Part shown: piece by piece, positions 1 to 64,000 of the stretch
Layout: the number at the start of each line of letters is the position of its first letter
Numbering within the stretch: the stretch's first letter is position 1
Source of the DNA: Escherichia phage vB_EcoM-Ro157c2YLVW
Reading direction: 5' to 3' (one strand)
Sequence record: NC_050153.1
Length of the DNA stretch: 64,000 bases
Notes under the pieces: generated by a model
What the model saw: only the letters and a program-made list of their open reading frames with translations
The model's database searches: none
Told to the model about the DNA's origin: nothing
Position numbers and translations under genes: made by a program

Positions 1-60
1 TGTCGTGCTGCATTAACGGAACTGCAAGAAAACACCACGGAAGAAGTGGAAAGTGATTAA
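1..60 (+). CDS. 3' end of an ORF entering from upstream of the window (partial)
   Basis: Open frame from the window edge to TAA at 58-60, immediately followed by a terminator hairpin. Confidence 0.3.
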   Translation, partial: CRAALTELQENTTEEVESD

Positions 61-63
61 AAA

Positions 64-95
64 GAACCCGCCAATTGGCGGGTTCTTTATTTATT
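64..95 (+). terminator. rho-independent terminator
   Basis: 9-bp stem GAACCCGCC/GGCGGGTTC with AATT loop, followed by TTTATTTATT. Confidence 0.7.
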
Positions 96-306
96 GAATT
101 AGCATTCAACTCCCGATTGTTATAGCGAACACTATGTAACAGAATAATATTATTAACATTTTAGTAATAAGTTGATTATTCATCTTCTGTATTCGCAAAG
201 CGTAAGTATTGCTCATAGTTTCTTATTCCAGTACATTGTGATTCGTTGAGGCAAAAGAATAGTGGCAATTCTACTGGCAATAAACTCAAGTAAGAGGTTG
301 TAAACA

Positions 307-594
307 ATGGAAAAACTGAACAATTTCTTAGACAAAATATCCACCACAAACACTCGCGCAGGCCACACTATTACCCGCATAGCTAAGCTAAGCGATGCGG
401 GTGTCAGTGATGACGTAATCGCACTTCAACTGTCCAGTAACAGTGCAAATGGCTTCCGATATACAGCAGATGAAATAAAAGCGTATAAGAAGCTCCACAA
501 TGATGTAAAAACTAAAGTGGGAATTACATCCAAACAAACAAAAGCATTAATCAAAGATCAAGAGCTGACTTTTGTTGCATTGCCTCAAAACTAA
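307..594 (+). CDS. hypothetical 95-aa protein (moron in AT-rich island)
   Basis: ATG preceded by AAGAGG Shine-Dalgarno; isolated ORF in AT-rich DNA bracketed by a terminator (64-95) and an inverted repeat (623-668); no family recognised. Confidence 0.55.
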   Translation: MEKLNNFLDKISTTNTRAGHTITRIAKLSDAGVSDDVIALQLSSNSANGFRYTADEIKAYKKLHNDVKTKVGITSKQTKALIKDQELTFVALPQN

Positions 595-622
595 ATTTGT
601 TTAAAGCTATAGCTAACAAAGA

Positions 623-668
623 GTTATAAGAGCGATAGTGATAAATTTATCATTGTCGCTCTTATAAC
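623..668. repeat. 46-bp inverted repeat between convergent genes (putative bidirectional terminator or operator)
   Basis: GTTATAAGAGCGA ... TCGCTCTTATAAC arms around an inner palindrome TGATAAATTTATCA. Confidence 0.5.
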
Positions 669-797
669 CTTGTTAAAGATAAGAATATAACCCAAAAGAT
701 ATACATGGGTTATTAAGGCCATAATTATCAGGCAAATAACATGAAGTCGTCTATGTGATGGATGAAATTTGAACAATCAATTCTATGCCAATTCCTG

Positions 798-1118
798 TCA
801 ATACAAGAGTTGGTTGACTGTTTCATCACTAAAACCCTCTTCATCGTCATCATCATCCTCATCGCCACCATCTACTGCTGGCCAATCAACAAACCAGCCA
901 GCGTAAAGATGCAGCGTTCGGAGAACATCACTTGCGGGAGCATCAAGGGTGTTAACGAATCCCATATAGCTATTGGGATTTGCCCCAGCTATGGCTTCAG
1001 CGATCATGTCCTCGGTAATGTCACCGGAGATAATGCTTAAACGCCCGGAAACTTCTTCATTATCATCAAATTCGATAATGGCATCTCCACCTAATGGCGC
1101 TGCGATTTTAATCTGCAT
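798..1118 (-). CDS. small acidic protein (Asp/Glu-rich C-terminus), last gene of the darA-type operon
   Basis: 106-aa ORF; start overlaps the stop of the upstream 995-aa gene by 11 nt (operon coupling); run DGGDEDDDDDEEG. Confidence 0.6.
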   Translation of the reverse strand: MQIKIAAPLGGDAIIEFDDNEEVSGRLSIISGDITEDMIAEAIAGANPNSYMGFVNTLDAPASDVLRTLHLYAGWFVDWPAVDGGDEDDDDDEEGFSDETVNQLLY

Positions 1119-4095
1119 TATTTAGCTCCTTTGCCACACCTAATAACAGTTCCAGCAATCCGTCACCATTCATCAGTGATGCGGCAGCGGCCTCTTTGTC
1201 ATGATACAACTGAAGAGCCATAGAGAATACTTCCGTTGCTGACGTTTTGGAAATAGTCGGTGATTTCTGCCGAATTTTCCCGGTGTTACTTACTGAGGCT
1301 GGCGGGTATACCTTCGCCATATAAATATTACTCAATCGAGATCTGAAGCACCATTCAGGCTTGCCACGCCCACCGATATTGACGAAAGATGGCTTATCCC
1401 CTTCAACATTGGCCTTCAGGAATGACCGGGCTTTCTCTAACAAACCTGGGTTACTGTACTCAAGATGATGACCCAGCTCGTGCCACAGTGCACTTGCATT
1501 TTCATCGTTCAAATTGACAGCAACAACACCATTAAGATTTGCATATGCCCTTCCCTGGTGGTGAACCACCTTTGATAAGGTCGAAATTTTACCGCCGGTC
1601 AGGCGATAAATATCAGCAAGTTCCTTGCGCAGGTCTATCCCACCATTCTGTCCAGCGCGGGCTTCTTCCACTTCTTCCGTGATAAAAGAGTCGGCCCACT
1701 CAAGAGCTTTTTCTTCAGATACGGATGAGTTGGCGATCGCACTGTTCATGGCGGATAACACTTTCTCGTGGACCGAACCCATACTTCGCTGATTCATTTG
1801 CCAGCGTGTCTGCGGGTTATATGAGAATCGCTTAAGTAGTTGGTCAAGATGCTCAAGTTCTTCTTCGCTGACATACTTTTTAGCCTCACCAATAATGCCG
1901 GGGAGAATATTGCCGTTAGGATTAAACGCTCGCGAAAGGAAGTGTTTCAGCGCCCCCATGCCCTCCGATGCTTCAATATCACCAATAACCCGGTTAACAA
2001 TGGCCGCACTCTTCGGATTAGCATCCGCCAACGCTCTGACTACAATTTGCAGGGACGATACGACCTCACGCTGCATATCCGTCCTGATCTCATCAATAAA
2101 CTCTGGCGTTATGCCGTGCTCTTTAAGGATATCCCTGCCTTCCGCCGTTACCCCATCGATATCACCGACATGTTTATTAACCCGACTTTGCAATGCCTTA
2201 AATGCCTTCAGAATTCCACGGGCATCATCCGCTTTACTAACGGCCTTCCTGAATGCTGGCAAGAAGTCTGAGTTAACCTCATTTTGTTGATCGGCCCACT
2301 GAATGGAGGCTTCTTTCATCTCGTCCAGAGTCAGATCACCCAACGCGGTATGGTCTGTGAATATGAGCGATAACCTCTGAACCATTTCTGCCAATGGTGA
2401 TGCCGAATGCGCCGCGCTAAGGAATGCTTTCACCCTGGTTGGGCGAATGGAAAACCAGTCAATAGCTGGTGGCATATCTCCGTTTTTTATCGCCTGCGCT
2501 ATCTCGTCAAAGCCATCGCGCCCAAGGGAGGATGCGTGATTTAACAAGCCGCGAAGTAACGAATTGCTGATACCGAATAATCGGCACCATTTTTTCACGT
2601 CGGCAACAGGCATTCGAACAAAATGCGCAAGCACTTGAACAAGCTGTTCATCCTGGGGATCTGTACGGGAAAGCAGCCTGATCAGATGAATAATGTCTTT
2701 GATGCCGGATGCCCGATGTAATAGCAAACTGGTATACGGAGCAACACCGTTGTAACTACCGCCGGAAACGGACTCGAAAAGACCGCCGGATATCCCTTGC
2801 ATGCCTTCGTTTTCCAGTTCCTGAGACACCTGGCGAAGGATATCCTGTAACGACACATCGCCGCCGCCAAACATATCCCCCAGCGCCTGGCCCTGGTGCT
2901 GTAACTCATCATTGATACGTTGCGCCATCAACTTAAAGGCGGTGGCCATACGCTTCGCGCTACGGTTATTCGCGACGATGAACAACGCGAGTGCTTTCAC
3001 TTCCGGGGCCGTTTCGCTGAACATATCCCCCTGAGCAATAACATCGGTAATATGCTGGCCTGACTCCTTCGATTGCCTTACCAGGTCTACCGCATCTTTC
3101 AATGCCGCCAGCGCCTTTTTATCGAGGCTATCCGCTGTCTCAATGCCATCAACAATAGTTGTCACAGCCTGCTTGTGCGCTTCTCCTGATAAAGCCTGCA
3201 TCTGGACAAAATCATTGGCTGCCGCATTAAGCGCCGTCAGAACATTACGCATATCCGGATCAGGTTCTTCTGCAACCATCCTTACCAGGCGCGCATCCTT
3301 ATATGCCTTGGCAAAGATCGCGTTTTGTATACGGTCTACAAGTTGCCGTGTTGGTCGCCCATCTTCAGTTACAAGGCCAGCCGCCTGTGTGGCACCAACT
3401 TGCGTCATAAATCCGCGAATAAACGCGTCATTACTGCGGCTAAGCAGATCTCCGCTTTCTGACGGGTTAAAAAGCGCCATCATCGCCGGTGTTATGCTGT
3501 CGGCATCAACAAAAGCCTTTTCACTGGCTGCCATTTCCTGAAGATCAGAAATATTTGAGTCCTTGGCAAACTGAACGCGGTCAACCTTAGTTAACCGGCG
3601 GCGCACCAGTACCGGAGCCGTCATTGATTCAACCTTTTCAGGTCGTATGCCGAATTCGGTCGCATGATCAATCAGGTACTCACGATACCGATCCGCATTG
3701 CCGTCCTGATAGGCTTTGATGATCCCCATGGTCCGTCCATTACCTGACTCAACGGCATTGTCCTCACCAATTATCGGCGCACCATGGCTGGATAAACCGG
3801 AATCAGTAAGCTGAGCAGGCCGCAAATCTTTGGATATCTGGTTAACCTGAAGAAGGCTGGATGCGCGGGTCCGGTCGCGCGGCTGAAGTTCCTGGGGATA
3901 GTCAGGATTAATTTTCCCATCCAGAGTATTGGATACCAAAAGAGCTGAGGCATCGACGATATCAAACGCTGTTTTTACCTCGTCTCCCTTCGCTGTCACC
4001 ACATACGAAACCCGCCCATAATCGGGCAGGTTCTTTAGCAGCTCGATCAGCGTTTCTATGCTGGTGGCCATTACCACCTGATCGCTTAAGCTCAT
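1108..4095 (-). CDS. large virion/antirestriction-operon protein (DdrB-like) with C-terminal HExxH zincin-like motif
   Basis: 995-aa ORF; motif WHELGHHLEY near C-terminus; position downstream of DarA/DdrA-like genes matches the P1 darA operon order as recalled. Confidence 0.6.
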   Translation of the reverse strand: MSLSDQVVMATSIETLIELLKNLPDYGRVSYVVTAKGDEVKTAFDIVDASALLVSNTLDGKINPDYPQELQPRDRTRASSLLQVNQISKDLRPAQLTDSGLSSHGAPIIGEDNAVESGNGRTMGIIKAYQDGNADRYREYLIDHATEFGIRPEKVESMTAPVLVRRRLTKVDRVQFAKDSNISDLQEMAASEKAFVDADSITPAMMALFNPSESGDLLSRSNDAFIRGFMTQVGATQAAGLVTEDGRPTRQLVDRIQNAIFAKAYKDARLVRMVAEEPDPDMRNVLTALNAAANDFVQMQALSGEAHKQAVTTIVDGIETADSLDKKALAALKDAVDLVRQSKESGQHITDVIAQGDMFSETAPEVKALALFIVANNRSAKRMATAFKLMAQRINDELQHQGQALGDMFGGGDVSLQDILRQVSQELENEGMQGISGGLFESVSGGSYNGVAPYTSLLLHRASGIKDIIHLIRLLSRTDPQDEQLVQVLAHFVRMPVADVKKWCRLFGISNSLLRGLLNHASSLGRDGFDEIAQAIKNGDMPPAIDWFSIRPTRVKAFLSAAHSASPLAEMVQRLSLIFTDHTALGDLTLDEMKEASIQWADQQNEVNSDFLPAFRKAVSKADDARGILKAFKALQSRVNKHVGDIDGVTAEGRDILKEHGITPEFIDEIRTDMQREVVSSLQIVVRALADANPKSAAIVNRVIGDIEASEGMGALKHFLSRAFNPNGNILPGIIGEAKKYVSEEELEHLDQLLKRFSYNPQTRWQMNQRSMGSVHEKVLSAMNSAIANSSVSEEKALEWADSFITEEVEEARAGQNGGIDLRKELADIYRLTGGKISTLSKVVHHQGRAYANLNGVVAVNLNDENASALWHELGHHLEYSNPGLLEKARSFLKANVEGDKPSFVNIGGRGKPEWCFRSRLSNIYMAKVYPPASVSNTGKIRQKSPTISKTSATEVFSMALQLYHDKEAAAASLMNGDGLLELLLGVAKELNNAD

Positions 4096-4107
4096 CCCTG
4101 TTACGCC

Positions 4108-4473
4108 TTATGCTGCCTCTTTAATGTTGGCGGCTATCCATGCCGCCGTGTGCTGTTTAACCTGGTCCAGGTCGATGTATGTGCCAACATATTGACTCAA
4201 ATCCTGCAAGGTACCGATAAATGCATCGGTGCTCTGATCGACGAATTTATCAGCCAGGAAATCAGCAACCAGTTTTGGCACACCATCATGTACCGAAGGT
4301 TGTTTTTCCTCGCCACTACTGCCGCCGGACACACCGTACCCCATCTGTTGCATGATCTGGTCAATTTCATCGCTGATATCCAGCAACTCCATGCCACTCG
4401 CGGTAGCCGCTTTGGACATCAGAGCATCCAACTTATCGCTGAGATCCATTAACTCAATAGCTGATAGTGTCAT
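4108..4473 (-). CDS. DdrA-like small protein of the darA operon
   Basis: 121-aa ORF; start overlaps DarA stop (4470-4473). Confidence 0.5.
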   Translation of the reverse strand: MTLSAIELMDLSDKLDALMSKAATASGMELLDISDEIDQIMQQMGYGVSGGSSGEEKQPSVHDGVPKLVADFLADKFVDQSTDAFIGTLQDLSQYVGTYIDLDQVKQHTAAWIAANIKEAA

Positions 4474-6389
4474 GCCGCTACCCCCGCTTTCTGGATTGCT
4501 ACCAGCAGATCAGCCAGGTGGCGAGCAGCGCCATTAACCAGCTCTTCGTTTTCCTCAAAACGCCCGGCAGCCTGAAGGGCTGCAATCGCTTCCCGGACAT
4601 TACCCCGGGCGTTACGGATCTCCGCCATGTCAGTGCTTTGCATATCCATCACGTTATTGAGATATTCAATGGCTTTATTAGCCTCTGCATCTGCTTCGCT
4701 AACCGTTTCATCAGGCTGTGCCGGGGCAGGTTCTGGCTGAGTAATCTCACCGACTTCGGCCTGCAATGCATTGATCATGCTCTGCACCATTTTCTCGGTG
4801 CCAGCGCCCCCCGGAAACGCAATATTGGGGAAAGTTTTTTGAAACTGAGTTTTCAGCATTACGCGGAACTCGTCTGGTGAGCTGGTGGCCAGCTCCAGAG
4901 CTTTTTGTGCATATTTGCCAAACGGACCATTAGTAAGTGTCTTCGCCAGGAAGTCGAAAGAATCCTCGCGAGGCAATAACTTCAGGTCGTACTCACTCAT
5001 TTGCTGATCAGAAAGCGGGGTATCGTAAGTAGCAATGCCGTAGCGTGCATATTCATAATACGGGTCACCTTCATCAGGGCGAGGCAGAATTGCTTTGTTA
5101 CCTTCAGGTATTGCGCCAGGGGCCGCCGGACGCATTTGCAGGGCATATCGATATGCACCTACAGAGACTTCTGGTTCAGGCGAAGAGCTACCGGTATCCT
5201 CCGCTGGTTCAGGTTCGACGTTTTCCGGTTTATGTTCTTCTGGTTGGACTAGGTATTCCGATACATTACCCGCTTTATAGGCTTTAAACAGCTTGCCGAT
5301 CGCATCTGCCATGTCCACACCCTGTATGGATTTAGCCTTGATCATGTACACGCTGCCATCCGAATCGGTTAACTGGATATACCCTTCGCCGTCCTCAATG
5401 AATTGCTTCATTGATGCACCATTACTGAGCGTCACTTCCCCGTTCATATGCATACGATTTTTGATACTGGCAAGGCGATCCGTCATCGCGCGAGAGTGTC
5501 CACCAGTCATCCCCGCAGGAGCAATGGTATCGCGCCCACCAGTGCGATTGAGCTGATCAATCTCCGTCTGCAAACGCTCATTCTCTTCATAAAGAGAATC
5601 CGCTTCCGATGCAACAGCGTTAATTTTCTGCTCCAGATCTACCTTCTGCCCTTCTACCGCTGCCACCTGATCCACGAGGTCGCTCATGGCATCCTCTTTC
5701 TGGTCACTGTCAGCCTGTAGTTGGGTTATTTCATCAACAAGGGCTTTTTTCTTCTTCTGCGCACGCTGAAATTTTGCCGAGTTTTTCTCTGCAAGGTTGG
5801 CAAGTTTCATGGTGACCTGCGCCAGCGTCATATCACGTCCACTCATCGGAGCAACGGTGTGAGTAACGTCTTTTTTATTCAGTAAGAACTGGAAAGCAAC
5901 CAGCGTATCGCTATTGGTGATCCGGTTTTCCGCTGTCGGGCTATGAAACAGAATGCTGATAGTCTGACCATCACTGAGCGGAATAATGGCTGGCAGGACC
6001 GGCAGCCCGTTAACGTTACGTGCCCGGCCAATTTCAGCACCGCCGATCGCGCGCGCGCCGCTCTGGGCCACATCCCCCGTTTTATCACTCCCCGCAGAGA
6101 TTCCGGTACCATTCAGCTTCTGGTTCAATGCCCGGACAAATGCCTGCATGGTCCGGTGTAACTGCAAACGAGTAGAACTAATCGCCTCCAGTAAATCCGT
6201 AGCACACCAGTGGATCGGCGTGTCATAGAAGAACGTAGCCTCGATTTCCTCCAGGGTGTTGGATTCCGTCATCAGATAGCGGTCCTCACCGGCCATTAAT
6301 GCGCGATATTCATCATCAGTCACTGGCGGGGGAAGCACGTCAAGCCCAGGCTTGATCGTCACCCCTTTATTGATATTGAACTGTTCCAT
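4470..6389 (-). CDS. darA: DarA-like defence-against-restriction / head-associated protein
   Basis: 639-aa ORF with coiled-coil region; shares a paralogous segment (motif KNSAKFQ and flanking residues) with the adjacent 203-aa Hdf-like protein; length and operon position match P1 DarA as recalled. Confidence 0.6.
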   Translation of the reverse strand: MEQFNINKGVTIKPGLDVLPPPVTDDEYRALMAGEDRYLMTESNTLEEIEATFFYDTPIHWCATDLLEAISSTRLQLHRTMQAFVRALNQKLNGTGISAGSDKTGDVAQSGARAIGGAEIGRARNVNGLPVLPAIIPLSDGQTISILFHSPTAENRITNSDTLVAFQFLLNKKDVTHTVAPMSGRDMTLAQVTMKLANLAEKNSAKFQRAQKKKKALVDEITQLQADSDQKEDAMSDLVDQVAAVEGQKVDLEQKINAVASEADSLYEENERLQTEIDQLNRTGGRDTIAPAGMTGGHSRAMTDRLASIKNRMHMNGEVTLSNGASMKQFIEDGEGYIQLTDSDGSVYMIKAKSIQGVDMADAIGKLFKAYKAGNVSEYLVQPEEHKPENVEPEPAEDTGSSSPEPEVSVGAYRYALQMRPAAPGAIPEGNKAILPRPDEGDPYYEYARYGIATYDTPLSDQQMSEYDLKLLPREDSFDFLAKTLTNGPFGKYAQKALELATSSPDEFRVMLKTQFQKTFPNIAFPGGAGTEKMVQSMINALQAEVGEITQPEPAPAQPDETVSEADAEANKAIEYLNNVMDMQSTDMAEIRNARGNVREAIAALQAAGRFEENEELVNGAARHLADLLVAIQKAGVAA

Positions 6390-6390
6390 G

Positions 6391-7002
6391 TTAATTTCCT
6401 GCTTTCAGTTGCTTAAGACGGCGTTTGAGTTCGCCATTTCGGGCCTTTTCGTTATTGAGTCGGCCTGTCTCCTTATCCAGCTTCGCCCGCAAATCAGTGA
6501 TCTGCTGTTGATTGAAAGACACCGAGTTCTGCGCTGATTTATAAGCGGCAACCACCTGAGCATTCCGCTGTTTTGCCTCTTGCAGGCGCTGAAAGTTGGA
6601 TTTTACTGCCGGTTTCTTGTCTACCGGATTGGCAACACGTTTCGCTTTGGCGATCAGTGATTTCTGGAATTTTGCGGAGTTTTTGCGGGCCGCTTGCCCC
6701 ATGACGGTACCAAGCGTCTTGATATCCGGCGACTGAGCGTTAGGAATAGCTTTTCCATTCAGCCTCACAGACGATATATCGCCAGTATCGTTTACCTGTA
6801 TGGCAAGAATTTGTCCGTCGTTAAGAACCAGCTTTGCGGTTTTAACTTTAACGCCATCTTTCGTTGTTGCGCGGTTGCTGGAGTCAACCTCAATTACCGT
6901 AACACCGGTTTTATTGATCGCCGCGATAAGGGATTTCAGCCCCTTTTCATTAACCTGGTCAAAATCGACCGTTGCATACTTATTTTTCGTCATCTGACAC
7001 AT
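6391..7002 (-). CDS. hdf: Hdf-like protein (homolog of DarA fragment)
   Basis: 203-aa ORF; internal segment ...AARKNSAKFQKSL... is paralogous to DarA residues around ...AEKNSAKFQRAQ... Confidence 0.55.
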   Translation of the reverse strand: MCQMTKNKYATVDFDQVNEKGLKSLIAAINKTGVTVIEVDSSNRATTKDGVKVKTAKLVLNDGQILAIQVNDTGDISSVRLNGKAIPNAQSPDIKTLGTVMGQAARKNSAKFQKSLIAKAKRVANPVDKKPAVKSNFQRLQEAKQRNAQVVAAYKSAQNSVSFNQQQITDLRAKLDKETGRLNNEKARNGELKRRLKQLKAGN

Positions 7003-7423
7003 CCTGTGCGAGATTTATTACGTAACTTCTGCGGATTTGCTGAGTAACAGGGAAAATCCGATACAACGGGTTAATGAACGAGTCGCCATGCGTAACCATG
7101 ACGTTGAAATGCCACAGTCGCTCTCCTTTACCCATATATTCAGTGGGTATGTACAACCATTCACTGTTTTCGCCCTGTTCAGCCGACGTCAAACAACGTT
7201 GTTCGCCTTCAATCACTGTCGTCGGCTTCTGAACATCGCGGATCCAATATCTGACTGTTGCGCCGCGCAAAAACGGGAATTTAGACCGGTATTTGAACGG
7301 CACCCGGATGAAACCCGGTTTAATTTCCACATCACCAAGTTCTAAATGCGTGATGTCCTTGCGTTTTAGCAAATAGCGATCGGCTAAGGCTAACGCAAGA
7401 ACGCATACACCCCAGCCAATCAT
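6980..7423 (-). CDS. LydB-like protein (putative antiholin/lysis regulator)
   Basis: 147-aa ORF immediately downstream of and overlapping the holin gene; position-based call. Confidence 0.45.
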   Translation of the reverse strand: MIGWGVCVLALALADRYLLKRKDITHLELGDVEIKPGFIRVPFKYRSKFPFLRGATVRYWIRDVQKPTTVIEGEQRCLTSAEQGENSEWLYIPTEYMGKGERLWHFNVMVTHGDSFINPLYRIFPVTQQIRRSYVINLAQDVSDDEK

Positions 7424-7749
7424 TTCCCGCCTCCCTTTTTCACCAAACTTGTAAGAACATTCAGAATGCTATCGATATTCACTCGTTTCATCCCTGAAAT
7501 CACCTCATGACCGTTATTGCTGGCTATCGTTACCATTAAGTACGTAATTGATAACTCCCAGCCCTCGTGTTGCCCCAATAGGTACGCCACCGCGCCAGCT
7601 GTCACTGCAACAAAGATCTCCGTAACCAATCCCAACAAATTGCCAGACTGGCGACCGTCTCGGACATCCATCAGGAACGTGCCTATCCCACCAATTACTG
7701 AAAGCAGGAGCGCAATAGCAACTGGAGCTAATTCCTGTGTGTCAAGCAC
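7420..7749 (-). CDS. lydA: holin (LydA-like), three predicted transmembrane segments
   Basis: 109-aa ORF, GTG start with GGAGGG RBS; hydrophobic stretches LAPVAIALLLSVIGGIGTFLM, IFVAVTAGAVAYLLG, LSITYLMVTIA; charged C-terminus. Confidence 0.6.
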   Translation of the reverse strand: MLDTQELAPVAIALLLSVIGGIGTFLMDVRDGRQSGNLLGLVTEIFVAVTAGAVAYLLGQHEGWELSITYLMVTIASNNGHEVISGMKRVNIDSILNVLTSLVKKGGGK

Positions 7750-8018
7750 AAGTTCCCTCCTACGTTGTCAGGAGGTAATGGTATGCAAAGTAACTTCTCA
7801 ACCGGTCATGCAAAGACAACAAGCGGAAAAAGAAAAGCAAAGCCTGCTACAACTCGTCAGGGATAAAACTCAGCTCTGGGACTCACAGTTACGGCTAGGC
7901 ATTATTTCCGTTCAGGGTAAACAAAAATTAACCGAGTGGATTCTCTATGCGCAGAAAGTCGAATCCACGGATACCTCCATCCTTCCAGTAACGTTTCCCG
8001 AAAAGCCGGAATGAGGAA

Positions 8019-8036
8019 AGGCCCGGGATCGGGCCT
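8019..8036. terminator. GC hairpin bounding the AT-rich moron (bidirectional terminator candidate)
   Basis: AGGCCCG-GGAT-CGGGCCT perfect stem, followed by TAATTAAT. Confidence 0.45.
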
Positions 8037-8502
8037 TAATTAATATCTATAATCCCAACAAATAAGGGCTAACAATTTTGTTAATTTTCTCTGGATATAA
8101 TGCATGTGCTTTAATATACCTGAAGTTATATTAAAGAGCGTCATGTAAAAATTAAATAAATCAATTAAATCTATTTTCAATAGACAAATCAAAATTTTTA
8201 ACAGATATGTATAGAAATGGCAAGCCATAAATTAATAATGACATCCTTAATAAGCCCAAAGAAACACTGAATAGATAAAATATAAATTATTGCATCCCAA
8301 AATACAGAAAGTAGTGGCAATCTTGCAACTTATTATCAATACAATATTGACATCCCTTTAGTGCTCAGTTTAAAATTAATATTTGTGTTTACATTGTGCG
8401 TTGGTTTAGTTTAGCAGGAACGCAGTAACACACTGATGCTTATTGTTTTAATTATAATGTCGATATATAACCATAGAAACCAAAAATATAGGCAGTTGCA
8501 AT

Positions 8503-9075
8503 ATGTTATGTTACTTAATAGCTATTCACTTTGTCATCTTTGGGAATTCAAAAGCTCTATTGAGCTATTGGATGGCTGAAGTCATCAGGCGAGAAAAAAT
8601 GGATGTTTGGCGACTATTAAGAGAGAAGAGGCAGCGCAATCGGAATTTCCTTTTCTGGTGGAGATTGGCTAATGAAATGCATATTAATGGTAATAAATTA
8701 CATAAGAAAGCAGCCAAAAAGTTAAACAGTAAAATAATTAACAAATTTGGTTGTGAAATTGGATTGGGCGCAAATATTGGAAAAGGGTTAACAATTCCCC
8801 ATCATGCTGGAATTGTTGTTCATTTTGCTGTTGATGCTGGTGAAAATCTGGTGTTACGACAGAATACGACCATTGGACAGATAGATGGTGACATACCTGG
8901 TTCAAGAGTAAAAATTGGTAGCAACGTTGATATCGGAGCTAATTGTTGCATCATTGGATTATCACGTAAAATTGGGGATAATGTAAAAATAGGTGCAATG
9001 TCTTTTATAAATAAAGATATACCATCGAACTGCACATATATTACTAAAAAGAGCGGTGTTGTATTGTATAAATAG
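8503..9075 (+). CDS. hexapeptide-repeat (left-handed beta-helix) acetyltransferase, CysE/WcaB/LacA-like
   Basis: 190-aa ORF in ~30% GC DNA; repeated [LIV]G-x4 hexapeptides (GLGANIGKGLTIPHHAGIVVHFAVDAGENLVL...IGSNVDIGANCCIIG...IGDNVKIGAMSF). Confidence 0.7.
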   Translation: MLCYLIAIHFVIFGNSKALLSYWMAEVIRREKMDVWRLLREKRQRNRNFLFWWRLANEMHINGNKLHKKAAKKLNSKIINKFGCEIGLGANIGKGLTIPHHAGIVVHFAVDAGENLVLRQNTTIGQIDGDIPGSRVKIGSNVDIGANCCIIGLSRKIGDNVKIGAMSFINKDIPSNCTYITKKSGVVLYK

Positions 9076-9082
9076 AGTACAT

Positions 9083-9120
9083 AAAGCCATCAATATTTCT
9101 ATCGATGGCTTTATCTTTTT
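9083..9120 (+). terminator. rho-independent terminator after the acetyltransferase gene
   Basis: Stem AAAGCCATC/GATGGCTTT followed by ATCTTTTT. Confidence 0.6.
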
Positions 9121-9697
9121 ATTGCGGGGCGACTGGCCACTCAACATCCGCTGCTACTGCTGTATCAACACGATTCAACAATACCCGATATGTCTTCCAT
9201 GCAGTCAGTAACGATGCCTCTTCCTCCGTCGCAATATCCAAATCTACGGCATCCTGAAGTGGCGCAATATGCTCACTGGCCATCTGCATCAGGCTGTTTT
9301 TTGTTTCTTCCGCCTTCCGGATCCGGAACAGTTTTTCTGCTTCTGCATCTTTCACCCAGGCTGTGCCGTTCCACTTCTGAAACTCCCCTTCCGGGGATAA
9401 CCAGGTGACATTTTCCGGTAATGGGCCAAGTTCAGAAATAAATAACGCGTCGCCGGAAGCCACGTCATAGACGGTTTTTCCCCGATGGTCTTCAACGAGA
9501 TTCCACGATGCCTCATCACTGTTGAAAACGGCCACGAAGCCAGCCGGAATATCTGGCGGGGCAATATCGGTACTGTTTGCAGGCAGACCTGTATGAGGTG
9601 GAATGTATGCATCACCTTCACCAATAAACTCATTGGTTCCGGTCAGTAGATTATAAATTTTTATGGTCCGTGATTGTTCACTCATTCTGAATGTCAT
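9119..9697 (-). CDS. tail fibre assembly protein (Tfa, U-like)
   Basis: 192-aa ORF directly downstream of the tail fibre gene (stop/start overlap); typical Tfa architecture with conserved N-terminus and variable C-terminus. Confidence 0.75.
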
Positions 9698-12546
9698 TAT
9701 GCAAGCCTCACAATATAGTTAAATGCGATGTTTTTTACGGTGTTTTCTTCGTTACCCGTAGCGTTAACGGTGATGGTGTGTCCGTGGGGACCAATAATGA
9801 CAGAATGGGCATGAGCACCAATGCCGATAGTGTGGTTATGGGCACCGATATATACATTGTGAGCATGCCCGCCTGCGCTCGACGTGGTACCAGTACCTAA
9901 CGCAGCGTTAAAACCGGCTGATACACCATTCCCCGCGCCAGTGTGACCAACAGGTATATTGTGTGAATGATTTCCAGCGCTATTCGTAGTTTTTGTGCCG
10001 TAATCAAATGAACTGGTCGTTTTAGTACCGTAATCAAACGACGATGTGGTTTTCGTCCCCAAATCCGTACTGGATGCGCTGGCGCTGTGGGTGTGCGATT
10101 TAATGCCGTCCTGTTCCTGAGACAATACGGCACGACCACTGCCGGGCTTGCCCTTAATCGTCCAGCCACGCATATCAGGAATAACGCCTGACGGATAAGC
10201 CGCTGCAAGTTTCGGGTATGCAGATTTGTCAAAAGTCTGCCCCTGCATCAGGGCATAACCAGACGGAACGGTATCTGATGGCCACGGGATTGGTGCGCCG
10301 ACTGGGTAGCTTTCTGGTGGAAGATTTTTCGAGGTATAAACTTCTGCCCAGTCTTCCTCAAAACCATAACCGTCTCTTGAAGAACGGTAGAACAGACCAC
10401 CATTTCTGTAATGCGCCTTCATCTGCAAGGTCGGGCAACTTCCGACTCCGGTATAGAAGTTAACCAGAATATAGCTGTCGGCAGAGCGAATGACATTGTA
10501 AGCGCCTGATTCGGCATTCCAGGGAACGCCCCCATCCGCATCGGCATACGTATCCGTTGCTCTTCTGGCAAAAGCAGCAACATGCGCAGCGGTTAAAGTG
10601 ATATCAGTAGAACCATCAAACGAGACGCCATTGATAGTACATGCTGTCTGCAACTTGGTCGCTGTAGCCGCATTACCAGAGGTGTCCTGATCCCCTTTGG
10701 CATTGACGCCGGGAATTGAATCTTTTGACGTATAGACCTGCGCCCATTCAGACCAGTTGGCAGAATCAGTATCACGCCGCGAACGGATATGTACGGGCGC
10801 ATGGTCACCGCTCGTGCCACTCCAGCCAATGAATAACTCACCTTCGCCAGCAGCGGTGGCACCTTTAAGGTGAAGCACATTGCCATAGGTGGAAGGGTAG
10901 CCATTGTTGTATGCCTCATACAGCTGAATCCCGGATGTTCCCTGTGCATTCGCCTCTAGGGCCGTTACGCGACCGCGAGATACCAGAGTATTGATATTAA
11001 TGTCAGCCGAACCATCGAATCTGACGCCATTAATGTTTATGGCTGTTTTTAATTTCGTCGCGGTGTCGGCGTTCCCTGTCAGCGCCCCGGTGATCCCACC
11101 GTTGAAAGTCTGGCGTGCACTCCATTTGTTAGCCGTGCTCAACAGGGGGATCTTTTCACCGCTTGTGCCAAGTTCTCTTAAATCAAGGTATTGGATAACA
11201 GCAAGGACGCTTGTTTTGGCCAGAATATCGCGACCGACTGACGTTAAGTCAGTCTGAGAAATAGTGTCTGTACCGGTAAAGTACGGCAATTTATTTGCGC
11301 CTGTAGCAAGACCAGCAAGCGCGGTTAAAGTTGCATCCAGAGGCTGTTTGCCTGCCAGCGCATTTGTCATTGTTGTCGCAAAGTTCGGGTCATTACCAAG
11401 TGCTGCGGCAAGCTCATTCAGGGTATCAAGAGCTTCTGGTGATGAACCAACCAATGCGGATATGGCAGCTCTTACATAAGCGGTCGTAGCAATCTGCGTG
11501 TTATTCGTACCCTGTGCAGCGGTAGGCGCAGTAGGTATTCCCGTTAATGCAGGACTTGCTAAAGGAGCTTTAAGAGCCAGAGCATTGTTGATAGTTGTGC
11601 TGAAATTCGGGTCGTTATTGATCGCAGCAGCTATTTCTTTAAGCGTATCCAGTGTGCCAGGTGCACCGTTGATAAGTGCCGTTATAGCTGCCTTAACAAA
11701 GGCTGTATTTGCGATCTGCGTGCTATTTGTACCTTGCGCTGCCGTCGGCGCGGTTGGCGTTCCTGTCAGACTCGGGCTTTCTATTGGCGCTTTGGTATCA
11801 GCAAGATCTTTTACAGACTTAACGGCTTTAGGGGTAGCCGCCATTGTTTCGCTGTCGCTGTTAGTTTCGCTACTGAGCTGAACTAATCCCTTTTGCGTTG
11901 TGCTTGCATCCTGCGCCGTATACTTACTGTTCGCCAGATCGTAGGCTTTTTTAACTGCCAGCGAACTTGCAGCAACATCACTTCTGCTACTGGTTACAGA
12001 GTCTGAAATATCAATGCCGATCGTGCGGTTAATACGCTCGGATGTATCAATCATCTCCTGGGTAATGGCTGATACTCCAGCAGGGATATTCACCGTACAA
12101 ACAAGCAGCTCCCCATCTCCTAACTGATATGAATCGGTATAGGTTCTGGTAACAAATTCAGCCGCATGAATATGTGACGCGGTATTAACCTGATAGGTAT
12201 CCTCTCCAAGGAGGTATCTTCCCTTCAGCACAATTGCATATTTCTTGCCTGCACTAAGTGCAAGAGGAATATCCGTACATTGCTGAATAGTTACCTGGTA
12301 GAATTCACCAATATCCACCGACGCCGCGCCTGCGGTTTTATCTCCATCCACTGAGGTGATTAACAGGTTCATCCCACCGCCAGGCTTAGGTAAGAAACCG
12401 GCATAAAATCCCGGGTCAACAATCCCCCTGAATTTTCGGTTTAGCGCGGCTGACAGATATGGTTCGTGGTATTGCACATCAGCAACCAGAGCCAACGACT
12501 CGGGTGATGGGTAAGTAACCGATGTAACAACTGTAACGTCATTCAT
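9697..12546 (-). CDS. tail fibre protein (S-like)
   Basis: Long ORF; likely start at MNDVTVV (ATG 12546, AAGGA RBS); tandem ~55-aa tail-fibre repeats (...[22 protein letters not shown]...) and His-rich C-terminal tip with [10 protein letters not shown] x3 and HxH boxes. Confidence 0.8.
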
Positions 12547-12557
12547 CAAGCATATCC

Positions 12558-12992
12558 TTATGCTGTAGTCGTGTTTATGGCCATAACTGCGGTATATGTT
12601 TTGCCCACATACAGCGAGTCTTCCTGGACACAAATAATGGCGATTGGCTTGTTCTCGTTATCCAGAACAACCAGAGTGTTGAATGGGTAGTTTTTCCCTT
12701 CCTGCAACTGGCTTTGATCAAGGTCCATTCGGACAGTAATTATCCCACCTGAGTAGGTTGGCACGAGGTTGATGGTACAAAATTGGCTGGTCAGTTCTGC
12801 CAGATCGAAAGCCTTTGGCAGTTCTCCAATCTCATAAGTGCCATCTCCTTTCTTAGTAACCAGAGAACTGGTACCGAAAACGGCCTTGCTGATTAAAAAT
12901 CGAGAGCCTTTGTTAATGGACGATTCAGCGCGCCGCTGATAGTAATAGTCCAACAACTGACTCTTATAGAGGTTTGTTGAGACGTCAGACAT
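12558..12992 (-). CDS. tail fibre-associated structural protein (R-like)
   Basis: 144-aa ORF immediately upstream of the tail fibre gene in the same operon. Confidence 0.5.
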
Positions 12993-13042
12993 GATTTTCC
13001 CTAATCACTGTTGTGAAGCCTCATTGTAAGAGAAGTAACTTG

Positions 13043-13068
13043 TCACCCCGCCCTGCGGACGGGGTGAT
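13043..13068 (-). other. GC hairpin between baseplate and tail-fibre genes
   Basis: TCACCCCG ... CGGGGTGA inverted repeat. Confidence 0.35.
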
Positions 13069-13070
13069 TG

Positions 13071-13910
13071 TCAGGCGTCGCTATCCAGCAACAAATCATC
13101 TGCGCGGGTGCGATCAAACGTAGGTGTCGCTTTCACAATAGTGCCACCAGGCGTTGCGGTGATCGGGGCGCTAATCGACGTAACTCCAGTAAGCGAAGTT
13201 GTATCCGAAGTTTCAAACCAGCAGAATGCTTTTTCGGTATCAGAAATCTCGTTCAAAGTGATCATGTCGGCCTGTTCATTTACAACAACCGACAAATAGA
13301 GCGTAAGCCCATCAAACACTATATGCAGTGGCAGTAGAGGCTTTACGAACTGATTAAACTTTCTGAGAATTTCTTCTGTAATTGCGGACTGATCTATCGT
13401 GCCAGTAATACCCATTGTCCGGGCCAGGTCGTTTATGGGAATACTGATCATCCCTCTGGAAGTCAGAAACATCTCGCCGAATGTGCCGCCGGTAGTCTCC
13501 AATGTGCTTTCTGGTATTAGAACTGTGCCATAGGGATGACGCTCAAGGTCCACCGGTGCATATATCGGATCCCATAAAACAGAAATACCGTTAAATTCGC
13601 GGTAAATTGTCTGGTTTATAGGACGTTCAGTTCCCTTAAAGTGGATCTCATCAAGCCGCTGTTGTAACAACATCGGAACGGAAGATGAGTCCGAGGTTCT
13701 GATAGTAAAGAACTGGCCAAGTTCATTTGTCCTGGTCTCCAGATCCTCCTTGCTCATGGAGAAAATAGACTTCCGGTTGGTAATTCGCTCCAACCATGGG
13801 TCAACAAAGGTGTCCATCATTGACTGAACCAAATCAGCCAATGATTTATAGAGCAATGACTTTTGCTTAGCTGATGTAAGCCGGTTATTAAACCAGGAAC
13901 GCTGCATCAC
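13071..13910 (-). CDS. baseplate/tail structural protein
   Basis: 279-aa ORF; stop/start overlap with upstream gene (13907-13910). Confidence 0.5.
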   Translation of the reverse strand: MMQRSWFNNRLTSAKQKSLLYKSLADLVQSMMDTFVDPWLERITNRKSIFSMSKEDLETRTNELGQFFTIRTSDSSSVPMLLQQRLDEIHFKGTERPINQTIYREFNGISVLWDPIYAPVDLERHPYGTVLIPESTLETTGGTFGEMFLTSRGMISIPINDLARTMGITGTIDQSAITEEILRKFNQFVKPLLPLHIVFDGLTLYLSVVVNEQADMITLNEISDTEKAFCWFETSDTTSLTGVTSISAPITATPGGTIVKATPTFDRTRADDLLLDSDA

Positions 13911-15340
13911 TCCTCCTCATACGAAATATTAAAGGTGGAGTTTTCTGTATCCAGATAAACGAAATCGTAAAAGCCGTTGGACTCATTCCACTCGACAAAT
14001 TCCAGATAAAAGTCGCGGAAATAACCCAGCGTTTCGATAAACGCCCAAACGTCTTTTTTCTTAATCAGGATGTACTTCCCGACGCGGTTCGGATCAAAGA
14101 AAGTTGAGTCGCGCCCAAATTTTGTTTCCAGTGCCGACTTCAGCTCATCGGTCACATTCTCAATGGTCAGGCTTGCCGATATCCGTCCGGTGATGGTTAT
14201 CTTAAATGGTAGTTTTCTGACCTCTTTATACGAGAATTTCTTGTTCAACTCATTCGGCACCTTCTTAAAGGCAGCCAGGATCATTTCTTCAAGCTCTGAC
14301 TGGCTTTTATTTGGATGCCACCCTGAAATAAATATCTTATTGATATTCCGAACATTATAAGCACCATCTAATTTCTCTTGCTGGCCTTCGCCCCATGCCT
14401 TTACCCATGACAGTCCCGGGATGTTACGCACCAGAAAATACGTATAGTCCCCGCCCCATACGACCTGATCATCATAGGCAAGGTAATATTGTGCACGATT
14501 ACGTGTGATCTCCGTTGTTTCGGCATCGGTACCTGCGGTTATGGGTGTCGTTGTCTTAACTGAAATCAAATTAGCTAAATTAGCCGCAGAATCGACAGGC
14601 GTCAGATTTTGGCCAGCAACCAAGGTTATATCTCCGTTGGTGCACCATACCTTAAGTGTAATGGTCGAGCCTTCTGGCGGTATTTGCCCAATTAGCCCAT
14701 CACCGAATCGAACCCCCAACTGCTCGGATGGTTTATAAAACTCAACGTAGACTTGGCTTTTACTACCGGCTAACCGGAACATAGTGCTGGAAGACCACTG
14801 CGTGGTCTTACCATCGGTCGTCACGAATACTTCCAGCTTATAGCAGACAGCAGTGAGAGCCTTTGATAACACGACTTCCAGAAATTCTTTGGCTGCCGTA
14901 ACGGTATATGTCACCTCCTGGATTTCCAACTGTGCCACTTCTACCGTACCGGTGCCGTCAACCAACCTGCATACATCCATAGTCATGTAAGGGTACTGGT
15001 CGTCAGATATTAAAGGCATGTTTTTGGGGATTACCGCTGGGGCATCTTCACTTGTGGCGGTGATCTCAATCATCCCCGATGACGGTGTTGGCTTGGTACC
15101 AACGTAACTATTCGTTTCTGCCGCTGCCAGGATAGAGGAACGCCGCGTCGCGGTCGATATAAAGCCTTCAGCCAGCGCCGCATCGGCATACTGAAAGCAC
15201 CTGTAGACAATCTGGGTAATAAACAATGTCAGCATCGAGACAAATTGAGAGCCGACAAACTTCGACCAGAATGAATCTTTCTCGACAAGCTCTTCAAACT
15301 CTGCACGAATACTGTCTTTAGTCGGTGTTGTTTTACTCAT
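13907..15340 (-). CDS. baseplate structural protein (wedge-like)
   Basis: 477-aa ORF; overlapping start/stop with neighbours. Confidence 0.5.
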   Translation of the reverse strand: MSKTTPTKDSIRAEFEELVEKDSFWSKFVGSQFVSMLTLFITQIVYRCFQYADAALAEGFISTATRRSSILAAAETNSYVGTKPTPSSGMIEITATSEDAPAVIPKNMPLISDDQYPYMTMDVCRLVDGTGTVEVAQLEIQEVTYTVTAAKEFLEVVLSKALTAVCYKLEVFVTTDGKTTQWSSSTMFRLAGSKSQVYVEFYKPSEQLGVRFGDGLIGQIPPEGSTITLKVWCTNGDITLVAGQNLTPVDSAANLANLISVKTTTPITAGTDAETTEITRNRAQYYLAYDDQVVWGGDYTYFLVRNIPGLSWVKAWGEGQQEKLDGAYNVRNINKIFISGWHPNKSQSELEEMILAAFKKVPNELNKKFSYKEVRKLPFKITITGRISASLTIENVTDELKSALETKFGRDSTFFDPNRVGKYILIKKKDVWAFIETLGYFRDFYLEFVEWNESNGFYDFVYLDTENSTFNISYEEE

Positions 15341-15696
15341 AGCACCACGTCCTGTGTGATAGTTATATCCCTGATACGAATGGATATTTTCAACTTATCA
15401 AAAGCATCTCCCTCGGCTACTGACAAGCCAGAAATCGGTATGTCAGGTAAATCTACCGTCAGTTTTTGCAACAGCATTGCCTCAACCGCAATTTGAACAT
15501 GCGACAAGTTGGTCGGTTCGTGTTTAAACTGCGGTAAAACATTGCCCCATGACGGATCTCCGTATACCTCACCCTGATAAGTGTTTAGCCACTCATATAA
15601 ACGAGCGCCCCAGGCCTCCTCCTGGGACTCATACGTTTTTACGCCGGATAACTCCAGCGTCAGCAAAGGATCAATTTCGTTATTGTTGGCCATCAA
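15337..15696 (-). CDS. small baseplate protein
   Basis: 119-aa ORF overlapping both neighbours by 4 nt. Confidence 0.45.
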   Translation of the reverse strand: MMANNNEIDPLLTLELSGVKTYESQEEAWGARLYEWLNTYQGEVYGDPSWGNVLPQFKHEPTNLSHVQIAVEAMLLQKLTVDLPDIPISGLSVAEGDAFDKLKISIRIRDITITQDVVL

Positions 15697-18600
15697 TCAA
15701 CTCTCGCGTAGTCATTCATCAACGGATCATCAATTGACAGTGGTACCGTGCGCATAACGCCCGGCTGAGGCGTGCTGACCTTTACGACAGTTCCCTGGCC
15801 TTTCGCCGAGTCTTTGGTGTGCTCTTCAATCCTGGCAAGCAATGAGGTCATCTGCGCAAACAGCCGCTTCGTTTCACCATCAAGTGAAACGGTATTATCA
15901 GCCAACTGCATTGTCGGCTTGGCACCGGAGCCGCCAAGGTCACTAATAACCTGTCCGTCTATCTGCATACGACCGGTTGGTTGCTGCAAATCGTTGACGG
16001 CAGTCGTCACCTGGGACGTGGAGGCTGGTTCAGGCGCATTATTTTTCCGCATCCCCGGCGAGTTGCGGAGTTTATCGAATAGTCCATCAATCCCCATTTG
16101 TGCGCCGAGTTGGTCAAAGTAACTTGAGTTGCTGGCCACCGGACGCGCCTCTTCAACTGGCATCGGAGTATCAACATACACATTGCCAGCTGCTGTTGCG
16201 GTCCCCTTCCCTCGTGCACGTTCTTCGAGCGTTCCCTGAACGACTTCCCGACGCATACCCCGGCCATTCATGAATTTGTTGACCAGATCGTTAACGCCAA
16301 CAGCATTGCCGATTTTGTCTACCAAACCGCCTTTCTCAAACGGGCTATCACCAGGGGTAAACGCCAGACCAGTAGACTGATCGATAACGGCGTTATCAGG
16401 TAGTGGTTCCCTCACTCCATATTGCGCCCCACCCTGTGCTCCTGCCCCAGGTGTATAGATTTCACCACCTAAATAGCGAGCACGATGAGTATTGACCTTG
16501 ATCGCGTACTCACGGTTTTCCTTCGATAAGTCACCGGTGCCTTTTTTCCACTTATTAATAGTGCCAAACCCAGCGTTATATGCAGTGATGGCCTCGTTTA
16601 AGTCTCCATTGGCTTGCTTCAGATACTTGCTCATGAGAAGAGCCGCAGCTTCTGCCGATTTCACAGGATCAAACGATTCACCTTCAGCTAAGCCAGTCTC
16701 TTCACGAGCAATGCCCGTGAACTGAAACATTCCTAGAGCACCAGTTTGGGATTTTGCGTACGGATTACCACCAGATTCAGTTGCAGCAATCGCGTAAAGA
16801 GTGCCTTCAGGAAGACCATATTTATTCTCCAGTTCAGCAAAATACGGAGCTAACTTATCGAGATTTGCCTTACCTTCAGCGCCAAGGCTTCCGACTTTTA
16901 CATCTAAGTTGCCATTATTGTAGGTATCAGCAGCTTTCTGAATGTCATTCCTGGTGCCGGTGGTATTACGCGACGATGATGACGAGCTATTTTGTCCAAT
17001 AGCTGAATCAATTTTCCGCACCGCGCTATTGCCCGTTTCTACGGCATTTGCATTGATAATCTGATTGGCAGTTTCTTTAACTGTTTTATTGCTATCTTTC
17101 GCCGTGTCCAGTGCCGCATTTATCACGCGGGTAGCAATATTAGTCTGTTTAGCATCGGATTCAGTTTTAGAATCAGATGTCTCCTGGTGGCTATTAACCG
17201 GAGCTTTTAACTCTGGAGTGATTTCTTTTGCATTAGCCTCGCCGATCGGATTGGGTATTTTTGATACAATCATTGCCGCAGGGGTATTTTTAACGGCATC
17301 AACCGCTGCATCTAATGCTTTACCGGGTAAACTTTTAACCCCATCCCAAATATTACCAGCCGCCTCTTTAATGTGTTTTCCTGGGTTCTTAATGAAGTCA
17401 ATTGCACTATCAATTGCATCACTGAAAACCTGTTTCAGGTTATCGACAGTAAAGAAGTCTTTTATGGCATCCAGCTTTTCAAGCAACTTATTAGATGTAT
17501 CGCTAAACCATGCTGAAACAGCATCACCAATCTTTGCTGTGTAATCATCGAACTTGGTAGAAATGGTGTCGCCAAGGTTAGAAATATATGTTTCTAAGTT
17601 GGTAACCCCACTATCAATGGCCTGGGCAATACTTTCCGTCGAAAATGATTGCAACATATTGCCGATATCCTCAAATCCAAGTGATTTGAGAACATCACCA
17701 ATAGCACTGCTAATACCAGATACCAGTCCCCCCATATCGAGAACATTGGCTAACGTATAAGCGGCTTTTTGCTGGAATGATGGATCTTGTCCTGATTTAA
17801 GCCCAAACGCTCGACGTTGCGCTTCTGTATCATTCCAACCGGTTACCGCATCATAAATACCTCCAGCCACTGTGCCGACTAGGGGAATTGCGCGTAACGC
17901 CCCTTTACCAACTGCCTTTAATCCAAGTTTACCTGCTGCCCGGGCAGCCAAATCTCCGCCTTCATGGGCGAGAGTCTTCTTGCCACCACCGCGTAGCATT
18001 CCTACAAGTTTCTTTGCCCCCAGAGCGCCAAAAGCGAGTGCTCCAGCTTTTTTCAGCATGCCACGCCCCATTAACAACGACGCGACGCCACCGGCCCCCT
18101 TCCCTAACAGGCTAAATAGTTTGGACAGCAAGCCGCCCTTCTTTTTACCGGTGTTTTTGGCTATCTGATCAAGGGCGCGGAGAATCTTGTCATTGCCCTC
18201 TTTAATTTCGCTGGTCTGCTCCTGAAGTTCCTGAACCGTCCGTTTTTGGGTGTTAACCTGAACGACATCGGCACTATTTTGCGATTTACGCCTAAAAAAA
18301 CCTTTTCTACGGCTGTTATCGTCATTGCCACGAATCACATCGGCAATAGACTTTCTGGCACCATTAAGCGATCCACCAACTTCTTTTGATATCCCGCCAA
18401 GCTCCTTCCCTGCTGCCCACAATGGACCAGCAACGGCATAACCTAACGCATCGACGGCACGAGTCTCTGAAGGGTTGCCTATGCCTTCAGCTACTTTTGA
18501 CAGTTTTTTTAATAAACCTGATTCAGCATTTAGACGCTCATCATCCTCTTTGCGCCTGGCCTTTTCAGCACGTTCAGCACGGGCATCTTCCGCTGCGGCC

Positions 18601-19085
18601 TTACTCCCTGACTTTCCAATAAAACGACCACGCGCATCGCGTTGGTTTTGGCTTTTTTGCGCACCGCCTTTTTGACCGAACATTTCGCGAGCGTGTTCGG
18701 CTGCTTCGGTCCGTTGCGCCTTTACATCTTCTGTTATAGCCTTCTTGCGTCGTTTTTTACCCTTTCGCGTAGTTGATTTGGCCTGCGGTTCCTGTAGAGC
18801 AACATCCTCCTGAACTACACGAGAAACGTCCCCTAAATTAAGCCGTTTCATTGCCTCAACAATAGGGTCCACTGATGGCGCATTGGCCACAAGGTCTGGC
18901 CGGGAATTTTCGATTGTGCGATTTAATGCCGACACACTGCGAGAGACAGGATCAACTGTAGCAACTCGCCCCCCTTTCAAATCTTCAACGGCTTCCCGAA
19001 TACCTGCAAGCTCTTCCAGCTCTTTTGCGCTGGCGGTTTCAACCGTCCTTATCACATCGTCAATGTTGGCGTTTTTTCTTTCCAT
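15693..19085 (-). CDS. sit: Sit-like injection/tape-measure-type protein with soluble lytic transglycosylase domain
   Basis: 1130-aa ORF; SLT motifs ...AIAATESGGNPYAKSQTGALGMFQFTG...AYNAGFG...; Gly/Lys/Ala-rich low-complexity regions. Confidence 0.75.
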   Translation of the reverse strand: MERKNANIDDVIRTVETASAKELEELAGIREAVEDLKGGRVATVDPVSRSVSALNRTIENSRPDLVANAPSVDPIVEAMKRLNLGDVSRVVQEDVALQEPQAKSTTRKGKKRRKKAITEDVKAQRTEAAEHAREMFGQKGGAQKSQNQRDARGRFIGKSGSKAAAEDARAERAEKARRKEDDERLNAESGLLKKLSKVAEGIGNPSETRAVDALGYAVAGPLWAAGKELGGISKEVGGSLNGARKSIADVIRGNDDNSRRKGFFRRKSQNSADVVQVNTQKRTVQELQEQTSEIKEGNDKILRALDQIAKNTGKKKGGLLSKLFSLLGKGAGGVASLLMGRGMLKKAGALAFGALGAKKLVGMLRGGGKKTLAHEGGDLAARAAGKLGLKAVGKGALRAIPLVGTVAGGIYDAVTGWNDTEAQRRAFGLKSGQDPSFQQKAAYTLANVLDMGGLVSGISSAIGDVLKSLGFEDIGNMLQSFSTESIAQAIDSGVTNLETYISNLGDTISTKFDDYTAKIGDAVSAWFSDTSNKLLEKLDAIKDFFTVDNLKQVFSDAIDSAIDFIKNPGKHIKEAAGNIWDGVKSLPGKALDAAVDAVKNTPAAMIVSKIPNPIGEANAKEITPELKAPVNSHQETSDSKTESDAKQTNIATRVINAALDTAKDSNKTVKETANQIINANAVETGNSAVRKIDSAIGQNSSSSSSRNTTGTRNDIQKAADTYNNGNLDVKVGSLGAEGKANLDKLAPYFAELENKYGLPEGTLYAIAATESGGNPYAKSQTGALGMFQFTGIAREETGLAEGESFDPVKSAEAAALLMSKYLKQANGDLNEAITAYNAGFGTINKWKKGTGDLSKENREYAIKVNTHRARYLGGEIYTPGAGAQGGAQYGVREPLPDNAVIDQSTGLAFTPGDSPFEKGGLVDKIGNAVGVNDLVNKFMNGRGMRREVVQGTLEERARGKGTATAAGNVYVDTPMPVEEARPVASNSSYFDQLGAQMGIDGLFDKLRNSPGMRKNNAPEPASTSQVTTAVNDLQQPTGRMQIDGQVISDLGGSGAKPTMQLADNTVSLDGETKRLFAQMTSLLARIEEHTKDSAKGQGTVVKVSTPQPGVMRTVPLSIDDPLMNDYARVD

Positions 19086-19166
19086 GATCTTATCGCCTAC
19101 CGCTTCGGTTTAAGTTTTTCTTCCAGTTTCTCCAACAGGAAAAACGCATAGGATTCAGTGAGCCTT

Positions 19167-20048
19167 TCAGCGTCCTGAATCGGTATACCCCCATACAAAA
19201 CCAGGTTGGACACTAAGGTCTGATAGCTTTTCAATCCCCACCTGTGGAATGAAGTCGGTAGCCCGAAAGGGCACCCACAGACGGGTATACGCACCCTCTG
19301 TGGACTCCTTTGTATCCTGGTTTGGGCATTTGTGCGGCGGGAGACGAAGACGCATTTCGCCTTTATCGATGTAGCACGGTAAACCATGTTCGAGCTTTTC
19401 ATGAGCCAGCCGGATGTGTGCCGCCAGCTTCATAAATTCAGTATCAATGGCCATCCGTTTGATCGTTTCATAACGACGCTCAGCCTGCTCTTCACGAGTA
19501 CCGCTAACATCGTTATAAAGTTCACACTGATAAGCGAATTCCCAAAAACGCAAATCAACGATCGCTTCTTTGAATTCCGCGTCGTCTTCAGGTGGCAATG
19601 CTGCACGGCGCATCTCCAGCATTTCCATTGCCCAACCATCAAGCGGCACGATACGCCATTGATAAGGCACGCCCTCTACAGACACCTCAATATCGTCAAT
19701 GAACGGTTCCACTTCCAGGACCTGGATATCTTCAGCCAGAGCATTCATATCGCAATCGTAATAATGCTCTTTACCGCAATGTTTACAGGTGTAGGTGAAT
19801 GTCTCGACCGGTGTTTCACGGGAGCCAGTAAATATCCACCATAACGCGGTAATCCGGTCCTGCGCCGTCCATGTCAGGGGATCATATTTCGCGGGTTCAG
19901 CCAGCAAGACTTTTAAATACGCCGTTGTCTGTTGTTCTTGTTCCTCCGGTGTTATCGAGTTGAAACGCATCGCATCAGCAATATTTGGCTGACGGAACTG
20001 GATCAATTCAGTTGGCCGCGATGGTAGCGGGAAAAGAGGTAAAAGCAT
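19167..20048 (-). CDS. tail/baseplate-operon protein with Cys cluster (CKHCGKEHYYDCD)
   Basis: 293-aa ORF with AAGGAG RBS before the ATG. Confidence 0.5.
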   Translation of the reverse strand: MLLPLFPLPSRPTELIQFRQPNIADAMRFNSITPEEQEQQTTAYLKVLLAEPAKYDPLTWTAQDRITALWWIFTGSRETPVETFTYTCKHCGKEHYYDCDMNALAEDIQVLEVEPFIDDIEVSVEGVPYQWRIVPLDGWAMEMLEMRRAALPPEDDAEFKEAIVDLRFWEFAYQCELYNDVSGTREEQAERRYETIKRMAIDTEFMKLAAHIRLAHEKLEHGLPCYIDKGEMRLRLPPHKCPNQDTKESTEGAYTRLWVPFRATDFIPQVGIEKLSDLSVQPGFVWGYTDSGR

Positions 20049-20062
20049 CCTTGCTCCTTAAT

Positions 20063-20674
20063 TCAAAGAGAAAAACTAAAGCCCAGAAGGGAAGCTAAAG
20101 AACTTGAGGATTGGTTAAACGTGCTGTGCAATGCGAAGGTCATTGGGAATGACTTAAATTCCGTAACCTGATCCCGCGCATAGGTGACATCGCCGGTAGT
20201 GACCGGGAATACCGTCATCTCATTTTCCAGTTTGGTTAAACCGGAGGACAGCAACCGATAAATGCGCACATTGAGCAAATATTTAGACGGTATATTCCCG
20301 GTACCGTCCGGATTGATAACCCGACCTTTTGCCGTCTTAAACCAGTCCAAAACGAGGCCATCAACGGTATCCCTGACCATCATTGTTATCTGCCCAGGCG
20401 AACGCTCCGTTGGCTGAAGGATATTCCCTCCGCCGATTTTAATCGTTTCATATTCGATGCTGTAATCGTGGTAGGTAATGTCTTTAGCAAAGAAGTCTGC
20501 CCCCTCCAGACCATCAACTTCGACAGAGAACTGCCATCCTTGCGCGAACAGCATTTTGTTCATGATGATTGACGTCAGCTTACCAACTTCCCGCTCACCA
20601 ACGCCGGAGCCAAATAATGTCGTCGTTAATGCCGAAGATACATAAGACTTTACTGAAGCAACATTAAGCCCCAT
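20063..20674 (-). CDS. tail structural protein (tube-like candidate)
   Basis: 203-aa ORF with GGGAG RBS; beta-rich composition. Confidence 0.4.
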   Translation of the reverse strand: MGLNVASVKSYVSSALTTTLFGSGVGEREVGKLTSIIMNKMLFAQGWQFSVEVDGLEGADFFAKDITYHDYSIEYETIKIGGGNILQPTERSPGQITMMVRDTVDGLVLDWFKTAKGRVINPDGTGNIPSKYLLNVRIYRLLSSGLTKLENEMTVFPVTTGDVTYARDQVTEFKSFPMTFALHSTFNQSSSSLASLLGFSFSL

Positions 20675-20684
20675 ATCAGCTCCC

Positions 20685-21275
<591 letters not shown>

Positions 21276-21309
21276 TTAACCGATTCTACGAGTAGTCATT
21301 TGTGACAGG

Positions 21310-21786
21310 TCATTTTGCGCGCTTCAGGCAGCCATCTTCAGGTGCCGCGTTGAAAAGCTCTGCGGCCTTACGTAGCGTAAATGTTGCGATTTTTTTTCCG
21401 TCTACGTATGCATCGAATGTTTTAACTTCCATATCAGGGGTATCTGACCAAAAACCATACCAGTAACTATCACCCACAGAGGAACCGATAGAACTGATAG
21501 GATATTCATCATCACCAACTTTCAGCGTTATTTGTTCTTTTTTAGCATCAAATGACTCACCGCCAGGTTCTGTTTTCATGAGAGTGAGTAGTCGTGTTCC
21601 TACTTGATTGGGATCCGTATTATTAAATTCAACATCGCACTCAAATGTAAGCGTATAATTATCTTTGCTGGAAACAGCATAAGAACGAACACCATGAGTC
21701 TCGCCGGTTGACCATTTGCTTACATTTGCCATTGATGAAAACGGAGTAAGCAAAGCAATAACTAGTAAAAATCGTTTGATGCGCAT
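21310..21786 (-). CDS. secreted protein with N-terminal signal peptide (sim-region candidate)
   Basis: 158-aa ORF; MRIKRFLLVIALLTPFSSMA signal-like N-terminus. Confidence 0.5.
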   Translation of the reverse strand: MRIKRFLLVIALLTPFSSMANVSKWSTGETHGVRSYAVSSKDNYTLTFECDVEFNNTDPNQVGTRLLTLMKTEPGGESFDAKKEQITLKVGDDEYPISSIGSSVGDSYWYGFWSDTPDMEVKTFDAYVDGKKIATFTLRKAAELFNAAPEDGCLKRAK

Positions 21787-21837
21787 TAATTTATCTCCTT
21801 TGGATATTAATATTTTAATTAGTTAACCACCATATAT

Positions 21838-22485
21838 TCACCATTCATAGGGTAAATTAAGCGCTTTTAAACCTTGCTGGAAAGTATTAAGAGATCCGTT
21901 TTTTTGTTGTTCCATTTTTTCGCGTGCAGCTTTCTCATACTGCTCCATCCGTTGGTTATACTCTTGCAATTCCTCCGGGGAGAGGTTTCCCATTGGGGAG
22001 TTTGTACCCGGCCCCCTGGCCCGTTCTTCAAGCGTACCCTGAACGTTTTGATGGCGCATTCCCGGTGAGTTTCTGATTGAATCAATGCCATTTCTTCCAA
22101 CGTCTTCTTTATTAACGGCATTGCTCGCCACCAGCACACCCCAGCTAGGAATAGCAAAATCAGGAGCGGTTTCGCATGCCTTTACCATATAATCGAAAGA
22201 GCTTCGATTGATCTCGTTTGCGTCGGGATTTAACAGGCGAGAATATTGATATTTAGCATTTTCGTTGGTTGCGACTTTATACAGTTCTTGCTGCACCATC
22301 GCTTCAGAAAGTTTAAGGCGTTTCATATCTGACAGTAACTTCTTGCGCATGGATTCGTCTTGACTGACAGCAAAGCCGTAAACGTGCCCAAGGTATTTCG
22401 TATAATCGGTACAAATCTCCTTTACGCTTGATGCTGCATTAACAGTCCCAGCCATAAATAATAACGGTAGTAATAGTTTTCTCAT
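21838..22485 (-). CDS. secreted protein carrying a Sit-like motif (candidate superinfection-exclusion, sim-like)
   Basis: Start at MRKLLLPLLFMAGTVNAA (GGTGAGG RBS); segment NAVNKEDVGRNGIDSIRNSPGMRHQNVQGTLEERARGPGT matches Sit ...NAVGVNDLVNKFMNGRGMRREVVQGTLEERARGKGT. Confidence 0.55.
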   Translation of the reverse strand: MRKLLLPLLFMAGTVNAASSVKEICTDYTKYLGHVYGFAVSQDESMRKKLLSDMKRLKLSEAMVQQELYKVATNENAKYQYSRLLNPDANEINRSSFDYMVKACETAPDFAIPSWGVLVASNAVNKEDVGRNGIDSIRNSPGMRHQNVQGTLEERARGPGTNSPMGNLSPEELQEYNQRMEQYEKAAREKMEQQKNGSLNTFQQGLKALNLPYEW

Positions 22486-22581
22486 TATAACCTCACCTGC
22501 CTTATAACTCATTTAGGGTACATATTTTCGCCTTTAAAAAAAAGAGGTTATTAGATCCAGTTGTGTATTTACTAATCAGAT

Positions 22582-22598
22582 AATGCTCTAATAGATTT
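22582..22598 (+). promoter_or_regulatory. repressor operator-like site upstream of immI (AATGCTCTAATAGATTT)
   Basis: 15/17 match to the recurring ATTGCTCTAATAAATTT motif. Confidence 0.45.
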
Positions 22599-22695
22599 GT
22601 ATTTTTAAGTCGCGAATGCTATCTTTTCGCATCATATTGACCTTTTAATCGTTCAGGCTTATAGTTCCGCCGTCGTAGCAAATTCTGCGACCGGG

Positions 22696-22717
22696 TTTAG
22701 CAGCCTGAATGATTGTG
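22696..22717 (+). promoter_or_regulatory. upstream c4 target repeat (a1/b1-like)
   Basis: TTTAGCAG...GATTGTG is complementary to CACAATC and CTGCTAA in the predicted c4 RNA. Confidence 0.5.
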
Positions 22718-22785
22718 CGGACAGCCGCAGATATCCGATATTGCGGTATTTTTGTGTCCGTAAAACCGCGTTACGCCCAAATTAT

Positions 22786-22858
22786 GGTGGGGCGTGATGG
22801 GGAGGCTTCGGCCTGCTGGTTTCACAATCGCCAGTCTGCTAACCCCGTCACGTCCTGC
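22786..22858 (+). ncRNA. c4: c4-like antisense repressor RNA (immI)
   Basis: Structured segment with stem TGATGGGG/CCCCGTCA enclosing single-stranded CACAATC and CTGCTAA, complementary to repeats at 22696-22717 and 22864-22900. Confidence 0.5.
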
Positions 22859-22863
22859 CACCT

Positions 22864-22905
22864 GTTTAGCAGCGGGTAGCAGGTTGTTAAACCTGATTGT
22901 GAGGC
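22864..22905 (+). promoter_or_regulatory. downstream c4 target repeat (a2/b2-like) covering the icd RBS
   Basis: TTTAGCAGCGGG...CCTGATTGTGAGG; the GAGG at 22901-22904 is the RBS for the ATG at 22913. Confidence 0.5.
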
Positions 22906-22912
22906 CGTAACT

Positions 22913-23134
22913 ATGGTTAATGCCAATCCTTGCGCACGCCCAGAATTCATCTGGCGTTTCTATTCCTGTAAAAAACACCACTATCACTTCGTTATCGCAG
23001 CAACTGAAGACGAAGCACGCTCTCAATTGCCTGATGGCCCCTGCATTTTTACTGCCCGTTTTTCAACTGACTCGCGCAATTCACTTAGTTACTGGAGCCT
23101 CCCCTTCTCTGCCAACGTTCAGGGGGGTTTATGA
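22913..23134 (+). CDS. icd: Icd-like small protein, translationally coupled to ant
   Basis: 73-aa ORF; stop overlaps ant start (ATGA at 23131-23134). Confidence 0.6.
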   Translation: MVNANPCARPEFIWRFYSCKKHHYHFVIAATEDEARSQLPDGPCIFTARFSTDSRNSLSYWSLPFSANVQGGL

Positions 23135-24168
23135 AAACACCTCTCGTCACCCGTAATGAAATAGCCGAAGCGATCGCTTTGCATACAACCTGTATGCCGA
23201 CACGGGAGATCCCCGGCGCAATTGCCAACTATTTCATGATAACCAGACGTTTTTATACCCGAACAGATAAGGCTGTGATCAACAGGCTACTGATAGCCGA
23301 GATCAGGGATTATTTGATTGAACAAGGACGTCTACGTTACGCAACAGTGGCAGCAGAAATGAGAAAGGAGGCGCGCAGAATGACCGGTAATAATTTGAAT
23401 GTTGAAAAACCAGCACCTGTTGCTTCAGCTACGCCATCACCAGCAGTGAATGTTATCTCCAACACCGGAGACACAATCGACAGCCTGACACTGTTAAAGA
23501 TGGTCAATGAAGCGCGTAAGTTATGTGGGGAACCAGAGGTTCGGAACAACAAATTCATCGAAAAAATACTCGATGAGCTTGATGGTGAGCACTACACAAA
23601 AAGTGTAGTGGAAAAAATGAACAAAACATCAATGCTTGTCATAACCATGACTTTCAAACAAGCCCTGCGAGTCGCCGCGCGCGAGTCAAAAGCGGTCCGC
23701 CGTTCGCTGATCGACAAACTGGAAGAATTGCAGCAGGCAAACTCCCCTGCCCCATCGATCCCCCAAACATTACCAGAAGCTCTACGCCTGGCTGCCGAGT
23801 TGGCAGAACAGAAAATGCAGCTGGAACAACAGCTGGTGGCCGCAGCCCCTAAAGTCGATTTTGCCGACCGGGTATCAGTGGCTAATGGAATCCTGATCGG
23901 GAACTTTGCAAAGGTCGTTGGACTTAAGCAAAACGCCCTTTTCTCATGGTTGCGCCAGAACGGCATTCTCATGGCTTTTGGTGCGCGCAAAAACGTACCG
24001 CGCCAACAGTACATCAACGCCGGGTATTTCACGGTGAAAGAAGTGGTGCTGGATGATGAAAATGGCTACCAGATACGGCTGACGCCCCAATTAACGGGTA
24101 AAGGCCAGCAGTGGTTAACTCGCAAGCTACTTGATGCTGGTTTGTTAAAACCAGTAGCAATAGGTTAA
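23131..24168 (+). CDS. ant: antirepressor Ant (Ant1, with in-frame internal start for Ant2 at 23380)
   Basis: 345-aa ORF; C-terminal antirepressor domain shared with KilA (...LPEALRLAAELAEQK...GKGQQWL...LLDAGLL); internal ATG 23380 preceded by AAGGAGG. Confidence 0.75.
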   Translation: MKTPLVTRNEIAEAIALHTTCMPTREIPGAIANYFMITRRFYTRTDKAVINRLLIAEIRDYLIEQGRLRYATVAAEMRKEARRMTGNNLNVEKPAPVASATPSPAVNVISNTGDTIDSLTLLKMVNEARKLCGEPEVRNNKFIEKILDELDGEHYTKSVVEKMNKTSMLVITMTFKQALRVAARESKAVRRSLIDKLEELQQANSPAPSIPQTLPEALRLAAELAEQKMQLEQQLVAAAPKVDFADRVSVANGILIGNFAKVVGLKQNALFSWLRQNGILMAFGARKNVPRQQYINAGYFTVKEVVLDDENGYQIRLTPQLTGKGQQWLTRKLLDAGLLKPVAIG

Positions 24169-24245
24169 CAAAAGAAAAAACCTGCCAGCAAACTGGCAGG
24201 TTTCTGAGCAGATCGACCAACCCGATCTGGATCGAGTCAGAAAAA

Positions 24246-24262
24246 TTTGCTCTAATAAATTT
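24246..24262 (+). promoter_or_regulatory. repressor operator-like site upstream of kilA (TTTGCTCTAATAAATTT)
   Basis: 16/17 match to the recurring motif. Confidence 0.55.
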
Positions 24263-24331
24263 CGTTTTCTAAGTGCAAAGAATCACCATTTCGAGCTGGT
24301 GATTGAAGGTTGATGCAAATTTGGAGAAAAA

Positions 24332-25132
24332 ATGCAACAAACATTCAATGCGGATATGAATATATCAAACCTTCATCAAAATGTCGATCCTTCAACCACT
24401 CTGCCTGTTATTTGTGGTGTTGAAATTACGACCGACCGCGCTGGCCGTTACAACCTTAATGCTCTACACAGAGCGAGCGGACTCGGTGCCCATAAAGCGC
24501 CAGCTCAATGGCTAAGAACGCTGTCAGCCAAACAGCTCATCGAAGAGCTTGAAAAAGAAACTATGCAGAATTGCATAGTTTCGTTCGAAGGCCGTGGCGG
24601 CGGCACTTTTGCCCATGAATTGCTCGCTGTGGAGTACGCAGGCTGGATTTCTCCCGCGTTTCGGCTGAAGGTAAACCAGACATTTATCGACTATCGAGCC
24701 GGAAGATTACAACCTGCTATTCCGCAGAGTCTCCCTGAAGCTCTCCGTTTGGCTGCCGACCTGGCAGAGCAAAAGCAACGGCTGGAGCAAAAAATGCTTA
24801 TGGATGCACCTAAAGTCGAATTCGCCGAACGCGTTGCTACCGCCAGCGGAGTTCTAATCGGCAACTATGCCAAAGTGCTCGGCCTGGGCCAAAACTATCT
24901 CTTCACCTGGTTGCGTGATAACGGAATTCTGATCGCAACCGGTGAACGCAGGAACGTCCCCAAACAAGAATACATATCCCGTGGGTATTTCACCCTTAAA
25001 GAAACCGTGATCGATACAAGCAATGGAAGCAGGATTTCTTTCACGACTCGTATAACCGGCAAAGGTCAGCAGTGGCTGATGAAGCGATTGCTTGATGCTG
25101 GTGTGCTGGTACCTGTCGCGGCAACGCGCTAA
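24332..25132 (+). CDS. kilA: KilA (KilA-N DNA-binding domain plus antirepressor-type C-terminal domain)
   Basis: 266-aa ORF; C-terminal 120 aa paralogous to Ant. Confidence 0.7.
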   Translation: MQQTFNADMNISNLHQNVDPSTTLPVICGVEITTDRAGRYNLNALHRASGLGAHKAPAQWLRTLSAKQLIEELEKETMQNCIVSFEGRGGGTFAHELLAVEYAGWISPAFRLKVNQTFIDYRAGRLQPAIPQSLPEALRLAADLAEQKQRLEQKMLMDAPKVEFAERVATASGVLIGNYAKVLGLGQNYLFTWLRDNGILIATGERRNVPKQEYISRGYFTLKETVIDTSNGSRISFTTRITGKGQQWLMKRLLDAGVLVPVAATR

Positions 25133-25161
25133 CAGACGTAGTAAGAACCACCAGCATTGTA

Positions 25162-26007
25162 ATGCTGGCTAAAGTCACTTTCCTGAGCTGTATAACGATG
25201 AGCGATTTTACTTTTTCTGGCTATGAATTGGCCTGCTTTGTAACACACTCCGGTCTATCCCGTAGCGCCGGGCATATCCTGTCGCAATGTGCAAATCTCG
25301 CGGCAACAACCAGTGAATACTTCATTCACAAGCCTCACCGCCTGATCGCGGCAGAAACTGGTTATAGCCAATCAACCGTCGTTCGTGCATTCCGTGAAGC
25401 TGTAAACAAAGGAATCCTGTCTGTAGAGATTGTTATCGGCGATCACCGTGAACGTCGCGCTAACCTGTACCGGTTTACACCATCCTTTTTGGCCTTCGCA
25501 CAACAAGCCAAAAATGCGCTGATTGAAAGCAAATTAAAGATCTCTTCAGCGGCAACCAAGGTTAAAGCTGTTCTCGCTAAGACATTGGCTTTATTTAATT
25601 TTTTATCCACACCCCCATGTCAAAATGATACCCCCTCCCCCTGTCAGGATGACGTGGCAATAAAGAATAAGAAGTCACAAGTTAAAAAAACAAAAAGATC
25701 AGTTTCCGGCGGTGCCGGAACGAGCAGACTCAAAAAATTGACTTCATGGATCGCTGAGGCAAAAGCAAAGGCTGACAATCTGCGGTTATCCAAAAAACGC
25801 GCTCAAAAACATGAGTTCAAGCAGAAAGTAGAGGCGGCAGCGCGGAAATATGCTTACCTGAAGGACAAGCGTTCTCCTGATATTGGCGGGATATCAAACT
25901 TCGATAATCTGCCGCATTGCATGACGGTAAACGAAGCTCTTAATGCGGTTTTAGCCAAAAATAAAGATAACGAACAATGGGGTATACCGGCAGGATTCAG
26001 AGGGTGA
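25162..26007 (+). CDS. repL: RepL-like lytic replication initiator
   Basis: 281-aa ORF directly after kilA; size and position match P1 repL as recalled. Confidence 0.55.
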   Translation: MLAKVTFLSCITMSDFTFSGYELACFVTHSGLSRSAGHILSQCANLAATTSEYFIHKPHRLIAAETGYSQSTVVRAFREAVNKGILSVEIVIGDHRERRANLYRFTPSFLAFAQQAKNALIESKLKISSAATKVKAVLAKTLALFNFLSTPPCQNDTPSPCQDDVAIKNKKSQVKKTKRSVSGGAGTSRLKKLTSWIAEAKAKADNLRLSKKRAQKHEFKQKVEAAARKYAYLKDKRSPDIGGISNFDNLPHCMTVNEALNAVLAKNKDNEQWGIPAGFRG

Positions 26008-26303
26008 TAGATTGCTCTAATCTGGAGTCACCTGGCGTTTTCAGTTTGAGGTCGGAGATGCAATCTGATTTTTTACAGTTAGCGATCGCTTTTGCAGGAT
26101 ATGTTTGTATTGGCTTCTGTGTATACATGATCAGCCGAAAAATGCTTGTCGATATCGACCGCAAAGAACAAGCAGAGGAGATCTTAGTATGGATTTTCTT
26201 TGGCGCGGTCTGGCCATTAGGGATCATGTTTGCTGCAACATTTCTTCTGATGTGGATATTCACCCTTCCAGGTGATTTCTATAGAAAAAAAGCCAGACAT
26301 TGA
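25977..26303 (+). CDS. small membrane protein (two hydrophobic helices)
   Basis: 108-aa ORF overlapping repL end; start uncertain. Confidence 0.4.
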   Translation: MGYTGRIQRVIDCSNLESPGVFSLRSEMQSDFLQLAIAFAGYVCIGFCVYMISRKMLVDIDRKEQAEEILVWIFFGAVWPLGIMFAATFLLMWIFTLPGDFYRKKARH

Positions 26304-26374
26304 TACAATCGTTGCGGGTGCTTGAGGCTATCTGCTTCAGGCATTACCCGAAAAGCAGATAGAAGAAAGCCCCA

Positions 26375-26435
26375 GATAACATTACGCGTCCTGCAAGACG
26401 CTTAACATTAATCTGAGGCCACATCTATGCTTAGC
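26375..26435 (-). ncRNA. Sok-like antisense RNA candidate
   Basis: Minus-strand promoter TTGACC (26466-26471) -18 nt- TAATCT (26442-26447) directs transcription antisense across the mok start/RBS; 3' end not defined. Confidence 0.35.
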
Positions 26436-26633
26436 ATACGTAGATTAGCCTCTTACCGACCAAAAGGTCAAGGAGAAGCAGGCTATGAAGCAGCAAAAAG
26501 CGATGTTAATCGCTCTGATCGTCATCTGTTTAACCGTCATTGTGACGGCACTGGTAACGAGGAAAGACCTCTGCGAGGTACGAATCCGAACCGGCCAGAC
26601 GGAGGTCACTGTCTTCACAGCCTACGAATCTGA
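26427..26633 (+). CDS. mok: Mok-like overlapping reading frame
   Basis: 68-aa frame starting upstream of and overlapping hok in a different frame, the canonical hok/mok arrangement. Confidence 0.45.
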   Translation: MLSIRRLASYRPKGQGEAGYEAAKSDVNRSDRHLFNRHCDGTGNEERPLRGTNPNRPDGGHCLHSLRI

Positions 26634-26640
26634 AAGGTAA
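26485..26640 (+). CDS. hok: Hok/Gef-family type I membrane toxin (51 aa)
   Basis: Below the 60-aa track cutoff: MKQQKAMLIALIVICLTVIVTALVTRKDLCEVRIRTGQTEVTVFTAYESER; AGGAG RBS 9 nt upstream; matches the Hok signature (TM helix then TRKxLCE[IV]R...EVAAF.AYES). Confidence 0.8.
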   Translation: MKQQKAMLIALIVICLTVIVTALVTRKDLCEVRIRTGQTEVTVFTAYESER

Positions 26641-26713
26641 GAGACCTGGCGGGGAGAGATCCCCGCCACTCTTCGTGTGTCAGGTATCCTCAATGCACCC
26701 TTTCCTCTCCAAA

Positions 26714-26741
26714 TAAAAAAGCTCCCGAAGGAGCTTTAAAA
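26714..26741. terminator. bidirectional terminator between hok and the convergent structural operon
   Basis: AAGCTCC-CGAA-GGAGCTT stem flanked by A-run and T/A-run. Confidence 0.6.
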
Positions 26742-26756
26742 TACAAGGGATTACTA

Positions 26757-27266
26757 TTAATCCCACTCAATCCAGTTGTAGACGATACGAAGTGACGGGC
26801 GCACAGCGGCAGTCACATCTTCGGTACTAAAGTCGATTGCATCACTGTAGATTTTGCAGTCCAACATTTCAATTGTTGTAGCAGCTTTTGTCACAGCGTT
26901 AACCCCGGAAGATTTGGATTCAGGGGTAGCAGCCATCGTGATATCAACATAGTCCTTCGCCGCAATGCGATCCTTGATGAACTGAAGAATATCGCCTTCG
27001 ATAGTCTCCACGCACTGGACCTGGATTTCCCCAGAGTTTCGAATTGGTCCGTGCTGGTTGAACTTCACACCATTCGGACCATAGTCCTCCACATCCTCGC
27101 GGGTCATTTCAGGAATTTGCGACGTGCGAACCAGTACGCTGATATCTTCATGGCCTGCAACAGTGAGCTGGAATTCAGAAGATACCAGTCGTTCGCCTTT
27201 GGCCGCGTTGGCAGTATAGCGGCCCTTAATAAATTTACGGTTTCCCTTAGTGTTATTGTGCCCCAT
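26757..27266 (-). CDS. virion structural protein (small)
   Basis: 169-aa ORF at the end of the head/sheath/tube operon. Confidence 0.45.
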   Translation of the reverse strand: MGHNNTKGNRKFIKGRYTANAAKGERLVSSEFQLTVAGHEDISVLVRTSQIPEMTREDVEDYGPNGVKFNQHGPIRNSGEIQVQCVETIEGDILQFIKDRIAAKDYVDITMAATPESKSSGVNAVTKAATTIEMLDCKIYSDAIDFSTEDVTAAVRPSLRIVYNWIEWD

Positions 27267-27277
27267 ATAAAATCCTT

Positions 27278-27859
27278 TTACTGGAACGCCCGAACAATAT
27301 CGGAGCTGTTATATATCGAAGAACCGGTCAACTGGAGGTTGACGGTGTTTTTCAGGAAATGCCCATTGCTGTCCCTGGGCGCATCGAGATCGAAACTTAT
27401 GTCCTGGATAGCGACATCAATGATGTTGATCTGGCGACCAATGTTTAGCGTCACACGCTCCGGGATTCGACCACCAATACTGGCATCTTTAAGTTCCGGG
27501 CTAATCATCGCTGACAATGCGGCGATAGCTCCTGAAACCTCCGTGAATGGATCAAACAAAGCGATGAAAGTTACTGGCAGCGTGAAAGTTGGCGGTGTTC
27601 CCCCCTCCCAAACCATTAAGCTGTTCCAACGGGCCACCGACGTTGTTTCAGTACCAACCTGCGCAAAACCACTGAAGGCACCAGCAACAGACCCCATGGA
27701 CATACCGGTAAACGGCGCTTCCCAATTCTGGGCCATGTTCATTGCTGCCCCCTGGCTGATATATCCGGTAACCTGGTACTGAGAGTTCGTTAAAGTAACT
27801 TTCAGAAATGGCGATACACCGTCAGCCTGGCTGTAAACCCCATAAGGTATAGGTGCCAT
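27278..27859 (-). CDS. tail tube protein candidate
   Basis: 193-aa ORF downstream of the sheath gene. Confidence 0.4.
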   Translation of the reverse strand: MAPIPYGVYSQADGVSPFLKVTLTNSQYQVTGYISQGAAMNMAQNWEAPFTGMSMGSVAGAFSGFAQVGTETTSVARWNSLMVWEGGTPPTFTLPVTFIALFDPFTEVSGAIAALSAMISPELKDASIGGRIPERVTLNIGRQINIIDVAIQDISFDLDAPRDSNGHFLKNTVNLQLTGSSIYNSSDIVRAFQ

Positions 27860-27894
27860 TCAAGTTAAAGGCCGGAGTTCTCCGGCCTCCTCCT

Positions 27895-28710
27895 TTAGCC
27901 AAGGCGCTTACGGCGCAGTTTCATTGACTTTTTGCGGGCAAGTTTTGCCGCACCCGTCTGGGCTTTTCGACGCGCTTTTTTCAGCGCCGATTTTTGAGCC
28001 GCAGTCAGACGTTTTTTACGCAGGCGTTTACGGATGAGTTTGATCTCACCGTTACGAACAACCTTCTTAAATGCTTCAGTCAGCATTTCATCAGAAGTGC
28101 CAGCAACAACAAACGCCGCTTCCAGTTCGTCACGGTCGTCGCTATCTAAACCAGCGATAGAGGCACCAACATCAGCAGCTGCGTCGTCGTCTTCATCGTC
28201 AGCCAGTGCTTCGATCAGGTCATCATCTACACCGCATGCTGCGAGGAAGTCAGCAACATTTGCCCATGCTTCGTTATAGGCATCGTCCTGTTCTTCTTTA
28301 ACTTCGGAGTCGTCGTCATCAGAGATACCAGCGATAGCCTGAACGAAACCATCAAGGGAGTCGAAAGTCAGATCACCGCTATCAGCCCAGGCGAAAACGG
28401 CGTCGGCCGCATCACTCAACGCATTCTGCATAGCACTTCTATTTGCAGCTTCCAGAATCATCTGGTGCGCCTGTTCGACGGTCCATTCTTTACCGTCTTT
28501 CCCTTCCAGGATTTGCTCAGGAGCCGGGGCAGATGGAACGTTATCGTTAGTCTGTGCCGCCGGTTCCGGATTATTATTAATAACCGGATCTGTTGGCTGT
28601 TCGGCGCTTGCTCGGGCAGACTCCATCAGCTGCACAGGATCAGAGTTCAAAGCGAAACGAGACAGTCCATTCCCCAAAAATGCCCCGGATTGAAAAAAGT
28701 TTTTGCTCAT
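27895..28710 (-). CDS. acidic protein with highly basic C-terminal tail (scaffold/internal-protein-like)
   Basis: 271-aa ORF; Asp/Glu runs and C-terminal KLIRKRLRKKRLTAAQKSALKKARRK... Confidence 0.5.
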   Translation of the reverse strand: MSKNFFQSGAFLGNGLSRFALNSDPVQLMESARASAEQPTDPVINNNPEPAAQTNDNVPSAPAPEQILEGKDGKEWTVEQAHQMILEAANRSAMQNALSDAADAVFAWADSGDLTFDSLDGFVQAIAGISDDDDSEVKEEQDDAYNEAWANVADFLAACGVDDDLIEALADDEDDDAAADVGASIAGLDSDDRDELEAAFVVAGTSDEMLTEAFKKVVRNGEIKLIRKRLRKKRLTAAQKSALKKARRKAQTGAAKLARKKSMKLRRKRLG

Positions 28711-28719
28711 TGTATTCCC

Positions 28720-30309
28720 TTACTTAATAAGCAGCGGTACGCCCTGGATACGACGGGCTACGCCAGTCGGGCAGCAGGCCCAGACTACTTCCCATTTATC
28801 GAATTCCGCCTGCGTAACTTTCAGCACATACGGTTCTGTACCGTCAGCATCAGGATCACGAGGAGCCACCAGAGCGCCGGAGGCGACAAAGCGATCTAAA
28901 AGTTTGGTCATCCCTTTAGTCAGGCCAGCCGCAGTAATACCGTCCGGGCTATGCTTCATCTGTCGGGCTAACTGGACAAAGAAACGGCTGATTGCATTCA
29001 TCAGGGATGGGACGTGCTGGAAGTGCAGATAGTTATCCTGCGTGCAGCAAGTTAAAGCATCGTCGATGATCATCTGGCCAGAGGTGCCAACAGATACTTT
29101 ATTGAGACGGCCCTTGACCATTGCTTCTTCGTCCGGGGTATCTTCCGGATACAGCGGTTGAATTGACGCACGAGCAATGACGGCACGTTCTTCACCAGCC
29201 GGTGAGTAATGCCAACCGCCGACATCAGAGTTTTTCTTGACGCCACGAGCTTTCGCCGCATACGCCACGCCAGACAGACCAAAGACCACACGGGATTGGG
29301 TCCATTTGTCTTTGCAGGAGAACGGGTAGTGATAGACAGCACAGCTTACATAATCGGTACCAAGTAAACCGGTATCTTCAACAGCAGAGAGCGCTTCCGT
29401 ATACGTCAATGTCGGTTTGACATCAAAGAAGCCATCAATCAGGCGATCAGAACAGATATTACCTAACGCGGTGATCGCCGCATTGTCATAGCAACCCAGG
29501 CCGAGAACAGCGGTGTACATGTACGGCGCATTGTTCAGCACCTTAACCGCACGCAGGTACGCAGCGGTTGAGATTTTCGACTGATCACCGTTGGTACCAC
29601 CAGTGAACGCCAGCGATTTTTTATTTGTTACTTTCGCCGTCGAAATCAGCTCTTCATTAACAACCGCGCGCAGATATTTAGAACGGGCTTCCAGAGCCGT
29701 AGGCAGATAACACAAGCGGCCCATGTCATCTTTCGCTTCTTCCGCCAAAGACACAGTGTGTGTCTCCAGGGTCGTTACCACGCCGAGCGAAGTCGTCTGG
29801 GTCAGTTTTAAGAGGAAGCGTTCATTACCCGCGCTGTCCGCTGTTGCCGTTTCGATGGTTAACTCACGGGTAGGTGAAATACACGGATCACCATCATCAA
29901 CGTAGATAGCAAAGGCTTCGCCACTATCAAGTTCAATTTCAGAACCGTATGGCAACGCACTGTAAGCCGGTTCGCCTGATTCATCGAACATAATAATCGG
30001 GAACTTCGCATCATCCGGAACAGCACGAACAACATAACCTGACGTTTGCTGAATAGCTTCGTATACATGGCGAATTGGTTCGAACTGTGAGCCGGAAGAC
30101 GGCTTCAGCGGTTCGCCGAGAACATCTTTGTAATTGGACTCAGTAACCGCAAGAACAGTAAACGGCTTGCCACGCGCAAATACGCCAATACCAGCCCACA
30201 AGCTGCTATTTAATGCAACACCGGTAGATAACGTCGCATCGGCATTGATCGGGCTAACCGCGACGCCGGATGCATTACCTAATGACTGTTGAATTGAATA
30301 TTGAGACAT
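28720..30309 (-). CDS. contractile tail sheath protein
   Basis: 529-aa ORF; C-terminal motif GGWHYSPAGEER resembles the sheath W-x-SPAG motif (T4 gp18 WMSPAG). Confidence 0.55.
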   Translation of the reverse strand: MSQYSIQQSLGNASGVAVSPINADATLSTGVALNSSLWAGIGVFARGKPFTVLAVTESNYKDVLGEPLKPSSGSQFEPIRHVYEAIQQTSGYVVRAVPDDAKFPIIMFDESGEPAYSALPYGSEIELDSGEAFAIYVDDGDPCISPTRELTIETATADSAGNERFLLKLTQTTSLGVVTTLETHTVSLAEEAKDDMGRLCYLPTALEARSKYLRAVVNEELISTAKVTNKKSLAFTGGTNGDQSKISTAAYLRAVKVLNNAPYMYTAVLGLGCYDNAAITALGNICSDRLIDGFFDVKPTLTYTEALSAVEDTGLLGTDYVSCAVYHYPFSCKDKWTQSRVVFGLSGVAYAAKARGVKKNSDVGGWHYSPAGEERAVIARASIQPLYPEDTPDEEAMVKGRLNKVSVGTSGQMIIDDALTCCTQDNYLHFQHVPSLMNAISRFFVQLARQMKHSPDGITAAGLTKGMTKLLDRFVASGALVAPRDPDADGTEPYVLKVTQAEFDKWEVVWACCPTGVARRIQGVPLLIK

Positions 30310-30369
30310 AACTTTCCCTGTTATGCGCCCCGCACGGGGGCGCTATGTTAAACGGAGAACTTCCCCTGA

Positions 30370-32076
30370 TTACTCAGAGTCACCGGCATCAATCGTGTCG
30401 CCGCTTATGAAGTTAAGCCCGCCTTTTTTGGCCATTGTCAGCGTTACACGAGTGAAGTAATCAGCGCCGTTGCGTGGGTGCATATCGTTGATAGCCGAAC
30501 CCCACAGTGTGGTACGGTTGACCAGCGCCGGAGTGGTCGGATGCTGGAACGGGATAGCCGGGACAGCATCACCAGTCACGAAGCCTGCTTTACCCGGATT
30601 TTCATCACGGACGTAGCACAGCACATCCATCGAGCTGAACTGAATGTTCTCTGTCGTTAAGTTCTTACAAATACCAGCAGGTACTTCGTACACTTTCACG
30701 TTACCGAACAGGGTACCGATGTAGTGAACATACGGAGTCTGGATATAGTCTTCGGCTGGCTGGAAGAAATCCTTCGGCAACTGTTTGAAGAAAGATGCTG
30801 CATCAGCACCAGCAAACATCCCCATCGCACCAGAAGATTTAACGCGCTCAATAATGTCGCGATATACAGTCTGGAATTTGCCACGAATGATGGTTGCCCA
30901 TACATTAAAGGACTGGTTAACCGGCAGAGCGATGTCAAAGGTGTCGGTCGCAAGAGTACGCCAGATCATGATGCGAAGACGCAGCATATCCTGTTCATGA
31001 GACAGGTATTCCTTCAGGGTGCGGAACTGTAGGGAACCCAGGTCCAGACCAAATTCACGCTGTGCTTCATACGCCGCCTGTACCGTGTGCTCAGCCGCGA
31101 TAACGAACTGACTTGGGAACAGGGTGTATTTCTTCATTTCGTGGTTGATCAGCGGGATCAGCTCAGGTGCGGCTTCAATATTGATTTCCGTCTCAATTGC
31201 GATCTCAGTGCCTTTATCCGGCGCTTTGGAGAACGACAGGGCAATCTGACCAATGTTGTAGTTCAGAGAGCAGGTAACAGTGATTTGCTCACCAGCAGCA
31301 TTAGTAAACGAGTGAAGTAGGCTGCCGGAACCGTTATCAACAACAGACTTAATACGGTTAACGTAGATGTTAGTGCGACCTTTTCGGATTGGTACATTCT
31401 GGCCTTCGAAGTCTTCCATCTTGAAGGTTGCGGTTTTGCTGGTGCCATCGGAGCTTGCCACCAGCACATAGCGGCGACGTAACTGGCTGTACACACCAAC
31501 GGATTGCATGTCCAGAACATCACCAGCAGCATAAGAACCAAAAGAGGAACCTGCCACGTTAAAGACTTCATAGATGTCGGACTGGTCACGCGTAACCGGA
31601 ATGAAGGTACACGCATCAGCGGTAGCTGCCCCCAACTGAACAGGCAGGATCATCGCGAGGAATAAAGGCAGACGCATAACACCGTCAGAAACGCTCATCA
31701 TCTCTGCTGCGACGGATTCCAGCATCGCTTTATTAGTGGCATCCATGCTATTGCGGGTGGACTCAATCAGGCAGTTTTCCAGCGTCTGGTGGCAGGAGGC
31801 CAGAATTTCCGGACGCGGCATAGATTTATGTGCTGCGGCGTAGTCAGCCAGTGCACTTGCCCACGCTGTAGCGATTTGAGCGGTGGCATTATCAGAGATA
31901 CCCGCAAAAACCGGGTCTTTACGTGCAGCTTCAAGGATAGATGCGGCACGCGCGGCATCATCTTTAATGAATTGGTTATCAGTACCGAACTGCGCAGTGC
32001 TTGCCCAGCCAAGCACAGCTTTAGAGCGTTTTGCGATATCTGCAATACGATTCTGGTATTCGCGTAAGTTACTCAA
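30370..32076 (-). CDS. major virion structural protein (major head protein candidate), TTG start
   Basis: No in-frame ATG for ~100 codons; TTG at 32076 sits 6 nt after an AAGGAAGAG RBS. Confidence 0.45.
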   Translation of the reverse strand: MSNLREYQNRIADIAKRSKAVLGWASTAQFGTDNQFIKDDAARAASILEAARKDPVFAGISDNATAQIATAWASALADYAAAHKSMPRPEILASCHQTLENCLIESTRNSMDATNKAMLESVAAEMMSVSDGVMRLPLFLAMILPVQLGAATADACTFIPVTRDQSDIYEVFNVAGSSFGSYAAGDVLDMQSVGVYSQLRRRYVLVASSDGTSKTATFKMEDFEGQNVPIRKGRTNIYVNRIKSVVDNGSGSLLHSFTNAAGEQITVTCSLNYNIGQIALSFSKAPDKGTEIAIETEINIEAAPELIPLINHEMKKYTLFPSQFVIAAEHTVQAAYEAQREFGLDLGSLQFRTLKEYLSHEQDMLRLRIMIWRTLATDTFDIALPVNQSFNVWATIIRGKFQTVYRDIIERVKSSGAMGMFAGADAASFFKQLPKDFFQPAEDYIQTPYVHYIGTLFGNVKVYEVPAGICKNLTTENIQFSSMDVLCYVRDENPGKAGFVTGDAVPAIPFQHPTTPALVNRTTLWGSAINDMHPRNGADYFTRVTLTMAKKGGLNFISGDTIDAGDSE

Positions 32077-32209
32077 TTTACTCTTCCTTAAACACAAGGC
32101 ACTTGTGTGAATCCCTTTTCGGAAGAGATTTTATTGAAAGTCACTTGTTGACTTTCTCGTGACAAGCAATTTTTTTATTTTTTCGGGAGTAGGGGAGGAA
32201 GGTAAAATC

Positions 32210-32300
32210 CAAGGTGAAATCGTGGCGATTTCACCTTGAAATTTTAGATGGATTTACTTTAAAAACAGTAGGTTAATAGTGAAATTTGAATGGCGAAAGT
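32210..32300. promoter_or_regulatory. parS: parS-like partition site
   Basis: Heptamer ATTTCAC boxes in a palindrome GTGAAATCGTGGCGATTTCAC (32214-32234) and a second GTGAAAT...TGGCGA; immediately downstream of parB. Confidence 0.6.
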
Positions 32301-33302
32301 TTAAGGCTTCGGCTTTTTATCGAGGCTCTTTCTAAGGATATGCCCAATCATCCTGTCGAGTTCTTCCTGTAGCTCTTTTGAAAGTCGATTAAACTCATAA
32401 GAAAATGCACGGCCTTTCACGCGCTTCCTTGCAAAGCGATCCTTGTCCTCAAATTTCCATAATTCAGTAACTACGGACTTATCTTTAGAACCTTTATCCG
32501 TGAGTAGTGAGGCTTCCTTTGTTATCAAGCGCAGGATTTTATTTTTAACTTCATCTTCGGCCATTTCTTCAATGGATAAGATGTCGTTTATTTCCGGGGA
32601 TATGTTTTGAATAAGCTGATCAAACTCTAAATTCTTGTTCCCCATTTCGTCGCCAACAGCACAAAGCGTTTTGTAGTCCGAAAAGGTTAATTCCGACTGC
32701 ACAGGGAAAAGGGCGACTAATTCTTCCGGAGCACTCGCTGCCTGGAGAGCACGCGTGACCTTAGCCTGAGACAGCCCTTCTTTGGCTGCAATATCCTTCT
32801 GACTCATCCCATCATTTTTCATTCGCATCAAACGCAGACCTATTTCTCGAATGCTGTGCTGCAATGCTGTCTGAACGTCTTTCGCTAAATTTTGCGCTTC
32901 CTGAACGCTGATCTCCTGGTCCGTGACTAAAACCCGCAACCCTACGTTCTCTAAGATGGCAGAAGCTCGACGCCGGGAACCATCCAAAATTTCAATTTTC
33001 CCTGTACCCCGTCTAACACCTATTGCAGGGTAAAATTGCTGATGCTTAATAGTGCTTCGGATACTTTTTAATGATTTTGGCGTAAGAGATGCCTGGTCAC
33101 GCCCGTTGTTATGCTGATCAACAAAGGTATCGCTTTCTACCTGGTTCGGAGGTATTACCTCTTCAATAAATGTGGCCTGGCGACCAGTTGATAACTTGAA
33201 TACCTGCTCGACTCGATCGCCAGAGGCTGAAGAACTATCAAATCCGCTTAATATTGAAGGATTAAGGGTTCGCCCAATTGTTGGTCTGTTTTTCTTTGAC
33301 AT
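32301..33302 (-). CDS. parB: partition protein ParB (P1 ParB/SopB family)
   Basis: 333-aa ORF; ParB N-terminal box (...KIEILDGSRR...) and HTH (...MSQKDIAAKEGLSQAKVTRAL...). Confidence 0.85.
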   Translation of the reverse strand: MSKKNRPTIGRTLNPSILSGFDSSSASGDRVEQVFKLSTGRQATFIEEVIPPNQVESDTFVDQHNNGRDQASLTPKSLKSIRSTIKHQQFYPAIGVRRGTGKIEILDGSRRRASAILENVGLRVLVTDQEISVQEAQNLAKDVQTALQHSIREIGLRLMRMKNDGMSQKDIAAKEGLSQAKVTRALQAASAPEELVALFPVQSELTFSDYKTLCAVGDEMGNKNLEFDQLIQNISPEINDILSIEEMAEDEVKNKILRLITKEASLLTDKGSKDKSVVTELWKFEDKDRFARKRVKGRAFSYEFNRLSKELQEELDRMIGHILRKSLDKKPKP

Positions 33303-33318
33303 GGGGGTTTCTTACTCC

Positions 33319-34515
33319 TCAGTTAGATCTGATAAATTCAATACGGTCAAAAACTGCTTTAGCAAAATCTTCCGCGGCAATTCGCGCGTTCTTCAATGCA
33401 TCAGCACTACCAACATACGTTGCCGGGTTAGCTGAAATAACAGTGTCAAAAGACTCGCCGCAACGTTCAAAACCGTCAAGGCGAGGGAGGACGACATCGA
33501 GCATATCCCCACCGAACACTTCTTTAGCCAGGCTATGGCAATACTTATGATCTGCCTTGTTACTCAACTTGGACATAAAACCAATGTTAGTCGCAAGCTG
33601 GCACTCGCAGCCTTCATCCGAAATGAGTTTCACCAACTCAGGAAGGCGGGCAACGTATTTAAGCGATGAGTGGAAATCGACAGTTGCTGGCGGCAGAGGT
33701 GTAAACAGTATATTGGCCGAGGCCAAAGCATTTTTCAGGAAGGCGTCAAGGTGAGGACCACTATCAACGAGGATAAAGTCATAATCGCTCTTCAGCTTAT
33801 CAATCACATTTTCTTTCAGGACAGCATGGATGTTCTGACCCGGTAGATGCTCATTGCACAGCTCTCTCCAATCGGATGCAATAAAGGCATCGTCAATCGA
33901 CGCAGGCATAACGTCAACCCCAGGTACAACAGAAGGAACAATAAACTCCTCTAACAGCTCTTCACGGCTTACATTCTGCAACATAGCCTGTGCAGATGTT
34001 GCGTTTACGATACCAATAGAGTGTTTATGGCTTAAAAACATCGTTGCTGAAGATTGCGGATCAAGGTCAATAACCAGAATCCTTAAATCTTCCATCAGAA
34101 GATGAGGGTGAGCACGCATTGCATGCGCCAGAGAAACCGTCGATACAGTTTTTGACACACCGCCTTTAAGATTGGAGATGAAAATCACATACGCTTCGCT
34201 GTAGCGATCCCGGTATTTTGGCACTCCGCGATGTTCATATATGTCAATGATGTTCTGAATTGACATCGCATATTTCATTGAAGAGCCAGCAGGGCGTTTA
34301 TCGAAAACATAACCCTTTTCTTCCATTTCACTTACGGCATAGTCAACGTTCGCTCGAGTCAGTAGAGGCAATTTTGCCAGTGCCGCTTTCGCATAGACCT
34401 GGTAAAACTCGTTCGCGTGTAGCTCATCCTTTTGCAACTGTACTTGTTCAGTCAGAACATTGAGCATTCTGTTTGCTCTTTGAGCAACCTTGTGAAGCTG
34501 GCTGGAATCACTCAT
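33319..34515 (-). CDS. parA: partition ATPase ParA (type Ia, long N-terminal HTH form)
   Basis: 398-aa ORF; deviant Walker A NLKGGVSKTVSTVSLA; LVIDLDPQSS; FILVDSGP. Confidence 0.85.
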   Translation of the reverse strand: MSDSSQLHKVAQRANRMLNVLTEQVQLQKDELHANEFYQVYAKAALAKLPLLTRANVDYAVSEMEEKGYVFDKRPAGSSMKYAMSIQNIIDIYEHRGVPKYRDRYSEAYVIFISNLKGGVSKTVSTVSLAHAMRAHPHLLMEDLRILVIDLDPQSSATMFLSHKHSIGIVNATSAQAMLQNVSREELLEEFIVPSVVPGVDVMPASIDDAFIASDWRELCNEHLPGQNIHAVLKENVIDKLKSDYDFILVDSGPHLDAFLKNALASANILFTPLPPATVDFHSSLKYVARLPELVKLISDEGCECQLATNIGFMSKLSNKADHKYCHSLAKEVFGGDMLDVVLPRLDGFERCGESFDTVISANPATYVGSADALKNARIAAEDFAKAVFDRIEFIRSN

Positions 34516-34651
34516 CGAAAGTCATCCTTTATGCTGTATTTTTGAATTTAATTAAAAATGCTGCATAAAATAATAATGTATGCGTAGATGCTTGTACATG
34601 GCATTCTCTGCATGTTTTGTTCATTTTGCACGATTGAGAGTTACAAGAAAG

Positions 34652-34676
34652 GCACAAAAAAGCCCCGTTCAGGGGC
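34652..34676 (-). terminator. rho-independent terminator after the T5orf172 gene
   Basis: Minus-strand GCCCC-TGAAC-GGGGC followed by TTTTTTGTG. Confidence 0.6.
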
Positions 34677-34683
34677 ATCAGTG

Positions 34684-35493
34684 TTATTTGCTAAGAGCAG
34701 CGAATAATCGTTCGAAATCGATAGTATCTATAGCACGCGTAAGCGCCGGAAGTTCAGCCTCAAAGTACCCGTGTCGATCGTAAAAGAAGGGACCGAAGAG
34801 CGAGGCATGTTGGATTCTACTTCGCCCCAGCCCGGACACACAGTTAAGCCCATTACCGGCTAAAAGGCTAAAAAACTTCTCTGGATTATCGTGGTAAAGC
34901 TGAGAATCAATGGTGGCGGTTAACTCTTCCATAGGGAAGCACACCCGCCCTGTCTCCCAGGGATATTTAGTCCGAAGCATAAACATTGCTTTCAGCAATT
35001 CACATTGAGCGTGGATCGCGTCCGGTTCATAGCCAGATATGGAGACATAAGCCACGTCCCTCATTCCTGCGTCATCTTTGAAAGTCACGATAGAAGTAAC
35101 ATCCAGCTCTTTTTCGAAAGAGCAAGCAGCATCTACTGGACGCTGAAGTAAATCATTCGACTTAATGCGCTTGAGAATCCCTCCCCACATATCATTTAGA
35201 TATTCGATATGAGCCAAAACCTTATCAAGACACTCTCGTGTAAACCATTCAGTATGCCCGCCACCGGCGCTTTTCTCCCACGGCGCATTCCAAGGGAAAA
35301 AGGTTGCGTGTAAAGCCCGCTCAAGATTAACCATTGCCAAACGCGTACCACGATAGACCCGTGAAAGCGCAAAATCGGGACTCACTTGTAGCCCTTTAAA
35401 CCGTGCCAATGGACCACATGAAATGCCGATTTTAAAAGTATCTCCGTTCTCTGGCACCAGAACGTAGAGGTAGTGTTGTTTCTCTTCTTGCAT
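34684..35493 (-). CDS. T5orf172 (GIY-YIG-like) domain protein with uncharacterised C-terminal domain
   Basis: 269-aa ORF; N-terminus HYLYVLVPENGDTFKIGIS...RFKGLQV...ERALHATFF...GGHTEWF matches the T5orf172 pattern (Y-x-Y...KIG...R...E..LH...TEWF). Confidence 0.6.
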   Translation of the reverse strand: MQEEKQHYLYVLVPENGDTFKIGISCGPLARFKGLQVSPDFALSRVYRGTRLAMVNLERALHATFFPWNAPWEKSAGGGHTEWFTRECLDKVLAHIEYLNDMWGGILKRIKSNDLLQRPVDAACSFEKELDVTSIVTFKDDAGMRDVAYVSISGYEPDAIHAQCELLKAMFMLRTKYPWETGRVCFPMEELTATIDSQLYHDNPEKFFSLLAGNGLNCVSGLGRSRIQHASLFGPFFYDRHGYFEAELPALTRAIDTIDFERLFAALSK

Positions 35494-35527
35494 ATCAATA
35501 CCACTGCTTGATGAGAACCGCGCAAAT

Positions 35528-35785
35528 GTTGACTATGCGCGAAGGTTAATGTGAATAGTTGACTATGCGCGATGTGACTACAGTCAAAAGTTGACTGTAG
35601 TCGATTTAACTCCACCAAAGATCGACTATGTAAGATATTGTCGGGAGAAACGTTGACTATACGCGATGAAATGACCCTAAAAGCCATCTCAATAGCGACT
35701 TGCAGAATATTGACGCCAGCAAAAATCCACCAGCGTCAACGAATGTCGCCTATAGTCAACTTCTCGCTATCGCATATAGTCAATA
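35528..35785. repeat. incA-like iteron array (RepA-binding copy-control locus)
   Basis: At least 8 copies of a ~15-19-bp iteron with core GTTGACTATGCGCGA / TCGCATATAGTCAA in both orientations. Confidence 0.7.
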
Positions 35786-36670
35786 TTATGGATTGCGCTT
35801 ATGGATCTGGAAGCCGATTTTCCTGCCGTTTTTTATCTCTGAAAATTTAAGATATTCAATAGATTCCAAATCTTTCATGGCTTTTCTGATAACGCTATTT
35901 TGCACGCTAACGGATGATTTGAGATTAAGCCTCGCTCTAAGGCGCTCAATGCTGACAGGTGCAGGGTTGGCGGGTAGAGCCTCAAAGAATGTATACAGTA
36001 CCTTGGCCGTCTCTTTGCGCCCGAGCTTATCCAGCATCTTCAGCTTCAGGATTCGCTTATAGTCAACATAGTAAAGTTCAGATAGCTGTTTCTGCGGCTG
36101 GATCTCAATAACATCAAGCTCGGTATTCAGGCTGCTATATGCCAACAAGTTGACGTTAATGTTATTGAGATGACCTTTTGCCGCCGGGAAGCGGAATTTG
36201 ACAACTGTCTGCTGAATGCGTGTCAGAGAGTCATCAATACTTTTACGGAACGCCTTTGAAAGGCGCTTACGTGGATAGCCGCATCGATCGGCAAACTCGG
36301 AGAATGGCAGGGTGATGATACCGTCATCATCAGGTGCGTAGTCAAACAACGCGGAGGTTATGCCCACCCACACCTTAAAATCAGTATCCATATCCAGGCG
36401 TGGACCATGAATTTCAATTCCCTCATAGCCTTCCTGCTCAACAATTTTGAGGCTTGATAGTTCTTCGGTTGCGTTCGTTGTGTTTGTAGTAACTGACGAT
36501 CCGCGACGTAGTGCCACATTGGTAGATTTTAAGGTTGGCACAAACACACCTAAGCGCAACAAAGCAATGGGTTGTATAGTGCTATTGTTATTGGGTTTCA
36601 GGCTGTGGATTTCTCCTGTATTTCCTGCAACTTCTTCAACGCTAAGGAAGCCTTTATTTTCTTCCAGCAT
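35786..36670 (-). CDS. repA: plasmid replication initiator RepA (iteron-binding)
   Basis: RepA-like sequence (...GPRLDMDTDFKVWVGI...); start assigned to the ATG at 36670 with GGAG RBS (track ORF extends to 36727); flanked by iterons on both sides. Confidence 0.8.
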   Translation of the reverse strand: MLEENKGFLSVEEVAGNTGEIHSLKPNNNSTIQPIALLRLGVFVPTLKSTNVALRRGSSVTTNTTNATEELSSLKIVEQEGYEGIEIHGPRLDMDTDFKVWVGITSALFDYAPDDDGIITLPFSEFADRCGYPRKRLSKAFRKSIDDSLTRIQQTVVKFRFPAAKGHLNNINVNLLAYSSLNTELDVIEIQPQKQLSELYYVDYKRILKLKMLDKLGRKETAKVLYTFFEALPANPAPVSIERLRARLNLKSSVSVQNSVIRKAMKDLESIEYLKFSEIKNGRKIGFQIHKRNP

Positions 36671-36747
36671 CGTGGTTTCTCCATATGTGGCGCGGCCTGG
36701 CGTCATCTGGATTGCAGTTATCAACAACTGTGAATAGTCAGGCTCTA

Positions 36748-36851
36748 AAATCGCGTACAGTCAATGTTTCTGTCGCATATAGTCAACAATAAATCGCGTG
36801 CAGTCAACAATAAATCGTGCACAGTCAACATAAAATCGCGTATAGTCAATG
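36748..36851. repeat. incC-like iteron array (5 direct repeats) in the repA promoter/origin
   Basis: Five ~19-bp repeats AAATCGCGTACAGTCAATG / TGTCGCATATAGTCAACAA / AAATCGCGTGCAGTCAACAA / AAATCGTGCACAGTCAACAT / AAATCGCGTATAGTCAATGT. Confidence 0.75.
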
Positions 36852-36859
36852 TTGATCCC

Positions 36860-36965
36860 ATTTCAGGCCAGAAATGGCGCGGCTTACAGCGATCCGGGAT
36901 CTTCTTTGGATCTTCCTGGGTTCTCTTTAGGATCTGTTTATTGGATCTATGCTGTGGATAAGTTG
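36860..36965. other. plasmid origin (oriR-like): GATC cluster and DnaA box
   Basis: Five GATC sites within ~70 bp (36890-36947) and a perfect DnaA box TTATCCACA (complement of 36953-36961). Confidence 0.65.
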
Positions 36966-36969
36966 AATA

Positions 36970-36990
36970 AACCGGCCAACATAGCCGGTT
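36970..36990. terminator. hairpin terminator candidate
   Basis: AACCGGC-CAACATA-GCCGGTT. Confidence 0.4.
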
Positions 36991-37003
36991 GGAAGGAAGG
37001 GTA

Positions 37004-37396
37004 TTATTCTACGCTTTCGATAAGAAGACCATGTTCATAACATTTAAGCTCATCGCCTTCGTACAGGAATTGGTATCCAATACCACCATTTTCATGGACA
37101 TTAGGGAATAACTCATAACTCACTGAAGAGCAAATCACACCAATGCAGCGATCAACGCCTTCTCGTTCTTCAGTGCTGAAAAAATCCTCTTCGGTAAGAA
37201 CATGAGTACATTGCTCATCAGCATAGGTCGGAAATACATGCTCGATGCAATCCGGGTGTTTTAAACCAAGCTGATCGGCAAGCTCGAAAGCATGACGGTA
37301 TTGTTCAGATCCTGGCTTGCCAACAGTGATGTGCTCAATTTTGTAGATTGAAGTCGCTTTGTTGATAGTTTGCTTTACTGTTACTTTATCAGACAT
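37004..37396 (-). CDS. hypothetical protein
   Basis: 130-aa ORF, Cys/His-containing; no family recognised. Confidence 0.45.
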   Translation of the reverse strand: MSDKVTVKQTINKATSIYKIEHITVGKPGSEQYRHAFELADQLGLKHPDCIEHVFPTYADEQCTHVLTEEDFFSTEEREGVDRCIGVICSSVSYELFPNVHENGGIGYQFLYEGDELKCYEHGLLIESVE

Positions 37397-37407
37397 AAAA
37401 ATCCCTT

Positions 37408-37740
37408 TTAGTTACCGCTGATAGCGCGGTTGTAATCATTAACGTTGCGATTCTTCCTGTTAATCCCCATCAGCATCGTTTCTGTATCGAGGATATACGC
37501 TGGCAGATCATCAAAATATTCACTGCTAAACTCTGGCATCCTGCACATAAACGCACTTTTGGGGGCAGGGTGGTTAACCTTTGTCGGCGTCGGCGTTAAA
37601 TTCGCTGATCGACTCCCGGAGCAACCGCTGAGTGTCAGCAGGAATGCGCTGGCGAACATTACCCGCCGCAACCAGTTGTTTCTGAACTTCAGCTTTTCGT
37701 TCCATTTGCCTGTCAGCATATTTGGCTTGTTCTGATTCAT
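37408..37740 (-). CDS. lipoprotein (lipobox LTLSGC), o-spanin-like; overlaps the upstream gene out of frame
   Basis: Signal peptide with lipobox ...AFLLTLSG|C; ORF starts inside and extends beyond the 37574-37996 gene in another frame. Confidence 0.5.
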   Translation of the reverse strand: MNQNKPNMLTGKWNEKLKFRNNWLRRVMFASAFLLTLSGCSGSRSANLTPTPTKVNHPAPKSAFMCRMPEFSSEYFDDLPAYILDTETMLMGINRKNRNVNDYNRAISGN

Positions 37741-37996
37741 TTTTCACTTCCTGGCTGTGAAAATGTTGCTCTGCTTTGTTCATCGTCTCAATGGTCTGGT
37801 TAAGATCCATTATTGACTTATCACGTTCCTTAACAGCCTGATCAAGACTGCCAATTTTCTCCATGGCTTGCTTTAGCTGATGACGTTCCCATGCAAACCC
37901 AGCACCAACAAGTGCGCAAATCAGAACAAGAACACCAGTAGCAGCAAGTTTCTCCTTCAAAGACAAAGCTGTTTTTAACGTAGAAAAGAATGACAT
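37574..37996 (-). CDS. i-spanin-like protein (N-terminal TM helix plus periplasmic coiled coil)
   Basis: Start MSFFSTLK with AGGAGG RBS; TM segment ATGVLVLICALVGAGFAW then charged coiled-coil region. Confidence 0.5.
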   Translation of the reverse strand: MSFFSTLKTALSLKEKLAATGVLVLICALVGAGFAWERHQLKQAMEKIGSLDQAVKERDKSIMDLNQTIETMNKAEQHFHSQEVKNESEQAKYADRQMERKAEVQKQLVAAGNVRQRIPADTQRLLRESISEFNADADKG

Positions 37997-38035
37997 GTCT
38001 TCCTCCTGAAGAAAAATTATCAATGAAGTCCTTTG

Positions 38036-38881
38036 TTACCGTGCCGCTTTGTTTAATTCATCAAGAACAGAATCAGGAACCAAAGCGGCGACTGCGCTGG
38101 CTGTGCTGGCCTTATTTGCTGATGCTTCCGCAAGCGCGGTACCGATAGCATGGTTATAAGCAGTTATGGCTACGTTGGCGCTTTCATTCGCTCGTTCATA
38201 CTGCTGTTGTAACGCAGTTGTGGGTGCTGTTGTCTGGTTGAAAACAACCCCAAACTGTTCAGTTGCTACTTTCAGAGATTCAATTTGCTCTTCTGTTAGT
38301 GCTGGTGGGGGAGTGGCAGTGCCGCCGCCTGAACCAGAGCCTGACGAGCTTTCTGAGCCAGTGTTAAGGGCCTGGTTAATCTCCCCCATTGCAGCGACTA
38401 AACTTGATGTATTAAGCGCGTTAACAGCGTCCTCAAGCGATTTAGTAATATTCACATCACCAATGGCAATAGAGATCGGCAGTTCTGAAACTTCTCGCTC
38501 ATTAGCACGGCAGTAAACATCCCAACCAATATCGAGTTGAAGCAGCATTGACAGATCTGCATAACCAGCCAACAGGTCCGCGTGCTTAGTTGCCAGTTCT
38601 CCAATGTTCGTTAAGCCGGTTGTGGTTGTTCTGATCGTTGAAACATAGCTGGTAATAGTGTCGGGATAGACAATTGTATCCAGAATTAATCCGGTCAATT
38701 CTTCTGCAAGCAGTTTTGCTGTGTTAGCACTGTTTCGTGCCGATGTTATGGCACCAGGTGTTTTCATCCCACCGGCGGCGGCCAATTTTTTATATGCGGA
38801 TAACTGGTAGTCTTTTTCCAGCATGATATCTCCTAACTTACCTGAACCAGGCCGTCTCCGGACGCTACGGTAGATCCGCAT
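38036..38881 (-). CDS. hypothetical protein (Thr/Ser/Ala-rich)
   Basis: 281-aa ORF. Confidence 0.45.
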   Translation of the reverse strand: MRIYRSVRRRPGSGKLGDIMLEKDYQLSAYKKLAAAGGMKTPGAITSARNSANTAKLLAEELTGLILDTIVYPDTITSYVSTIRTTTTGLTNIGELATKHADLLAGYADLSMLLQLDIGWDVYCRANEREVSELPISIAIGDVNITKSLEDAVNALNTSSLVAAMGEINQALNTGSESSSGSGSGGGTATPPPALTEEQIESLKVATEQFGVVFNQTTAPTTALQQQYERANESANVAITAYNHAIGTALAEASANKASTASAVAALVPDSVLDELNKAAR

Positions 38882-39117
38882 GAAACAGGGTCACCAACGC
38901 ATACGATCCCTTTACCATTGACGGTAAACCATGCCCTGGTTGATATAGCTTGCCCACCGTGCGTACTGTTTCCATCGGTATGCTGTGCATATTGCTTACC
39001 ATCAACTAACACTTCGACTCCGTTGACTTTAAGTAGTGGTTCACTCTCTACAGGAGGCCTGGATGGGAATCCTCCGTGCCCCGAACAAATGCTGTCTTTT
39101 GTTGCAATGCTTGCCAC
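38833..39117 (-). CDS. PAAR-like spike-tip protein candidate
   Basis: 94-aa ORF (GTG start); Gly-rich pattern with ...VNGKGIVCVGDPVSCGSTVASGDGLVQVS and ICSGHGG, resembling PAAR repeats. Confidence 0.45.
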   Translation of the reverse strand: MASIATKDSICSGHGGFPSRPPVESEPLLKVNGVEVLVDGKQYAQHTDGNSTHGGQAISTRAWFTVNGKGIVCVGDPVSCGSTVASGDGLVQVS

Positions 39118-39198
39118 GCCATCACCAATTATTTGCTCTGATTTTCGTTATTTTAACTTAGGTTATTTGTGGTCTGTATGGCGTTTACTTATCGCAAA

Positions 39199-39215
39199 AT
39201 TGCTCTAATAAATAT
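39199..39215 (+). promoter_or_regulatory. repressor operator-like site (ATTGCTCTAATAAATAT)
   Basis: 16/17 match to the recurring motif, upstream of the uhr-rdgC-dmt operon. Confidence 0.55.
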
Positions 39216-39286
39216 TGTTTTTTATGTCGTATTTTCGGTACCATTCAGCCATCGCCCTTCAATGGGCATTTGTTTGGAGTCGTCAG

Positions 39287-39571
39287 ATGCAGATGGAGCT
39301 AATAAGCCGCAAAGAGTTCGATAGCCGTGTAACCAGCGGTGAACTCGACAACTTGCAGGCTATCAAGGTGAAAGAAGGCTTTTGCCTCATTGGGAATCAG
39401 AGCGGAATAAATCGCGTTTTTATGCTTCGCCGTACGGATTTGAAGCCATTTGTCTGGAAGAACGAAATTGGTCCCAGCTCATACGCTCAAACGAGGGGGT
39501 GCCACAACCTGGCCTTTTTCTACAAAGACGAGCTTTCTGTGGTTGATATTCAAGGGTTACAACATGTTTAA
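39287..39571 (+). CDS. small protein upstream of the rdgC homologue
   Basis: Start MQMELIS with GGAG RBS; stop overlaps the rdgC start (ATGTTTAA). Confidence 0.5.
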
Positions 39572-40469
39572 GCACTGGAAAAACATTACTATTTATAAAC
39601 TTTCTCGTGAGGCGGATCTGACCGACTTAGAAGATAAAAAGAAAATGATCCTTTTCACGCCATGCGGTAGTCAGGATATGGCCAAGTTCGGTTTTGTATC
39701 GCCATTTGGTGATAATTCTGAAGTTATCGCTATGCATGGAAATGGTTTTATCCTTGTTGAAGCAAAGCGCGAAACAAAAATTCTTCCCCCGCCGGTTATC
39801 CAGCGAGCTATTCAAGAAAAAATTGAAAAACTTGAGCAAGAACAAGCGCGTAAACTGAAGAAAACAGAGAAGGACTCCCTGAAAGACGAAGTTCTGCATT
39901 CTCTTCTGCCACGGGCTTTTTCAAAGTTTTCTGTTATCCAGGCGATCTACGACGGTTCAACTAAACGTATCTATATCAATGCCAGCGCGCGGCAGGCAGA
40001 GGATATGCTCGCGCTTATGCGTAAGTCTCTGGGTTCTCTTCCTGCTGTTCCCCTGAGTGTTGAAAATCCCATTGAATTAACGCTGACCGACTGGGTACGT
40101 GATGGTAGTGCTCCACAGGGATTTCAAATGGGGGATGCGGCAGAACTTAAGGCAGTGCTTGAGGATGGCGGTATTGCCCGAGTGAAAAAGCAGGATTTGG
40201 GAAGCGATGAAATTTCCACACACCTGGAAGCTGGCAAGCTCGTCACTAAGTTGGCACTCGACTGGCAGAACCGCATTAAATTTACACTGGACCATAACTT
40301 CAGCCTTACCAGCGTCAAATTTGCGGATGAATTGCTTGAGCAGAACTCTGATATTGATAGTGAAGATGTTGCGCAGCGACTGGACGCAGATTTCTTCCTG
40401 TTGACCAGTGAAATTTCGTGCCTGGTTGATGCTCTGGTAAATGCCCTTGGCGGAGAGGCTAAGCAGTGA
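39564..40469 (+). CDS. rdgC: recombination-associated protein RdgC homologue
   Basis: N-terminus and most of the length near-collinear with E. coli RdgC as recalled (...[11 protein letters not shown]...RKSLGSLP...[10 protein letters not shown]...DLRQNEDID...); start at internal ATG 39564 (track ORF 39450 over-extended). Confidence 0.8.
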
Positions 40470-43400
40470 AAGAGCTGTGCTATGGATCTGTTTGCAGTGG
40501 AATTGAAGCCGCGAGTATTGCCTGGGAACCGTTGGGTATGCGTCCGGCGTGGTTTGCTGAAATCGAGCCTTTTCCATCGGCCGTTCTTGCGCTCCGCTGG
40601 CCCCATGTTGCCAACCTTGGCGACATGAAAAAACTTGCCAAAAAAGTCTTGGCTGGGGAAATCGAATCCCCTGACGTGCTCGTCGGGGGAACACCATGTT
40701 TTACCGCGGGGCATATGGTTCTTTGTAAAAATGGCTATAAACCAATAGAAAATGTTTGCCCTGGTGATTACGTAGTCAGTCATCTCGGGCGGTTACAACA
40801 AGTAAAAAGAGTTGGTTCAAAAATAGCTAATACGGGGTTACTTAATGCCGTTGGGCAGCCTTTAGGTATAAGAACAACCAATGACCATCCCTTCCTGGCT
40901 GTTCGGTGGAAAGCCCAAAACACCCGGAAAAATGGCACATATTTTAAGAGAGAGTTGTTGTCTGAACCGGAATGGCGAGCAGCATGTGATATGCCGGGAT
41001 ATCAATGGTGCGCTCTAACTAATTTCAATATTGCATTTCCAGATATTTGTTCTCGGTTCTTGTCTGAAGAACAGGCTATGTATCTTGCGGGCGCTTATGT
41101 TGGCGATGGATATATTAGGAGATGGAGAGGTAAATCTAAGAAGGCGGTTGTTTTTGGCATAAATTGCCAGAAATTGAGAAAGTTTCATTGCCGCATACCA
41201 GAAAACATATTTTCCGTGGCAAGCGAAATCCGAGGGAGCATCAAAGTAACCTTGAATGATACGTGTTATGCCAATTGGCTTAATGAACATTTTGGCGAGT
41301 TAAGCCATGCTAAGCGTATCCCTGCATGGGTGATGTCGCATCCATTGCGTCATGTGTTTTTACAAGGCTATCTTGATACTGATGGGACACCAAGTGGTAA
41401 AGCGGGATTTAGAATTAATAGTGTTAGTTCTGCGCTTGCTTGGGGCGTTGCGGGGTTGTCACAGACTTGTGGTTATGTTTCTTCGGTCAGCTTTATTGAA
41501 GTTGAGCCCAAAAAAGTGATCGAGGATCGCGTGGTAAATCAACGGAATTATTATCAGGTAACAATCTGCCCGCAGAAATTGTCACGTAAATCAAGATTGG
41601 CTCATGGAATGCTTTTACGAACAGTCAAAGAGTTTAAATCGGTAGGCCTAGATACTGTATACAACATAGAAGTCGAAGGTGATCATTCCTATATCCTCAA
41701 TGGTGCGGTGGTCCATAACTGTCAGGCATTCAGTATCGCGGGATTACGTGGTGGGCTTGATGATGAGCGTGGCGCGCTAACTTTAAAGTATGTGGAGCTT
41801 GCAAATGCAATTGACGACAAACGGGCTGAGTCATTTCTCAAACCAGCCGTTATCGTCTGGGAAAATGTCCCAGGAGTCTTGTCATCGGCAGATAACGCCT
41901 TCGGATGTTTCCTTGCCGGATTGGCTGGAGAAGATGTGCCATTTGAACCAGGTGATCGACCTGAATCAGGAAAAAGCAACGCGTTCTGGCGGTGGGATGG
42001 CAAAACCGGTTGCCATGTTCCAAAGTGGCCGCAGTGTGGTTGTATTTATGGACCGCAGCGAAAAGTGGCCTGGAGAATCCTTGATGCCCAATACTTCGGA
42101 GTGGCACAACGACGCCGACGCGTGTTTGTTGTCGCAAGTGCTCGAACAGATCTCGATCCCGCAACGGTACTTTTTGAGTTCGAAGGCGTGCGCCGGAATA
42201 TTGCGCCGAGCCGAAAAAAGAAGGAAATCGCTTCCGCCATTATTGCAAATGGCGCTGCAATCAGTGGCGAAAGCCTAAATCCATGCCTACACGCTGACAT
42301 GCCACCCGGTATGAAATCGACGAAAGCCGTAAACGCTTTCAGGATGGCAGCATTTGGGGAATATATTGACGATGAAACCGCATCGACAGTAAAGGCAAGA
42401 GATTTTAAAGATGCCACTGACCTTGCCGTTTTTAGCAGCACAGGAGCAGGTTTTTGGTCAGAAGGGCATGGTACATTGCGGGCACGTGAGCAAGAAAGCC
42501 ATGAGCATCTTGTTACATTGGCTTTTCCTGAGCGTATGAGCGGTACACAACATGCTGCAACTAAGAATACTTCACCATCTCTAATGGCTAAAAATCCAAC
42601 AGCTGTTTGCTATGAAGTAAGAAACGCAGAAGTAGCTGTCCGCCGTCTTACCCCTGTCGAATGTGAAAGGCTGCAAGGTTTTCCTGAGGGGCATACGTTG
42701 ATCCCGACGGAAAAGCGTAAAAAAGTTTCTTCAGATGAACTGGCATACCTTCGCAATCACTATCCAGATTTAAGCGAAGAAGAGGCCGCGATGCTTGCAG
42801 CTGACGGACCGCGTTACAAAGCGATCGGCAATAGTATGGCAATACCAGTAATGCGCTGGATTGGCGATCGGATTACTAAGGCCGTATGTCGGCAGAAAGA
42901 AGGAAGTGAAACAAAAGAGCGAAAAGTTAAACCAGCGGCAGAATTCGAACGGTCCATATTCAAATGGGCTGGTGGAAAATTTGGTGTTCTGGAACAAATC
43001 TTTCGCTATTTGCCAGAAGGGAAGCGCCTGATTGAACCTTTCGTTGGTGGCGGAGCTGTCTTCATGAATGCCGGATACCAGGAAAATCTGCTAAATGATG
43101 TGAATGCTGACCTGATTAACTTTTACAAGACTCTGCAACGCGAGGCGCATTCACTTATCACTCTGGCACATCGTTTCTTCCAGGACTACAACACACAGGA
43201 AGGATACCTGGCAGTACGGAATGCGTTTAACAAACAAGTCTATGATGATTTACATCGCGCAGCGGCGTTTTTGTTCCTGAACCGACATTGTTTTAACGGA
43301 TTGACGCGTTACAACCAGGCCGGTGAGTTCAATGTCGGTTATGGGAAGTATAAAACTCCGTATTTCCCATTACAGGAGATGGAAGCCTTCCTCGGTGCGG

Positions 43401-43753
43401 AAGGGCGGTCTGAGTTTGTATGCGGTGATTTTGCAGCGGTGATTGAAGCTGCCGGAGAAGGAGATGTCATCTTTTGCGATCCGCCGTATGAACCGCTTCC
43501 AAATACAGAGGGATTCACGAACTATTCCGGTCATGACTTTAAGTTTGAAGAGCAAAAACGCCTGGTGTCTCTGTTGACGGATGCTCATCGTCGAGGTGCA
43601 AAGGTTCTCATTACTAACAGTGGCGCGCCAAACATCAGAGAGCTTTATCATGACAGTGGCTTCAGAGTGGAACCTCTTTTTGCCAGACGTTCTGTGTCTT
43701 GTAAGGGGGACACTCGAGGTGTAGCTCATGACGTTTTGGGTATATTGCTCTAA
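40466..43753 (+). CDS. dmt: bifunctional DNA methyltransferase: N-terminal C5-cytosine MTase (intein-interrupted) fused to C-terminal Dam-like N6-adenine MTase
   Basis: C5 motifs: motif IV GGTP|CQAFS (split by intein), ENV (VIVWENVPG), [13 protein letters not shown]; Dam domain from ~42945 with KWAGGK and DPPY motifs. Confidence 0.85.
40697..41719 (+). mobile_element. intein (341 aa) with LAGLIDADG homing-endonuclease domain, inserted at the catalytic Cys of the C5-MTase
   Basis: Begins with Cys (CFTAGHMV...), block [17 protein letters not shown] motifs [11 protein letters not shown] and [11 protein letters not shown], terminal ...NGAVVHN followed by Cys+1; excision restores GGTPCQAFS. Confidence 0.85.
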
Positions 43754-43760
43754 TAAATTT
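43744..43760 (+). promoter_or_regulatory. repressor operator (perfect ATTGCTCTAATAAATTT) overlapping the dmt stop codon
   Basis: Perfect 17-mer; downstream TGTAAT -10-like hexamer; heads the tRNA-plp-ban operon. Confidence 0.6.
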
Positions 43761-44425
43761 ATTAGTGTAATATCACCTCAATGAATCGTGATTTATAGAG
43801 CGATTTAGCTGTTAGCCGCGACAGGCGCGGCGGTAAGCATGGCTGGGCCTAGTCCTCCCAGACAAACCACCGAGTTGCCAGGTTGACCATGCGCCTAAGT
43901 GGCAACGCCGAAGTGCGTTACGAGCGTCCAGTTTGCCCATCTTCGGGTGGGCGTTTTTTTCAGGGTTTTCGTCATGGTTAGCGACTTTGCGGCGGTTTAG
44001 AAACTGACCATTAAAGTAAATGCAAACGATGATCTGATGATGGTAGCGGCCTAAGAAGCCAGATGCCATGGGGTATGAGTCGTCCCCCGTCAAAAAATCG
44101 ACCGCAGAGTGTCCCCGTCTGTGTATTAGGGAACGGGGAGGCACAACAGGTAAGGGCGCTGGTGTGATTAACCAGATGAACGAGAAGGGGCCATCTGTTG
44201 GTCAGCGTCCTTTCCTGTTGCGTTTTCTTTTCAGCGTAACAGCGGTGCTTAACAGCACTTTGGGTACAGTTCCACGAATTTACGGGTATATCCCGTCATG
44301 CTGAAGGCGCTAATCACGCTGGAAGCCAGGGTTATGCATCCCCTGTTACCGAATTGCAGCCAGGGCGCGGTGCGCCGAAAAGCATACGGAGGTGGAAGCC
44401 CTCGCCGGAGACGTACCCGGCAAGT

Positions 44426-44500
44426 GATGGTGTAGCTCAGCGGTAGAGCAGTTGGCTGTTAACCAACTGGTCGGTAGTTCGAATCCACCCACCATCGCCA
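44426..44500 (+). tRNA. tRNA-Asn (anticodon GTT)
   Basis: Cloverleaf: acceptor GATGGTG/CACCATC, D-arm GCTCAGCGGTAGAGC, anticodon loop CTGTTAA, T-loop TTCGAAT, encoded CCA. Confidence 0.75.
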
Positions 44501-44505
44501 CTTTA

Positions 44506-44592
44506 GGGGAGTTAGTCCGTAGGGGTAGCGGGGTAGACTGTAAATCTACTGTCATTGCGACTCGGGTGGTTCGACTCCATCACTCCCCACCA
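44506..44592 (+). tRNA. class II tRNA-like gene with GTA anticodon (tRNA-Tyr-like), atypical D-arm
   Basis: Acceptor GGGGAGT/ACTCCCC, anticodon stem-loop GTAGA-CTGTAAA-TCTAC, long variable arm hairpin, T-loop TTCGACT, encoded CCA; D-stem only 3 bp with 4-nt spacer. Confidence 0.55.
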
Positions 44593-44596
44593 CATT

Positions 44597-44672
44597 GCCG
44601 ATTTAGCTCAGTTGGTAGAGCAGTCGCTTTGTAAGCGAATGGTCAGCGGTTCGATCCCGTTAATCGGCACCA
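44597..44672 (+). tRNA. tRNA-Thr (anticodon TGT)
   Basis: Acceptor GCCGATT/AATCGGC, D-arm GCTCAGTTGGTAGAGC, anticodon loop TTTGTAA, T-loop TTCGATC, encoded CCA. Confidence 0.75.
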
Positions 44673-45532
44673 ACATAACAGGTAAGAGCATTCTCCCTTA
44701 TGGGGCCTGGCTTAAATGCATCGAGTGCTCTTACCGTTGTGATGAAGTGCAGATCTTAGAAGCAACCAGAAGATAAGCATCTGGCTTCACAACATAAACC
44801 GCAGGAACGACCAATAAACGGTAGTCCGTATGGAGAACACCCCGTTGAGGAAGAGGCCTGGCCGGAACCGTAACCGGCGACTGGTAATGTGTGTAAATGG
44901 AGCGAAATATGTGGGCGTTTAACGGGATACGGGTTGTAACAGCGATTATTAACGGCGAACTTAAGTATTCACGTTTCGAGACAAATGAACGTGATGGGAA
45001 ATGTATTGGTGTGCGGTTAGTAAGAGAATACGCATAACAACTACAACGTTGAGAACACTGGCGTAACGGGGTCATATCCCAATCTACGAATAAATGTTGC
45101 GTTGCCGCGTGACAACCAGTGTTCTCAACATTGTGGTGAATGCACAGGCTGATGTGCCGCAACTACAGTAGTGCGCGCTTTGCGGGGCTTGCTACAACCC
45201 TGTGTCGGAGTTCAGCACCGACCATCACAGTTTGATTCTCTGGCATGAGCATAACGCTGAAATAAGTCCAGTCTGGTGCGGTCTGATCACCCGCCGTTAG
45301 CTCCACGAAACGGAGCACGTAACAGGTAAGAGCATTCTCCTGTAACAATCTACAGGTCCACCAAGAATGCTCTTTCCGTTGCGGTGAATGCGGCTAAGCG
45401 CACGCGGGGAAATGGTTATATCTGTCCATTATTTCTCCTTGTTTCCACGTCCACGGTGGATAACCAGCCAAAGGACACCGGGAGGAACCCGGCACCGCAG
45501 CTTTTTTATTCGTTAAATAATGGAGTGAGAGG

Positions 45533-45769
45533 ATGCAGAACAATCCGAACAAATGTCGAACGCTATGGGTGCGGTTATATATTTATGCCGTCCTCTGTTT
45601 GATTGTGTCACTGGTTCTGTATGTTTGGCTTTTGCCAAATATGATCTCATCTAACAGCACAATACTTGTATTGTTGGGAGTCCTTCTCGCGCTCATTTAC
45701 CCGGCTTTCGCAGTAGTCTTTTTTCGTGAAAAAACCAGGAAATTAATTAATGAAAAAAACGTTGATTAG
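45533..45769 (+). CDS. small membrane protein (two TM helices)
   Basis: 78-aa ORF upstream of and overlapping the SPFH lipoprotein gene. Confidence 0.5.
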   Translation: MQNNPNKCRTLWVRLYIYAVLCLIVSLVLYVWLLPNMISSNSTILVLLGVLLALIYPAFAVVFFREKTRKLINEKNVD

Positions 45770-46577
45770 TGCAGCGATTATTTTGGGTTCTTTATGTCTG
45801 ACCGGATGCGATCGGGTAGAGCCAGGTAACGTAGGGATCAAAGTAAATAAGCTGGGGGATGATAAAGGTATCGGTGAAGTAGTTGGCGTTGGTCGCTACT
45901 GGACAGGCTTGAATACTGAAGTTTATATCTTCCCGACCTTTAAGCAAATGAAGACATACGATGAGCCGTTCAGCTTCCAGATGAGCGACGGAACAACCAT
46001 TGGTTACCACATCGGCGTAGCCTACAAGGTTGATCCAGCAAAAGTCACAACGGTATTTCAGACCTATCGCAAAGGTGTAGATGATATTACTGATACCGAT
46101 CTACGCCAGAAGGTTGCAGATGCTCTGAACCGATTAGCCAGCAAAATGACCACCGACAAATTTATCGACGGTGGCAAATCTGAATTGCTTGATGCAGCCC
46201 TTAAAGACATTCAGGAAGAAATGACGCCAATCGGCATTCAGGTGATGAGCCTCTCTTATGTAGGTAAGCCAGAATACCCGCCAACAGTTATTGACAGTAT
46301 TAACGCCAAAGTCACGGCAAACCAAAAAACCCTGCAACGCGAGCAAGAGGTCAAACAACGTGAAGCAGAGGCCAACATGCTGCGCGCGGAAGCTGCCGGA
46401 CAGGCTGATGCTATTCGCACAAAAGCCCAGGCCGAAGCTGATGCCATTCGTTTACGTGGTGAAGCTCTGCGCCAGAACCCCGGTGTTATGGACTTGGAAG
46501 CGATCAACAAATGGAACGGTACATTACCGCAGTATATGACCAGTAATACCGCTGTTCCGTTTGTTCCGGTGAAATAA
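45750..46577 (+). CDS. SPFH/band-7 (prohibitin-like) domain lipoprotein
   Basis: Lipobox LCLTGC after signal peptide MKKTLISAAIILGS; SPFH-like core followed by Ala/Gln/Glu-rich coiled coil. Confidence 0.65.
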   Translation: MKKTLISAAIILGSLCLTGCDRVEPGNVGIKVNKLGDDKGIGEVVGVGRYWTGLNTEVYIFPTFKQMKTYDEPFSFQMSDGTTIGYHIGVAYKVDPAKVTTVFQTYRKGVDDITDTDLRQKVADALNRLASKMTTDKFIDGGKSELLDAALKDIQEEMTPIGIQVMSLSYVGKPEYPPTVIDSINAKVTANQKTLQREQEVKQREAEANMLRAEAAGQADAIRTKAQAEADAIRLRGEALRQNPGVMDLEAINKWNGTLPQYMTSNTAVPFVPVK

Positions 46578-46604
46578 AAGCGTAAGCAAAATTGGCAGTA
46601 ATCC

Positions 46605-46680
46605 GGCCCTTTAGCTCAGTGGTTAGAGCTGGCGACTCATAATCGCACGGTCACCGGTTCAAGTCCGGTAGGGGCCACCA
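46605..46680 (+). tRNA. tRNA with CAT anticodon, Ile2 (lysidine)-type by resemblance to E. coli ileX; elongator Met not excluded
   Basis: Acceptor GGCCCTT/AGGGGCC, D-arm GCTCAGTGGTTAGAGC, anticodon arm GGCGACTCATAATCGC, T-loop TTCAAGT, encoded CCA. Confidence 0.7.
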
Positions 46681-46916
46681 TATTTGGTTGTAACACGGCG
46701 TCTGGCACATGCGTCGTTAGCGGTCTGGTGACGTTAAAGGGGTAACCTTTCCCCTAGCTCAGGCAACAAACCAGGTAGCCGGAATGTGCAAGCCCCGTTC
46801 ATAGCGTCGGACTGCGGATTCACCATCCTGGCGATTCGGTGTGACAGCCGGGAAGAGTCCGGCGCATTAATCCTGATTTTCTGGTGATGACTCATATCGT
46901 TAGGAGTGATTTGAGT

Positions 46917-46961
46917 ATGCCGATTATATCTGACATTCAGCACGCCTGGGTGGAGTGCTAA
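46917..46961 (+). CDS. 14-codon leader ORF (MPIISDIQHAWVEC) coupled to ban
   Basis: AGGAG RBS 9 nt upstream of the ATG; stop TAA overlaps the ban ATG (TAATG). Confidence 0.25.
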   Translation: MPIISDIQHAWVEC

Positions 46962-48325
46962 TGTCTGCATCCCCTCTTGAATCCATGCCAAATTCCCTTA
47001 GTGCAGAACAAGCTGTACTTGGTGGCTTAATGCTTGATAACTGCCGCTGGGATGAAGTTGCAGATCGTATAGTTGCTGATGATTTTTATACCAGTGCTCA
47101 TCGTGAAATTTTCAGTGAGATGGAGAGGTTATTAAGTCATGGCAAACCGATTGATTTGATAACACTTGCTGAAGCACTTGAACAGAACGGTAAATTAGAA
47201 CGCGCCGGTGGTTTTGCGTACCTTGCGGAGATGTCAAAGAACACGCCCAGCGCGGCAAATATTTGTGCTTATGCGGATATCGTTCGTGAACGCGCGGTTG
47301 TTCGTGAAATGATTTCCGTCGCAAATGAAATAGCTGAAGCTGGATATGCGCAGGATGGCAGGGGCAGCAATGAATTGCTGGATATGGCCGAGCGCCGCGT
47401 TTTTGAAATAGCTGAAAAACGACAAAAGAGCGGTAGTGGTCCAAAAGATATCGCCAGCATTCTCGATGCAACGGTATCTCGCATAGAAGAGTTGTTTCAG
47501 CGACCGCATGATGGTGTAACGGGGCTTGATACCGGATTTACCGATCTCAATAAGAAGACGGCAGGACTTCAGGCGTCCGATCTCATTATTGTCGCCGCCC
47601 GCCCATCGATGGGGAAGACTACGTTTGCGATGAATCTCGTCGAAAATGCCGCAGTCCGTAACGATAAGCCCGTATTGGTTTTTAGCCTTGAGATGCCGAG
47701 CCACCAACTGATGATGCGCTCACTGGCTTCTCTTGCACGCGTTGATCAGACTCGTATTCGAACAGGGCAACTTAACGACGAGGATTGGGCGCGGGTTTCT
47801 GGCGCAATGGGGATTCTGTTGGACAAGCAGAATATTTTTATTGATGACTCAAGCGCCCTGACACCTACAGAGCTTCGTTCCCGCGCTCGTCGTGTTTATA
47901 AAGAAAATGGTGGTTTGAGCATGATTATGATCGACTACCTGCAACTTATGCGCGTCCCCGAGCTGCAAGATAACCGAACGCTGGAAATTGCCGAGATTTC
48001 TCGCTCACTGAAGGCTTTGGCGAAGGAATTACAAGTACCGGTGGTGGCATTGTCACAACTTAATCGATCGCTTGAACAGCGTGCGGACAAACGACCGGTA
48101 AATTCAGATTTACGTGAATCAGGAGCAATTGAGCAGGACGCAGACCTGATTATGTTTCTGTATCGCGACGAAGTTTATCACCCGGATAGCGAAATGAAGG
48201 GCATTGCCGAGGTAATTATCGGAAAGCAACGAAATGGCCCAATTGGCACGGTGAGATTGGCTTTTAACGGCCAATACTCACGGTTTGATAACTATGCCGG
48301 TGCTGACTGGCAAGAGGATTATTAA
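46961..48325 (+). CDS. ban: replicative DNA helicase, DnaB family (Ban-like)
   Basis: Near-collinear with E. coli DnaB as recalled (Walker A ARPSMGKTTFAMN, ...LSQLNRSLEQRADKRP..., ...IIGKQRNGPIGTV...); GGAG RBS before ATG 46961. Confidence 0.9.
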   Translation: MSASPLESMPNSLSAEQAVLGGLMLDNCRWDEVADRIVADDFYTSAHREIFSEMERLLSHGKPIDLITLAEALEQNGKLERAGGFAYLAEMSKNTPSAANICAYADIVRERAVVREMISVANEIAEAGYAQDGRGSNELLDMAERRVFEIAEKRQKSGSGPKDIASILDATVSRIEELFQRPHDGVTGLDTGFTDLNKKTAGLQASDLIIVAARPSMGKTTFAMNLVENAAVRNDKPVLVFSLEMPSHQLMMRSLASLARVDQTRIRTGQLNDEDWARVSGAMGILLDKQNIFIDDSSALTPTELRSRARRVYKENGGLSMIMIDYLQLMRVPELQDNRTLEIAEISRSLKALAKELQVPVVALSQLNRSLEQRADKRPVNSDLRESGAIEQDADLIMFLYRDEVYHPDSEMKGIAEVIIGKQRNGPIGTVRLAFNGQYSRFDNYAGADWQEDY

Positions 48326-48348
48326 TGCAATGGAATGAGGAAAAGCCG

Positions 48349-49323
48349 ATGAACATCCTGATCATTGGGCGAAAATTTGCAGCCATCAGTGATGTGAAAA
48401 CATATACGGAAATGTGGTCTTATAACCTGGCCTGCGCCTTTAGTGAGGCAGGGGTAACATTGCAATACCATCGTCCATATTCCCCTGGCGTCGAAAGCCC
48501 CGAGGATTATGTTGAAGCTGTGTTGACTGCTGCGACAGCATGTTCTGCGAAGGCCATTTTGGCACCAGGATTGAGGTATTTTACTACGGTACCCAGGGAA
48601 ATAGGCATGCAACTGTGTCGCCGATTCTCTGGATGGGTAGCCCAGGTATATGACGGTTCTATGCTGGATTCGGCACCAGTCGATATTACTTTTACTGTCC
48701 GCGATGATACCTGGCGGTACCTGGATAATCCCGGTCGGTTAGAACGTCATAATCGCTTTAACAAACATGTTGGATGGGCAGCGAATCAGGAGCTGTTCCA
48801 TCTGGAAACCAAAACGGACGATGTTCTGCGTATTTTTGTAGACCACGCTGCATTTGATGTTAGTGGTTTTGATCACTCCTTAAGTATCCTTATGAACCTT
48901 CAGCGTCTGACCGTTCCGTATGAGGCCAGAACGTTGACTGATGACGGATTGGTTACCATTGATCCGGGGAATATTTCGGTAACTCCATACAGGCGGACGC
49001 CGGTGCCAGCAACCGAATTTGCAGCTGAATTGCGTAAGAGTGACGTTTTTATCGTTACGCATCCCGAAAGCCTTGGATTAACTGTTCTTGAGGCGGCAAT
49101 GTGCGGGGCGTTGGTATTAACGCCTCCCGATTGCCTTCCGCCAGATCGCCTGGCTTTGGTGAACCATATGGTTATCAAGTCGCGGATTGATTGGGATGAG
49201 GTTATTGCTCGCGTTGATCGCGTGAAAAATGCTGAAAAGGTCCAGTGTCACACCTGGTCGGCAATTGCGGAAAAGATGCTTGAGACGTTTATCACGCAGA
49301 AACTGTCGCGCGGTAACGGATAA
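48349..49323 (+). CDS. GT-B-like glycosyltransferase-fold protein downstream of ban
   Basis: Translationally coupled to ban; motif PESLGLTVLEAAMCGALVL resembles the GT4/GT-B E-x7-E signature. Confidence 0.45.
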   Translation: MNILIIGRKFAAISDVKTYTEMWSYNLACAFSEAGVTLQYHRPYSPGVESPEDYVEAVLTAATACSAKAILAPGLRYFTTVPREIGMQLCRRFSGWVAQVYDGSMLDSAPVDITFTVRDDTWRYLDNPGRLERHNRFNKHVGWAANQELFHLETKTDDVLRIFVDHAAFDVSGFDHSLSILMNLQRLTVPYEARTLTDDGLVTIDPGNISVTPYRRTPVPATEFAAELRKSDVFIVTHPESLGLTVLEAAMCGALVLTPPDCLPPDRLALVNHMVIKSRIDWDEVIARVDRVKNAEKVQCHTWSAIAEKMLETFITQKLSRGNG

Positions 49324-49347
49324 AAAATTGAACCCGTCATAACAGAA

Positions 49348-49369
49348 AAGCCCGAACGCCGGGCTTTTC

Positions 49370-62378: not shown

Positions 62379-63067
62379 AATTTTCCAAATTTTCTGAGTT
62401 GGTGAATCGTATTTTGTCCAACAACCACAGCCATCGTCGCGATATGGATGTAACGATCGTTGTTCATTCGCCTGGCAGCATTGGTTCAACACCTTCAGTT
62501 GAGGTTCAGTCAATTCACGCTGGTTTTGATTGGGATTCCGGGAAAGTGCTTATTTTCCCATCACAGCCACTGACCACGCTAACACCAGAACAGATTACTG
62601 ATATCACTGATAGTGTGCGCAAAGGTCAGTCTTGGCACGCATATCAGGAATACAAGAAGCATCAAGAGCAGTTGGAAAAATTGTCGATTGAACTGGATGC
62701 CGCAAAACAGCGCATTGCAGAGCTGGATGGTAATCGCACGGCGCTGGCAGTGGAGAATGCCTCAATGAAGCTGTTTATCAGGGGCTGTTGCTACGTGTTT
62801 GATGGCCAGCAGGATGAAATATCTGATGCGTATATCTGCGCAACAGACGGAGGGATGCCGCAAATTCCAGCCACCGACGCTTTCCTGGCTGAAGCTCGGG
62901 CGCAGGGGGTAGAGATGATGCGCGAACACCCATCAATCAAACTTTGCTCTTTGACGCACATATGTGATGAGTTAGCCGCCCAGCTTCGAAAAGGAGAGCT
63001 GCATATGATGTTTGACGCTGGCATTCACATCAAAGGAGAAGAGCATGGAAATAAAACCAGAAGATGA
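62375..63067 (+). CDS. early protein, paralog B
   Basis: AAAGGGGA RBS; segment IPATDAFLAEARAQG. Confidence 0.5.
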   Translation: MKFSKFSELVNRILSNNHSHRRDMDVTIVVHSPGSIGSTPSVEVQSIHAGFDWDSGKVLIFPSQPLTTLTPEQITDITDSVRKGQSWHAYQEYKKHQEQLEKLSIELDAAKQRIAELDGNRTALAVENASMKLFIRGCCYVFDGQQDEISDAYICATDGGMPQIPATDAFLAEARAQGVEMMREHPSIKLCSLTHICDELAAQLRKGELHMMFDAGIHIKGEEHGNKTRR

Positions 63068-63404
63068 GTTAAGTAATATTGTTTTATTTCCGGTAAAAGA
63101 GGATGACCCACGTAATCAGGTTAATTTTCTTTATGAACCATCGGAAAGACCATATTGCCATCATGCCTCTGTCCGGGTTGATGAAAAAGAGCGTCAGGTC
63201 CGCTGTAAAATCTGCGGTGCAGTTGTGGAGCCATTTGACTGGATGCTCTCTGTTGCGAAAAGAGAAACCAGGCTGGCAGATGATGTAAAACTATTGCGCC
63301 AGGAGGAACAGGAAAGGCGAAAAAATATAGAAAAGCTAATTCAGATTGAGCGTAACGCGAAAGCGCGGATACGCAGAGCGACAAAATCCAGAACTGAATA
63401 TTAA
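63045..63404 (+). CDS. zinc-ribbon-containing small protein
   Basis: AAAGGAGA RBS; CHH...CKIC pattern; basic coiled-coil C-terminus. Confidence 0.45.
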   Translation: MEIKPEDELSNIVLFPVKEDDPRNQVNFLYEPSERPYCHHASVRVDEKERQVRCKICGAVVEPFDWMLSVAKRETRLADDVKLLRQEEQERRKNIEKLIQIERNAKARIRRATKSRTEY

Positions 63405-63449
63405 ATCAGCACTGTAAATAAAATTTAATCCTTAACCGGAGGTATATCT

Positions 63450-63662
63450 ATGTTAAATACACAGAAAACCATTAACGCGGAAAAATATAACGAGTGGGTA
63501 AAAAAATTCTCTGAGCAGATTTTTAAAATTACTGCTGACGAGAATGTAGCAAAAAATGAATTAGAGCCGTGGACACCTGAAGGAACCGACCCAAATTATT
63601 GCTGGTGGGAGGTTGATCCGGTTGATGCTGCAAATGAAGCCATGAGTTACCACAACGATTAA
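63450..63662 (+). CDS. hypothetical small acidic protein
   Basis: GGAGG RBS; 70 aa. Confidence 0.45.
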   Translation: MLNTQKTINAEKYNEWVKKFSEQIFKITADENVAKNELEPWTPEGTDPNYCWWEVDPVDAANEAMSYHND

Positions 63663-63724
63663 TGTCGGGATGCCGCCCGAAAGGGCGGTAATAAAAATGG
63701 CTGAACTAATCGGAGAACAAAACG

Positions 63725-63916
63725 ATGAAAAACCGTAAAGCTAAGATGCTTATCTCCCGTGTATACAGATTTTGCTACCCCAGCCAGTGGTTGAGAGTTA
63801 GCAATCGCCGTGTGGTGTTGTTTTCATTTTCTGGAATTGCCAGAGAGGGAGACCGAGATAAGCGCAGCGCGGCGCAAAACCGCTGGAAAAACCACTTGCG
63901 CACTAAAGGAGAGTGA
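63725..63916 (+). CDS. hypothetical small basic protein
   Basis: GGAGAA RBS; 63 aa. Confidence 0.35.
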   Translation: MKNRKAKMLISRVYRFCYPSQWLRVSNRRVVLFSFSGIAREGDRDKRSAAQNRWKNHLRTKGE

Positions 63917-64000
63917 TATGGCTATTGCTGCAAGTTACACCATGCATCTCTATTGTGATTGCCTCCAGTGTACAGATGGCAAATATAAGTCGCCAGACTT
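63917..64000 (+). CDS. 5' end of an ORF continuing beyond the window (partial)
   Basis: ATG at 63917 after GGAGAG; Cys-rich start MAIAASYTMHLYCDCLQCTDGK. Confidence 0.3.

Follow-up and report, generated by a model that had tools for sequence, protein, structure and literature searches.

In the window, by which we mean the whole 64,000-nucleotide stretch of DNA that was analyzed, a short gene of the minus strand runs from a GTG codon (39117..39115) to a TAG stop (38835..38833), as given in the ORF list of the window. It heads a leftward cluster, in which it is followed on the same strand by upfB, ppfA/mlp and upfA, and then by oriR/repA. The divergent genes uhr, hrdC (of the rdgC family) and dmt lie upstream. 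The first-pass annotation of this DNA had placed a 94-aa ORF at 38833-39117, between origin-proximal lipoprotein genes and an rdgC/dmt operon. Its coordinates are exact, the gene map bears out the placement, and the C-terminus that it quoted, VNGKGIVCVGDPVSCGSTVASGDGLVQVS, is indeed present as the Gly-rich end of the protein. The features of the locus are collected in Table 1. The GGTGAT element next to the GTG codon would serve as the ribosome-binding element of the gene, judging by its complementarity to the 3′ end of 16S rRNA.

This is not a chance ORF, because a search of 5.8 billion sequences returned 71 homologues of the protein, and 12 columns are invariant in an alignment of 24 full-length homologues with 40-84% identity. 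Many of the homologues are exactly 94 aa in length, and many are encoded on contigs of ~80-100 kb. A scan of IMG/VR with the family alignment gave 324 loci; the 80 listed were all 97-99% identical P1-like copies, and so added no diversity. Many homologues (P0005, P0007, P0009, P0011, P0015, P0028, P0038, P0042 and others) are named 'alanine racemase' in NCBI/UniRef. This appears to be a propagated misannotation; we judge the name to be wrong because these homologues are 94-aa PAAR proteins.

What is the gene? Over 3.5 kb of the window (37000-40500) the DNA is 97-98% identical to that of P1, RCS47, P7 and other punaviruses, and the genes are in the same order. In a phmmer search of the PDB the protein matched 9vyi_A, the chain termed 'UpfC' in the cryo-EM structure of the P1 baseplate, with 93 of 94 residues identical. 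The single, conservative substitution is at residue 86, which is serine here and alanine in the solved P1 chain. Gene, position, strand and neighbors are those of P1 UpfC (AAQ14038; PDB 9VYI chain A), so that a near-identical sequence is found at the same syntenic position, repA-oriR-upfA-mlp/ppfA-upfB-upfC facing uhr-hrdC-dmt. We assign the ORF as upfC of a P1-like phage-plasmid (Punavirus), encoding the spike-tip protein of the contractile tail, with a probability of about 97%. The element itself is an RCS47-like variant that differs from P1 in having a dmt gene with an intein. The extra segment of Dmt falls within the N-terminal C5-cytosine methylase half of the protein and matches Hint_2 (residues 77-126), LAGLIDADG_3 (298-361) and Intein_splicing. 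Dmt therefore contains an intein that includes a homing-endonuclease domain.

The gene that follows upfC is upfB. In the P1 annotation this begins at ATG 38881, encoding 281 aa and overlapping upfC by 49 nt. The annotated start is probably 19 codons too long, and ATG 38824 the likelier one, because phrog_1559 is then matched from end to end (positions 1-263 of 263 with residues 1-262 of the 262-aa version), and because residue 1 of a diverged UpfB homologue aligns with residue 20 of the long ORF. An AGGAG sequence (38834..38830) overlaps the TAG stop codon of upfC, with ATG 38824 located 5 nt later, and this overlap suggests translational coupling of upfB to upfC. No sequence relative of UpfB was found in the PDB, in keeping with its having been represented by an AlphaFold3 model in the cryo-EM work. 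Beyond upfB are two genes that the P1 record describes as 'possible periplasmic function' (ppfA) and 'membrane lipoprotein precursor' (mlp). By their PHROGs they form an overlapping spanin pair of the Rz/Rz1 type at 37408..38023 (-), distant from the other lysis genes of P1, lyz and lydA/B.

The central spike is encoded ~10.2 kb from upfC. The first-pass annotation had called the product of 49370-50002 a 'gpV-like hub'; this is actually the gene 5 spike of P1, and the hub is gp6. The Phage_base_V OB domain of gp5 scores 22.9 bits against a cut-off of 23.8.

Table 1. Features of the upfC locus and of related genes in the window.
Feature	Position	Strand	Basis and remarks
upfC CDS	38833..39117	-	94 aa, GTG start; PAAR-repeat spike-tip protein
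GGTGAT, Shine-Dalgarno-like element	39121..39126	-	3 nt 5′ of the upfC GTG; read from the sequence
Predicted metal ligands of UpfC	H14 39078..39076; H46 38982..38980; H53 38961..38959; C80 38880..38878	-	Conservation
upfB, 'tripod' protein on spike tip	38036..38824	-	Likely start ATG 38824, 262 aa; P1 annotation, cryo-EM role
ppfA, Rz-like inner-membrane spanin	37574..37996	-	phrog_89 'Rz-like spanin' 1.5e-25, P1 annotation; same leftward cluster, not spike
mlp, Rz1-like outer-membrane lipoprotein spanin	37408..37740	-	phrog_30284 'Rz-like spanin' 2.2e-77, P1 annotation; overlaps ppfA in another frame
gene 5, trimeric central spike	49370..50002	-	PDB 9vzk_q 'Gp5', full-length and near-identical, E 1.6e-136; cryo-EM
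gene 6, trimeric baseplate hub bearing the gp5 spike	49995..51011	-	P1 annotation, cryo-EM assignment
dmt	40466..43753	+	1095 aa here, 754 aa in P1; gene length that of RCS47
Degenerate late-promoter-like site AAATAACCTaagtTAAAAT	39168..39150	-	Unproven; PWM 7.8 bits here, 6.0 at the same place in P1
Weak sigma-70-like site TTAAAA-17-AATAAT	39156..39128	-	Unproven

Fold and metal site of UpfC

The resemblance of the 94-aa protein to PAAR spike-tip proteins was pointed out in the first-pass annotation, and it is supported by sequence profiles, by the predicted fold and by the P1 orthologue seen in cryo-EM. The structure prediction that was proposed there as a check returns a PAAR fold, and the profile search a match just short of the Pfam cut-off. 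The Pfam PAAR_motif (PF05488 / cd14671) matches UpfC with an E value of 8.5e-6 and 26.4 bits, 0.6 bit short of the gathering cut-off of 27. Among the aligned members of the UpfC family the same profile matches 23 of 24 at E ≤ 0.01, the best at 2.4e-21, and PHROG 281 'PAAR motif' matches UpfC itself at 2e-30. In the phmmer search of the PDB the protein also found the tip of Klebsiella phage KP1 (5e-10), T4 gp5.4 (~1e-7) and VCA0105 of V. cholerae (4e-4).

An AlphaFold2 model of UpfC, calculated from the family alignment, has a pLDDT of 96.8 and a pTM of 0.86. It is a conical fold of three intertwined β-hairpins that superposes on solved PAAR proteins. Compared using Foldseek, it matches the P1 chain in 9VYI (P1 baseplate, C1 map) with a TM score of 0.97 and an rmsd of 0.6 Å. 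The TM scores with other PAAR structures are 0.86 for T4 gp5.4 (4KU0_D), 0.93 for the KP1 tip (9F4B), 0.89 for VCA0105 (4JIV_D) and 0.91 for c1882 (4JIW_D), each with a Foldseek probability of 1.00. The non-PAAR matches are noise, with TM scores of ~0.3.

The residues expected at the apex of the cone are all present. H14, H46, H53 and C80 are invariant in the 24 homologues, and in the phmmer alignment they pair with His, His, His and Cys of T4 gp5.4, so that the His3-Cys apex site of the PAAR superfamily is found in UpfC as conserved residues. In T4 gp5.4 the site is tetrahedral, with three histidines (H14 is named) and one cysteine, and it binds Fe (PMC12407873). We can only infer which metal is bound at the apex of UpfC.

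UpfC in the P1 virion

The PAAR spike-tip reading is correct, yet it has already been published and is not new. The P1 record, in its 2004 annotation, describes the upfC product AAQ14038 as '31 pct identical to ... phage T4 product of ORF5.4', and the RCS47 record labels the gene 'UpfC (PAAR motif)'. Gonzales et al. (2022) predicted UpfC to be a T4 gp5.4-like tip using HHpred (PMC9024508). According to a preprint on the T4 spike tip, gp5.4 and UpfC (E 1e-8) are the only pair among T4 and P1 tail proteins that BLAST detects (PMC12407873). Two cryo-EM studies (2025, 2026) place a UpfC monomer on the needle formed by the gp5 trimer (PMC12810830; bioRxiv 10.1101/2025.07.21.665459). In the first of these papers cited, to which 9VYI appears to belong from the title of the PDB entry, three UpfB trimers make up a 'tripod' that is anchored at the spike tip, with UpfB represented by an AlphaFold3 model (PMC12810830).

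UpfC escaped detection when purified P1 virions were examined by LC-MS/MS, which the authors explained by there being one small copy per virion (PMC9024508). Absence from virions had been put forward in the first-pass annotation as a ground for refuting the PAAR reading; it would mislead here, as a protein missed by LC-MS/MS is shown by cryo-EM. P1 deleted for upfC forms normal plaques (PMC9024508), and in a genome-wide CRISPRi screen upfC and upfB both scored as non-essential, with no plaque defect on knock-down. With neither deletion nor CRISPRi affecting plaques, the functional benefit of UpfC in P1 is putative. We regard the identity, the fold and the conserved ligands of UpfC as established by the comparisons above, and the place of P1 UpfC at the spike tip of the virion, together with its dispensability for plaque formation, as established by the publications.

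Could the protein instead be a bacterial T6SS PAAR protein, carried as cargo or as a moron, that serves the secretion system of the host and not the virion? We give this essentially no credence. Several sources do call homologues 'Zn-binding protein involved in type VI secretion', but the NCBIfam equivalog for T6SS PAAR proteins (NF033420, T6SS_PAAR_dom) scores UpfC at 36.3 bits, far below its cut-off of 124. The protein has neither an effector nor an extension domain, being a bare 94-aa cone, and its nearest structures outside P1 are the phage tips T4 gp5.4 and KP1. PHROG 281 is placed in the category 'moron, auxiliary metabolic gene and host takeover', and upfC does lie outside the baseplate operons, beside plasmid-maintenance genes; against this, a relative with 43% identity is encoded between spike (Phage_base_V) and gpW/J/I genes in a P2-like tail operon. 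Above all, UpfC has been seen on the P1 spike by cryo-EM, and we reject the T6SS reading on the equivalog score and on the structure of the virion, which effectively refutes it. UpfC belongs to the tip of a phage spike and is no part of a T6SS. The correct label is thus 'spike tip protein UpfC (PAAR repeat)', rather than 'unknown function', 'moron' or 'alanine racemase'. Beyond correct annotation the importance of this is small.

Position and expression of the tip gene

The first-pass annotation drew attention to a PAAR gene lying away from the baseplate operons. The distance of ~10 kb from gene 5 is real, but it is no anomaly, as the separation is conserved in P1-like elements. Moreover, tip genes need not adjoin spike genes, as noted in the preprint on the T4 spike tip (PMC12407873).

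How old is this arrangement? Serratia-type elements of 84 kb (L006), where UpfC is 61% identical, have the order ORFan-PAAR-UpfB-like-spanin-like; an 87-kb element, with 55% identity, has gp6-gp5-rdgC-dmt-(parM/stbB)-PAAR-UpfB-like, and a third lineage, with 57% identity, has rdgC...dam-PAAR-ORF-UpfB-like. In L006 and L093 the UpfB homologue comes directly after the PAAR gene; in L091 a single gene lies between the two. In two of the lineages homologues of gp5 and gp6 are found, 5-7 kb upstream of the tip gene and separated from it by rdgC and a gene for a DNA methylase. The 9-kb contig of the third lineage has rdgC and dam upstream of its PAAR gene, and no gp5 homologue was found on it. A tip gene set apart from the spike gene is therefore an old and stable trait of P1-like phage-plasmids, and the tip gene travels with an accessory gene of its own, upfB. 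Only in the more distant relative with 43% identity is the PAAR gene located inside a baseplate operon, of the order V-PAAR-W-J-I, and there UpfB is lacking.

The Serratia-type elements have in addition an ORFan of 226 aa (L006 7321..8001; also in L007 and L008) that abuts the start of the PAAR gene and has no counterpart in the window. We considered whether it might be a displaced gp5 spike and rejected this: the BLASTP E value is 9.7, there is no Pfam or PHROG match, and a gp5 homologue is present 7 kb upstream. The ORFan may encode an additional part of the tip module.

Is upfC expressed with the baseplate genes? In the P1 record upfC has no annotated promoter. A late-promoter PWM was built from eight annotated P1 late promoters that were retrieved (consensus AAGTGACTT-N4-TAnAAT), which themselves score 13.6-23 bits. 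A scan of the window with this PWM picks up the known sites LPs, LP26, LPsit, LPdar and LPpmgL, with scores of 13.6-23.5 bits, but upstream of upfC it finds no convincing canonical Lpa-dependent late promoter, the best site scoring 7.8 bits. In a sigma-70 scan, promoter-like sites were no commoner in the real than in the shuffled sequence. Upstream of upfC there are just two promoter-like matches, the weak sigma-70-like site and the degenerate late-promoter-like site, both within 39128..39168 (-). Further PWM matches of 14-18.5 bits with AAGTGACTT-type boxes occur elsewhere in the window, at 32146..32128, 52464..52446 and 25180..25162 (-), outside the P1 stretches whose annotation was used. 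Late co-expression of upfC with the baseplate genes is thus only assumed, because a canonical Lpa-dependent late promoter is missing upstream of the gene.

These same features bear on whether UpfC might be a PAAR-fold protein with an envelope or lysis role at egress, acting alongside the ppfA/mlp spanins and upfA, with its presence on the spike incidental. The genes upfC, upfB, ppfA/mlp and upfA are on one strand with gaps that are short or absent, and the order PAAR-UpfB-spanin-like recurs in diverged relatives, but adjacency to the spanins may only mirror a shared late timing. Neither a signal peptide nor a transmembrane segment is present in UpfC, and the entire chain is taken up by the cone. 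A role at egress would be consistent with the want of a canonical late promoter, and with the loss of upfC having no plaque phenotype; the role at the tip, however, has been observed directly by cryo-EM. We consider the egress reading to be very improbable, and retain UpfC as the spike tip.

Given that upfC and upfB are separated from the spike gene, in three divergent lineages, by rdgC and a methylase gene, and have no canonical Lpa late promoter, they might make up an autonomous tip cassette, which could answer to a schedule or signal different from that of the baseplate, and could also be exchanged between elements in order to tune penetration of the envelope. This we think unlikely. If it were true, exchange of the cassette might provide tuning for hosts such as those with truncated LPS, as for T4 gp5.4.

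Proposed mechanism and comparison with known spike tips

In the mechanism that we favor, a single 94-residue chain of UpfC folds into a small cone of three intertwined β-hairpins, the PAAR-repeat fold, whose apex would be pinned by a tetrahedral His3-Cys metal site made by H14, H46, H53 and C80. The flat, pseudo-threefold base of the cone would dock onto the blunt end of the trimeric β-helix of gp5. UpfC would thereby cap and sharpen the needle, which contraction of the sheath would drive through the outer membrane. The sharpening role is suggested by analogy with T4 gp5.4 and the PAAR proteins of the T6SS. As the tip region of P1 additionally bears three UpfB trimers, upfC and upfB may be viewed as a two-gene spike-tip module.

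The closest parallel is gp5.4 of T4 (PDB 4KU0, 5IV5). Like UpfC, this protein of ~95 aa is a monomeric PAAR-repeat cone that has a His3-Cys site at its apex and caps a trimeric β-helical spike, and it is likewise dispensable for plaque formation; the two proteins are about 28-31% identical. The tripod of UpfB was called novel in the cryo-EM study of P1, where no T4 equivalent is described (PMC12810830). Gene 5.4 of T4 is near the spike gene (the molecule name in the PDB is segC-gp6 intergenic region), in contrast to upfC, which is 10 kb from gene 5 of P1. Furthermore, the T4 spike has a lysozyme domain that is absent from gp5 of P1.

The T6SS PAAR proteins have an apex metal site equivalent to that of UpfC. 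The same conical fold is seen in VCA0105 (4JIV) and c1882 (4JIW) of Shneider et al. (2013), with TM scores of 0.89-0.91 although the sequences are only 16-23% identical to UpfC. These proteins dock onto a β-helix of the VgrG/gp5 type as UpfC does (PMC12407873). Unlike UpfC, they are parts of a bacterial machine for secretion, and they often come with effector domains.

Spikes of the P2 gpV type perform the same task as UpfC in another way, providing a sharpened, metal-stabilized tip on a trimeric spike that pierces the membrane (PMC12407873). In P2 the tip is trimeric because it is part of the spike polypeptide, and HxH motifs bind Fe, whereas P1 and T4 use a monomeric PAAR protein, distinct from the spike polypeptide, as the tip.

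What the first reader, a model, noticed from the sequence alone, without database searches (positions are those of the whole stretch)
40466..43753. Single-polypeptide fusion of Dcm-like and Dam-like methyltransferases under repressor control
One ORF carries a complete C5-MTase motif set ([14 protein letters not shown]) followed by a Dam-like domain (KWAGGK, DPPY). It sits in an operon headed by a repressor operator (39199-39215) together with an RdgC homologue. A broad-specificity self-methylating enzyme is a classic anti-restriction strategy for a promiscuous phage-plasmid.
Basis: partly seen in the sequence, partly recalled or inferred. Interest (0 to 1): 0.4.

Follow-up and report, generated by a model that had tools for sequence, protein, structure and literature searches.

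The report
Intein-interrupted P1 Dmt methyltransferase gene

Summary
The ORF at 40466-43753 is real and is the P1 gene dmt. Its C5-MTase and Dam domains, the C1 operator Odmt/Op68 at 39199-39215, and the upstream RdgC-family gene hrdC are all as annotated for phage P1, so the fusion itself is already known.

The extra 341 aa (nt 40697-41719) form a canonical class-1 intein with a LAGLIDADG homing endonuclease. It sits exactly between Pro77 and the catalytic Cys of motif IV (GGTP|C…HN|CQAFS).
- All splicing residues and both LAGLIDADG Asp-Gly pairs are present.
- The AF2 model (pLDDT 91) matches PI-SceI and related intein endonucleases.
- The site is polymorphic: occupied in 129 of 492 PLSDB plasmids, 152 of 493 dmt-bearing complete E. 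coli genomes and 16 of 88 sampled alleles.
- It occurs on two dmt backbones. All 17 copies are intact. It is linked to private synonymous flank variants, as co-conversion would produce.
- Related inteins occupy the same motif IV site in more than 130 C5-MTase clusters across bacteria.

So C5 activity requires protein splicing, while the Dam domain probably does not.

Separately, the target-recognition region is modular, with 1-5 TL-type modules and 3 in this allele. This hints at multispecificity. Anti-restriction remains unproven.

The parts
39199..39215 (+). C1 repressor operator Odmt (former Op68), ATTGCTCTAATAAATAT
   Evidence: Identical to the annotated P1 operator
39215..39244 (+). Sigma-70 promoter Pdmt (-35 TTGTTT 39215-39220, -10 TACCAT 39239-39244)
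   Evidence: Identical to the annotated P1 Pdmt
39287..39571 (+). uhr, first gene of the operon, 94 aa, function unknown
   Evidence: Positional and sequence equivalent of P1 uhr. No Pfam or NCBIfam hit
39564..40469 (+). hrdC, RdgC-family protein, 301 aa. Its stop overlaps the dmt start codon
   Evidence: Pfam RdgC E 1.4e-97. P1 annotation
40466..43753 (+). dmt precursor ORF, 1095 aa, 121.7 kDa
40466..40696 (+). N-extein, aa 1-77: C5-MTase motif I (VCSGIEAAS) up to GGTP of motif IV
   Evidence: Alignment with P1 Dmt. Pfam
40697..41719 (+). Intein, 341 aa, 38.3 kDa. Cys1 (CFTAGH), block B TNDH (nt 40877-40888), block [13 protein letters not shown] (41657-41692), block G VVHN (41708-41719)
   Evidence: Exact in-frame insertion relative to P1. 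Pfam and NCBIfam hits. AF2 pLDDT 91 and Foldseek to PI-SceI E 2e-17. Residues conserved across homologs
41084..41110 (+). LAGLIDADG motif 1 (LAGAYVGDG; catalytic Asp = intein D137)
   Evidence: D137 and G138 invariant in alignment A4. Pfam LAGLIDADG_3
41360..41386 (+). LAGLIDADG motif 2 (LQGYLDTDG; intein D229)
   Evidence: D229 and G230 conserved in at least 90% of sequences in A4
41720..41722 (+). +1 Cys (Cys419): C-extein nucleophile for splicing and catalytic Cys of the PCQ motif IV
   Evidence: Aligns with the PCQ Cys of M.HhaI. Invariant in homologs
41720..42895 (+). C-extein part of the C5-MTase domain: motif [38 protein letters not shown]
42128..42640 (+). Variable, modular target-recognition region (186-aa class counting its motif VIII and IX anchors), with three TL-type motifs (STVKAR, GTLRAR, PSLMAK)
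   Evidence: alignment A5
42953..43753 (+). Dam-type (D12 class) N6-adenine MTase domain (KWAGGK, FVGGGAV, DPPY)
   Evidence: Pfam E 2.1e-56. NCBIfam dam E 7e-74
43744..43771 (.). Divalent C1 operator Oban a/b (former Op72ab), overlapping the dmt stop codon. Controls the downstream tRNA/ban transcription unit
   Evidence: Identical to the P1 annotation

Best explanation
This is the dmt gene of a P1-family phage-plasmid. It is transcribed from Pdmt when the C1 repressor leaves Odmt, that is, on infection or induction, together with uhr and hrdC.

Its product is a 121.7-kDa precursor. The C5-cytosine MTase domain is interrupted at the catalytic Pro-Cys of motif IV by a class-1 intein that contains a LAGLIDADG homing endonuclease.

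Inferred splicing mechanism:
- Cys78 (intein residue 1) undergoes an N-S acyl shift.
- The N-extein is transferred to Cys419 (+1), which is also the MTase nucleophile.
- Asn418 cyclises and releases the intein.
- An S-N shift restores GGTP-CQAFS.

The products are the 754-aa (83.4 kDa) bifunctional Dmt and a free 38.3-kDa endonuclease. C5 methylation therefore depends on splicing. The separate C-terminal Dam domain probably works with or without it.

The freed endonuclease is inferred to cut intein-less dmt alleles of co-resident or co-infecting P1-like genomes at the motif IV sequence. Repair from the occupied allele then copies in the intein together with adjacent flank markers (homing).

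Shown here: the anatomy, residue conservation, predicted fold, population polymorphism and linked flank haplotypes. Inferred: splicing, DNA cleavage and homing.
For: Insertion and junction:
- Clean 341-aa in-frame insertion relative to P1, JL22, P7 and SJ46 Dmt. Removing it restores [12 protein letters not shown].
- The +1 Cys aligns with the PCQ Cys of M.HhaI.

Splicing and endonuclease features:
- Cys1, TNDH, block F, HN and +1 Cys are present, and C1, T, H, N and C+1 are invariant in homologs of 29-56% identity.
- Both LAGLIDADG Asp-Gly pairs are conserved.
- Pfam LAGLIDADG_3 and NCBIfam intein_Cterm score above their cut-offs.
- The AF2 model has pLDDT 91 and pTM 0.88. Its top PDB matches are PI-SceI, the TliVMA intein, PI-PfuI and PI-PkoII, then I-DmoI and I-SceI.

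Same site elsewhere:
- 134 of 168 retrieved relatives have the same P|C…N|CQxFS junction.
- 10 of 10 closest hosts are PF00145 proteins that resume at model position 71.
- The same site is occupied in many phyla.

Population evidence:
- Occupied in 129 of 492 plasmids, 152 of 493 E. coli genomes and 16 of 88 sampled alleles.
- Present on both the 754-aa and the 672-aa backbone.
- 17 of 17 copies are intact and exactly 1023 nt.
- Position -1 is A in 16 of 16 occupied alleles and in 0 of 72 empty ones. A second occupied haplotype carries private synonymous changes at -16, -13, -10 and -7.
- 21 of 39 window-versus-P1 differences lie within -120..+160 of the junction.

Operon and operator are identical to P1.
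Against: - No experiment shows splicing or cleavage.
- Pfam Hint_2 (28.1 bits against a cut-off of 28.4) and Intein_splicing (17.7 against 35.8) fall below their gathering scores.
- Syn:nonsyn counts among P1-family inteins are about 1:1, based on very few substitutions. This only weakly indicates purifying selection on the endonuclease.
- The flank haplotype pattern could also come from ordinary homologous recombination among P1-like plasmids plus shared ancestry. The alleles are not phylogenetically independent.
- Occupancy of only about 18-31% means the element has not swept. That could reflect an inactive endonuclease or limited co-infection.
Confidence: 0.8

Rival explanations
1. One reading: a plain, uninterrupted fusion of a Dcm-like and a Dam-like methyltransferase, whose main role is broad-spectrum self-methylation to escape host restriction.
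For: Both MTase domains are real. The operon is under C1 control, so it is expressed early in lytic growth. The target-recognition region is modular, with 1-5 TL-type modules among alleles and 3 here. That fits multispecific protection and diversifying selection.
Against: The polypeptide is not an uninterrupted fusion, because motif IV is split by the intein. The documented function of P1 Dam activity is pac-site methylation for packaging (PMC12707154). The C5 specificity is unknown, and the P1 annotation itself says only 'perhaps' C5 methylation. Nothing ties the enzyme to CCWGG (Dcm).
Confidence: 0.3
2. Domesticated or decaying intein. The element still splices, or is merely tolerated, but its endonuclease is inactive. 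It then persists only by vertical descent and general recombination among P1-like plasmids, not by homing.
For: Occupancy is intermediate (18-31%) rather than near fixation. Nonsynonymous changes are as frequent as synonymous ones among the few substitutions seen. The nearest intein outside the P1 family is only 57% identical, so there is no sign of recent cross-family transfer.
Against: Both LAGLIDADG catalytic Asp-Gly pairs and the full endonuclease domain are conserved over homologs down to about 30% identity. All 17 copies are full length, with no mini-intein or deletion derivatives. The intein occurs on two different dmt backbones and with at least two flank haplotypes.
Confidence: 0.3
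3. Non-splicing insertion. The C5 domain is permanently disrupted, and the protein serves only as a Dam methylase with a dead N-terminal part.
For: The Dam domain is an independent C-terminal fold and is the only activity documented for P1 Dmt. One intein-bearing allele (L144) has a premature stop at codon 62. A Mannheimia relative keeps the intein but has lost its C-extein. Loss of the C5 function therefore seems tolerable in some lineages.
Against: Every residue needed for the four splicing steps is present and invariant in homologs. All C5 motifs (I, IV, VI, VIII, IX, X) remain intact in the exteins. 12 of the 13 intein-bearing alleles checked keep the complete reading frame.
Confidence: 0.07

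Closest known systems
Phage P1 Dmt (AAQ14041, bifunctional DNA methyltransferase; Łobocka et al. P1 genome annotation AF234172)
   Same: Same locus and operon: Odmt/Op68, Pdmt, uhr, hrdC, dmt, then Oban. The exteins are about 98% identical. Same C5-MTase plus Dam architecture, and the same 754-aa backbone after removal of the intein.
   Different: The P1 reference has no intein, and it carries G74W next to the PCQ motif. This allele is 341 aa longer and must be spliced to rebuild motif IV.
LAGLIDADG intein-endonucleases such as PI-SceI (VMA1 intein), TliVMA, PI-PfuI and PI-PkoII
   Same: Hint splicing domain with a LAGLIDADG endonuclease domain inserted in it. Cys1, TxxH, terminal HN and +1 Cys are present. 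The insertion lies at a catalytic-site residue of a conserved enzyme. These are the best structural matches.
   Different: Only 11-17% sequence identity. The host protein is a DNA C5-methyltransferase rather than an ATPase, polymerase or RNR. At 341 aa it is smaller than PI-SceI (454 aa), and I did not analyse whether it has a separate DNA-recognition region.
Inteins in actinobacteriophage DNA methylases (Genes 2023, PMC9957025; ShiLan domain paper PMC11855218)
   Same: A LAGLIDADG-type intein with patchy distribution in a phage methylase gene family, with evidence for transfer between divergent methylase alleles.
   Different: A different phage group. I did not establish which methylase family that is, or how its insertion site relates to this one; the paper never uses the word 'cytosine'. 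Here the site is the PCQ catalytic cysteine of a C5-MTase in an enterobacterial phage-plasmid.
Multispecific C5-MTases of Bacillus phages (SPR, phi3T, rho11s, H2; recalled from memory, not tested here)
   Same: A single C5-MTase core with several tandem target-recognising modules between motifs VIII and IX. Alleles differ by gain or loss of modules.
   Different: No sequence comparison with those enzymes was possible with these tools. The specificities of the Dmt modules are unknown. Dmt additionally carries a Dam domain and, here, an intein.

Membership tests
Intein (class 1, Hint fold) | In-frame insertion absent from orthologs, whose removal restores a contiguous conserved host motif | tested here: met
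   aa 78-418 are absent from P1, JL22, P7, MH422554 and SJ46 Dmt. Removal restores GGTPCQAFS
Intein (class 1, Hint fold) | N-terminal Cys/Ser (block A) and block B TxxH | tested here: met
   Cys78 and T138-N-D-H141. C, T and H are invariant in alignment A2
Intein (class 1, Hint fold) | C-terminal His-Asn (block G) followed by a +1 Cys/Ser/Thr | tested here: met
   VVHN418 | C419. N and C are invariant. NCBIfam intein_Cterm scores 28.8 bits against a cut-off of 15.6
Intein (class 1, Hint fold) | Hint (horseshoe beta) fold | tested here: met
   AF2 pLDDT 91. Foldseek hits to PI-SceI, TliVMA, PI-PfuI and mini-inteins. Pfam Hint_2 is only marginal (28.1 against 28.4)
Intein (class 1, Hint fold) | Autocatalytic protein splicing | not testable with these tools
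   Needs expression followed by SDS-PAGE or mass spectrometry
LAGLIDADG homing endonuclease | Two LAGLIDADG motifs, each ending in an acidic residue plus Gly, in an alpha-beta-beta-alpha-beta-beta-alpha pseudo-dimer | tested here: met
   LAGAYVGDG and [10 protein letters not shown]137/G138 are invariant and D229/G230 at least 90% conserved. Pfam LAGLIDADG_3 above cut-off. Foldseek hits to I-DmoI and I-SceI
LAGLIDADG homing endonuclease | Site-specific cleavage of the intein-less allele, and homing | tested here: inconclusive
   Consistent population signals: polymorphic occupancy, two backbones, strictly linked flank variants, and mismatches clustered at the junction. Ordinary recombination is not excluded, and no biochemical test was possible
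P1 Dmt orthologue | Synteny (Odmt-Pdmt-uhr-hrdC-dmt-Oban) and high identity to P1 Dmt | tested here: met
   39 mismatches in 2265 nt after removing the intein
C5-cytosine DNA methyltransferase (PF00145) | Motifs I, IV (PCQ), VI (ENV), VIII (QRR), IX and X | tested here: met
   All are present in the exteins. Motif IV is contiguous only after splicing
E. coli Dcm (CCWGG-specific) equivalog | Close sequence relationship to, and the specificity of, Dcm | tested here: not met
   Only a superfamily-level NCBIfam dcm hit, below its cut-off (95.1 against 100.65). The closest solved relatives are M.HhaI and M.HaeIII at E about 1e-8. Specificity is untested
Dam family (D12 class) N6-adenine MTase | D12-class fold with the DPPY catalytic motif and an AdoMet-binding motif | tested here: met
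   PF02086 E 2.1e-56. TIGR00571 scores 248.8 bits against a cut-off of 114.85. DPPY lies at aa 1005-1008
Multispecific phage C5-MTase | Several tandem target-recognising domains, each conferring one specificity | tested here: inconclusive
   Presence or absence of whole blocks among five length classes, with 1-5 TL-type motifs. The motif was defined after seeing the sequences. No methylation data

The most novel reading that the evidence does not exclude
The intein may be more than a passenger. Its +1 nucleophile is the MTase's own catalytic cysteine, and the gene is switched on only at lytic derepression. Splicing could therefore act as a post-translational timer or switch, for example one sensitive to redox state through Cys1/Cys+1. 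The precursor would supply Dam activity immediately, while m5C activity and a DNA endonuclease would be released later. At the same time, the element would be an actively homing intein circulating among natural E. coli and Salmonella phage-plasmids, giving a tractable model for intein homing in the classical P1 system.
Probability: 0.12. Interest if true: 0.6.

Novelty: new member of a known kind. Interest (0 to 1): 0.4.

Why it matters
- The Dmt fusion itself is textbook P1 biology. The intein, however, changes how this gene must be read, because annotation pipelines call the 1095-aa product simply 'Dam family methyltransferase'.
- C5 activity cannot be inferred without splicing. Any experiment on 'P1' Dmt depends on which allele a strain carries: one record named P1 (OP279344) has the intein, while the reference genome does not.
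- A naturally occurring, intact intein with a homing endonuclease, found in about 3% of complete E. coli genomes and on a genetically tractable phage, would be a convenient system for studying intein homing, co-conversion and conditional splicing.
- The endonuclease is a candidate new rare-cutting enzyme.
- The modular recognition region suggests that P1-family phages vary their cytosine-methylation repertoire. This bears on restriction evasion by phage-plasmids that spread resistance genes.

Tried and rejected
Literature:
- Ten full-text searches combined intein with P1, Dmt, RCS47, Punavirus, phage-plasmid, C5 or cytosine methyltransferase, and catalytic cysteine. None found a description of an intein in P1-family dmt or at motif IV of C5-MTases. 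One search failed because a term was too short.
- The P1 genome paper (PMC523184) is not held, so I used its GenBank annotation instead.
- The 77-genome P1-like comparison (PMC9603915) does not mention dmt.

Sequence search against PDB: a sequence-only search with the intein gave only weak hits (E 0.0015 to a DnaX mini-intein). The fold search was needed.

Readings considered and rejected:
- A group I or II intron, or an IS element. The insert is in frame with no stops, has Hint and LAGLIDADG domains, and shows no target duplication beyond the shared TGT codon.
- A recent donor outside the P1 family. The nearest intein is 57% identical, and intein divergence is no smaller than extein divergence.

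Caveats on my own tests:
- dN/dS within the P1 family rests on too few substitutions to be decisive.
- The regex test for TL motifs was designed after seeing the sequences, so its p-values are only indicative.
Full report
**1. The observation**

The window is a P1-family phage-plasmid. A 5-kb query around the finding matches Escherichia phage RCS47 over 100% of its length at 98.9% identity. It matches the P1 reference over only 80%, in two pieces.

The ORF at 40466-43753 (+) exists exactly as reported, with a GTG start and 1095 aa.
- Pfam finds a C5-cytosine methylase (PF00145, E 3.9e-29) and a D12-class N6-adenine methylase (PF02086, E 2.1e-56, aa 834-1066).
- NCBIfam finds the dam family above its cut-off.
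- The 17-nt sequence at 39199-39215, ATTGCTCTAATAAATAT, is identical to the annotated monovalent C1 operator Odmt (former Op68) of P1. The Pdmt -35 and -10 hexamers follow it.
- The operon is uhr (39287-39571), hrdC (39564-40469; Pfam RdgC, E 1.4e-97) and dmt. The stop and start codons overlap.
- The divalent ban operator overlaps the dmt stop codon.

It is also the known anatomy of P1 dmt. The authors of the P1 genome annotate it as a [quoted passage not shown].

**2. What was missed**

P1 Dmt has 754 aa, and this ORF has 1095. Alignment with P1, RCS47 and a second "P1" isolate shows one clean 341-aa insertion at aa 78-418 (nt 40697-41719). It lies between GGTP and CQAFSIAG. That sequence is motif IV, and its Cys aligns with the PCQ Cys of M.HhaI.

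The insert has every hallmark of an intein:
- It begins with Cys (CFTAGH) and contains block B TNDH.
- It has two LAGLIDADG motifs, LAGAYVGDG and LQGYLDTDG.
- It has block F ([12 protein letters not shown]), ends in VVHN, and is followed by Cys.
- Pfam reports LAGLIDADG_3 above its cut-off. Hint_2 is just under its cut-off, and Intein_splicing gives a sub-threshold match.
- NCBIfam reports the intein C-terminal splicing region above its cut-off.
- An AlphaFold2 model built on an 11-sequence alignment is confident (pLDDT 91, pTM 0.88).
- Its best PDB matches are PI-SceI (E 2e-17), the endonuclease-containing TliVMA and PhoVMA inteins, PI-PfuI and PI-PkoII. Free LAGLIDADG enzymes such as I-DmoI and I-SceI come next, and some mini-inteins also match.

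This is a canonical class-1 intein with a nested LAGLIDADG homing endonuclease, inserted at the catalytic cysteine of the C5-MTase.

**3. Relatives of the intein**

A word-indexed search found homologs of 46-53% identity inside other C5-MTases. All sit at the identical junction. Cys1, T..H, the first LAGLIDADG Asp-Gly, the terminal Asn and the +1 Cys are invariant.

An exhaustive HMMER search found 4287 cluster representatives at E ≤ 1e-3 and 186 at E ≤ 1e-30.
Most of the rest are fragments of the same arrangement.
- The ten closest hosts are all PF00145 proteins whose C-extein resumes at model position 71. One of them, P0022, is another C5+Dam fusion.
- In species-representative genomes, the same site is occupied in Clostridia, Chloroflexota, Mesorhizobium, Neisseria, Gracilibacteria, Spirochaetaceae and a Desulfurococcales archaeon.
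- More distant relatives sit at other cysteine-preceded sites. By their flanking residues these look like RNR and IMPDH active sites, which is my reading and was not tested.

For relatives outside the P1 family, intein identity (at most 57%) is no higher than extein identity. There is thus no sign of a recent foreign donor.

**4. Population genetics in the P1 family**

Occupancy of the site:
- The intein DNA is in 129 PLSDB plasmids, while the adjacent C-extein segment is in 492.
- It is in 152 of the 493 complete E. coli genomes that carry dmt, and those 493 are out of 5426 genomes in all.

I then compared 88 dmt alleles drawn from GenBank phages, two genome contigs and 80 IMG/VR contigs.
- 16 carry the insertion, always 1023 nt, and 72 do not.
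- Without the intein, backbones come in many sizes: 609, 672, 715, 754, 759, 767, 807 and 862 aa. The intein occurs on both the 754-aa and the 672-aa backbone.
- All 17 intein copies examined are intact. There are 10 distinct sequences, 98.9-100% identical, and synonymous and nonsynonymous changes are about equally frequent.
- 12 of the 13 intein-bearing alleles checked keep the full reading frame. One has a stop at codon 62.

The flanks are informative.
- The base immediately 5' of the insertion (third position of the Pro77 codon) is A in 16 of 16 occupied alleles. It is T in 71 empty alleles and G in the remaining, divergent one.
- A second occupied haplotype has private synonymous changes at -16, -13, -10 and -7 that no empty allele carries.
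- 21 of the 39 differences between the spliced window gene and P1 dmt fall within -120..+160 of the junction.

This is what co-conversion during homing would produce. General recombination plus shared ancestry could give a similar picture, so I rate active homing as likely but unproven.

**5. Mechanism**

Shown here: the gene is under C1 control, as in P1, and the precursor carries an interrupted motif IV.

Inferred from established intein chemistry:
- N-S acyl shift at Cys78.
- Trans-thioesterification to Cys419.
- Asn418 cyclisation.
- S-N shift.

The products are the 83.4-kDa Dmt and a 38.3-kDa endonuclease (masses). The +1 nucleophile is the MTase's catalytic cysteine, so the precursor cannot methylate cytosine. 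The Dam domain is a separate C-terminal fold and probably works in the precursor as well.

This may explain why the intein is tolerated. The documented essential role of Dmt is GATC methylation of pac in dam- hosts (PMC12707154), and that role does not depend on splicing.

Expression only after derepression places the endonuclease in the cell when phage genomes replicate and recombine. That is the opportunity for homing.

**6.

"Dcm-like" holds only at superfamily level. "Broad-specificity anti-restriction" has not been demonstrated.

I did find that the segment between motif VIII and motif IX is modular. Five length classes (104, 142, 186, 239 and 294 aa) are built from shared blocks that are present or absent as units. 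Each block carries a TL-type motif (PTLTCN, PTLNQS, STVKAR, GTLRAR, PSLMAK, PTLRAG, FTLDSR). From memory, these resemble the recognition-loop TL motif of M.HhaI. The window allele has three.

This resembles the multispecific C5-MTases of Bacillus phages, again recalled from memory and not tested. It gives partial anatomical support to the idea of a multi-target enzyme. The motif was defined after seeing the sequences, so this is a lead rather than a result.

**7. Comparison with what is known, and novelty**

- The fusion, the operator and the RdgC-family neighbour are already known.
- LAGLIDADG inteins at catalytic residues are a well-known kind.
- Inteins in an actinophage methylase family have been described (PMC9957025).
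- I found no description of an intein in P1-family dmt or at the PCQ motif of C5-MTases in ten full-text searches. The library is incomplete, however, and automated annotations already label some relatives "Hint domain-containing" or "DOD-type homing endonuclease".

I therefore file it as a new member of a known kind.

**8. Verdict**

The finding as written is ordinary. The intein and the modular recognition region raise it to moderate interest (0.4).

Noticed in passing
window 42128-42640 (dmt aa 555-725); compare L003, L005, L007 and IMG/VR loci L088-L167: The region between C5-MTase motifs VIII and IX is modular among P1-family alleles. Length classes of 104, 142, 186, 239 and 294 aa are built from shared blocks, each with a TL-type motif, giving 1-5 putative target-recognition modules. 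The window allele has three. This suggests multispecific cytosine methylation and module shuffling.
   Followed up: partly
L001 (AF234172, P1 reference) dmt codon 74: The P1 reference strain carries GGG->TGG (G74W) four residues before the catalytic Cys of the PCQ motif. This haplotype was seen once among 72 empty alleles. It might impair C5 activity in the sequenced laboratory P1.
   Followed up: no
L003 (OP279344, 'Escherichia phage P1 isolate del res del mod'): A record named P1 carries the intein on a 672-aa-type dmt backbone (1013 aa in total). The P1 reference does not, so laboratory or field 'P1' strains differ at this locus.
   Followed up: partly
P0010 (Mannheimia haemolytica, seen on 578 contigs): The homologous intein (47% identity) is intact, but the C-extein is replaced just after 'CQ' by a short unrelated tail. 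This looks like a dead methyltransferase that still keeps a full-length intein.
   Followed up: no
L043, L045, L053, L064, L077 (flanks …QLSA|C…HN|CF/CY…) and L074 (…GPGSI|C…HN|CTTRIVAGVG): More distant relatives of this intein, in archaeal and bacterial MAGs, sit at cysteines in genes whose flanking residues look like RNR and IMPDH active sites. The host genes were judged from the flanking residues only and were not tested.
   Followed up: no
window 44426-44672 and 46605-46680: tRNA-Asn, tRNA-Tyr and tRNA-Thr are clustered downstream of dmt, with tRNA-Met(cat) before ban. The P1 and RCS47 annotations list only Asn and Thr at the first spot, so this element has an extra tRNA-Tyr.
   Followed up: no
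L144 (IMGVR_UViG_2721755710_000007): An intein-bearing dmt allele has a premature stop at codon 62 of the N-extein, while its intein reading frame is intact.
   Followed up: no
NZ_CP007394.1 (E. coli ST2747 chromosome) 2166446-2167468, and 4 other chromosomal places: Five intein copies and 11 dmt copies lie on chromosomes rather than plasmids in complete E. coli genomes. They may be integrated P1-like elements or assembly joins.
   Followed up: no

Follow-up and report, generated by a model that had tools for sequence, protein, structure and literature searches.

The window, a stretch of 64,000 nucleotides from Escherichia phage vB_EcoM-Ro157c2YLVW (NC_050153.1), is that of a P1-type phage-plasmid, and positions 43761-44425 are the leader of its C1-repressed ban operon. 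The leader region is 98-99% identical to that of P1 (AF234172), in which the operator and promoters are annotated. The window sequence itself shows the operator ATTGCTCTAATAAATTT together with its inverted partner, and the operator/promoter that the preliminary description had placed upstream of the leader is the annotated Obanab (Op72ab) of P1 with P1ban and P2ban. Transcription of the leader would start at about 43778. The earlier statement that no credible gene follows is borne out between the dmt stop codon (43753) and the start of tRNA-Asn (44426), where only short open reading frames devoid of Pfam matches were detected. The leader is also GC-rich, as had been described (53.2% GC versus 47.5% for the whole window), and ARAGORN and Rfam both recovered the tRNA cluster on its 3' side. 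The tRNAs and the whole leader form one transcription unit downstream from Pban, in support of the suggested processed leader of a tRNA operon; the 3' end of the leader RNA would be defined by RNase P cleavage at 44425/44426. The leader is non-coding and consists of three RNA modules, designated (a), (b), and (c).

Table 1. Features of the ban leader and its borders (positions in the window).
Feature	Position	Strand	Basis or remark
Bivalent C1 operator Obanab (Op72ab), overlapping P2ban/P1ban	43744-43771	+	P1 AF234172 annotation
-10 hexamer TGTAAT	43766-43771	+	Within P2ban/P1ban segment
Module (a), DicF-locus-like structured leader or sRNA	43778-43960	+	P1 annotation, phage Evi homology, terminator scan
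Module (a), hairpins	43815-43831, ~43841-43863, 43874-43906	+	
Module (a), intrinsic terminator	Stem 43934-43953 (8 pairs), T7 43954-43960	+	Terminator scan
Module (b), new RNA family	43963-44222	+	
Module (b), 5' domain GGGUUUUCGUC-AUG-GUU-A-GCGACUUUGCGGC-GG-UUUA-G	43963-44000	+	Duplex prediction versus host tmRNA
Module (b), A-rich single-stranded linker with UAAAU at its 3' end	44001-44021	+	Invariant blocks in all copies
Module (b), tag reading frame GCA AAC GAU GAU CUG AUG AUG GUA GCG GCC UAA (ANDDLMMVAA + stop)	44022-44054	+	
Module (b), helix-5-like hairpin, stop codon in apical loop	44040-44069	+	Covariation
Module (b), H-type pseudoknot, A-rich loop 3	44069-44102	+	Covariation
Module (b), hairpin, stem UCCCCGU/ACGGGGA, conserved loop, CUGUGUAUUAGGGA in P1, GUGUGAUUAAUAA in most others	44112-44139	+	Covariation
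Module (b), long closing hairpin, candidate processing site	44144-44220	+	Arms 44144-44161, 44203-44220
Module (c), putative P1-lineage spacer or pre-tRNA leader	44223-44425	+	
tRNA-Asn(GTT), tRNA-Tyr(GTA), tRNA-Thr(TGT)	44426-44672	+	ARAGORN, Rfam

Module (a) overlaps the region annotated as 'dicF-like' in P1, which corresponds to 43868-43969. Its segment 43816-43912 is homologous to a structured region located just upstream from DicF in phage Evi, and two compensatory stem changes relative to this Rac/Qin-type phage agree with the presence of structured RNA proposed for the leader. DicF itself (RF00039) is absent from the P1 leader, with no match at E<=10 in 43900-44520 or at E<=1 in 42000-48000, the bona fide DicF of phage Evi providing the positive control (76.4 bits). 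Both hairpins singled out by the preliminary description exist: GCCGCG-ACAG-GCGCGGC (43815-43831) lies about 9 nt from where it had been placed, and GCCCATC-TTCG-GGTGGGC (43935-43952), together with the following T7, is scored as an intrinsic terminator. Module (a) probably yields an sRNA of about 180 nt. Since the terminator is located directly upstream from module (b) in P1, expression of the latter requires read-through.

Copies of module (c) were restricted to P1, P7, D6, and SJ46 and, being about 99% identical, provide no comparative signal. Poor conservation, which would have argued against a structured RNA, is thus uninformative for 44223-44425 and clearly does not apply to 43963-44222. 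Rfam returned no match in module (c). The fold z-score of -2.7 obtained for 44140-44425 includes the long hairpin of module (b).

Module (b) comprises about 180 nt, or 260 nt with its closing hairpin, and its conservation across phages starts abruptly at GTTTTCG. Four of its helices covary across unrelated phage families, as expected for the structured RNA suggested previously. In the helix-5-like hairpin, all four pairs of the outer stem (44040-44043/44066-44069) were changed on both sides with 100% of the cells paired, and 77% of the cells were paired in the inner stem (44048-44050/44058-44060). Pairing reached 99.1% in stem 1 of the pseudoknot (44069-44073/44085-44089; three pairs changed on both sides) and 97.4% in stem 2 (44079-44082/44099-44102; 3/3 pairs changed on both sides). 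For helix 5 and the pseudoknot taken together, 94.5% of the cells were paired versus 30-49% in slid controls, 12 of the 15 pairs were changed on both sides, and none of 500 shuffles reached the observed values. The hairpin located 3' to the pseudoknot occurs in about ten complementary stem versions among 66 unique sequences, including GCCCG/UGGGC, UCCCUGA/UCAGGGA, GGCGGGAGG/UCUCCCGCC, and AUCCG/UGGAU. In the covariance-model alignment this hairpin was misregistered for the P1-type copies, and its stems were therefore counted by script; the covariance-model alignment was needed since RNAalifold recovered only stem 1 of the pseudoknot from a plain MAFFT alignment. The 3' strand of the pseudoknot stem and the two arms of the covarying hairpin account for the repeats noted in the preliminary description: CCCCGTC is present at 44085 and 44113, whereas the exact GACGGGG is absent, the complementary arm being AACGGGG (44132-44138). 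The inverted repeat of the long hairpin (18 nt, 89% complementary) has its 5' arm directly repeated at 44674-44689. The arm sequences recur in T1-like, lambdoid, and other contigs, and they also flank other RNA modules, both in the window (44681-44693/44723-44735) and in other phages.

The linker AGAAAC..ACCA..AA..UAAAU, which is unchanged in every copy of module (b), is followed by an open reading frame of exactly 10 codons and a stop codon in 126 of 126 copies. With a search pattern that fixed the first 8 nt of this frame, 32 nucleotide alleles were recovered, encoding 17 peptides of the form AN[DE][DEN]xxxx[AV]A. Synonymous and nonsynonymous differences amounted to 622/2011 in the tag frame, versus 83/2665 and 422/2350 in the other two frames, and TAA and TAG interchange as the stop codon. 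The frame therefore combines an initial alanine, an end of the hydrophobic-Ala-Ala type followed by a stop codon, and coding-type constraint, as do tmRNA tag templates. Examples of phage tags are ANDDLMMVAA (P1), ANDDVVLMAA, and ANEEMYLAVA; the host tag, ANDENYALAA, is a ClpXP/SspB degron. The junction UAAAU|GCA is invariant, placing U at -5 and A at -4 relative to the resume codon in the manner of U85 and A86 of E. coli tmRNA, which set the resume frame (PMC2481249). The tag frame is located partly inside helix 5, which also constrains the frame.

An Rfam scan, as had been advised for this region, returned tmRNA-model alignments to module (b), all below the gathering threshold. In P1 and in four unrelated phages, tmRNA_permuted, beta_tmRNA, and alpha_tmRNA aligned only to the resume, tag, and pseudoknot part. 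The P1 module scored 24.1 bits with RF04321 and 7.7 bits with RF00023, both with a gathering threshold of 47, and the modules of the other phages scored 25-33 bits (threshold of 47), or 15-19 bits with beta_tmRNA (threshold of 84). Helix 5 containing the stop codon and the downstream pseudoknot, two hallmarks of tmRNA, are established by covariation. The position of pseudoknot 1, upstream from the resume codon, is occupied in module (b) by the single-stranded linker of about 21 nt, in which RNAalifold shows no covarying helix. Local alignment confined same-sense similarity with E. coli ssrA to the resume and tag region, and recent capture of an enterobacterial ssrA is rejected on this basis. 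Furthermore, none of the ssrA genes of 185,579 representative genomes carries the motif of module (b), the matches consisting solely of prophage or P1-like copies and chance in-gene matches, which indicates that there was no recent donor. Strings resembling the 3' end of tmRNA (…GGUUGAUCUCCAGCCGUCAGCUCCAC…) located downstream in loci L009, L011, and L049 were set aside, being devoid of Rfam support and absent from most loci. Two candidate downstream complements of GUUUUCG, namely CGAAAA in P1 (44375) and GAAAAC in phage C1, are not general among the loci. Together, these results indicate that module (b) is a tmRNA-derived tag-template RNA lacking the tRNA-like domain. With U at -5 and A at -4, the GCA resume codon, the 10-codon tag, the stop codon in a helix-5-like loop, and the downstream pseudoknot, it retains all the elements required by a ribosome for resuming on a tmRNA template.

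Module (b) was detected in at least 120 IMG/VR contigs, with one copy per locus (127-202 bits). Its hosts fall into five families or groups, namely the P1-like, T1-like, Vi1-like, and N4-like phages and the lambdoid prophages. Among 5426 complete E. coli genomes, 660 carry the module, either on P1-like plasmids or in lambdoid prophages, where Q and the holin gene flank it, and the RefSeq annotation at these positions is blank or reads hypothetical protein. The module is commonly located in leaders that also contain tRNAs and further RNA modules bordered by the same inverted repeats, and many copies have no tRNA nearby.

The first 38 nt of module (b) are antisense to nucleotides 67-107 of E. 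coli tmRNA (30-33 bp, -32 to -40 kcal/mol). The target covers loop 3 and the 3' strand of stem 2 of pseudoknot 1, the upstream A-run, the -1 triplet, the resume GCA, and codons 2 to 6. For module (b) of P1 (43963-44000, facing tmRNA nucleotides 67-106) and ssrA of E. coli K-12, RNAduplex predicted 30 bp and -37.5 kcal/mol. Five variants, including T1-like, lambdoid, and Bp4 sequences, had z-scores of -3.9 to -6.0, and only 0-1 of 500 natural background windows performed as well. P1 itself stands out moderately (z = -2.5; 7/500), and 12/500 was obtained for Vi1-like variants. The best duplex was located at the same host site for 98% of the unique sequences. Columns engaged in the duplex, including the blocks GUUUUCG and GCGACUUUGCGG, are invariant, whereas the unpaired columns are hypervariable (entropy of 1.2-1.9 bits), and the changes that occur inside paired blocks are wobble-compatible with a fixed partner (GCGAC to GCGGC, GCGAU, or GUGGC; AG to GG). 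Duplexes of the 5' domain with host tmRNA were stronger by 9-19 kcal/mol than those with the downstream part of the RNA itself; in the minimum-free-energy structure of several variants, the 5' domain can fold back on its own tag start. Duplex energies computed in sliding 24-nt windows did not discriminate by themselves, since GC-rich windows score alike.

The target region is conserved across three enterobacterial tmRNA types. With the ANDETYALAA-type tmRNAs retrieved from viral contigs, which we take to be those of Salmonella, seeds UAG and CAG lose about 4.5 kcal/mol and seeds GGG and AGG 1-2 kcal/mol, a difference that is only suggestive. The copy from Aeromonas phage pAh6-C has CAGCAAUACGCGUCUGUUUUUA upstream from the shared GACGAAAACUA, and its complementarity to E. 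coli tmRNA is reduced to block 1; the predicted Aeromonas tmRNA target was not found in viral contigs. We also considered whether the 5' domain is homologous to the 5' half of tmRNA (GAUUCGAC...UUUGCG...AAAC), but this match comprises about 14 nt in three short blocks, and antisense pairing over 30-33 bp was preferred. The complementarity is thus conserved and beyond that expected by chance, and we propose that the 5' domain of module (b) may act in trans as an antisense RNA against tmRNA.

The tmRNA-SmpB system is the universal ribosome-rescue and quality-control system of bacteria, and several phages depend on it. The association of a tag template with a 5' end antisense to host tmRNA raises the possibility that phages block or reprogram ribosome-rescue tagging. 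We are evenly divided on the overall reading that the leader is a string of non-coding RNAs in which the tmRNA-derived module (b) would mask the template of host tmRNA and offer its own, or at least block tagging. According to this model, Pban would transcribe the leader modules once P1 leaves lysogeny, transcripts reading through the terminator would extend from module (a) into module (b). In the mechanism that we favor, module (b) would first be excised from this precursor at the long hairpins on its flanks. Hybridization of the 5' domain to host tmRNA would then disrupt pseudoknot 1 and mask the tag template of the host. Being thus attached to the tRNA-like domain of the host, module (b) would present its own template and stop codon; in the hybrid, some 21 nt would separate the 3' end of the antisense domain from the phage resume codon. 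Rescue would continue with products tagged by ANDDLMMVAA instead of ANDENYALAA, the minimum outcome being a block of host tagging. The anatomy of module (b), its conservation and covariation, the coding-type variation of its tag, the lack of a tRNA-like domain, and the complementarity to tmRNA are observed, whereas its expression as a discrete RNA, its pairing with tmRNA in vivo, and the swap of the tag are predictions of the model. A 'tag-swap' RNA in the full sense, a chimeric two-RNA tmRNA in which the alanine-charged tRNA-like domain of the host is combined with the phage template and stop codon so that rescue is kept, is a tentative proposal that we regard as doubtful although worth stating; we know of no precedent for a template acting in trans to a one-piece tmRNA.

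Several other explanations were weighed. Module (b), mimicking the pseudoknot and the mRNA-like domain of tmRNA, might be a decoy that titrates either a host factor such as SmpB, S1, or RNase R or the mRNA channel of the ribosome, or it might be a plain antisense RNA triggering RNase III or RNase E, the tag never being translated. A 30-bp duplex is a plausible substrate for RNase III, and the evidence of mimicry and complementarity presented above applies equally to this explanation. In addition, base-paired structure over the resume region has been reported to inactivate tmRNA (PMC2481249), and the TLD-only tmRNA fragment of mycobacteriophage DS6A has been proposed to titrate SmpB and to interfere with host trans-translation (PMC4131195). 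However, the coding-type constraint on the tag (10-codon length, TAA/TAG stop, synonymous excess) is superfluous for a pure decoy or antisense RNA, and we consider this explanation rather unlikely, if a serious one. Alternatively, module (b) might belong, as the coding piece, to a genuine two-piece tmRNA of the permuted type, with the acceptor piece encoded elsewhere in the phage or provided by a neighboring tRNA-like cargo. The permuted two-piece models are the best Rfam matches, and tRNA-like cargos lacking the anticodon arm or T-arm-like hairpins lie beside the element in some loci (L011, L029, L049, L065, L123). We nevertheless hold this improbable: a T-loop motif is absent between -1.5 and +2 kb at many loci; no neighbor is constant; phage C1, a T1-like phage whose complete genome comprises 46.7 kb, contains neither a tRNA nor a tRNA-like domain nor a canonical T-arm; and ARAGORN, which detects permuted tmRNAs and found the genuine ssrA in three controls, made no tmRNA call for the window or for any of the more than 140 related loci. 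Besides, no conserved downstream complement was found for the 5' strand (x)AGUUUUCG or for GUUUUCG, a G3:U70 pair is impossible in most registers, and the 5' domain is better explained by antisense pairing to host tmRNA.

Function might also be altogether absent, or reside in a protein. The usual setting of the module, in leaders with tRNAs and RNA modules bearing the same inverted repeats, would fit an ordinary spacer or processed leader of a phage tRNA operon, in which conservation would reflect the joints of mobile cassettes or a decaying captured ssrA fragment, and module (c) does behave as a lineage-specific spacer. Drift does not account for four helices with compensatory changes and invariant single-stranded blocks in five phage groups that share little else, and the many copies distant from tRNAs and the lack of a recent ssrA donor among the representative genomes point in the same direction, making a functionless module very improbable. 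Hardly credible are small proteins: a 78-residue frame (44068-44304, +), a 110-residue frame (43812-44144, -), or a peptide of 5-9 residues starting at the AUG in UAAAUGCAA. Some records, namely JL22, SJ46, and certain RefSeq plasmids, do list hypothetical proteins at this place, but Pfam does not recognize them and the open reading frames are missing from the homologous elements of other phages, in which conservation tracks the RNA helices. The AUG frame is of variable length, has the fewest synonymous differences, and is not preceded by a readable Shine-Dalgarno sequence.

If module (b) acts on tmRNA as we propose, phages would manipulate trans-translation directly, which was not described in the literature searched, and our search retrieved no paper containing these tag sequences or a template-only phage relative of tmRNA. 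A tag swap, if real, would be the first natural reprogramming of trans-translation by a parasite and the first tmRNA template provided in trans. The question is tractable in the best genetic systems, P1, lambdoid prophages, and T1-like phages in E. coli K-12. The proposal would also explain a 20-year-old unannotated gap in the genome map of P1 and would give annotation pipelines a new RNA family; a natural portable change of the tmRNA tag could serve engineering.

The modules resemble several known systems in part. Module (a) shares with the DicF locus of Qin/Rac-type prophages an ending in a terminator hairpin, but the DicF seed and hairpin are replaced in P1 by an unrelated terminator hairpin. 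Stx phages, in which tRNA genes are located downstream from pR', exemplify tRNA arrays in regulated leaders. Module (b) shares the niches of phage tRNA arrays (the P1 ban leader, the lambdoid late leader between Q and the holin gene, the tRNA regions of T1-like and Vi1-like phages) as well as their co-transcription, although it is not a tRNA and often has no neighboring tRNA. The anti-sRNAs AgvB and AsxR of EHEC prophages are trans-acting base-pairing RNAs directed against host regulatory RNAs. Module (b) is likewise encoded by phages, and its invariant 5' segment resembles a seed and matches, by complementarity, a non-coding RNA that is abundant in the host. Its target, however, would be tmRNA, complementarity extends much further (30-33 bp in blocks), and a translatable template of the tmRNA type is added. 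Phage-borne ssrA derivatives are present in the mycobacteriophage Bxz1 group and in Bacillus phage G, in which they are complete tmRNAs, unlike module (b). The DS6A fragment, which shows that a single functional half of tmRNA can be carried by a phage, consists of the tRNA-like half, whereas module (b) is the opposite half, template and pseudoknot, joined to an antisense domain. An exhaustive survey of RefSeq viruses and plasmids in 2014 reported nothing in P1 or in T1-, Vi1-, or N4-like phages (PMC4131195). Module (b) resembles tmRNA itself (RF00023, and the two-piece or permuted RF01849, RF01850, and RF04321) in several respects: AAC GA(U/C/A) comes after a GCA resume codon, the tag has 10 residues and follows the pattern ANDxxxxxAA, the stop codon is located in a helix-5-like hairpin, and an H-type pseudoknot lies directly 3' to this hairpin. 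It differs in size (about 180 nt versus about 360 nt), in being devoid of the acceptor stem, G3:U70, T-arm, and CCA, and in its 5' end, at which 38 nt antisense to host tmRNA replace the half of the tRNA-like domain located there in tmRNA.

The window is phage-plasmid DNA of the P1 type, with 98% identity between its positions 43700-44500 and positions 68623-69423 of phage P1 (AF234172). In the P1 record, the matching stretch is located between dmt and tRNA-Asn, and its annotation is limited to the bivalent C1 operator Obanab (Op72ab), P1ban/P2ban, and a miscellaneous 'dicF-like region'. Because of this identity, the annotated operator and promoters, and the dmt and tRNA-Asn borders, 43761-44425 forms the leader of the ban operon, which C1 represses. 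The preliminary description of this interval as GC-rich and devoid of credible genes was confirmed with small coordinate corrections. The GC content is 53.2% versus 47.5% for the whole window. The short ORFs (78 and 45 aa on the + strand, 110 aa on the - strand) had no match in a Pfam search and were not preserved in the alignment of homologous elements from other phages. Both hairpins are present, at 43815-43831 and 43935-43952, the latter followed by T7 and scored as an intrinsic terminator. Among the proposed repeats, CCCCGTC was found (44085 and 44113); exact GACGGGG is absent, AACGGGG occurring instead at 44132-44138.

Module (a) is the P1 'dicF-like region' and was already known. Distant BLAST matches to 43816-43910 were obtained in lambdoid and Rac/Qin-type phages. 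The homologous segment of phage Evi directly precedes a genuine DicF sRNA (RF00039, 76.4 bits). Two compensatory stem changes distinguish P1 from Evi, CUGGG/CCCAG against CGGGG/CCCCG and GUUGCCA/UGGCAAC against GUUGUCA/UGACAAC. An Rfam scan found no DicF match in the P1-type leader, and the DicF sequence proper is replaced in P1 by a different terminator hairpin. Module (a) most likely yields an sRNA of about 180 nt, transcribed from Pban and ending at the terminator. Sub-threshold matches to STnc100 (RF02076) recur beside these RNA modules (38 bits in the window for a gathering score of 47), one of them directly after DicF in phage Evi, and seem to be a further module that recurs in these leader arrays.

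Module (c) was found only in P1, P7, D6, and SJ46 (about 99% identity), had no Rfam match, and displayed a modest fold z-score. Nothing more can be said than that it is a lineage-specific spacer or pre-tRNA leader. On either side of the leader, the window differs from reference P1. The dmt product has 1095 residues instead of 754. Within its C5-methylase half, Hint (aa 77-126) and LAGLIDADG (aa 298-361) domains are inserted in the PCQ catalytic motif (GGTP|C...VVHN|CQAFSIAG); the insertion is an intein with a homing endonuclease. Reference P1 lacks the tRNA-Tyr(GTA) gene that lies here between tRNA-Asn and tRNA-Thr; several P1-like contigs of IMG/VR have it, and in some of these tRNA-Arg(TCT) also takes the place of tRNA-Asn. 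Downstream of the tRNA cluster, the window also departs from reference P1 (plp, upl, tciABC), with a lipoprotein-like ORF of 275 aa, Ala- and Glu-rich in its C-terminal part, followed by a tRNA with a CAT anticodon.

Features of the leader region and blocks of the predicted duplex with host tmRNA (window positions unless a compared locus, L, is named)
Feature	Position	Detail
dmt	40466-43753 (+)	stop codon at 43753
Operator/promoter	43744-43771	P1 annotation
Module (a)	about 43778-43960	DicF-like leader
Module (b), 5' domain	43963-44000	
A-rich linker	44001-44021	ends in UAAAU
Tag frame	44022-44054	GCA...GCC + UAA
Helix-5-like hairpin	44040-44043/44066-44069 + 44048-44050/44058-44060	stop in loop
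H-type pseudoknot, stem 1	44069-44073/44085-44089	
H-type pseudoknot, stem 2	44079-44082/44099-44102	
Hairpin	44112-44118/44133-44139	conserved loop
Long hairpin	44144-44161/44203-44220	
Module (c)	44223-44425	
tRNA-Asn	44426	start
tRNA-Tyr(GTA)	44506-44592 (+)	
275-aa ORF	45750-46577 (+)	
CAT-anticodon tRNA	46605-46680 (+)	
STnc100-like matches	45380-45499 (+); L129 2675-2860; L003 2701-2784; L011 4964-5121	
Long inverted repeats	44144-44220, 44674-44740; L127 3421-3490, 3668-3775	also many IMG/VR loci
Duplex block (U/C)AGUUUUCGU(C) with (G)ACGAAAACU(A)		host codons 3-6
Duplex block GUU with AAC		host codon 2
Duplex block GCGAC(U) with (A)GUCGC		host -1 triplet + first two resume-codon bases
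Duplex block UUUGCGG with CCGCAAA		host pseudoknot 1 stem 2 3' strand + A-run
Duplex block (C)UUUUUA with UAAAAA(G)		host pseudoknot 1 loop 3

Distant BLAST searches revealed that 43964-44143, within module (b) (43963-44222), is 70-88% identical to unannotated DNA of very different phages, including Ackermannviridae (phiEa2809, Ag3, PWKp5, Salmonella phage 38, and Serratia 2050H1), N4-like Bp4, T1-like C1, Sf11, Akira, and ESP2949-1, and an Aeromonas phage. No Rfam family scored above threshold; the sole matches, to tmRNA_permuted (24.1 bits, with a gathering threshold of 47) and to tmRNA (7.7 bits), fall on the tag-coding part, UAAAU GCA AAC GAU ... GCC UAA, and recurred below threshold in the homologues of four other phages. 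Alignment revealed a conserved frame of 10 codons starting with GCA and ending with a stop. An exact-pattern scan of IMG/VR detected the element in at least 120 contigs, and a covariance model built in this analysis identified exactly one copy per collected locus (127-202 bits), including 43963-44145 in the window (134.8 bits). The most divergent copy (88.6 bits, tag ANDDLMLAAA) is that of Aeromonas phage pAh6-C (L143 561-726).

The element is present in 660 of the 5426 complete E. coli genomes of RefSeq, at 583 sites on P1-like plasmids and 140 on chromosomes, where annotation consists of nothing beyond an occasional hypothetical protein. The chromosomal copies examined were located in lambdoid prophages between the Q antiterminator and holin genes, just downstream of pR' and its terminator and without a nearby tRNA. 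In T1-like phages, a promoter (TTGACA-17-TAGATT) directly precedes the element, and phage C1 has a terminator about 450 nt downstream. When 185,579 species were scanned, with one genome each, only prophage or P1-like copies and chance matches inside genes were found, and no bacterial ssrA shared the element motif. No description of module (b) was found in Rfam 15, RefSeq annotation, or the searchable literature.

Conservation starts sharply at GTTTTCG (43965) and stops after the long hairpin. Across 101 copies (67 distinct) aligned with the covariance model, pairing held in 94.5% of cells, versus 30-49% in slid controls, and 12 of 15 pairs displayed changes on both sides, values reached by none of 500 shuffles. 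Covariation is seen in the outer stem of helix 5 and in the two stems of the pseudoknot, and the last hairpin presents about ten different complementary stems around its conserved loop. Based on this pairing, these two-sided changes, and the covarying stems, module (b) is a structured RNA.

In unrelated phages, long inverted repeats whose arms are nearly constant (CAyAACAGGTAAGrGC... / ...GCTCTTwCC(T)GTTG) flank varied RNA cargos: tRNAs, pieces resembling tRNAs, the tmRNA-like element, and unknown inserts. The repeats resemble processing hairpins of the RNase III type, recombination joints in an array of shuffled RNA modules, or both. Four IMG/VR loci (L011, L029, L049, and L065) carry beside the element a tRNA-like cargo devoid of an anticodon arm (...CGACGUCGGAGAUCGCCAUUAUUGGUAGAGGGUUCGAAUCCCUAC...), which lies inside a long hairpin and is not called by ARAGORN. 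A string resembling the tmRNA 3' end (...GGGUUGAUCUCCAGCCGUCAGCUCCAC...), without Rfam support, is present in L009, L011, and L049.

In all 126 copies analyzed, the frame encodes exactly ten residues followed by a stop. The 17 tag peptides, encoded by 32 nucleotide alleles, are mainly ANDDLMMVAA (the P1 group), ANDDVVLMAA, ANEEMYLAVA, ANDDLMLMAA, and ANDEQFLAVA; the first eight bases were fixed by the search pattern, and AN(D/E) is not independent evidence. Synonymous and nonsynonymous codon differences numbered 622 and 2011 in the tag frame versus 83 and 2665 or 422 and 2350 in the other two frames, variation was highest at the third positions of codons 3, 4, 9, and 10, and TAA and TAG interchange between copies. 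The tag frame is under coding-type constraint. ClpX and SspB read residues of the ssrA tag. Judged by the recognition rules as generally understood, the phage tags keep the terminal Ala and change the residues read by these proteins, which could spare tagged products from proteolysis. The UAAAU preceding the resume codon places U at -5 and A at -4, the positions of U85 and A86, which set the reading frame in E. coli tmRNA (PMC2481249). The frame is probably decoded in a tmRNA-like way.

At the sequence level, the 5' domain displays strong, conserved complementarity to the template region of host tmRNA. Folding with E. coli K-12 ssrA (L130:794-1156) predicted a single colinear duplex with nt 67-107, comprising 30-33 bp (-32 to -40 kcal/mol), from which host AAAUA, including U85 and A86, is bulged out. 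Against 500 natural windows of 363 nt, five variants were equaled by 0-1 background windows (z = -3.9 to -6.0); complementarity was only moderately supported for the P1 (7/500, z = -2.5) and Klebsiella Vi1-like (12/500) variants. The best duplex formed at the same host site for 98% of 66 unique sequences. Pairing columns are invariant, and unpaired linker or bulge columns are length-variable with 1.2-1.9 bits of entropy. Changes within blocks (GCGAC to GCGGC, GCGAU, or GUGGC; AG to GG) preserve pairing, by wobble, to the fixed partner, and Bp4-type copies split the two upstream blocks into 7+5 instead of 6+6 pairs. The 5' domain favors host tmRNA over the downstream part of its own RNA by 9-19 kcal/mol, and in some variants it can fold onto its own tag start. 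The tmRNAs of E. coli, of Pantoea, and of the ANDETYALAA type share a conserved target segment. In the Aeromonas copy, only block 1 of the complementarity to E. coli tmRNA is preserved; in pAh6-C, the UAGUUUUCGUC block is retained and the rest of the domain differs (CAGCAAUACGCGUCUGUUUUUA). No other copy is better suited to testing whether complementarity is matched to the host tmRNA.

Module (b) probably works through trans-translation, and we give an even chance to its acting on the host process by pairing with tmRNA, as the predicted duplex suggests. In P1, where expression would depend on read-through of the intrinsic terminator immediately before module (b), the RNA would be cut out of the Pban transcript at the long hairpins that flank it; it would be released from the late transcript in lambdoid phages and from its own transcript in T1-like phages. 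Annealing to host tmRNA would open pseudoknot 1 stem 2 and cover the resume codon and the first codons. A base-paired resume region has been reported to inactivate tmRNA (PMC2481249), and pairing could result in inhibition or a decoy, with the phage frame left untranslated; we consider this outcome unlikely, the frame in question being the one under coding-type constraint. If the template were simply blocked, rescued ribosomes would have no stop codon; the RNA would therefore contribute a resume signal, a tag, and a stop of its own, tethered to the host tRNA-like domain. If pairing occurs, a true tag swap, the phage-chosen tag replacing ANDENYALAA, is a tentative reading, to which we give only slightly more weight than to inhibition or a decoy. 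We know of no earlier case in which the template is provided in trans; reprogramming of tmRNA by a parasite-supplied template would be categorically new, a possibility that we hold as doubtful.

ARAGORN called no tmRNA in the window or any related locus and found ssrA in the positive controls (E. coli, Pantoea, and three ANDETYALAA-type loci). No T-loop motif was detected within -1.5 to +2 kb at many copies, the complete 46.7-kb genome of phage C1 contained no tRNA, tRNA-like domain, or canonical T-arm, and no complement to the 5' end of the element was conserved downstream. Because a tRNA-like domain was found neither in the window nor in the related loci or the phage C1 genome, the element fails the defining test for one-piece and two-piece tmRNAs and is not a member of the family. 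Module (b) is a conserved, structured, tmRNA-derived RNA devoid of this domain. In the 2014 tmRNA Website survey, phage ssrA was limited to mycobacteriophages and Bacillus phage G, in addition to a fragment of DS6A consisting only of the tRNA-like domain (PMC4131195). Module (b) resembles the mRNA-like domain of tmRNA, with helix 5 and one pseudoknot; it mirrors the DS6A fragment and carries an antisense arm in addition.

Follow-up and report, generated by a model that had tools for sequence, protein, structure and literature searches.

Two groups of coliphage tRNA-Tyr genes have been described in connection with defense against phages. The tRNA-Tyr gene of the virulent T-even phage T6 (AP018814, EcT6_00128) lies in a tRNA-rich region, with the homing endonuclease SegB as its neighbor and as the driver of its amplification. 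A northern blot detected the T6 tRNA-Tyr, and T6 is rescued from the Septu system EcB88 when the tRNA is overexpressed or its gene is amplified through SegB (PMC13096335). Upon overexpression, the degradation of host tRNA-Tyr was partly suppressed and the T6 copy was itself cleaved at C48, the reported Septu cleavage site within its variable arm; wild-type T6 could not escape Septu unless the gene was amplified (PMC13096335). The tRNA-Tyr of T5 and SP15 rescues from retron-Eco7, and this rescue was abolished by mutations in the anticodon or the stems and depended, for the T5-like gene, on a strong promoter (PMC11555353). Direct cleavage of tRNA-Tyr by the PtuAB proteins of retron-Ec78 was not reproduced in vitro (PMC12819146). 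In T5 strong phage promoters drive the gene, one of a block of some 25 tRNAs, and the genome record notes that the tRNA is an effective amber suppressor after replacement of its anticodon, which means that it is charged and used by ribosomes. The reference phage P1 (NC_005856) possesses trnA (Asn) and trnT (Thr), 2 nt apart and with no Tyr gene between them. In the papers on phage-plasmids that we consulted, the tRNA-Tyr described below is not mentioned.

We analyzed a stretch of 64,000 nucleotides from Escherichia phage vB_EcoM-Ro157c2YLVW (NC_050153.1), here called the window, whose tRNA region is 94 to 98% identical to P1-like phages and phage-plasmids (Punavirus). A first-pass annotation made from the letters alone had marked an 87-nt tRNA-like element with a GTA anticodon, 5 nt after tRNA-Asn and 4 nt before tRNA-Thr, and had proposed tRNA finders as a check. 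ARAGORN scored a cloverleaf at exactly these coordinates, 44506 to 44592 on the plus strand, and called it tRNA-Tyr with the anticodon gta at position 35. The spacers to the neighboring genes are CTTTA and CATT, as had been described. The features of the locus are the following:

43744 to 43773, plus strand: C1 repressor operator (ATTGCTCTAATAAATTT...) overlapping P1ban, recognized by 99% identity to annotated P1 features
43934 to 43953, plus strand: hairpin resembling a terminator, with a T run, where the dicF-like region (a misc_feature in P1) ends, between Pban and the tRNA array
44426 to 44500, plus strand: tRNA-Asn(GUU), the upstream neighbor, found by ARAGORN and Rfam; the allele differs from P1 trnA
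44506 to 44592, plus strand: class II tRNA-Tyr(GUA) gene of 87 nt with encoded CCA, found by ARAGORN and Rfam RF00005 and through PGAP-annotated identical copies
44597 to 44672, plus strand: tRNA-Thr(UGU), the downstream neighbor, found by ARAGORN and Rfam; the allele differs from P1 trnT
46605 to 46680, plus strand: tRNA with a CAT anticodon in the same operon, called Met by ARAGORN; P1 has a 100% identical gene under the annotation trnI, tRNA-Ile2

The full sequence of the tRNA-Tyr gene is GGGGAGUUAGUCCGUAGGGGUAGCGGGGUAGACUGUAAAUCUACUGUCAUUGCGACUCGGGUGGUUCGACUCCAUCACUCCCCACCA. It matched the Rfam model RF00005 from end to end (full model, 1 to 71) at 41.9 bits, above the gathering score of 29, corresponding to an E value of 1e-6 when 4 kb was searched and of 1.7e-5 for the whole window. 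The three other tRNAs of the operon reached 65 to 70 bits with the same model; two nucleotides inserted after position 9, ahead of the D stem, and the long variable arm account for the lower score of tRNA-Tyr. Hundreds of records contain annotated tRNA-Tyr genes with 93 to 100% identity to the 87 nt, which puts the feature far beyond chance. The minimum free energy (MFE) fold of the single sequence is a cloverleaf with a 7-bp acceptor stem, 4 unpaired nucleotides, a D hairpin, an anticodon arm, a 3-bp variable hairpin, and a 5-bp T arm. Its folding energy was not better than that of shuffled sequences (z = -0.67) and is therefore uninformative as evidence when taken alone. The acceptor stem, anticodon stem-loop, variable-arm hairpin, T loop, and encoded CCA named in the first-pass annotation were all recovered in the sequence and in this fold. 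The parts of the molecule, all on the plus strand, are as follows:

44506 to 44512, plus strand: 5' strand of the acceptor stem, GGGGAGU, pairing with 44582 to 44588 (ACUCCCC) in the MFE fold; the first pair is G1-C72
44513 to 44516, plus strand: connector U8 A9 G U, 4 nt between acceptor and D stem, seen as a 2-nt insertion in the Rfam alignment
44517 to 44531, plus strand: D arm with the stem CCGU/GCGG (4 pairs, the last U.G) and the 7-nt loop AGGGGUA, supported by covariation among relatives
44533 to 44549, plus strand: anticodon arm GUAGA-CUGUAAA-UCUAC, with the anticodon GUA at 44540 to 44542
44550 to 44564, plus strand: long variable arm UGUCAUUGCGACUCG, 15 nt, with a 3-bp stem GUC/GAC and a 5-nt loop
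44565 to 44581, plus strand: T arm GGUGG-UUCGACU-CCAUC, supported by the Rfam model, the MFE fold, and covariation
44589 to 44592, plus strand: discriminator A73 and the encoded CCA end, read from the sequence

The D loop contains the GG by which it docks on the T loop. The anticodon loop CUGUAAA has 7 nt with U33 and a purine at position 37 and is identical to that of E. coli tyrU. In bacteria the tyrosine identity elements are A73, U35/G34, G1-C72, and a long variable arm (PMC9976931), and all of them are present in the window tRNA-Tyr. Compared to E. coli tyrU/tyrT, which has 85 nt, the phage gene shares the anticodon loop, G1-C72, A73, CCA, and a long variable arm starting with GUCA, but its variable loop is 2 nt longer. 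The main difference concerns the D arm. In tyrU, 2 nt connect the acceptor stem to a D stem of 3 to 4 bp, which stands in the normal register and closes a loop of 11 nt; in the window tRNA the connector has 4 nt, the D stem is displaced by 2 nt, and the loop has 7 nt, the total length from acceptor to anticodon stem being equal. Taken together, the sequence features indicate that 44506 to 44592 is very probably a functional tRNA-Tyr gene. As such it is not a new kind of gene; it is an ordinary representative of a known lineage of phage tRNA-Tyr and is routinely annotated.

The 87-nt sequence matched 1528 phage records. Identity to the window tRNA-Tyr was 93 to 94% for rV5-like Vequintavirinae, 90 to 92% for T-even phages (T6, RB14), 85 to 86% for Klebsiella T4-like phages, 80 to 83% for T5-like phages, 78% for Felix O1-like phages, and 77 to 79% for some Enterococcus phages. 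These matches place the gene in a phage-specific lineage common to rV5-like, T-even, T5-like, and Felix O1-like phages. The closest relatives outside P1-like elements are trnY of rV5 and its counterparts in other Vequintavirinae; rV5 trnY has been annotated as tRNA-Tyr since the original record, has a similarly low Cove score of 43.9, and is flanked by Arg and Ser genes, whereas the window gene is flanked by Asn and Thr. The T6 gene is 89.7% identical over 87 nt and has the same 4-nt connector, the same CCGU/GCGG D stem, an encoded CCA, and a variable arm and a T arm identical to those of the window. With this identity and this variable arm, the window gene groups by homology with the anti-defense phage tRNAs. 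The T5-like genes (NC_005859 T5t22; chee24; VSe12; SP15) are 80 to 83% identical and have the same D-arm architecture, but their acceptor and anticodon stems differ and their D loop has 8 nt. The variable arm of the window tRNA is identical not only to that of T6 but also to those of T5 and rV5, whereas the published probe sequence indicates that the variable arm of SP15 tRNA-Tyr is unlike it (PMC11555353).

Two connector nucleotides (8 and 9) are normal in canonical tRNAs (PMC7609411), whereas the window tRNA-Tyr has four. As the functional T5 and T6 homologues show the same deviation, a 4-nt connector does not exclude membership among the tRNAs. The first-pass annotation had called the D arm atypical on account of a 4-nt spacer and a 3-bp stem; the spacer is real, but the stem consists of four pairs (C-G, C-G, G-C, and U.G). 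The D-arm signature of the lineage, U8 A9 N N - C(C/U)GU - GG loop - GC(G/A)G, is found in the window as UAGU-CCGU-AGGGGUA-GCGG. Every relative fetched had the same D-arm design, with U8 and A9 invariant, the next two nucleotides variable (GU, UC, UU, GA), and then CCGU...GCGG; T5 and VSe12 have the compensatory stem CUGU/GCAG, and the relative in CR8 has a 5-nt connector.

Covariation was used to evaluate the cloverleaf that contains the shifted D stem, in an alignment of 13 sequences, 8 of them from named phages picked by BLAST similarity alone and 5 picked because of their D-arm architecture. In this alignment 97.4% of the cells were paired, and 17 of the 24 cloverleaf pairs changed on both sides, a result reached by none of 500 shuffles (0/500). 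Changes on both sides were seen for 7/7 pairs of the acceptor stem, 3/5 pairs of the anticodon stem, and 3/3 pairs of the variable-arm stem. The D stem was paired in 100% of the cells, with pair 13-26 occurring as CG in ten sequences, GC in two, and UA in one, whereas registers slid against the proposed one gave only 44 to 51% paired cells. A D stem in the canonical register was rejected: it paired in 50% of the cells across the relatives, and its pair 12-25 never formed. These data argue that the structure of the tRNA-Tyr is under selection and mark the unusual D arm not as a defect but as a conserved signature of the lineage that is compatible with function. Of 113 distinct phage tRNA-Tyr genes sampled from IMG/VR, 7 combined a 4-nt connector with a D stem of 4 to 5 bp, and the D stems among these seven differed (CGGU/GCCG, CCGC/GCGG, CCGCU/GGCGG, and GUCU/AGAC).

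In reference P1, the same ban-operon locus has flanks 99% identical to those of the window, including Pban with the C1 operator and the dicF-like region, the same order of Asn and Thr genes, and an identical CAT tRNA. Pairwise alignment with P1 showed that the Tyr gene and its spacers are present in the window only. The phages vB_EcoM-813R1 and D6 are like P1 in lacking the Tyr gene, with Asn and Thr 2 to 5 nt apart. The proposal of an extra tRNA-Tyr was therefore borne out. The accompanying suspicion that annotations may miss the gene was not borne out for P1, 813R1, and D6, which truly lack it, nor for RefSeq, where PGAP labels essentially all P1-like copies; it did hold for some GenBank phage homologues, which are unannotated or carry the labels tRNA-Pseudo or tRNA-OTHER.

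The 247-nt Asn-Tyr-Thr block was found in 307 PLSDB plasmids, with at least 80% coverage in 237 of them, and in 331 E. coli RefSeq records, with at least 80% coverage in 264 of them, where PGAP labels the genes tRNA-Asn, tRNA-Tyr, and tRNA-Thr. Taken by itself, the Tyr gene occurred in 269 of 5426 E. coli genomes (272 RefSeq records), always on a plasmid and never on a chromosome; these copies were 95 to 100% identical to the window gene and nearly all were annotated as tRNA-Tyr. About 80% of the P1-like plasmids in complete E. coli genomes carry the Asn-Tyr-Thr block, and P1 represents the minority state. Most natural P1-like phage-plasmids thus have a fourth tRNA, of a lineage shown in T5-like phages and T6 to counter defenses that deplete tRNA-Tyr, which textbook P1 does not have. 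In four other alleles from P1-like plasmids, all differences from the window gene fell in the D loop, the variable loop, or position 26. Since the P1-like copies are so alike (95 to 100% identity), this restriction of changes to loops is weak evidence of selection. One plasmid allele carried two stem-breaking changes (G3 to A and G14 to U); it was unannotated by PGAP and fell below the Rfam threshold.

The genomic neighbors of the tRNA-Tyr gene differ between phage groups, so that it moves as a unit. The Asn and Thr alleles of the window are 88% and 86% identical to those of P1, with compensatory changes in the stems. In three P1-like contigs from IMG/VR, the Tyr gene was 100% identical, whereas the Asn gene (80 to 99%) and the Thr gene (92 to 99%) were variable. 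The P1-like phage D6 carries a tRNA-Ser(UGA) very like that of rV5. The rV5-like tRNA-Ser in D6 and the constant Tyr gene beside variable Asn and Thr genes show the P1 array to be a mosaic which swaps tRNA genes with lytic coliphages.

By homology to P1, with 99% identity, the C1 operator and the promoters P1ban and P2ban were placed at about 43728 to 43773, about 660 nt upstream. A promoter consensus scan of 43400 to 45000 yielded no sigma-70-like site and missed the annotated P1ban as well; it was evidently too strict to decide anything. A hairpin after tRNA-Thr was considered as a fifth tRNA and dismissed, as ARAGORN, also with relaxed thresholds, called no tRNA there in the window or in P1. 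We suppose that the tRNA array would be transcribed as one precursor once C1 repression of Pban is lifted. RNase P would then cut each 5' end, and the 4- to 5-nt spacers would be trimmed to the encoded CCA. Such processing by RNase P and 3' trimming to CCA is general for polycistronic bacterial and T4 tRNA precursors. Host TyrRS would charge the mature tRNA via G1-C72, A73, U35/G34, and the long variable arm, and the charged tRNA would read UAC and UAU, so that during lytic growth the host pool would gain tRNA-Tyr under phage control. The explanation as a whole, namely a functional tRNA-Tyr of the phage lineage in the ban-operon array that supplements the host pool and whose unusual D arm is no defect, is one that we regard as probable. 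Counting against it are the low covariance score, the pseudo and OTHER labels on homologues, and the hairpin between Pban and the array.

To see which benefit such a tRNA might bring, codon counts of the window were compared with those of a 50-kb sample of E. coli K-12. The codons read by the neighboring tRNAs were enriched 2- to 4.6-fold: ACA (tRNA-Thr) occurred at 15.0 per 1000 in the window versus 5.4 in the sample, AUA (the CAT tRNA, Ile2) at 10.2 versus 2.2, and AAU (tRNA-Asn) at 25.9 versus 13.1. For the array as a whole, codon compensation is therefore a plausible explanation. Tyrosine codons taken together reached 28.5 versus 25.5 per 1000, an enrichment of only 1.1-fold, with UAU at 18.1 versus 14.1 and UAC at 10.4 versus 11.4, and codon usage is accordingly a weak explanation for the Tyr gene. 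Moreover, as a single anticodon reads both tyrosine codons, codon bias cannot be the driver.

The flat usage of tyrosine codons, together with the published role of the closest homologues, makes buffering against tRNA-Tyr depletion the more likely benefit. By analogy with T6 and T5-like phages, we tentatively suggest that the gene may be selected because it buffers against depletion of tRNA-Tyr by PtuAB-type defenses (Septu, retron-Eco7), a proposal for which the chances are a little short of even. In T6 the gene sits beside a homing endonuclease that amplifies it, whereas the window copy belongs to a temperate phage-plasmid, is apparently under the C1-controlled Pban, and has no homing endonuclease nearby. 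Given the need for amplification in T6 and for a strong promoter in the T5-like case, a single copy may protect only weakly. As the variable arm is identical to that of the T6 tRNA, which is itself cleaved by Septu, any protection would come from dose and not from resistance to cleavage. P1-like elements would be a convenient temperate system for testing this counter-defense idea. A benefit from ordinary translational supply by a functional tRNA-Tyr, be it for codon or amino acid demand or as replacement of host tRNA when host transcription shuts down, and with no part in counter-defense, appears rather unlikely to us. It would fit the clear enrichment of the codons that the Asn, Thr, and CAT tRNAs of the operon read, and also a tRNA-Tyr gene that has no obvious strong promoter of its own, but the tyrosine demand of the window (2.85% of codons) is near that of the host sample (2.55%) and an anti-defense effect has been demonstrated for the close homologues of T6 and T5-like phages.

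That the gene is a non-functional hitchhiker or a decaying pseudogene, acquired by recombination with the tRNA array of a lytic phage, is very improbable, even though the mosaic array with its constant Tyr gene beside differing Asn and Thr alleles in the three IMG/VR contigs, the success of reference P1, 813R1, and D6 without the gene, the low Rfam score, and at least one plasmid copy with broken stems are what one would expect of such an element. The window copy has all stems intact and all identity elements, the gene is retained by about 80% of P1-like plasmids with changes confined to unpaired positions, and the same architecture is functional in T5 and T6. Still less credible is the other option of the first-pass annotation, a tRNA-like decoy or processing element acting outside translation, either as a competitive substrate of a tRNA-Tyr nuclease or as a punctuation signal for RNase P. 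The partial sparing of host tRNA-Tyr by overexpressed T6 tRNA-Tyr, itself cut at C48, does fit a competing substrate, and a non-canonical connector might in principle impair use by the ribosome. However, the rescue by the SP15 tRNA required the tyrosine anticodon and intact stems (PMC11555353), and the T5 homologue, with the same D arm and variable arm, is the one noted as an effective amber suppressor. As a processing signal the element would be superfluous, since P1 has its Asn and Thr genes next to each other and manages without an additional signal. The full set of tyrosine identity elements and the encoded CCA likewise speak against this option, and we return to a functional tRNA-Tyr that supplements the host pool.

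The D-arm architecture extends beyond coliphages. Carriers among Firmicutes were Enterococcus phages, a contig from a Ruminococcus metagenome-assembled genome (MAG), and a Tissierella contig; a 4-kb stretch of the latter gave no megablast match among phage records. A search of 185,579 species-representative genomes with the D-arm-plus-anticodon signature, a narrow exact pattern, gave two matches, both on Firmicutes contigs with the same architecture, and in none of these genomes was the signature seen as the chromosomal tRNA-Tyr of a bacterium. A review of non-canonical tRNAs describes connectors of reduced length for tRNA-Pyl and an additional loop for allo-tRNAs, and a 4-nt connector like that of the lineage is not described there (PMC7609411). 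One could imagine that the shifted D stem with its 4-nt connector (5 nt in CR8) is a selected, phage-specific tRNA-Tyr architecture, spread from coliphages to phages or prophages of Firmicutes, which leaves the tRNA chargeable by TyrRS but could alter how modification enzymes, phage factors, or tRNA-targeting nucleases of the host recognize it; we consider this unlikely. The non-canonical D arm lowers the scores given by tRNA finders, so that some relatives are missed or labeled as pseudogenes. Thus the CR8 copy with its 5-nt connector was missed by ARAGORN at default settings and lay below the Rfam threshold, and homologues in some phage records are labeled tRNA-Pseudo or tRNA-OTHER or left unannotated. 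This drop in score is worth knowing when phage tRNAs are counted.

The P1-like tRNA array is a mosaic, as judged from sequence comparison of the window (44426-44672) with P1 (L001) and three P1-like loci (L046, L077, and L085). Across three P1-like contigs from IMG/VR the tRNA-Tyr was identical, and the identity to the window ranged from 80 to 99% for tRNA-Asn and from 92 to 99% for tRNA-Thr. The Asn and Thr alleles of the window and those of P1 are separated by compensatory stem changes. The T stem of the window tRNA-Asn (44426-44500), GGUAG/CCACC, contains an A.C mismatch, a non-standard pair that was flagged by Rfam too, whereas four other P1-like plasmids have GGUGG/CCACC.

Homologues of the tRNA-Tyr were also detected. 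The homologue of Cronobacter phage CR8 (L128 601-688) is 92% identical and has a connector of 5 nt between the acceptor stem and the D stem. It was missed by ARAGORN with default settings, was called Cys in relaxed mode, and scored below the Rfam tRNA gathering score, yet it is annotated as tRNA-Tyr in its record. The UANN-CCGU...GCGG D-arm of the window tRNA-Tyr was also found in homologues from Firmicutes phages or contigs:

L127 601-682, Enterococcus phage phiM1EF22, tRNA-Tyr homologue with this D-arm
L140 7235-7319, Ruminococcus MAG contig, tRNA-Tyr homologue with this D-arm
L141 about 1075-1160, minus strand, Tissierella sp. contig, tRNA-Tyr homologue with this D-arm

The Enterococcus phage copy, which lacks the CCA, has the T loop UGCGACU, and carries no annotation, was picked up only by relaxed ARAGORN. 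In phage PEf771, the match sits beneath a feature annotated as "group I intron endonuclease". The Tissierella copy has stem mismatches. The P1-like tRNA-Tyr copy in the Escherichia coli ETEC plasmid NZ_LR882992 (L136 248-334) carries the exchanges G3 to A in the acceptor stem and G14 to U in the D stem. As this copy was not annotated by PGAP and scored below the Rfam threshold, it is probably a pseudogene. The tRNA-Ser(UGA) of the P1-like phage D6 (L132 1542-1628) closely matches the tRNA-Ser of rV5 (L123 1702-1792) and is the second class II tRNA of rV5 type noted in P1-like genomes.

The tRNA array is surrounded by the following features of the window:

43868-43970, plus strand, dicF-like region, conserved and annotated in P1
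44674-44741, plus strand, long imperfect hairpin directly 3′ of tRNA-Thr (MFE -32.6 kcal/mol, z = -5.25)
45380-45499, plus strand, match to the Rfam model of the gammaproteobacterial sRNA STnc100 at 38 bits, below its gathering score of 47
45750-46577, SPFH/Band_7 protein (Pfam E = 1e-30)
46605-46680, plus strand, CAT-anticodon tRNA, labeled Met by ARAGORN

The dicF-like region lies between Pban and the array. At its end are a terminator-like hairpin at 43934-43953 and then T7; P1 has one T fewer. The P1 counterpart of the hairpin behind tRNA-Thr (L001 1081-1175; z = -5.4) exceeds it in length by ~20 nt and has a T-arm-like GGGUUCGAAUCCC within it, and this stretch may be the leftover of a further tRNA; ARAGORN made no call for the hairpin in the window or in P1, even with relaxed thresholds. 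Between tRNA-Thr and the CAT tRNA, P1 carries plp-upl-tciA-tciB-tciC, whereas the window (44731-46577) holds another gene set, in which small ORFs lie ahead of the SPFH/Band_7 gene; RCS47, 813R1, and MH422554 share this arrangement. The small ORFs gave no confident family match. The STnc100 match spans model positions 31 to 147 of 206. The 100% identical P1 counterpart of the CAT tRNA is annotated as trnI, tRNA-Ile2, and several other phage records name this tRNA Met. A tRNA-Ile2 requires lysidine modification.

Besides the tRNAs, four ranges with above-threshold matches were noted in an Rfam scan of the whole window:

9156-9354, minus strand, IS009
22659-22711, plus strand, c4-a1b1 targets
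22780-22865, plus strand, C4 antisense RNA
26316-26490, plus strand, sok antitoxin RNA

The c4-a1b1 targets and the C4 antisense RNA represent the P1 immunity region, and the sok match represents a hok/sok-type module.

Follow-up and report, generated by a model that had tools for sequence, protein, structure and literature searches.

What is the role of a series of similar inverted repeats in an untranslated stretch of a phage genome? The question is raised by a locus of Escherichia phage vB_EcoM-Ro157c2YLVW (NC_050153.1), within a 64,000-nt stretch of DNA that we refer to as the window. A preliminary description, made from the sequence alone, had noticed three hairpin elements with a conserved 3' tail in the spacer between a tRNA and plp, and had put forward repeated RNA processing sites, small RNAs or protein-binding sites as possible explanations.

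Hairpins in the leader of the ban operon

The window represents a P1-like phage-plasmid, whose positions 43700-46700 are 95-98% identical to Punavirus genomes. Alignment to annotated P1 assigns the hairpins to an operon controlled by C1, the ban operon, and there to its untranslated leader; ban encodes a DnaB-like helicase. On the + strand the order is Pban with its C1 operator, a dicF-like element, a first hairpin (H0), tRNA-Asn, tRNA-Tyr and tRNA-Thr, the interval of the preliminary description, a 78-aa membrane protein, an SPFH lipoprotein, tRNA-Met(CAU) and ban (Table 1). As this gene order runs from Pban to ban on one strand, the whole stretch constitutes a long, mostly untranslated ban-operon leader, and the direction of transcription through the hairpins is set by Pban. 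The dicF-like element shares homology with the 190-nt DicF precursor of the Qin prophage over the 5' part of that precursor, and its own 3' end is an intrinsic terminator (43934-43953 followed by U7). In the tRNA cluster the genes are separated by 4-5 nt, and hairpin H1 begins at the base after the CCA of tRNA-Thr. The tRNA model RF00005 found the four true tRNAs only, and neither the hairpins nor the segments between them gave a match at E <=5. One of these segments (45130-45232) adopts a cloverleaf-like fold, but with a z-score of -0.57 and no match to the tRNA model, and a reading of the inter-hairpin segments as pseudo-tRNAs was rejected.

Table 1. Features of the ban-operon leader, in window coordinates
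Feature	Position	Strand	Source
Pban promoter and divalent C1 operator (ATTGCUCUAAUAAAUUU)	43744..43775	+	98% identity to P1, annotated there
dicF-like element	43815..43960	+	alignment to Qin, terminator scan, P1 annotation
Hairpin H0	44143..44222	+	inverted repeat I3, fold, covariance model R1
tRNA cluster Asn(GUU)-Tyr(GUA)-Thr(UGU)	44426..44672	+	ARAGORN, Rfam tRNA, feature maps
Hairpin H1 (copy 1 of the preliminary description)	44673..44741	+	repeat finder, fold, feature maps, model R1
Window-specific 161-nt insertion, directly 5' of H2	44879..45039	+	pairwise BLAST map
Hairpin H2 (copy 2)	45041..45135	+	inverted repeat I1, fold
Small hairpin GCACA-GGCUGA-UGUGC, distal part of the 'conserved tail' of H2	45142..45157	+	sequence, fold
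Hairpin H3 (copy 3)	45317..45383	+	inverted repeat I6, fold, model R1
STnc100/PasD-like structured RNA, starting in the H3 tail	45380..45499	+	Rfam RF02076, fold

Two further modules lie among the hairpins. Pairwise BLAST maps show that the 161-nt insertion is missing from P1, P7, D6, SJ46, RCS47 and MH422554. It carries a + strand ORF of 46 aa (44897-45037) with a GGAG ribosome-binding site and a match to phrog_8025 (E 9e-25), which is the only convincing coding sequence of the interval. Over its positions 31-147 the STnc100 model (RF02076) matches the segment beginning in the H3 tail, including UGGUGAAU and the closing helix, with 38 bits, a score below the gathering score of 47 (E 5e-6 to 7e-7; fold z -3.2). 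The segment folds into a closing helix, UGCGGUG/CACCGCA, with four internal hairpins, and is followed by a U-run. STnc100 and PasD are prophage small RNAs. The match concerns this downstream module and not the hairpins; the STnc100 copy of phage 933W has no family hairpin upstream.

The related hairpins in the window are four, H0 to H3, each with a stem of about 20-22 bp (18-22 pairs), a CACAAC/GUUGUG base, often one bulged A, and loops that are mutually unrelated. The three inverted repeats that had been noticed, together with their related 3' sequence, were found within 1-2 nt of the positions reported for them. A repeat finder returned a family of 24 nt in three copies (44723/45117/45365; 75-83% identity), and the 5' arm said to be common to copies 1 and 3 was recovered over 24 nt at 96% identity, along with the inverted-repeat pairs I1, I6 and I12. 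The three copies are thus real, but a fourth, H0, had been missed upstream of the tRNAs. In H0 the stem CAACAGGUAAGGGCGCUGG / CAGCGUCCUUUCCUGUUG is followed by GCGUUUUCUUUUC, with tRNA-Asn 203 nt downstream, and the fold reaches -45.3 kcal/mol (z -5.2) versus -32.9 on the minus strand. H1 pairs CAUAAC/GUUGUG in its 6-bp base and GGUAAGAGCAUUC/GAGUGCUCUUACC in an upper stem of 13 bp, and has a bulged A. H2 has the arms CUACAACGUUGAGAACACUGG / CCAGUGUUCUCAACAUUGUGG (in I1, 22-nt arms that are 91% complementary) around a branched loop of 54 nt and folds at -50.4 kcal/mol (z -6.1). Relative to shuffles, the folds of H1, H2 and H3 have z-scores of -4.7 to -6.1.

Within the window the family is confined to 44142-45383, as judged from a scan of its whole length, in which shuffled windows gave about 1.2 weak matches. 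A covariance model, R1, was built from 34 variants, and with window copies or near-identical sequences in its training set it scores the + strand above the minus strand in H1 (43.6 versus 22.5 bits), H3 (41.7 versus 17.7) and H0 (20.8 versus 8.2), with E-values from 8e-9 to 4.5e-3; H2 is matched in part, with 12.6 bits. H2 is probably a family member, judged by its architecture and tail and by intermediate arm types that occur in SSU5-like plasmids. The 5'-arm motif is enriched (10 matches versus 2.1 expected; 0/100 shuffles). As for the conserved tail, all three matches to the 14-nt motif do lie at the 3' foot of a hairpin, but the motif alone is not enriched (3 matches in the window versus 3.18 expected, with <=2 mismatches). 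Part of the tail belongs to another, small hairpin, of which it makes up the 5' half; this hairpin follows H2 and, as UGCG GCUAAG CGCA, also H3 (45389-45402). The small-hairpin motif GCGCAGGCUGAUGCGC recurs 3' of other family hairpins.

Could the interval encode proteins, with the repeats being incidental? In P1 and RCS47, plp and upl are annotated on the minus strand across it, and the upl-like ORF matches PHROG families, which were themselves built from such annotations. Neither frame, however, is conserved: the stop-to-stop ORFs of P1, P7, D6, SJ46, RCS47 and the window differ in frames and termini, and the C- or N-terminus of plp is altered by insertions or replacements of 161, 196 and 19 nt among the window, RCS47, P7, D6 and SJ46. 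These terminal changes are brought about by the window's own insertion, an extra module in RCS47, a shorter hairpin in P7 and a deletion in SJ46. In P1 the plp ORF reads antisense across a hairpin and into tRNA-Thr for 30 nt. No PHROG is matched by the plp-like ORF of the window, the annotators of P7 called neither gene, and in hundreds of E. coli plasmids PGAP has no gene call over 45300-45530, the H3 part of the interval and one that overlaps upl. That the interval encodes Plp and Upl is, to our mind, barely credible, and from these comparisons of reading frames we treat both as presumably spurious genes. The earlier remark that no protein gene fits here needs qualifying in view of the minus-strand annotations of P1, non-conserved in frame as they are, and of the small + strand ORF in the insertion.

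Selection as RNA and distribution of the family

Are the hairpins maintained as DNA or as RNA? Among 34 distinct arm-pair variants, 96.5% of cells are paired versus 85.5% in shuffles (0/500), a percentage inflated by the choice of variants, which were picked by requiring a stable duplex and are mutually related. Covariation among them scores 0.392 versus 0.185 (0/500 shuffles). The double changes and the strand asymmetry are unaffected by this choice: in 10 of the 20 pairs both partners have changed, G·U pairs number 54 versus 13 A·C mismatches, and the + strand fold is the more stable one in 20 of 22 loop types. Slid controls were 36-55% paired. Because of the covariation, the asymmetry of G·U and A·C and the scores of the model on the two strands, we conclude that selection acts on the hairpins as RNA of the + strand, the strand that is transcribed. 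The compensatory changes and the G·U asymmetry speak against the suggestion of DNA-level protein-binding sites. In every context seen (P1 ban, the SSU5-like tRNA region, lambda, the interval from Q to holin and that from repressor to exonuclease) the hairpins are co-oriented with transcription, and in the window they share the strand of Pban, the tRNAs and ban. An alternative pairing between neighbouring hairpins, 3' arm with the following 5' arm, was considered and rejected, since the compensatory changes are partner-specific within a hairpin. C/D-box or k-turn and hammerhead readings of GUGAUGA...CUGA were likewise set aside, as these elements are not conserved among the copies.

How far does the family extend? 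Recurrence in related plasmids, which had been proposed as a check, is indeed found in P1-like and SSU5-like phage-plasmids, and the wider distribution, which the preliminary description did not touch upon, takes in lambda and other lambdoid phages. At least 22 types can be told apart by loop content, and the 3' arm is common to 120 viral contigs. In the SSU5-like phage-plasmids of E. coli, Klebsiella and Cronobacter the hairpins again adjoin tRNA-Asn, Tyr, Thr and Ser. The lambda copy (J02459 44785-44862) lies in the late leader, 7 nt past tR', the terminator of 6S RNA. In other lambdoid phages the hairpins are located between Q and the holin gene or in the repressor-to-exonuclease interval, which looks like a leftward early operon. 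Their common architecture is a 6-bp base CACAAC/GUUGUG, usually one bulged A, and an upper stem of 13-15 bp that is of one of two kinds, GGUAAGRGCAUU/AAUGCYCUUACC or GUUGAGRCCAC/GUGGYCUCAAC; the stems comprise 18-22 bp with <=1 bulge or mismatch. The loops, of 25-100 nt, are mutually unrelated. Some of them hold a T-arm-like GGUUCGAAUCC.

No Rfam family covers the hairpins, and the sole matches are weak ones to miRNA precursors, typical of any long hairpin. As far as we have found, the family has not been described before, whether as a whole or in P1, SSU5-like elements or lambda; in the literature on the P1 ban operon and on RNase III in the lambda late leader we found no reports of such sites. 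The tRNA region of 933W, where tRNAs are located in the late leader, holds no family hairpins, so the hairpins are not obligatory for the maturation of phage tRNAs. No member was found in DLP12.

Candidate RNase III processing at tRNA ends and upstream of DicF

The position of the hairpins relative to tRNAs poses a problem of maturation. A hairpin follows the last tRNA of a cluster at 0-3 nt from its CCA in 89 of 90 scorable cases of tRNA-Thr, and in 21 of tRNA-Asn and 21 of tRNA-Ser; the tRNA loci were ascertained via the hairpin motif, which biases these frequencies and leaves the zero gap robust. Within the clusters tRNAs are 2-5 nt apart. Since the stem starts right at the CCA, no single-stranded trailer is offered to RNase E, and tRNA maturation therefore needs an endonuclease that acts on double-stranded RNA to open the stem.

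A counterpart at a mapped cleavage site is provided by Qin, a prophage carried by E. coli K-12. A hairpin of the same architecture as the family lies there between ydfC and dicF (L135 19173-19258), with the base CCAUAAC/GUUGUGG, a bulge and about 22 bp, and its fold is more stable on the + strand (-35.6 kcal/mol) than on the minus strand (-30.0). The 190-nt DicF species is lost in Δrnc, and its 5' end is the RNase III cut at +813/+814 of the dicBp transcript (Ragunathan et al. 2023, bioRxiv 10.1101/2023.04.14.536235); the rnc-dependent species goes back to Faubladier et al. 1990, with confirmation in the bioRxiv study. The upstream ydfA transcripts also vanish in Δrnc, which the authors read as stabilization by processing (bioRxiv 10.1101/2023.04.14.536235), and this loss fits a stabilizing stem remnant. 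Two independent calibrations put the Qin cut at about 19251|19252 (K-12 1,649,250|1,649,251), CUUCCG|GUUGUGG, on the 3' strand at the junction of base and upper stem. One starts from a predicted dicBp (TTGACC, 17 nt, TAATCT; -10 at 18426-18431) with a start near 18439, and because the +813/+814 placement hangs on this predicted start it may be off by about 2 nt; in the other, the 190 nt were measured backwards from 19441, where the terminator U-run ends.

Divergence puts the Qin hairpin beyond the reach of model R1 (no match at E <=10), and its probable link to the family rests on architecture, on the identical base and flank, and on an intermediate in phage cdtI. The cdtI hairpin occupies the same position as that of Qin, upstream of a flank 95.7% identical to it, and scores 26.3 bits (E 1e-4) while lying outside the training set. 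Like the window hairpins, the Qin site is a long hairpin with a bulge, a base of CAUAAC/GUUGUG and some 22 bp of stem. The phage operon that contains it is under repressor control and untranslated at this point, and a small-RNA module follows directly downstream. It differs in its diverged upper-stem sequence, which R1 leaves unscored, and in preceding DicF instead of following a tRNA. As far as we have found, it had not been described as one copy of a repeated family.

We propose that the hairpins are probably stem-loops for processing by RNase III, set as punctuation into a polycistronic tRNA/sRNA/mRNA transcript. They would act as cis-acting RNA elements in the long, C1-repressed transcript from Pban to ban, between tRNA and small-RNA modules. 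The stem of about 20-22 bp would present host RNase III with a duplex of the size that it cuts, and the enzyme would cleave each strand where the 6-bp base (CACAAC/GUUGUG) gives way to the upper stem, a double cut that would excise the upper stem with its loop. The RNA upstream, such as tRNA-Thr, would keep a 3' trailer of ~10 nt that exonucleases would trim back to the CCA, and the downstream RNA would acquire a 5'-monophosphate end, GUUGYGRUGAA, which is the sequence singled out earlier as the conserved tail. In this way a single polycistronic precursor would be divided by the hairpin array into individual tRNAs, small RNAs and mRNAs, with the STnc100/PasD-like RNA as one downstream product. 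The 3'-strand cuts are predicted near 44216|17 (H0), 44735|44736 (H1), 45129|45130 (H2) and 45377|45378 (H3), and a predicted 5'-strand cut in H1 near 44682|44683 would leave a 10-nt trailer on tRNA-Thr. For the lambda copy the 3'-strand cut is predicted at J02459 44856|44857. We infer cleavage at H0-H3, the exact cut sites and the consequences for tRNA maturation. Among the functions that had been suggested at the outset, RNA processing sites are favoured by the selection as + strand RNA, by the abutting tRNA 3' ends and by the Qin counterpart at a mapped RNase III site. Small RNAs are a fitting description of segments between the hairpins, one of them STnc100/PasD-like, and of the DicF-precursor-like element upstream, but not of the hairpins themselves.

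If the staggered cuts are placed as in Qin, an extrapolation in the case of the window, they enclose two base pairs, of which one is G-C in 33/34 variants and the other in 20/34. RNase III is reported to prefer G-C/C-G in vivo at the positions between its cuts (PMC6212723), and under the Qin placement the nearly invariant G-C pairs would agree with this preference. The conservation of the arms (GGUAAGRGCAUU) is stronger than RNase III needs and may reflect a further constraint, either a second protein or gene conversion among copies.

Might the hairpins instead stay uncleaved? As structural spacers or protective stem-loops they could shield RNAs from 3' exonucleases or RNase E, or hold the long leader in a folded state that blocks the loading of Rho. 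Such a function would suit their location in long untranslated operon stretches and the conservation of structure at the RNA level, and the loss of ydfA transcripts of Qin in Δrnc is compatible with a protective hairpin remnant. We nevertheless hold it to be rather unlikely: an uncleaved hairpin of 70-140 nt on the CCA would block the maturation of tRNA-Thr, tRNA-Ser and tRNA-Asn, near-perfect stems of 20-22 bp are expected substrates of RNase III, and the Qin counterpart is cleaved. A control of read-through to ban by terminators, attenuators or anti-termination RNA elements is brought to mind by the U-rich run GCGUUUUCUUUUC after H0 and by the lambda copy that adjoins tR'. This is very unlikely, given that H1-H3 and most family members have no U-tract and that a single stem with a variable loop is unlike put or nut elements. 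A scan of the + strand leader upstream of the SPFH genes returned only the DicF-like terminator (43934-43960) and none of the four hairpins, among which H0 alone has a U-rich tail. A boxA-like reading of the 3' arm (UGCUCUUACC) was rejected as well, as the arm is base-paired and the variants GUACCCUUACC, GUGUUCUCAAC and GUGGCCUCAAC keep the pairing and lose the boxA core.

Processing by RNase III, the reading that we favour, has well-known parallels. RNase III punctuation of phage transcripts is classical: the early region of T7 carries the processing signals R0.3-R1.3, and in T4 RNase III is involved in processing of the tRNA cluster. As in the family, related hairpins are there placed between the genes of a phage polycistronic transcript, and cleavage separates the RNAs and leaves stabilizing stem remnants. 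The T7 sites have no sequence similarity to the family, and their internal loops lead to single cuts, whereas the family stems are nearly continuous, abut the CCA of tRNAs and are common to unrelated temperate phages. The 16S and 23S stems of the rrn operons are likewise of about 20 bp, are cut by RNase III and release stable RNAs from an untranslated operon that contains tRNAs, and the 23S stem GUUGUGAGGUUAAGC/GCUUAACCUUACAAC loosely resembles the family arms. An rrn stem, however, encloses its product, whereas the products of the family lie between local hairpins, and a BLAST comparison with rrnB gave nothing significant. Although the eye sees a resemblance to the 5' end of 23S and its processing stem (GCGGCUAAGCGCAC versus GCGACUAAGCGUAC; CACGGUGGAU), homology was rejected because BLAST yielded chance-level 10-mers.

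What are the implications of RNase III processing, if our proposal is true? It would explain how P1- and SSU5-type tRNAs whose CCA is fused to a long hairpin mature, and it would predict discrete small RNAs from the ban leader (DicF-precursor-like, at about 43780-43960, and STnc100-like, at about 45378-45505). It would argue for dropping plp and upl from the P1 annotation, assign a function to the unannotated hairpin of the lambda late leader and join the long-known DicF RNase III site to a wider family outside Rfam. Moreover, it would account in concrete terms for the tRNA/sRNA region being a hotspot of mosaicism. Basic concepts would be left unchanged, since RNase III punctuation of phage transcripts is an established principle.

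Hairpins at the boundaries of exchanged modules

The homology of the window to P1, P7, D6, SJ46 and RCS47 breaks at the hairpins. One hairpin can be joined to different upstream and downstream modules in different genomes, and Qin and cdtI diverge exactly at GUUGUG. The hairpins are thus also junctions of mosaic exchange: because all copies have near-identical arms, they act, probably in a passive way, as short homology patches for module swaps. Homologous recombination within the common arms of 20-25 nt is the simplest reading of the breakpoints. A bolder extension is that the hairpins are portable boundary elements of non-coding 'morons', which would combine an RNase III signal with homology for exchange among unrelated temperate phages (lambda-like, P1-like and SSU5-like). 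We advance it tentatively, as a possibility that we would not bet on. If it were true, an inserted tRNA, small RNA or mini-ORF could be excised from the transcript of the host operon, in an RNA-level analogue of a cassette system.

Could the primary role lie in the DNA itself, with the hairpins as recombination sites, either attC-like boundaries or dedicated crossovers, that mobilize tRNA, sRNA and ORF cassettes? The same breakpoints, in P1, P7, D6, SJ46, RCS47, the window, Qin and cdtI, would be expected of such sites, as would the different 5' and 3' flanks of one hairpin and loops that vary in length and sequence. The ends, ..YAAC / GUUR.., loosely resemble the R''/R' cores of attC. We find this role improbable on several counts. 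The G·U excess on one strand and the compensatory changes in RNA pairing are unexpected for double-stranded DNA, the P1, lambda and SSU5 contexts inspected contain no integron integrase, and ordinary homologous recombination between the common 20-25-nt arms would suffice. Like the hairpins, integron attC sites lie at cassette boundaries as imperfect inverted repeats (50-140 nt) whose centre varies and whose ..AAC/GTT.. ends are conserved. The hairpins differ in their RNA-type asymmetry, in having neither an attC-type unpaired central spacer nor extrahelical bases, and in the lack of an integrase next to the arrays inspected. Their ends match the RYYYAAC / GTTRRRY cores in part (ACACAAC / GTTGTGA), and their stems are continuous, with a single bulged A.

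The dicF-like region and a possible hairpin module

The region of P1 described as dicF-like shares homology with the 5′ part of the 190-nt DicF precursor that RNase III generates from the Qin prophage (about 75% identity over 99 nt), and not the 53-nt DicF itself; the Rfam DicF model finds no match in the corresponding interval of the window. Beyond this homologous part the 3′ end differs from that of the Qin precursor, and the intrinsic terminator there is strong (43934-43953 plus U7). We interpret this region of the window as probably a small RNA driven by Pban, the C1-controlled promoter of the ban operon, and endowed with a seed of its own. In phage phiSTEC1589-Stx1c the sequence immediately after a Qin-type hairpin is another one, which looks like a small RNA and ends in a terminator; the shared GUGAUGCGGUGAAUGCGGCUCAGCGCACGCGG motif comes next. 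This arrangement suggests that hairpin, small RNA and terminator, in that order, form a recurrent module. A second hairpin of Qin, with the tail GUGGUGAAGUGC, scores as a family member. Its location is the leader of the late operon, and the Q homologue, ydfT, lies upstream of it.

Features in the window and in related prophage and phage sequences
Feature	Location	Remarks	Score
dicF-like region of P1	window 43815-43960	homology to Qin; terminator	
tRNA-Tyr(GUA)	window 44501-44596	inserted between tRNA-Asn and tRNA-Thr	
plp/upl-equivalent ORFs	window 44731-45162 (−) and 45163-45348 (−)		
161-nt insertion with 46-aa ORF	window 44879-45039		
STnc100/PasD-like structured RNA	window 45380-45499	sub-threshold	38 bits (gathering score 47)
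Second Qin hairpin, E. coli K-12	L135 11158-11227 (−)	between cspB and essQ	23.1 bits, E 0.0012
Qin-type hairpin and following sequence, phiSTEC1589-Stx1c	L137 1225-1380		

tRNA genes and hairpin loops

The Asn-Tyr-Thr order of the window recurs in two SSU5-like E. coli plasmids (L007 and L049), and L012 has Arg-Tyr-Thr. These gene orders indicate that tRNA modules are exchanged between unrelated phage-plasmid families. Sequences resembling a T-arm, such as GGGUUCGAAUCCC and GUCUGUUCGAUUCAGAC, occur at varying places inside several hairpin loops (P1, L002 2380-2467, after tRNA-Thr; L018; L012) and are possibly remnants of tRNA genes.

Sequences around H2 and H3

Directly 3′ of hairpin H3 lies the STnc100/PasD-like RNA, with genes for a 78-aa protein and an SPFH lipoprotein downstream; phage 933W has a full STnc100 copy, located after stxB. 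Within 45389-45461, GCGGCUAAGCGCAC and CACGGUGGAU recall the first 30 nt of 23S rRNA (GCGACUAAGCGUAC, CACGGUGGAU; 5′ end of E. coli rrlB, L133 342-375), and the arms of the hairpin family loosely resemble the 23S processing stem; by BLAST, the likeness is not significant.

The equivalents of the P1 plp and upl genes run antisense to structured RNA, their frame varies among relatives, and they appear to be annotation artefacts. The insertion, missing from six reference P1-like genomes, abuts the 5′ foot of hairpin H2 exactly. Its ORF (MWAFNGIRVV...) has a ribosome-binding site and matches phrog_8025, a family with no assigned function.
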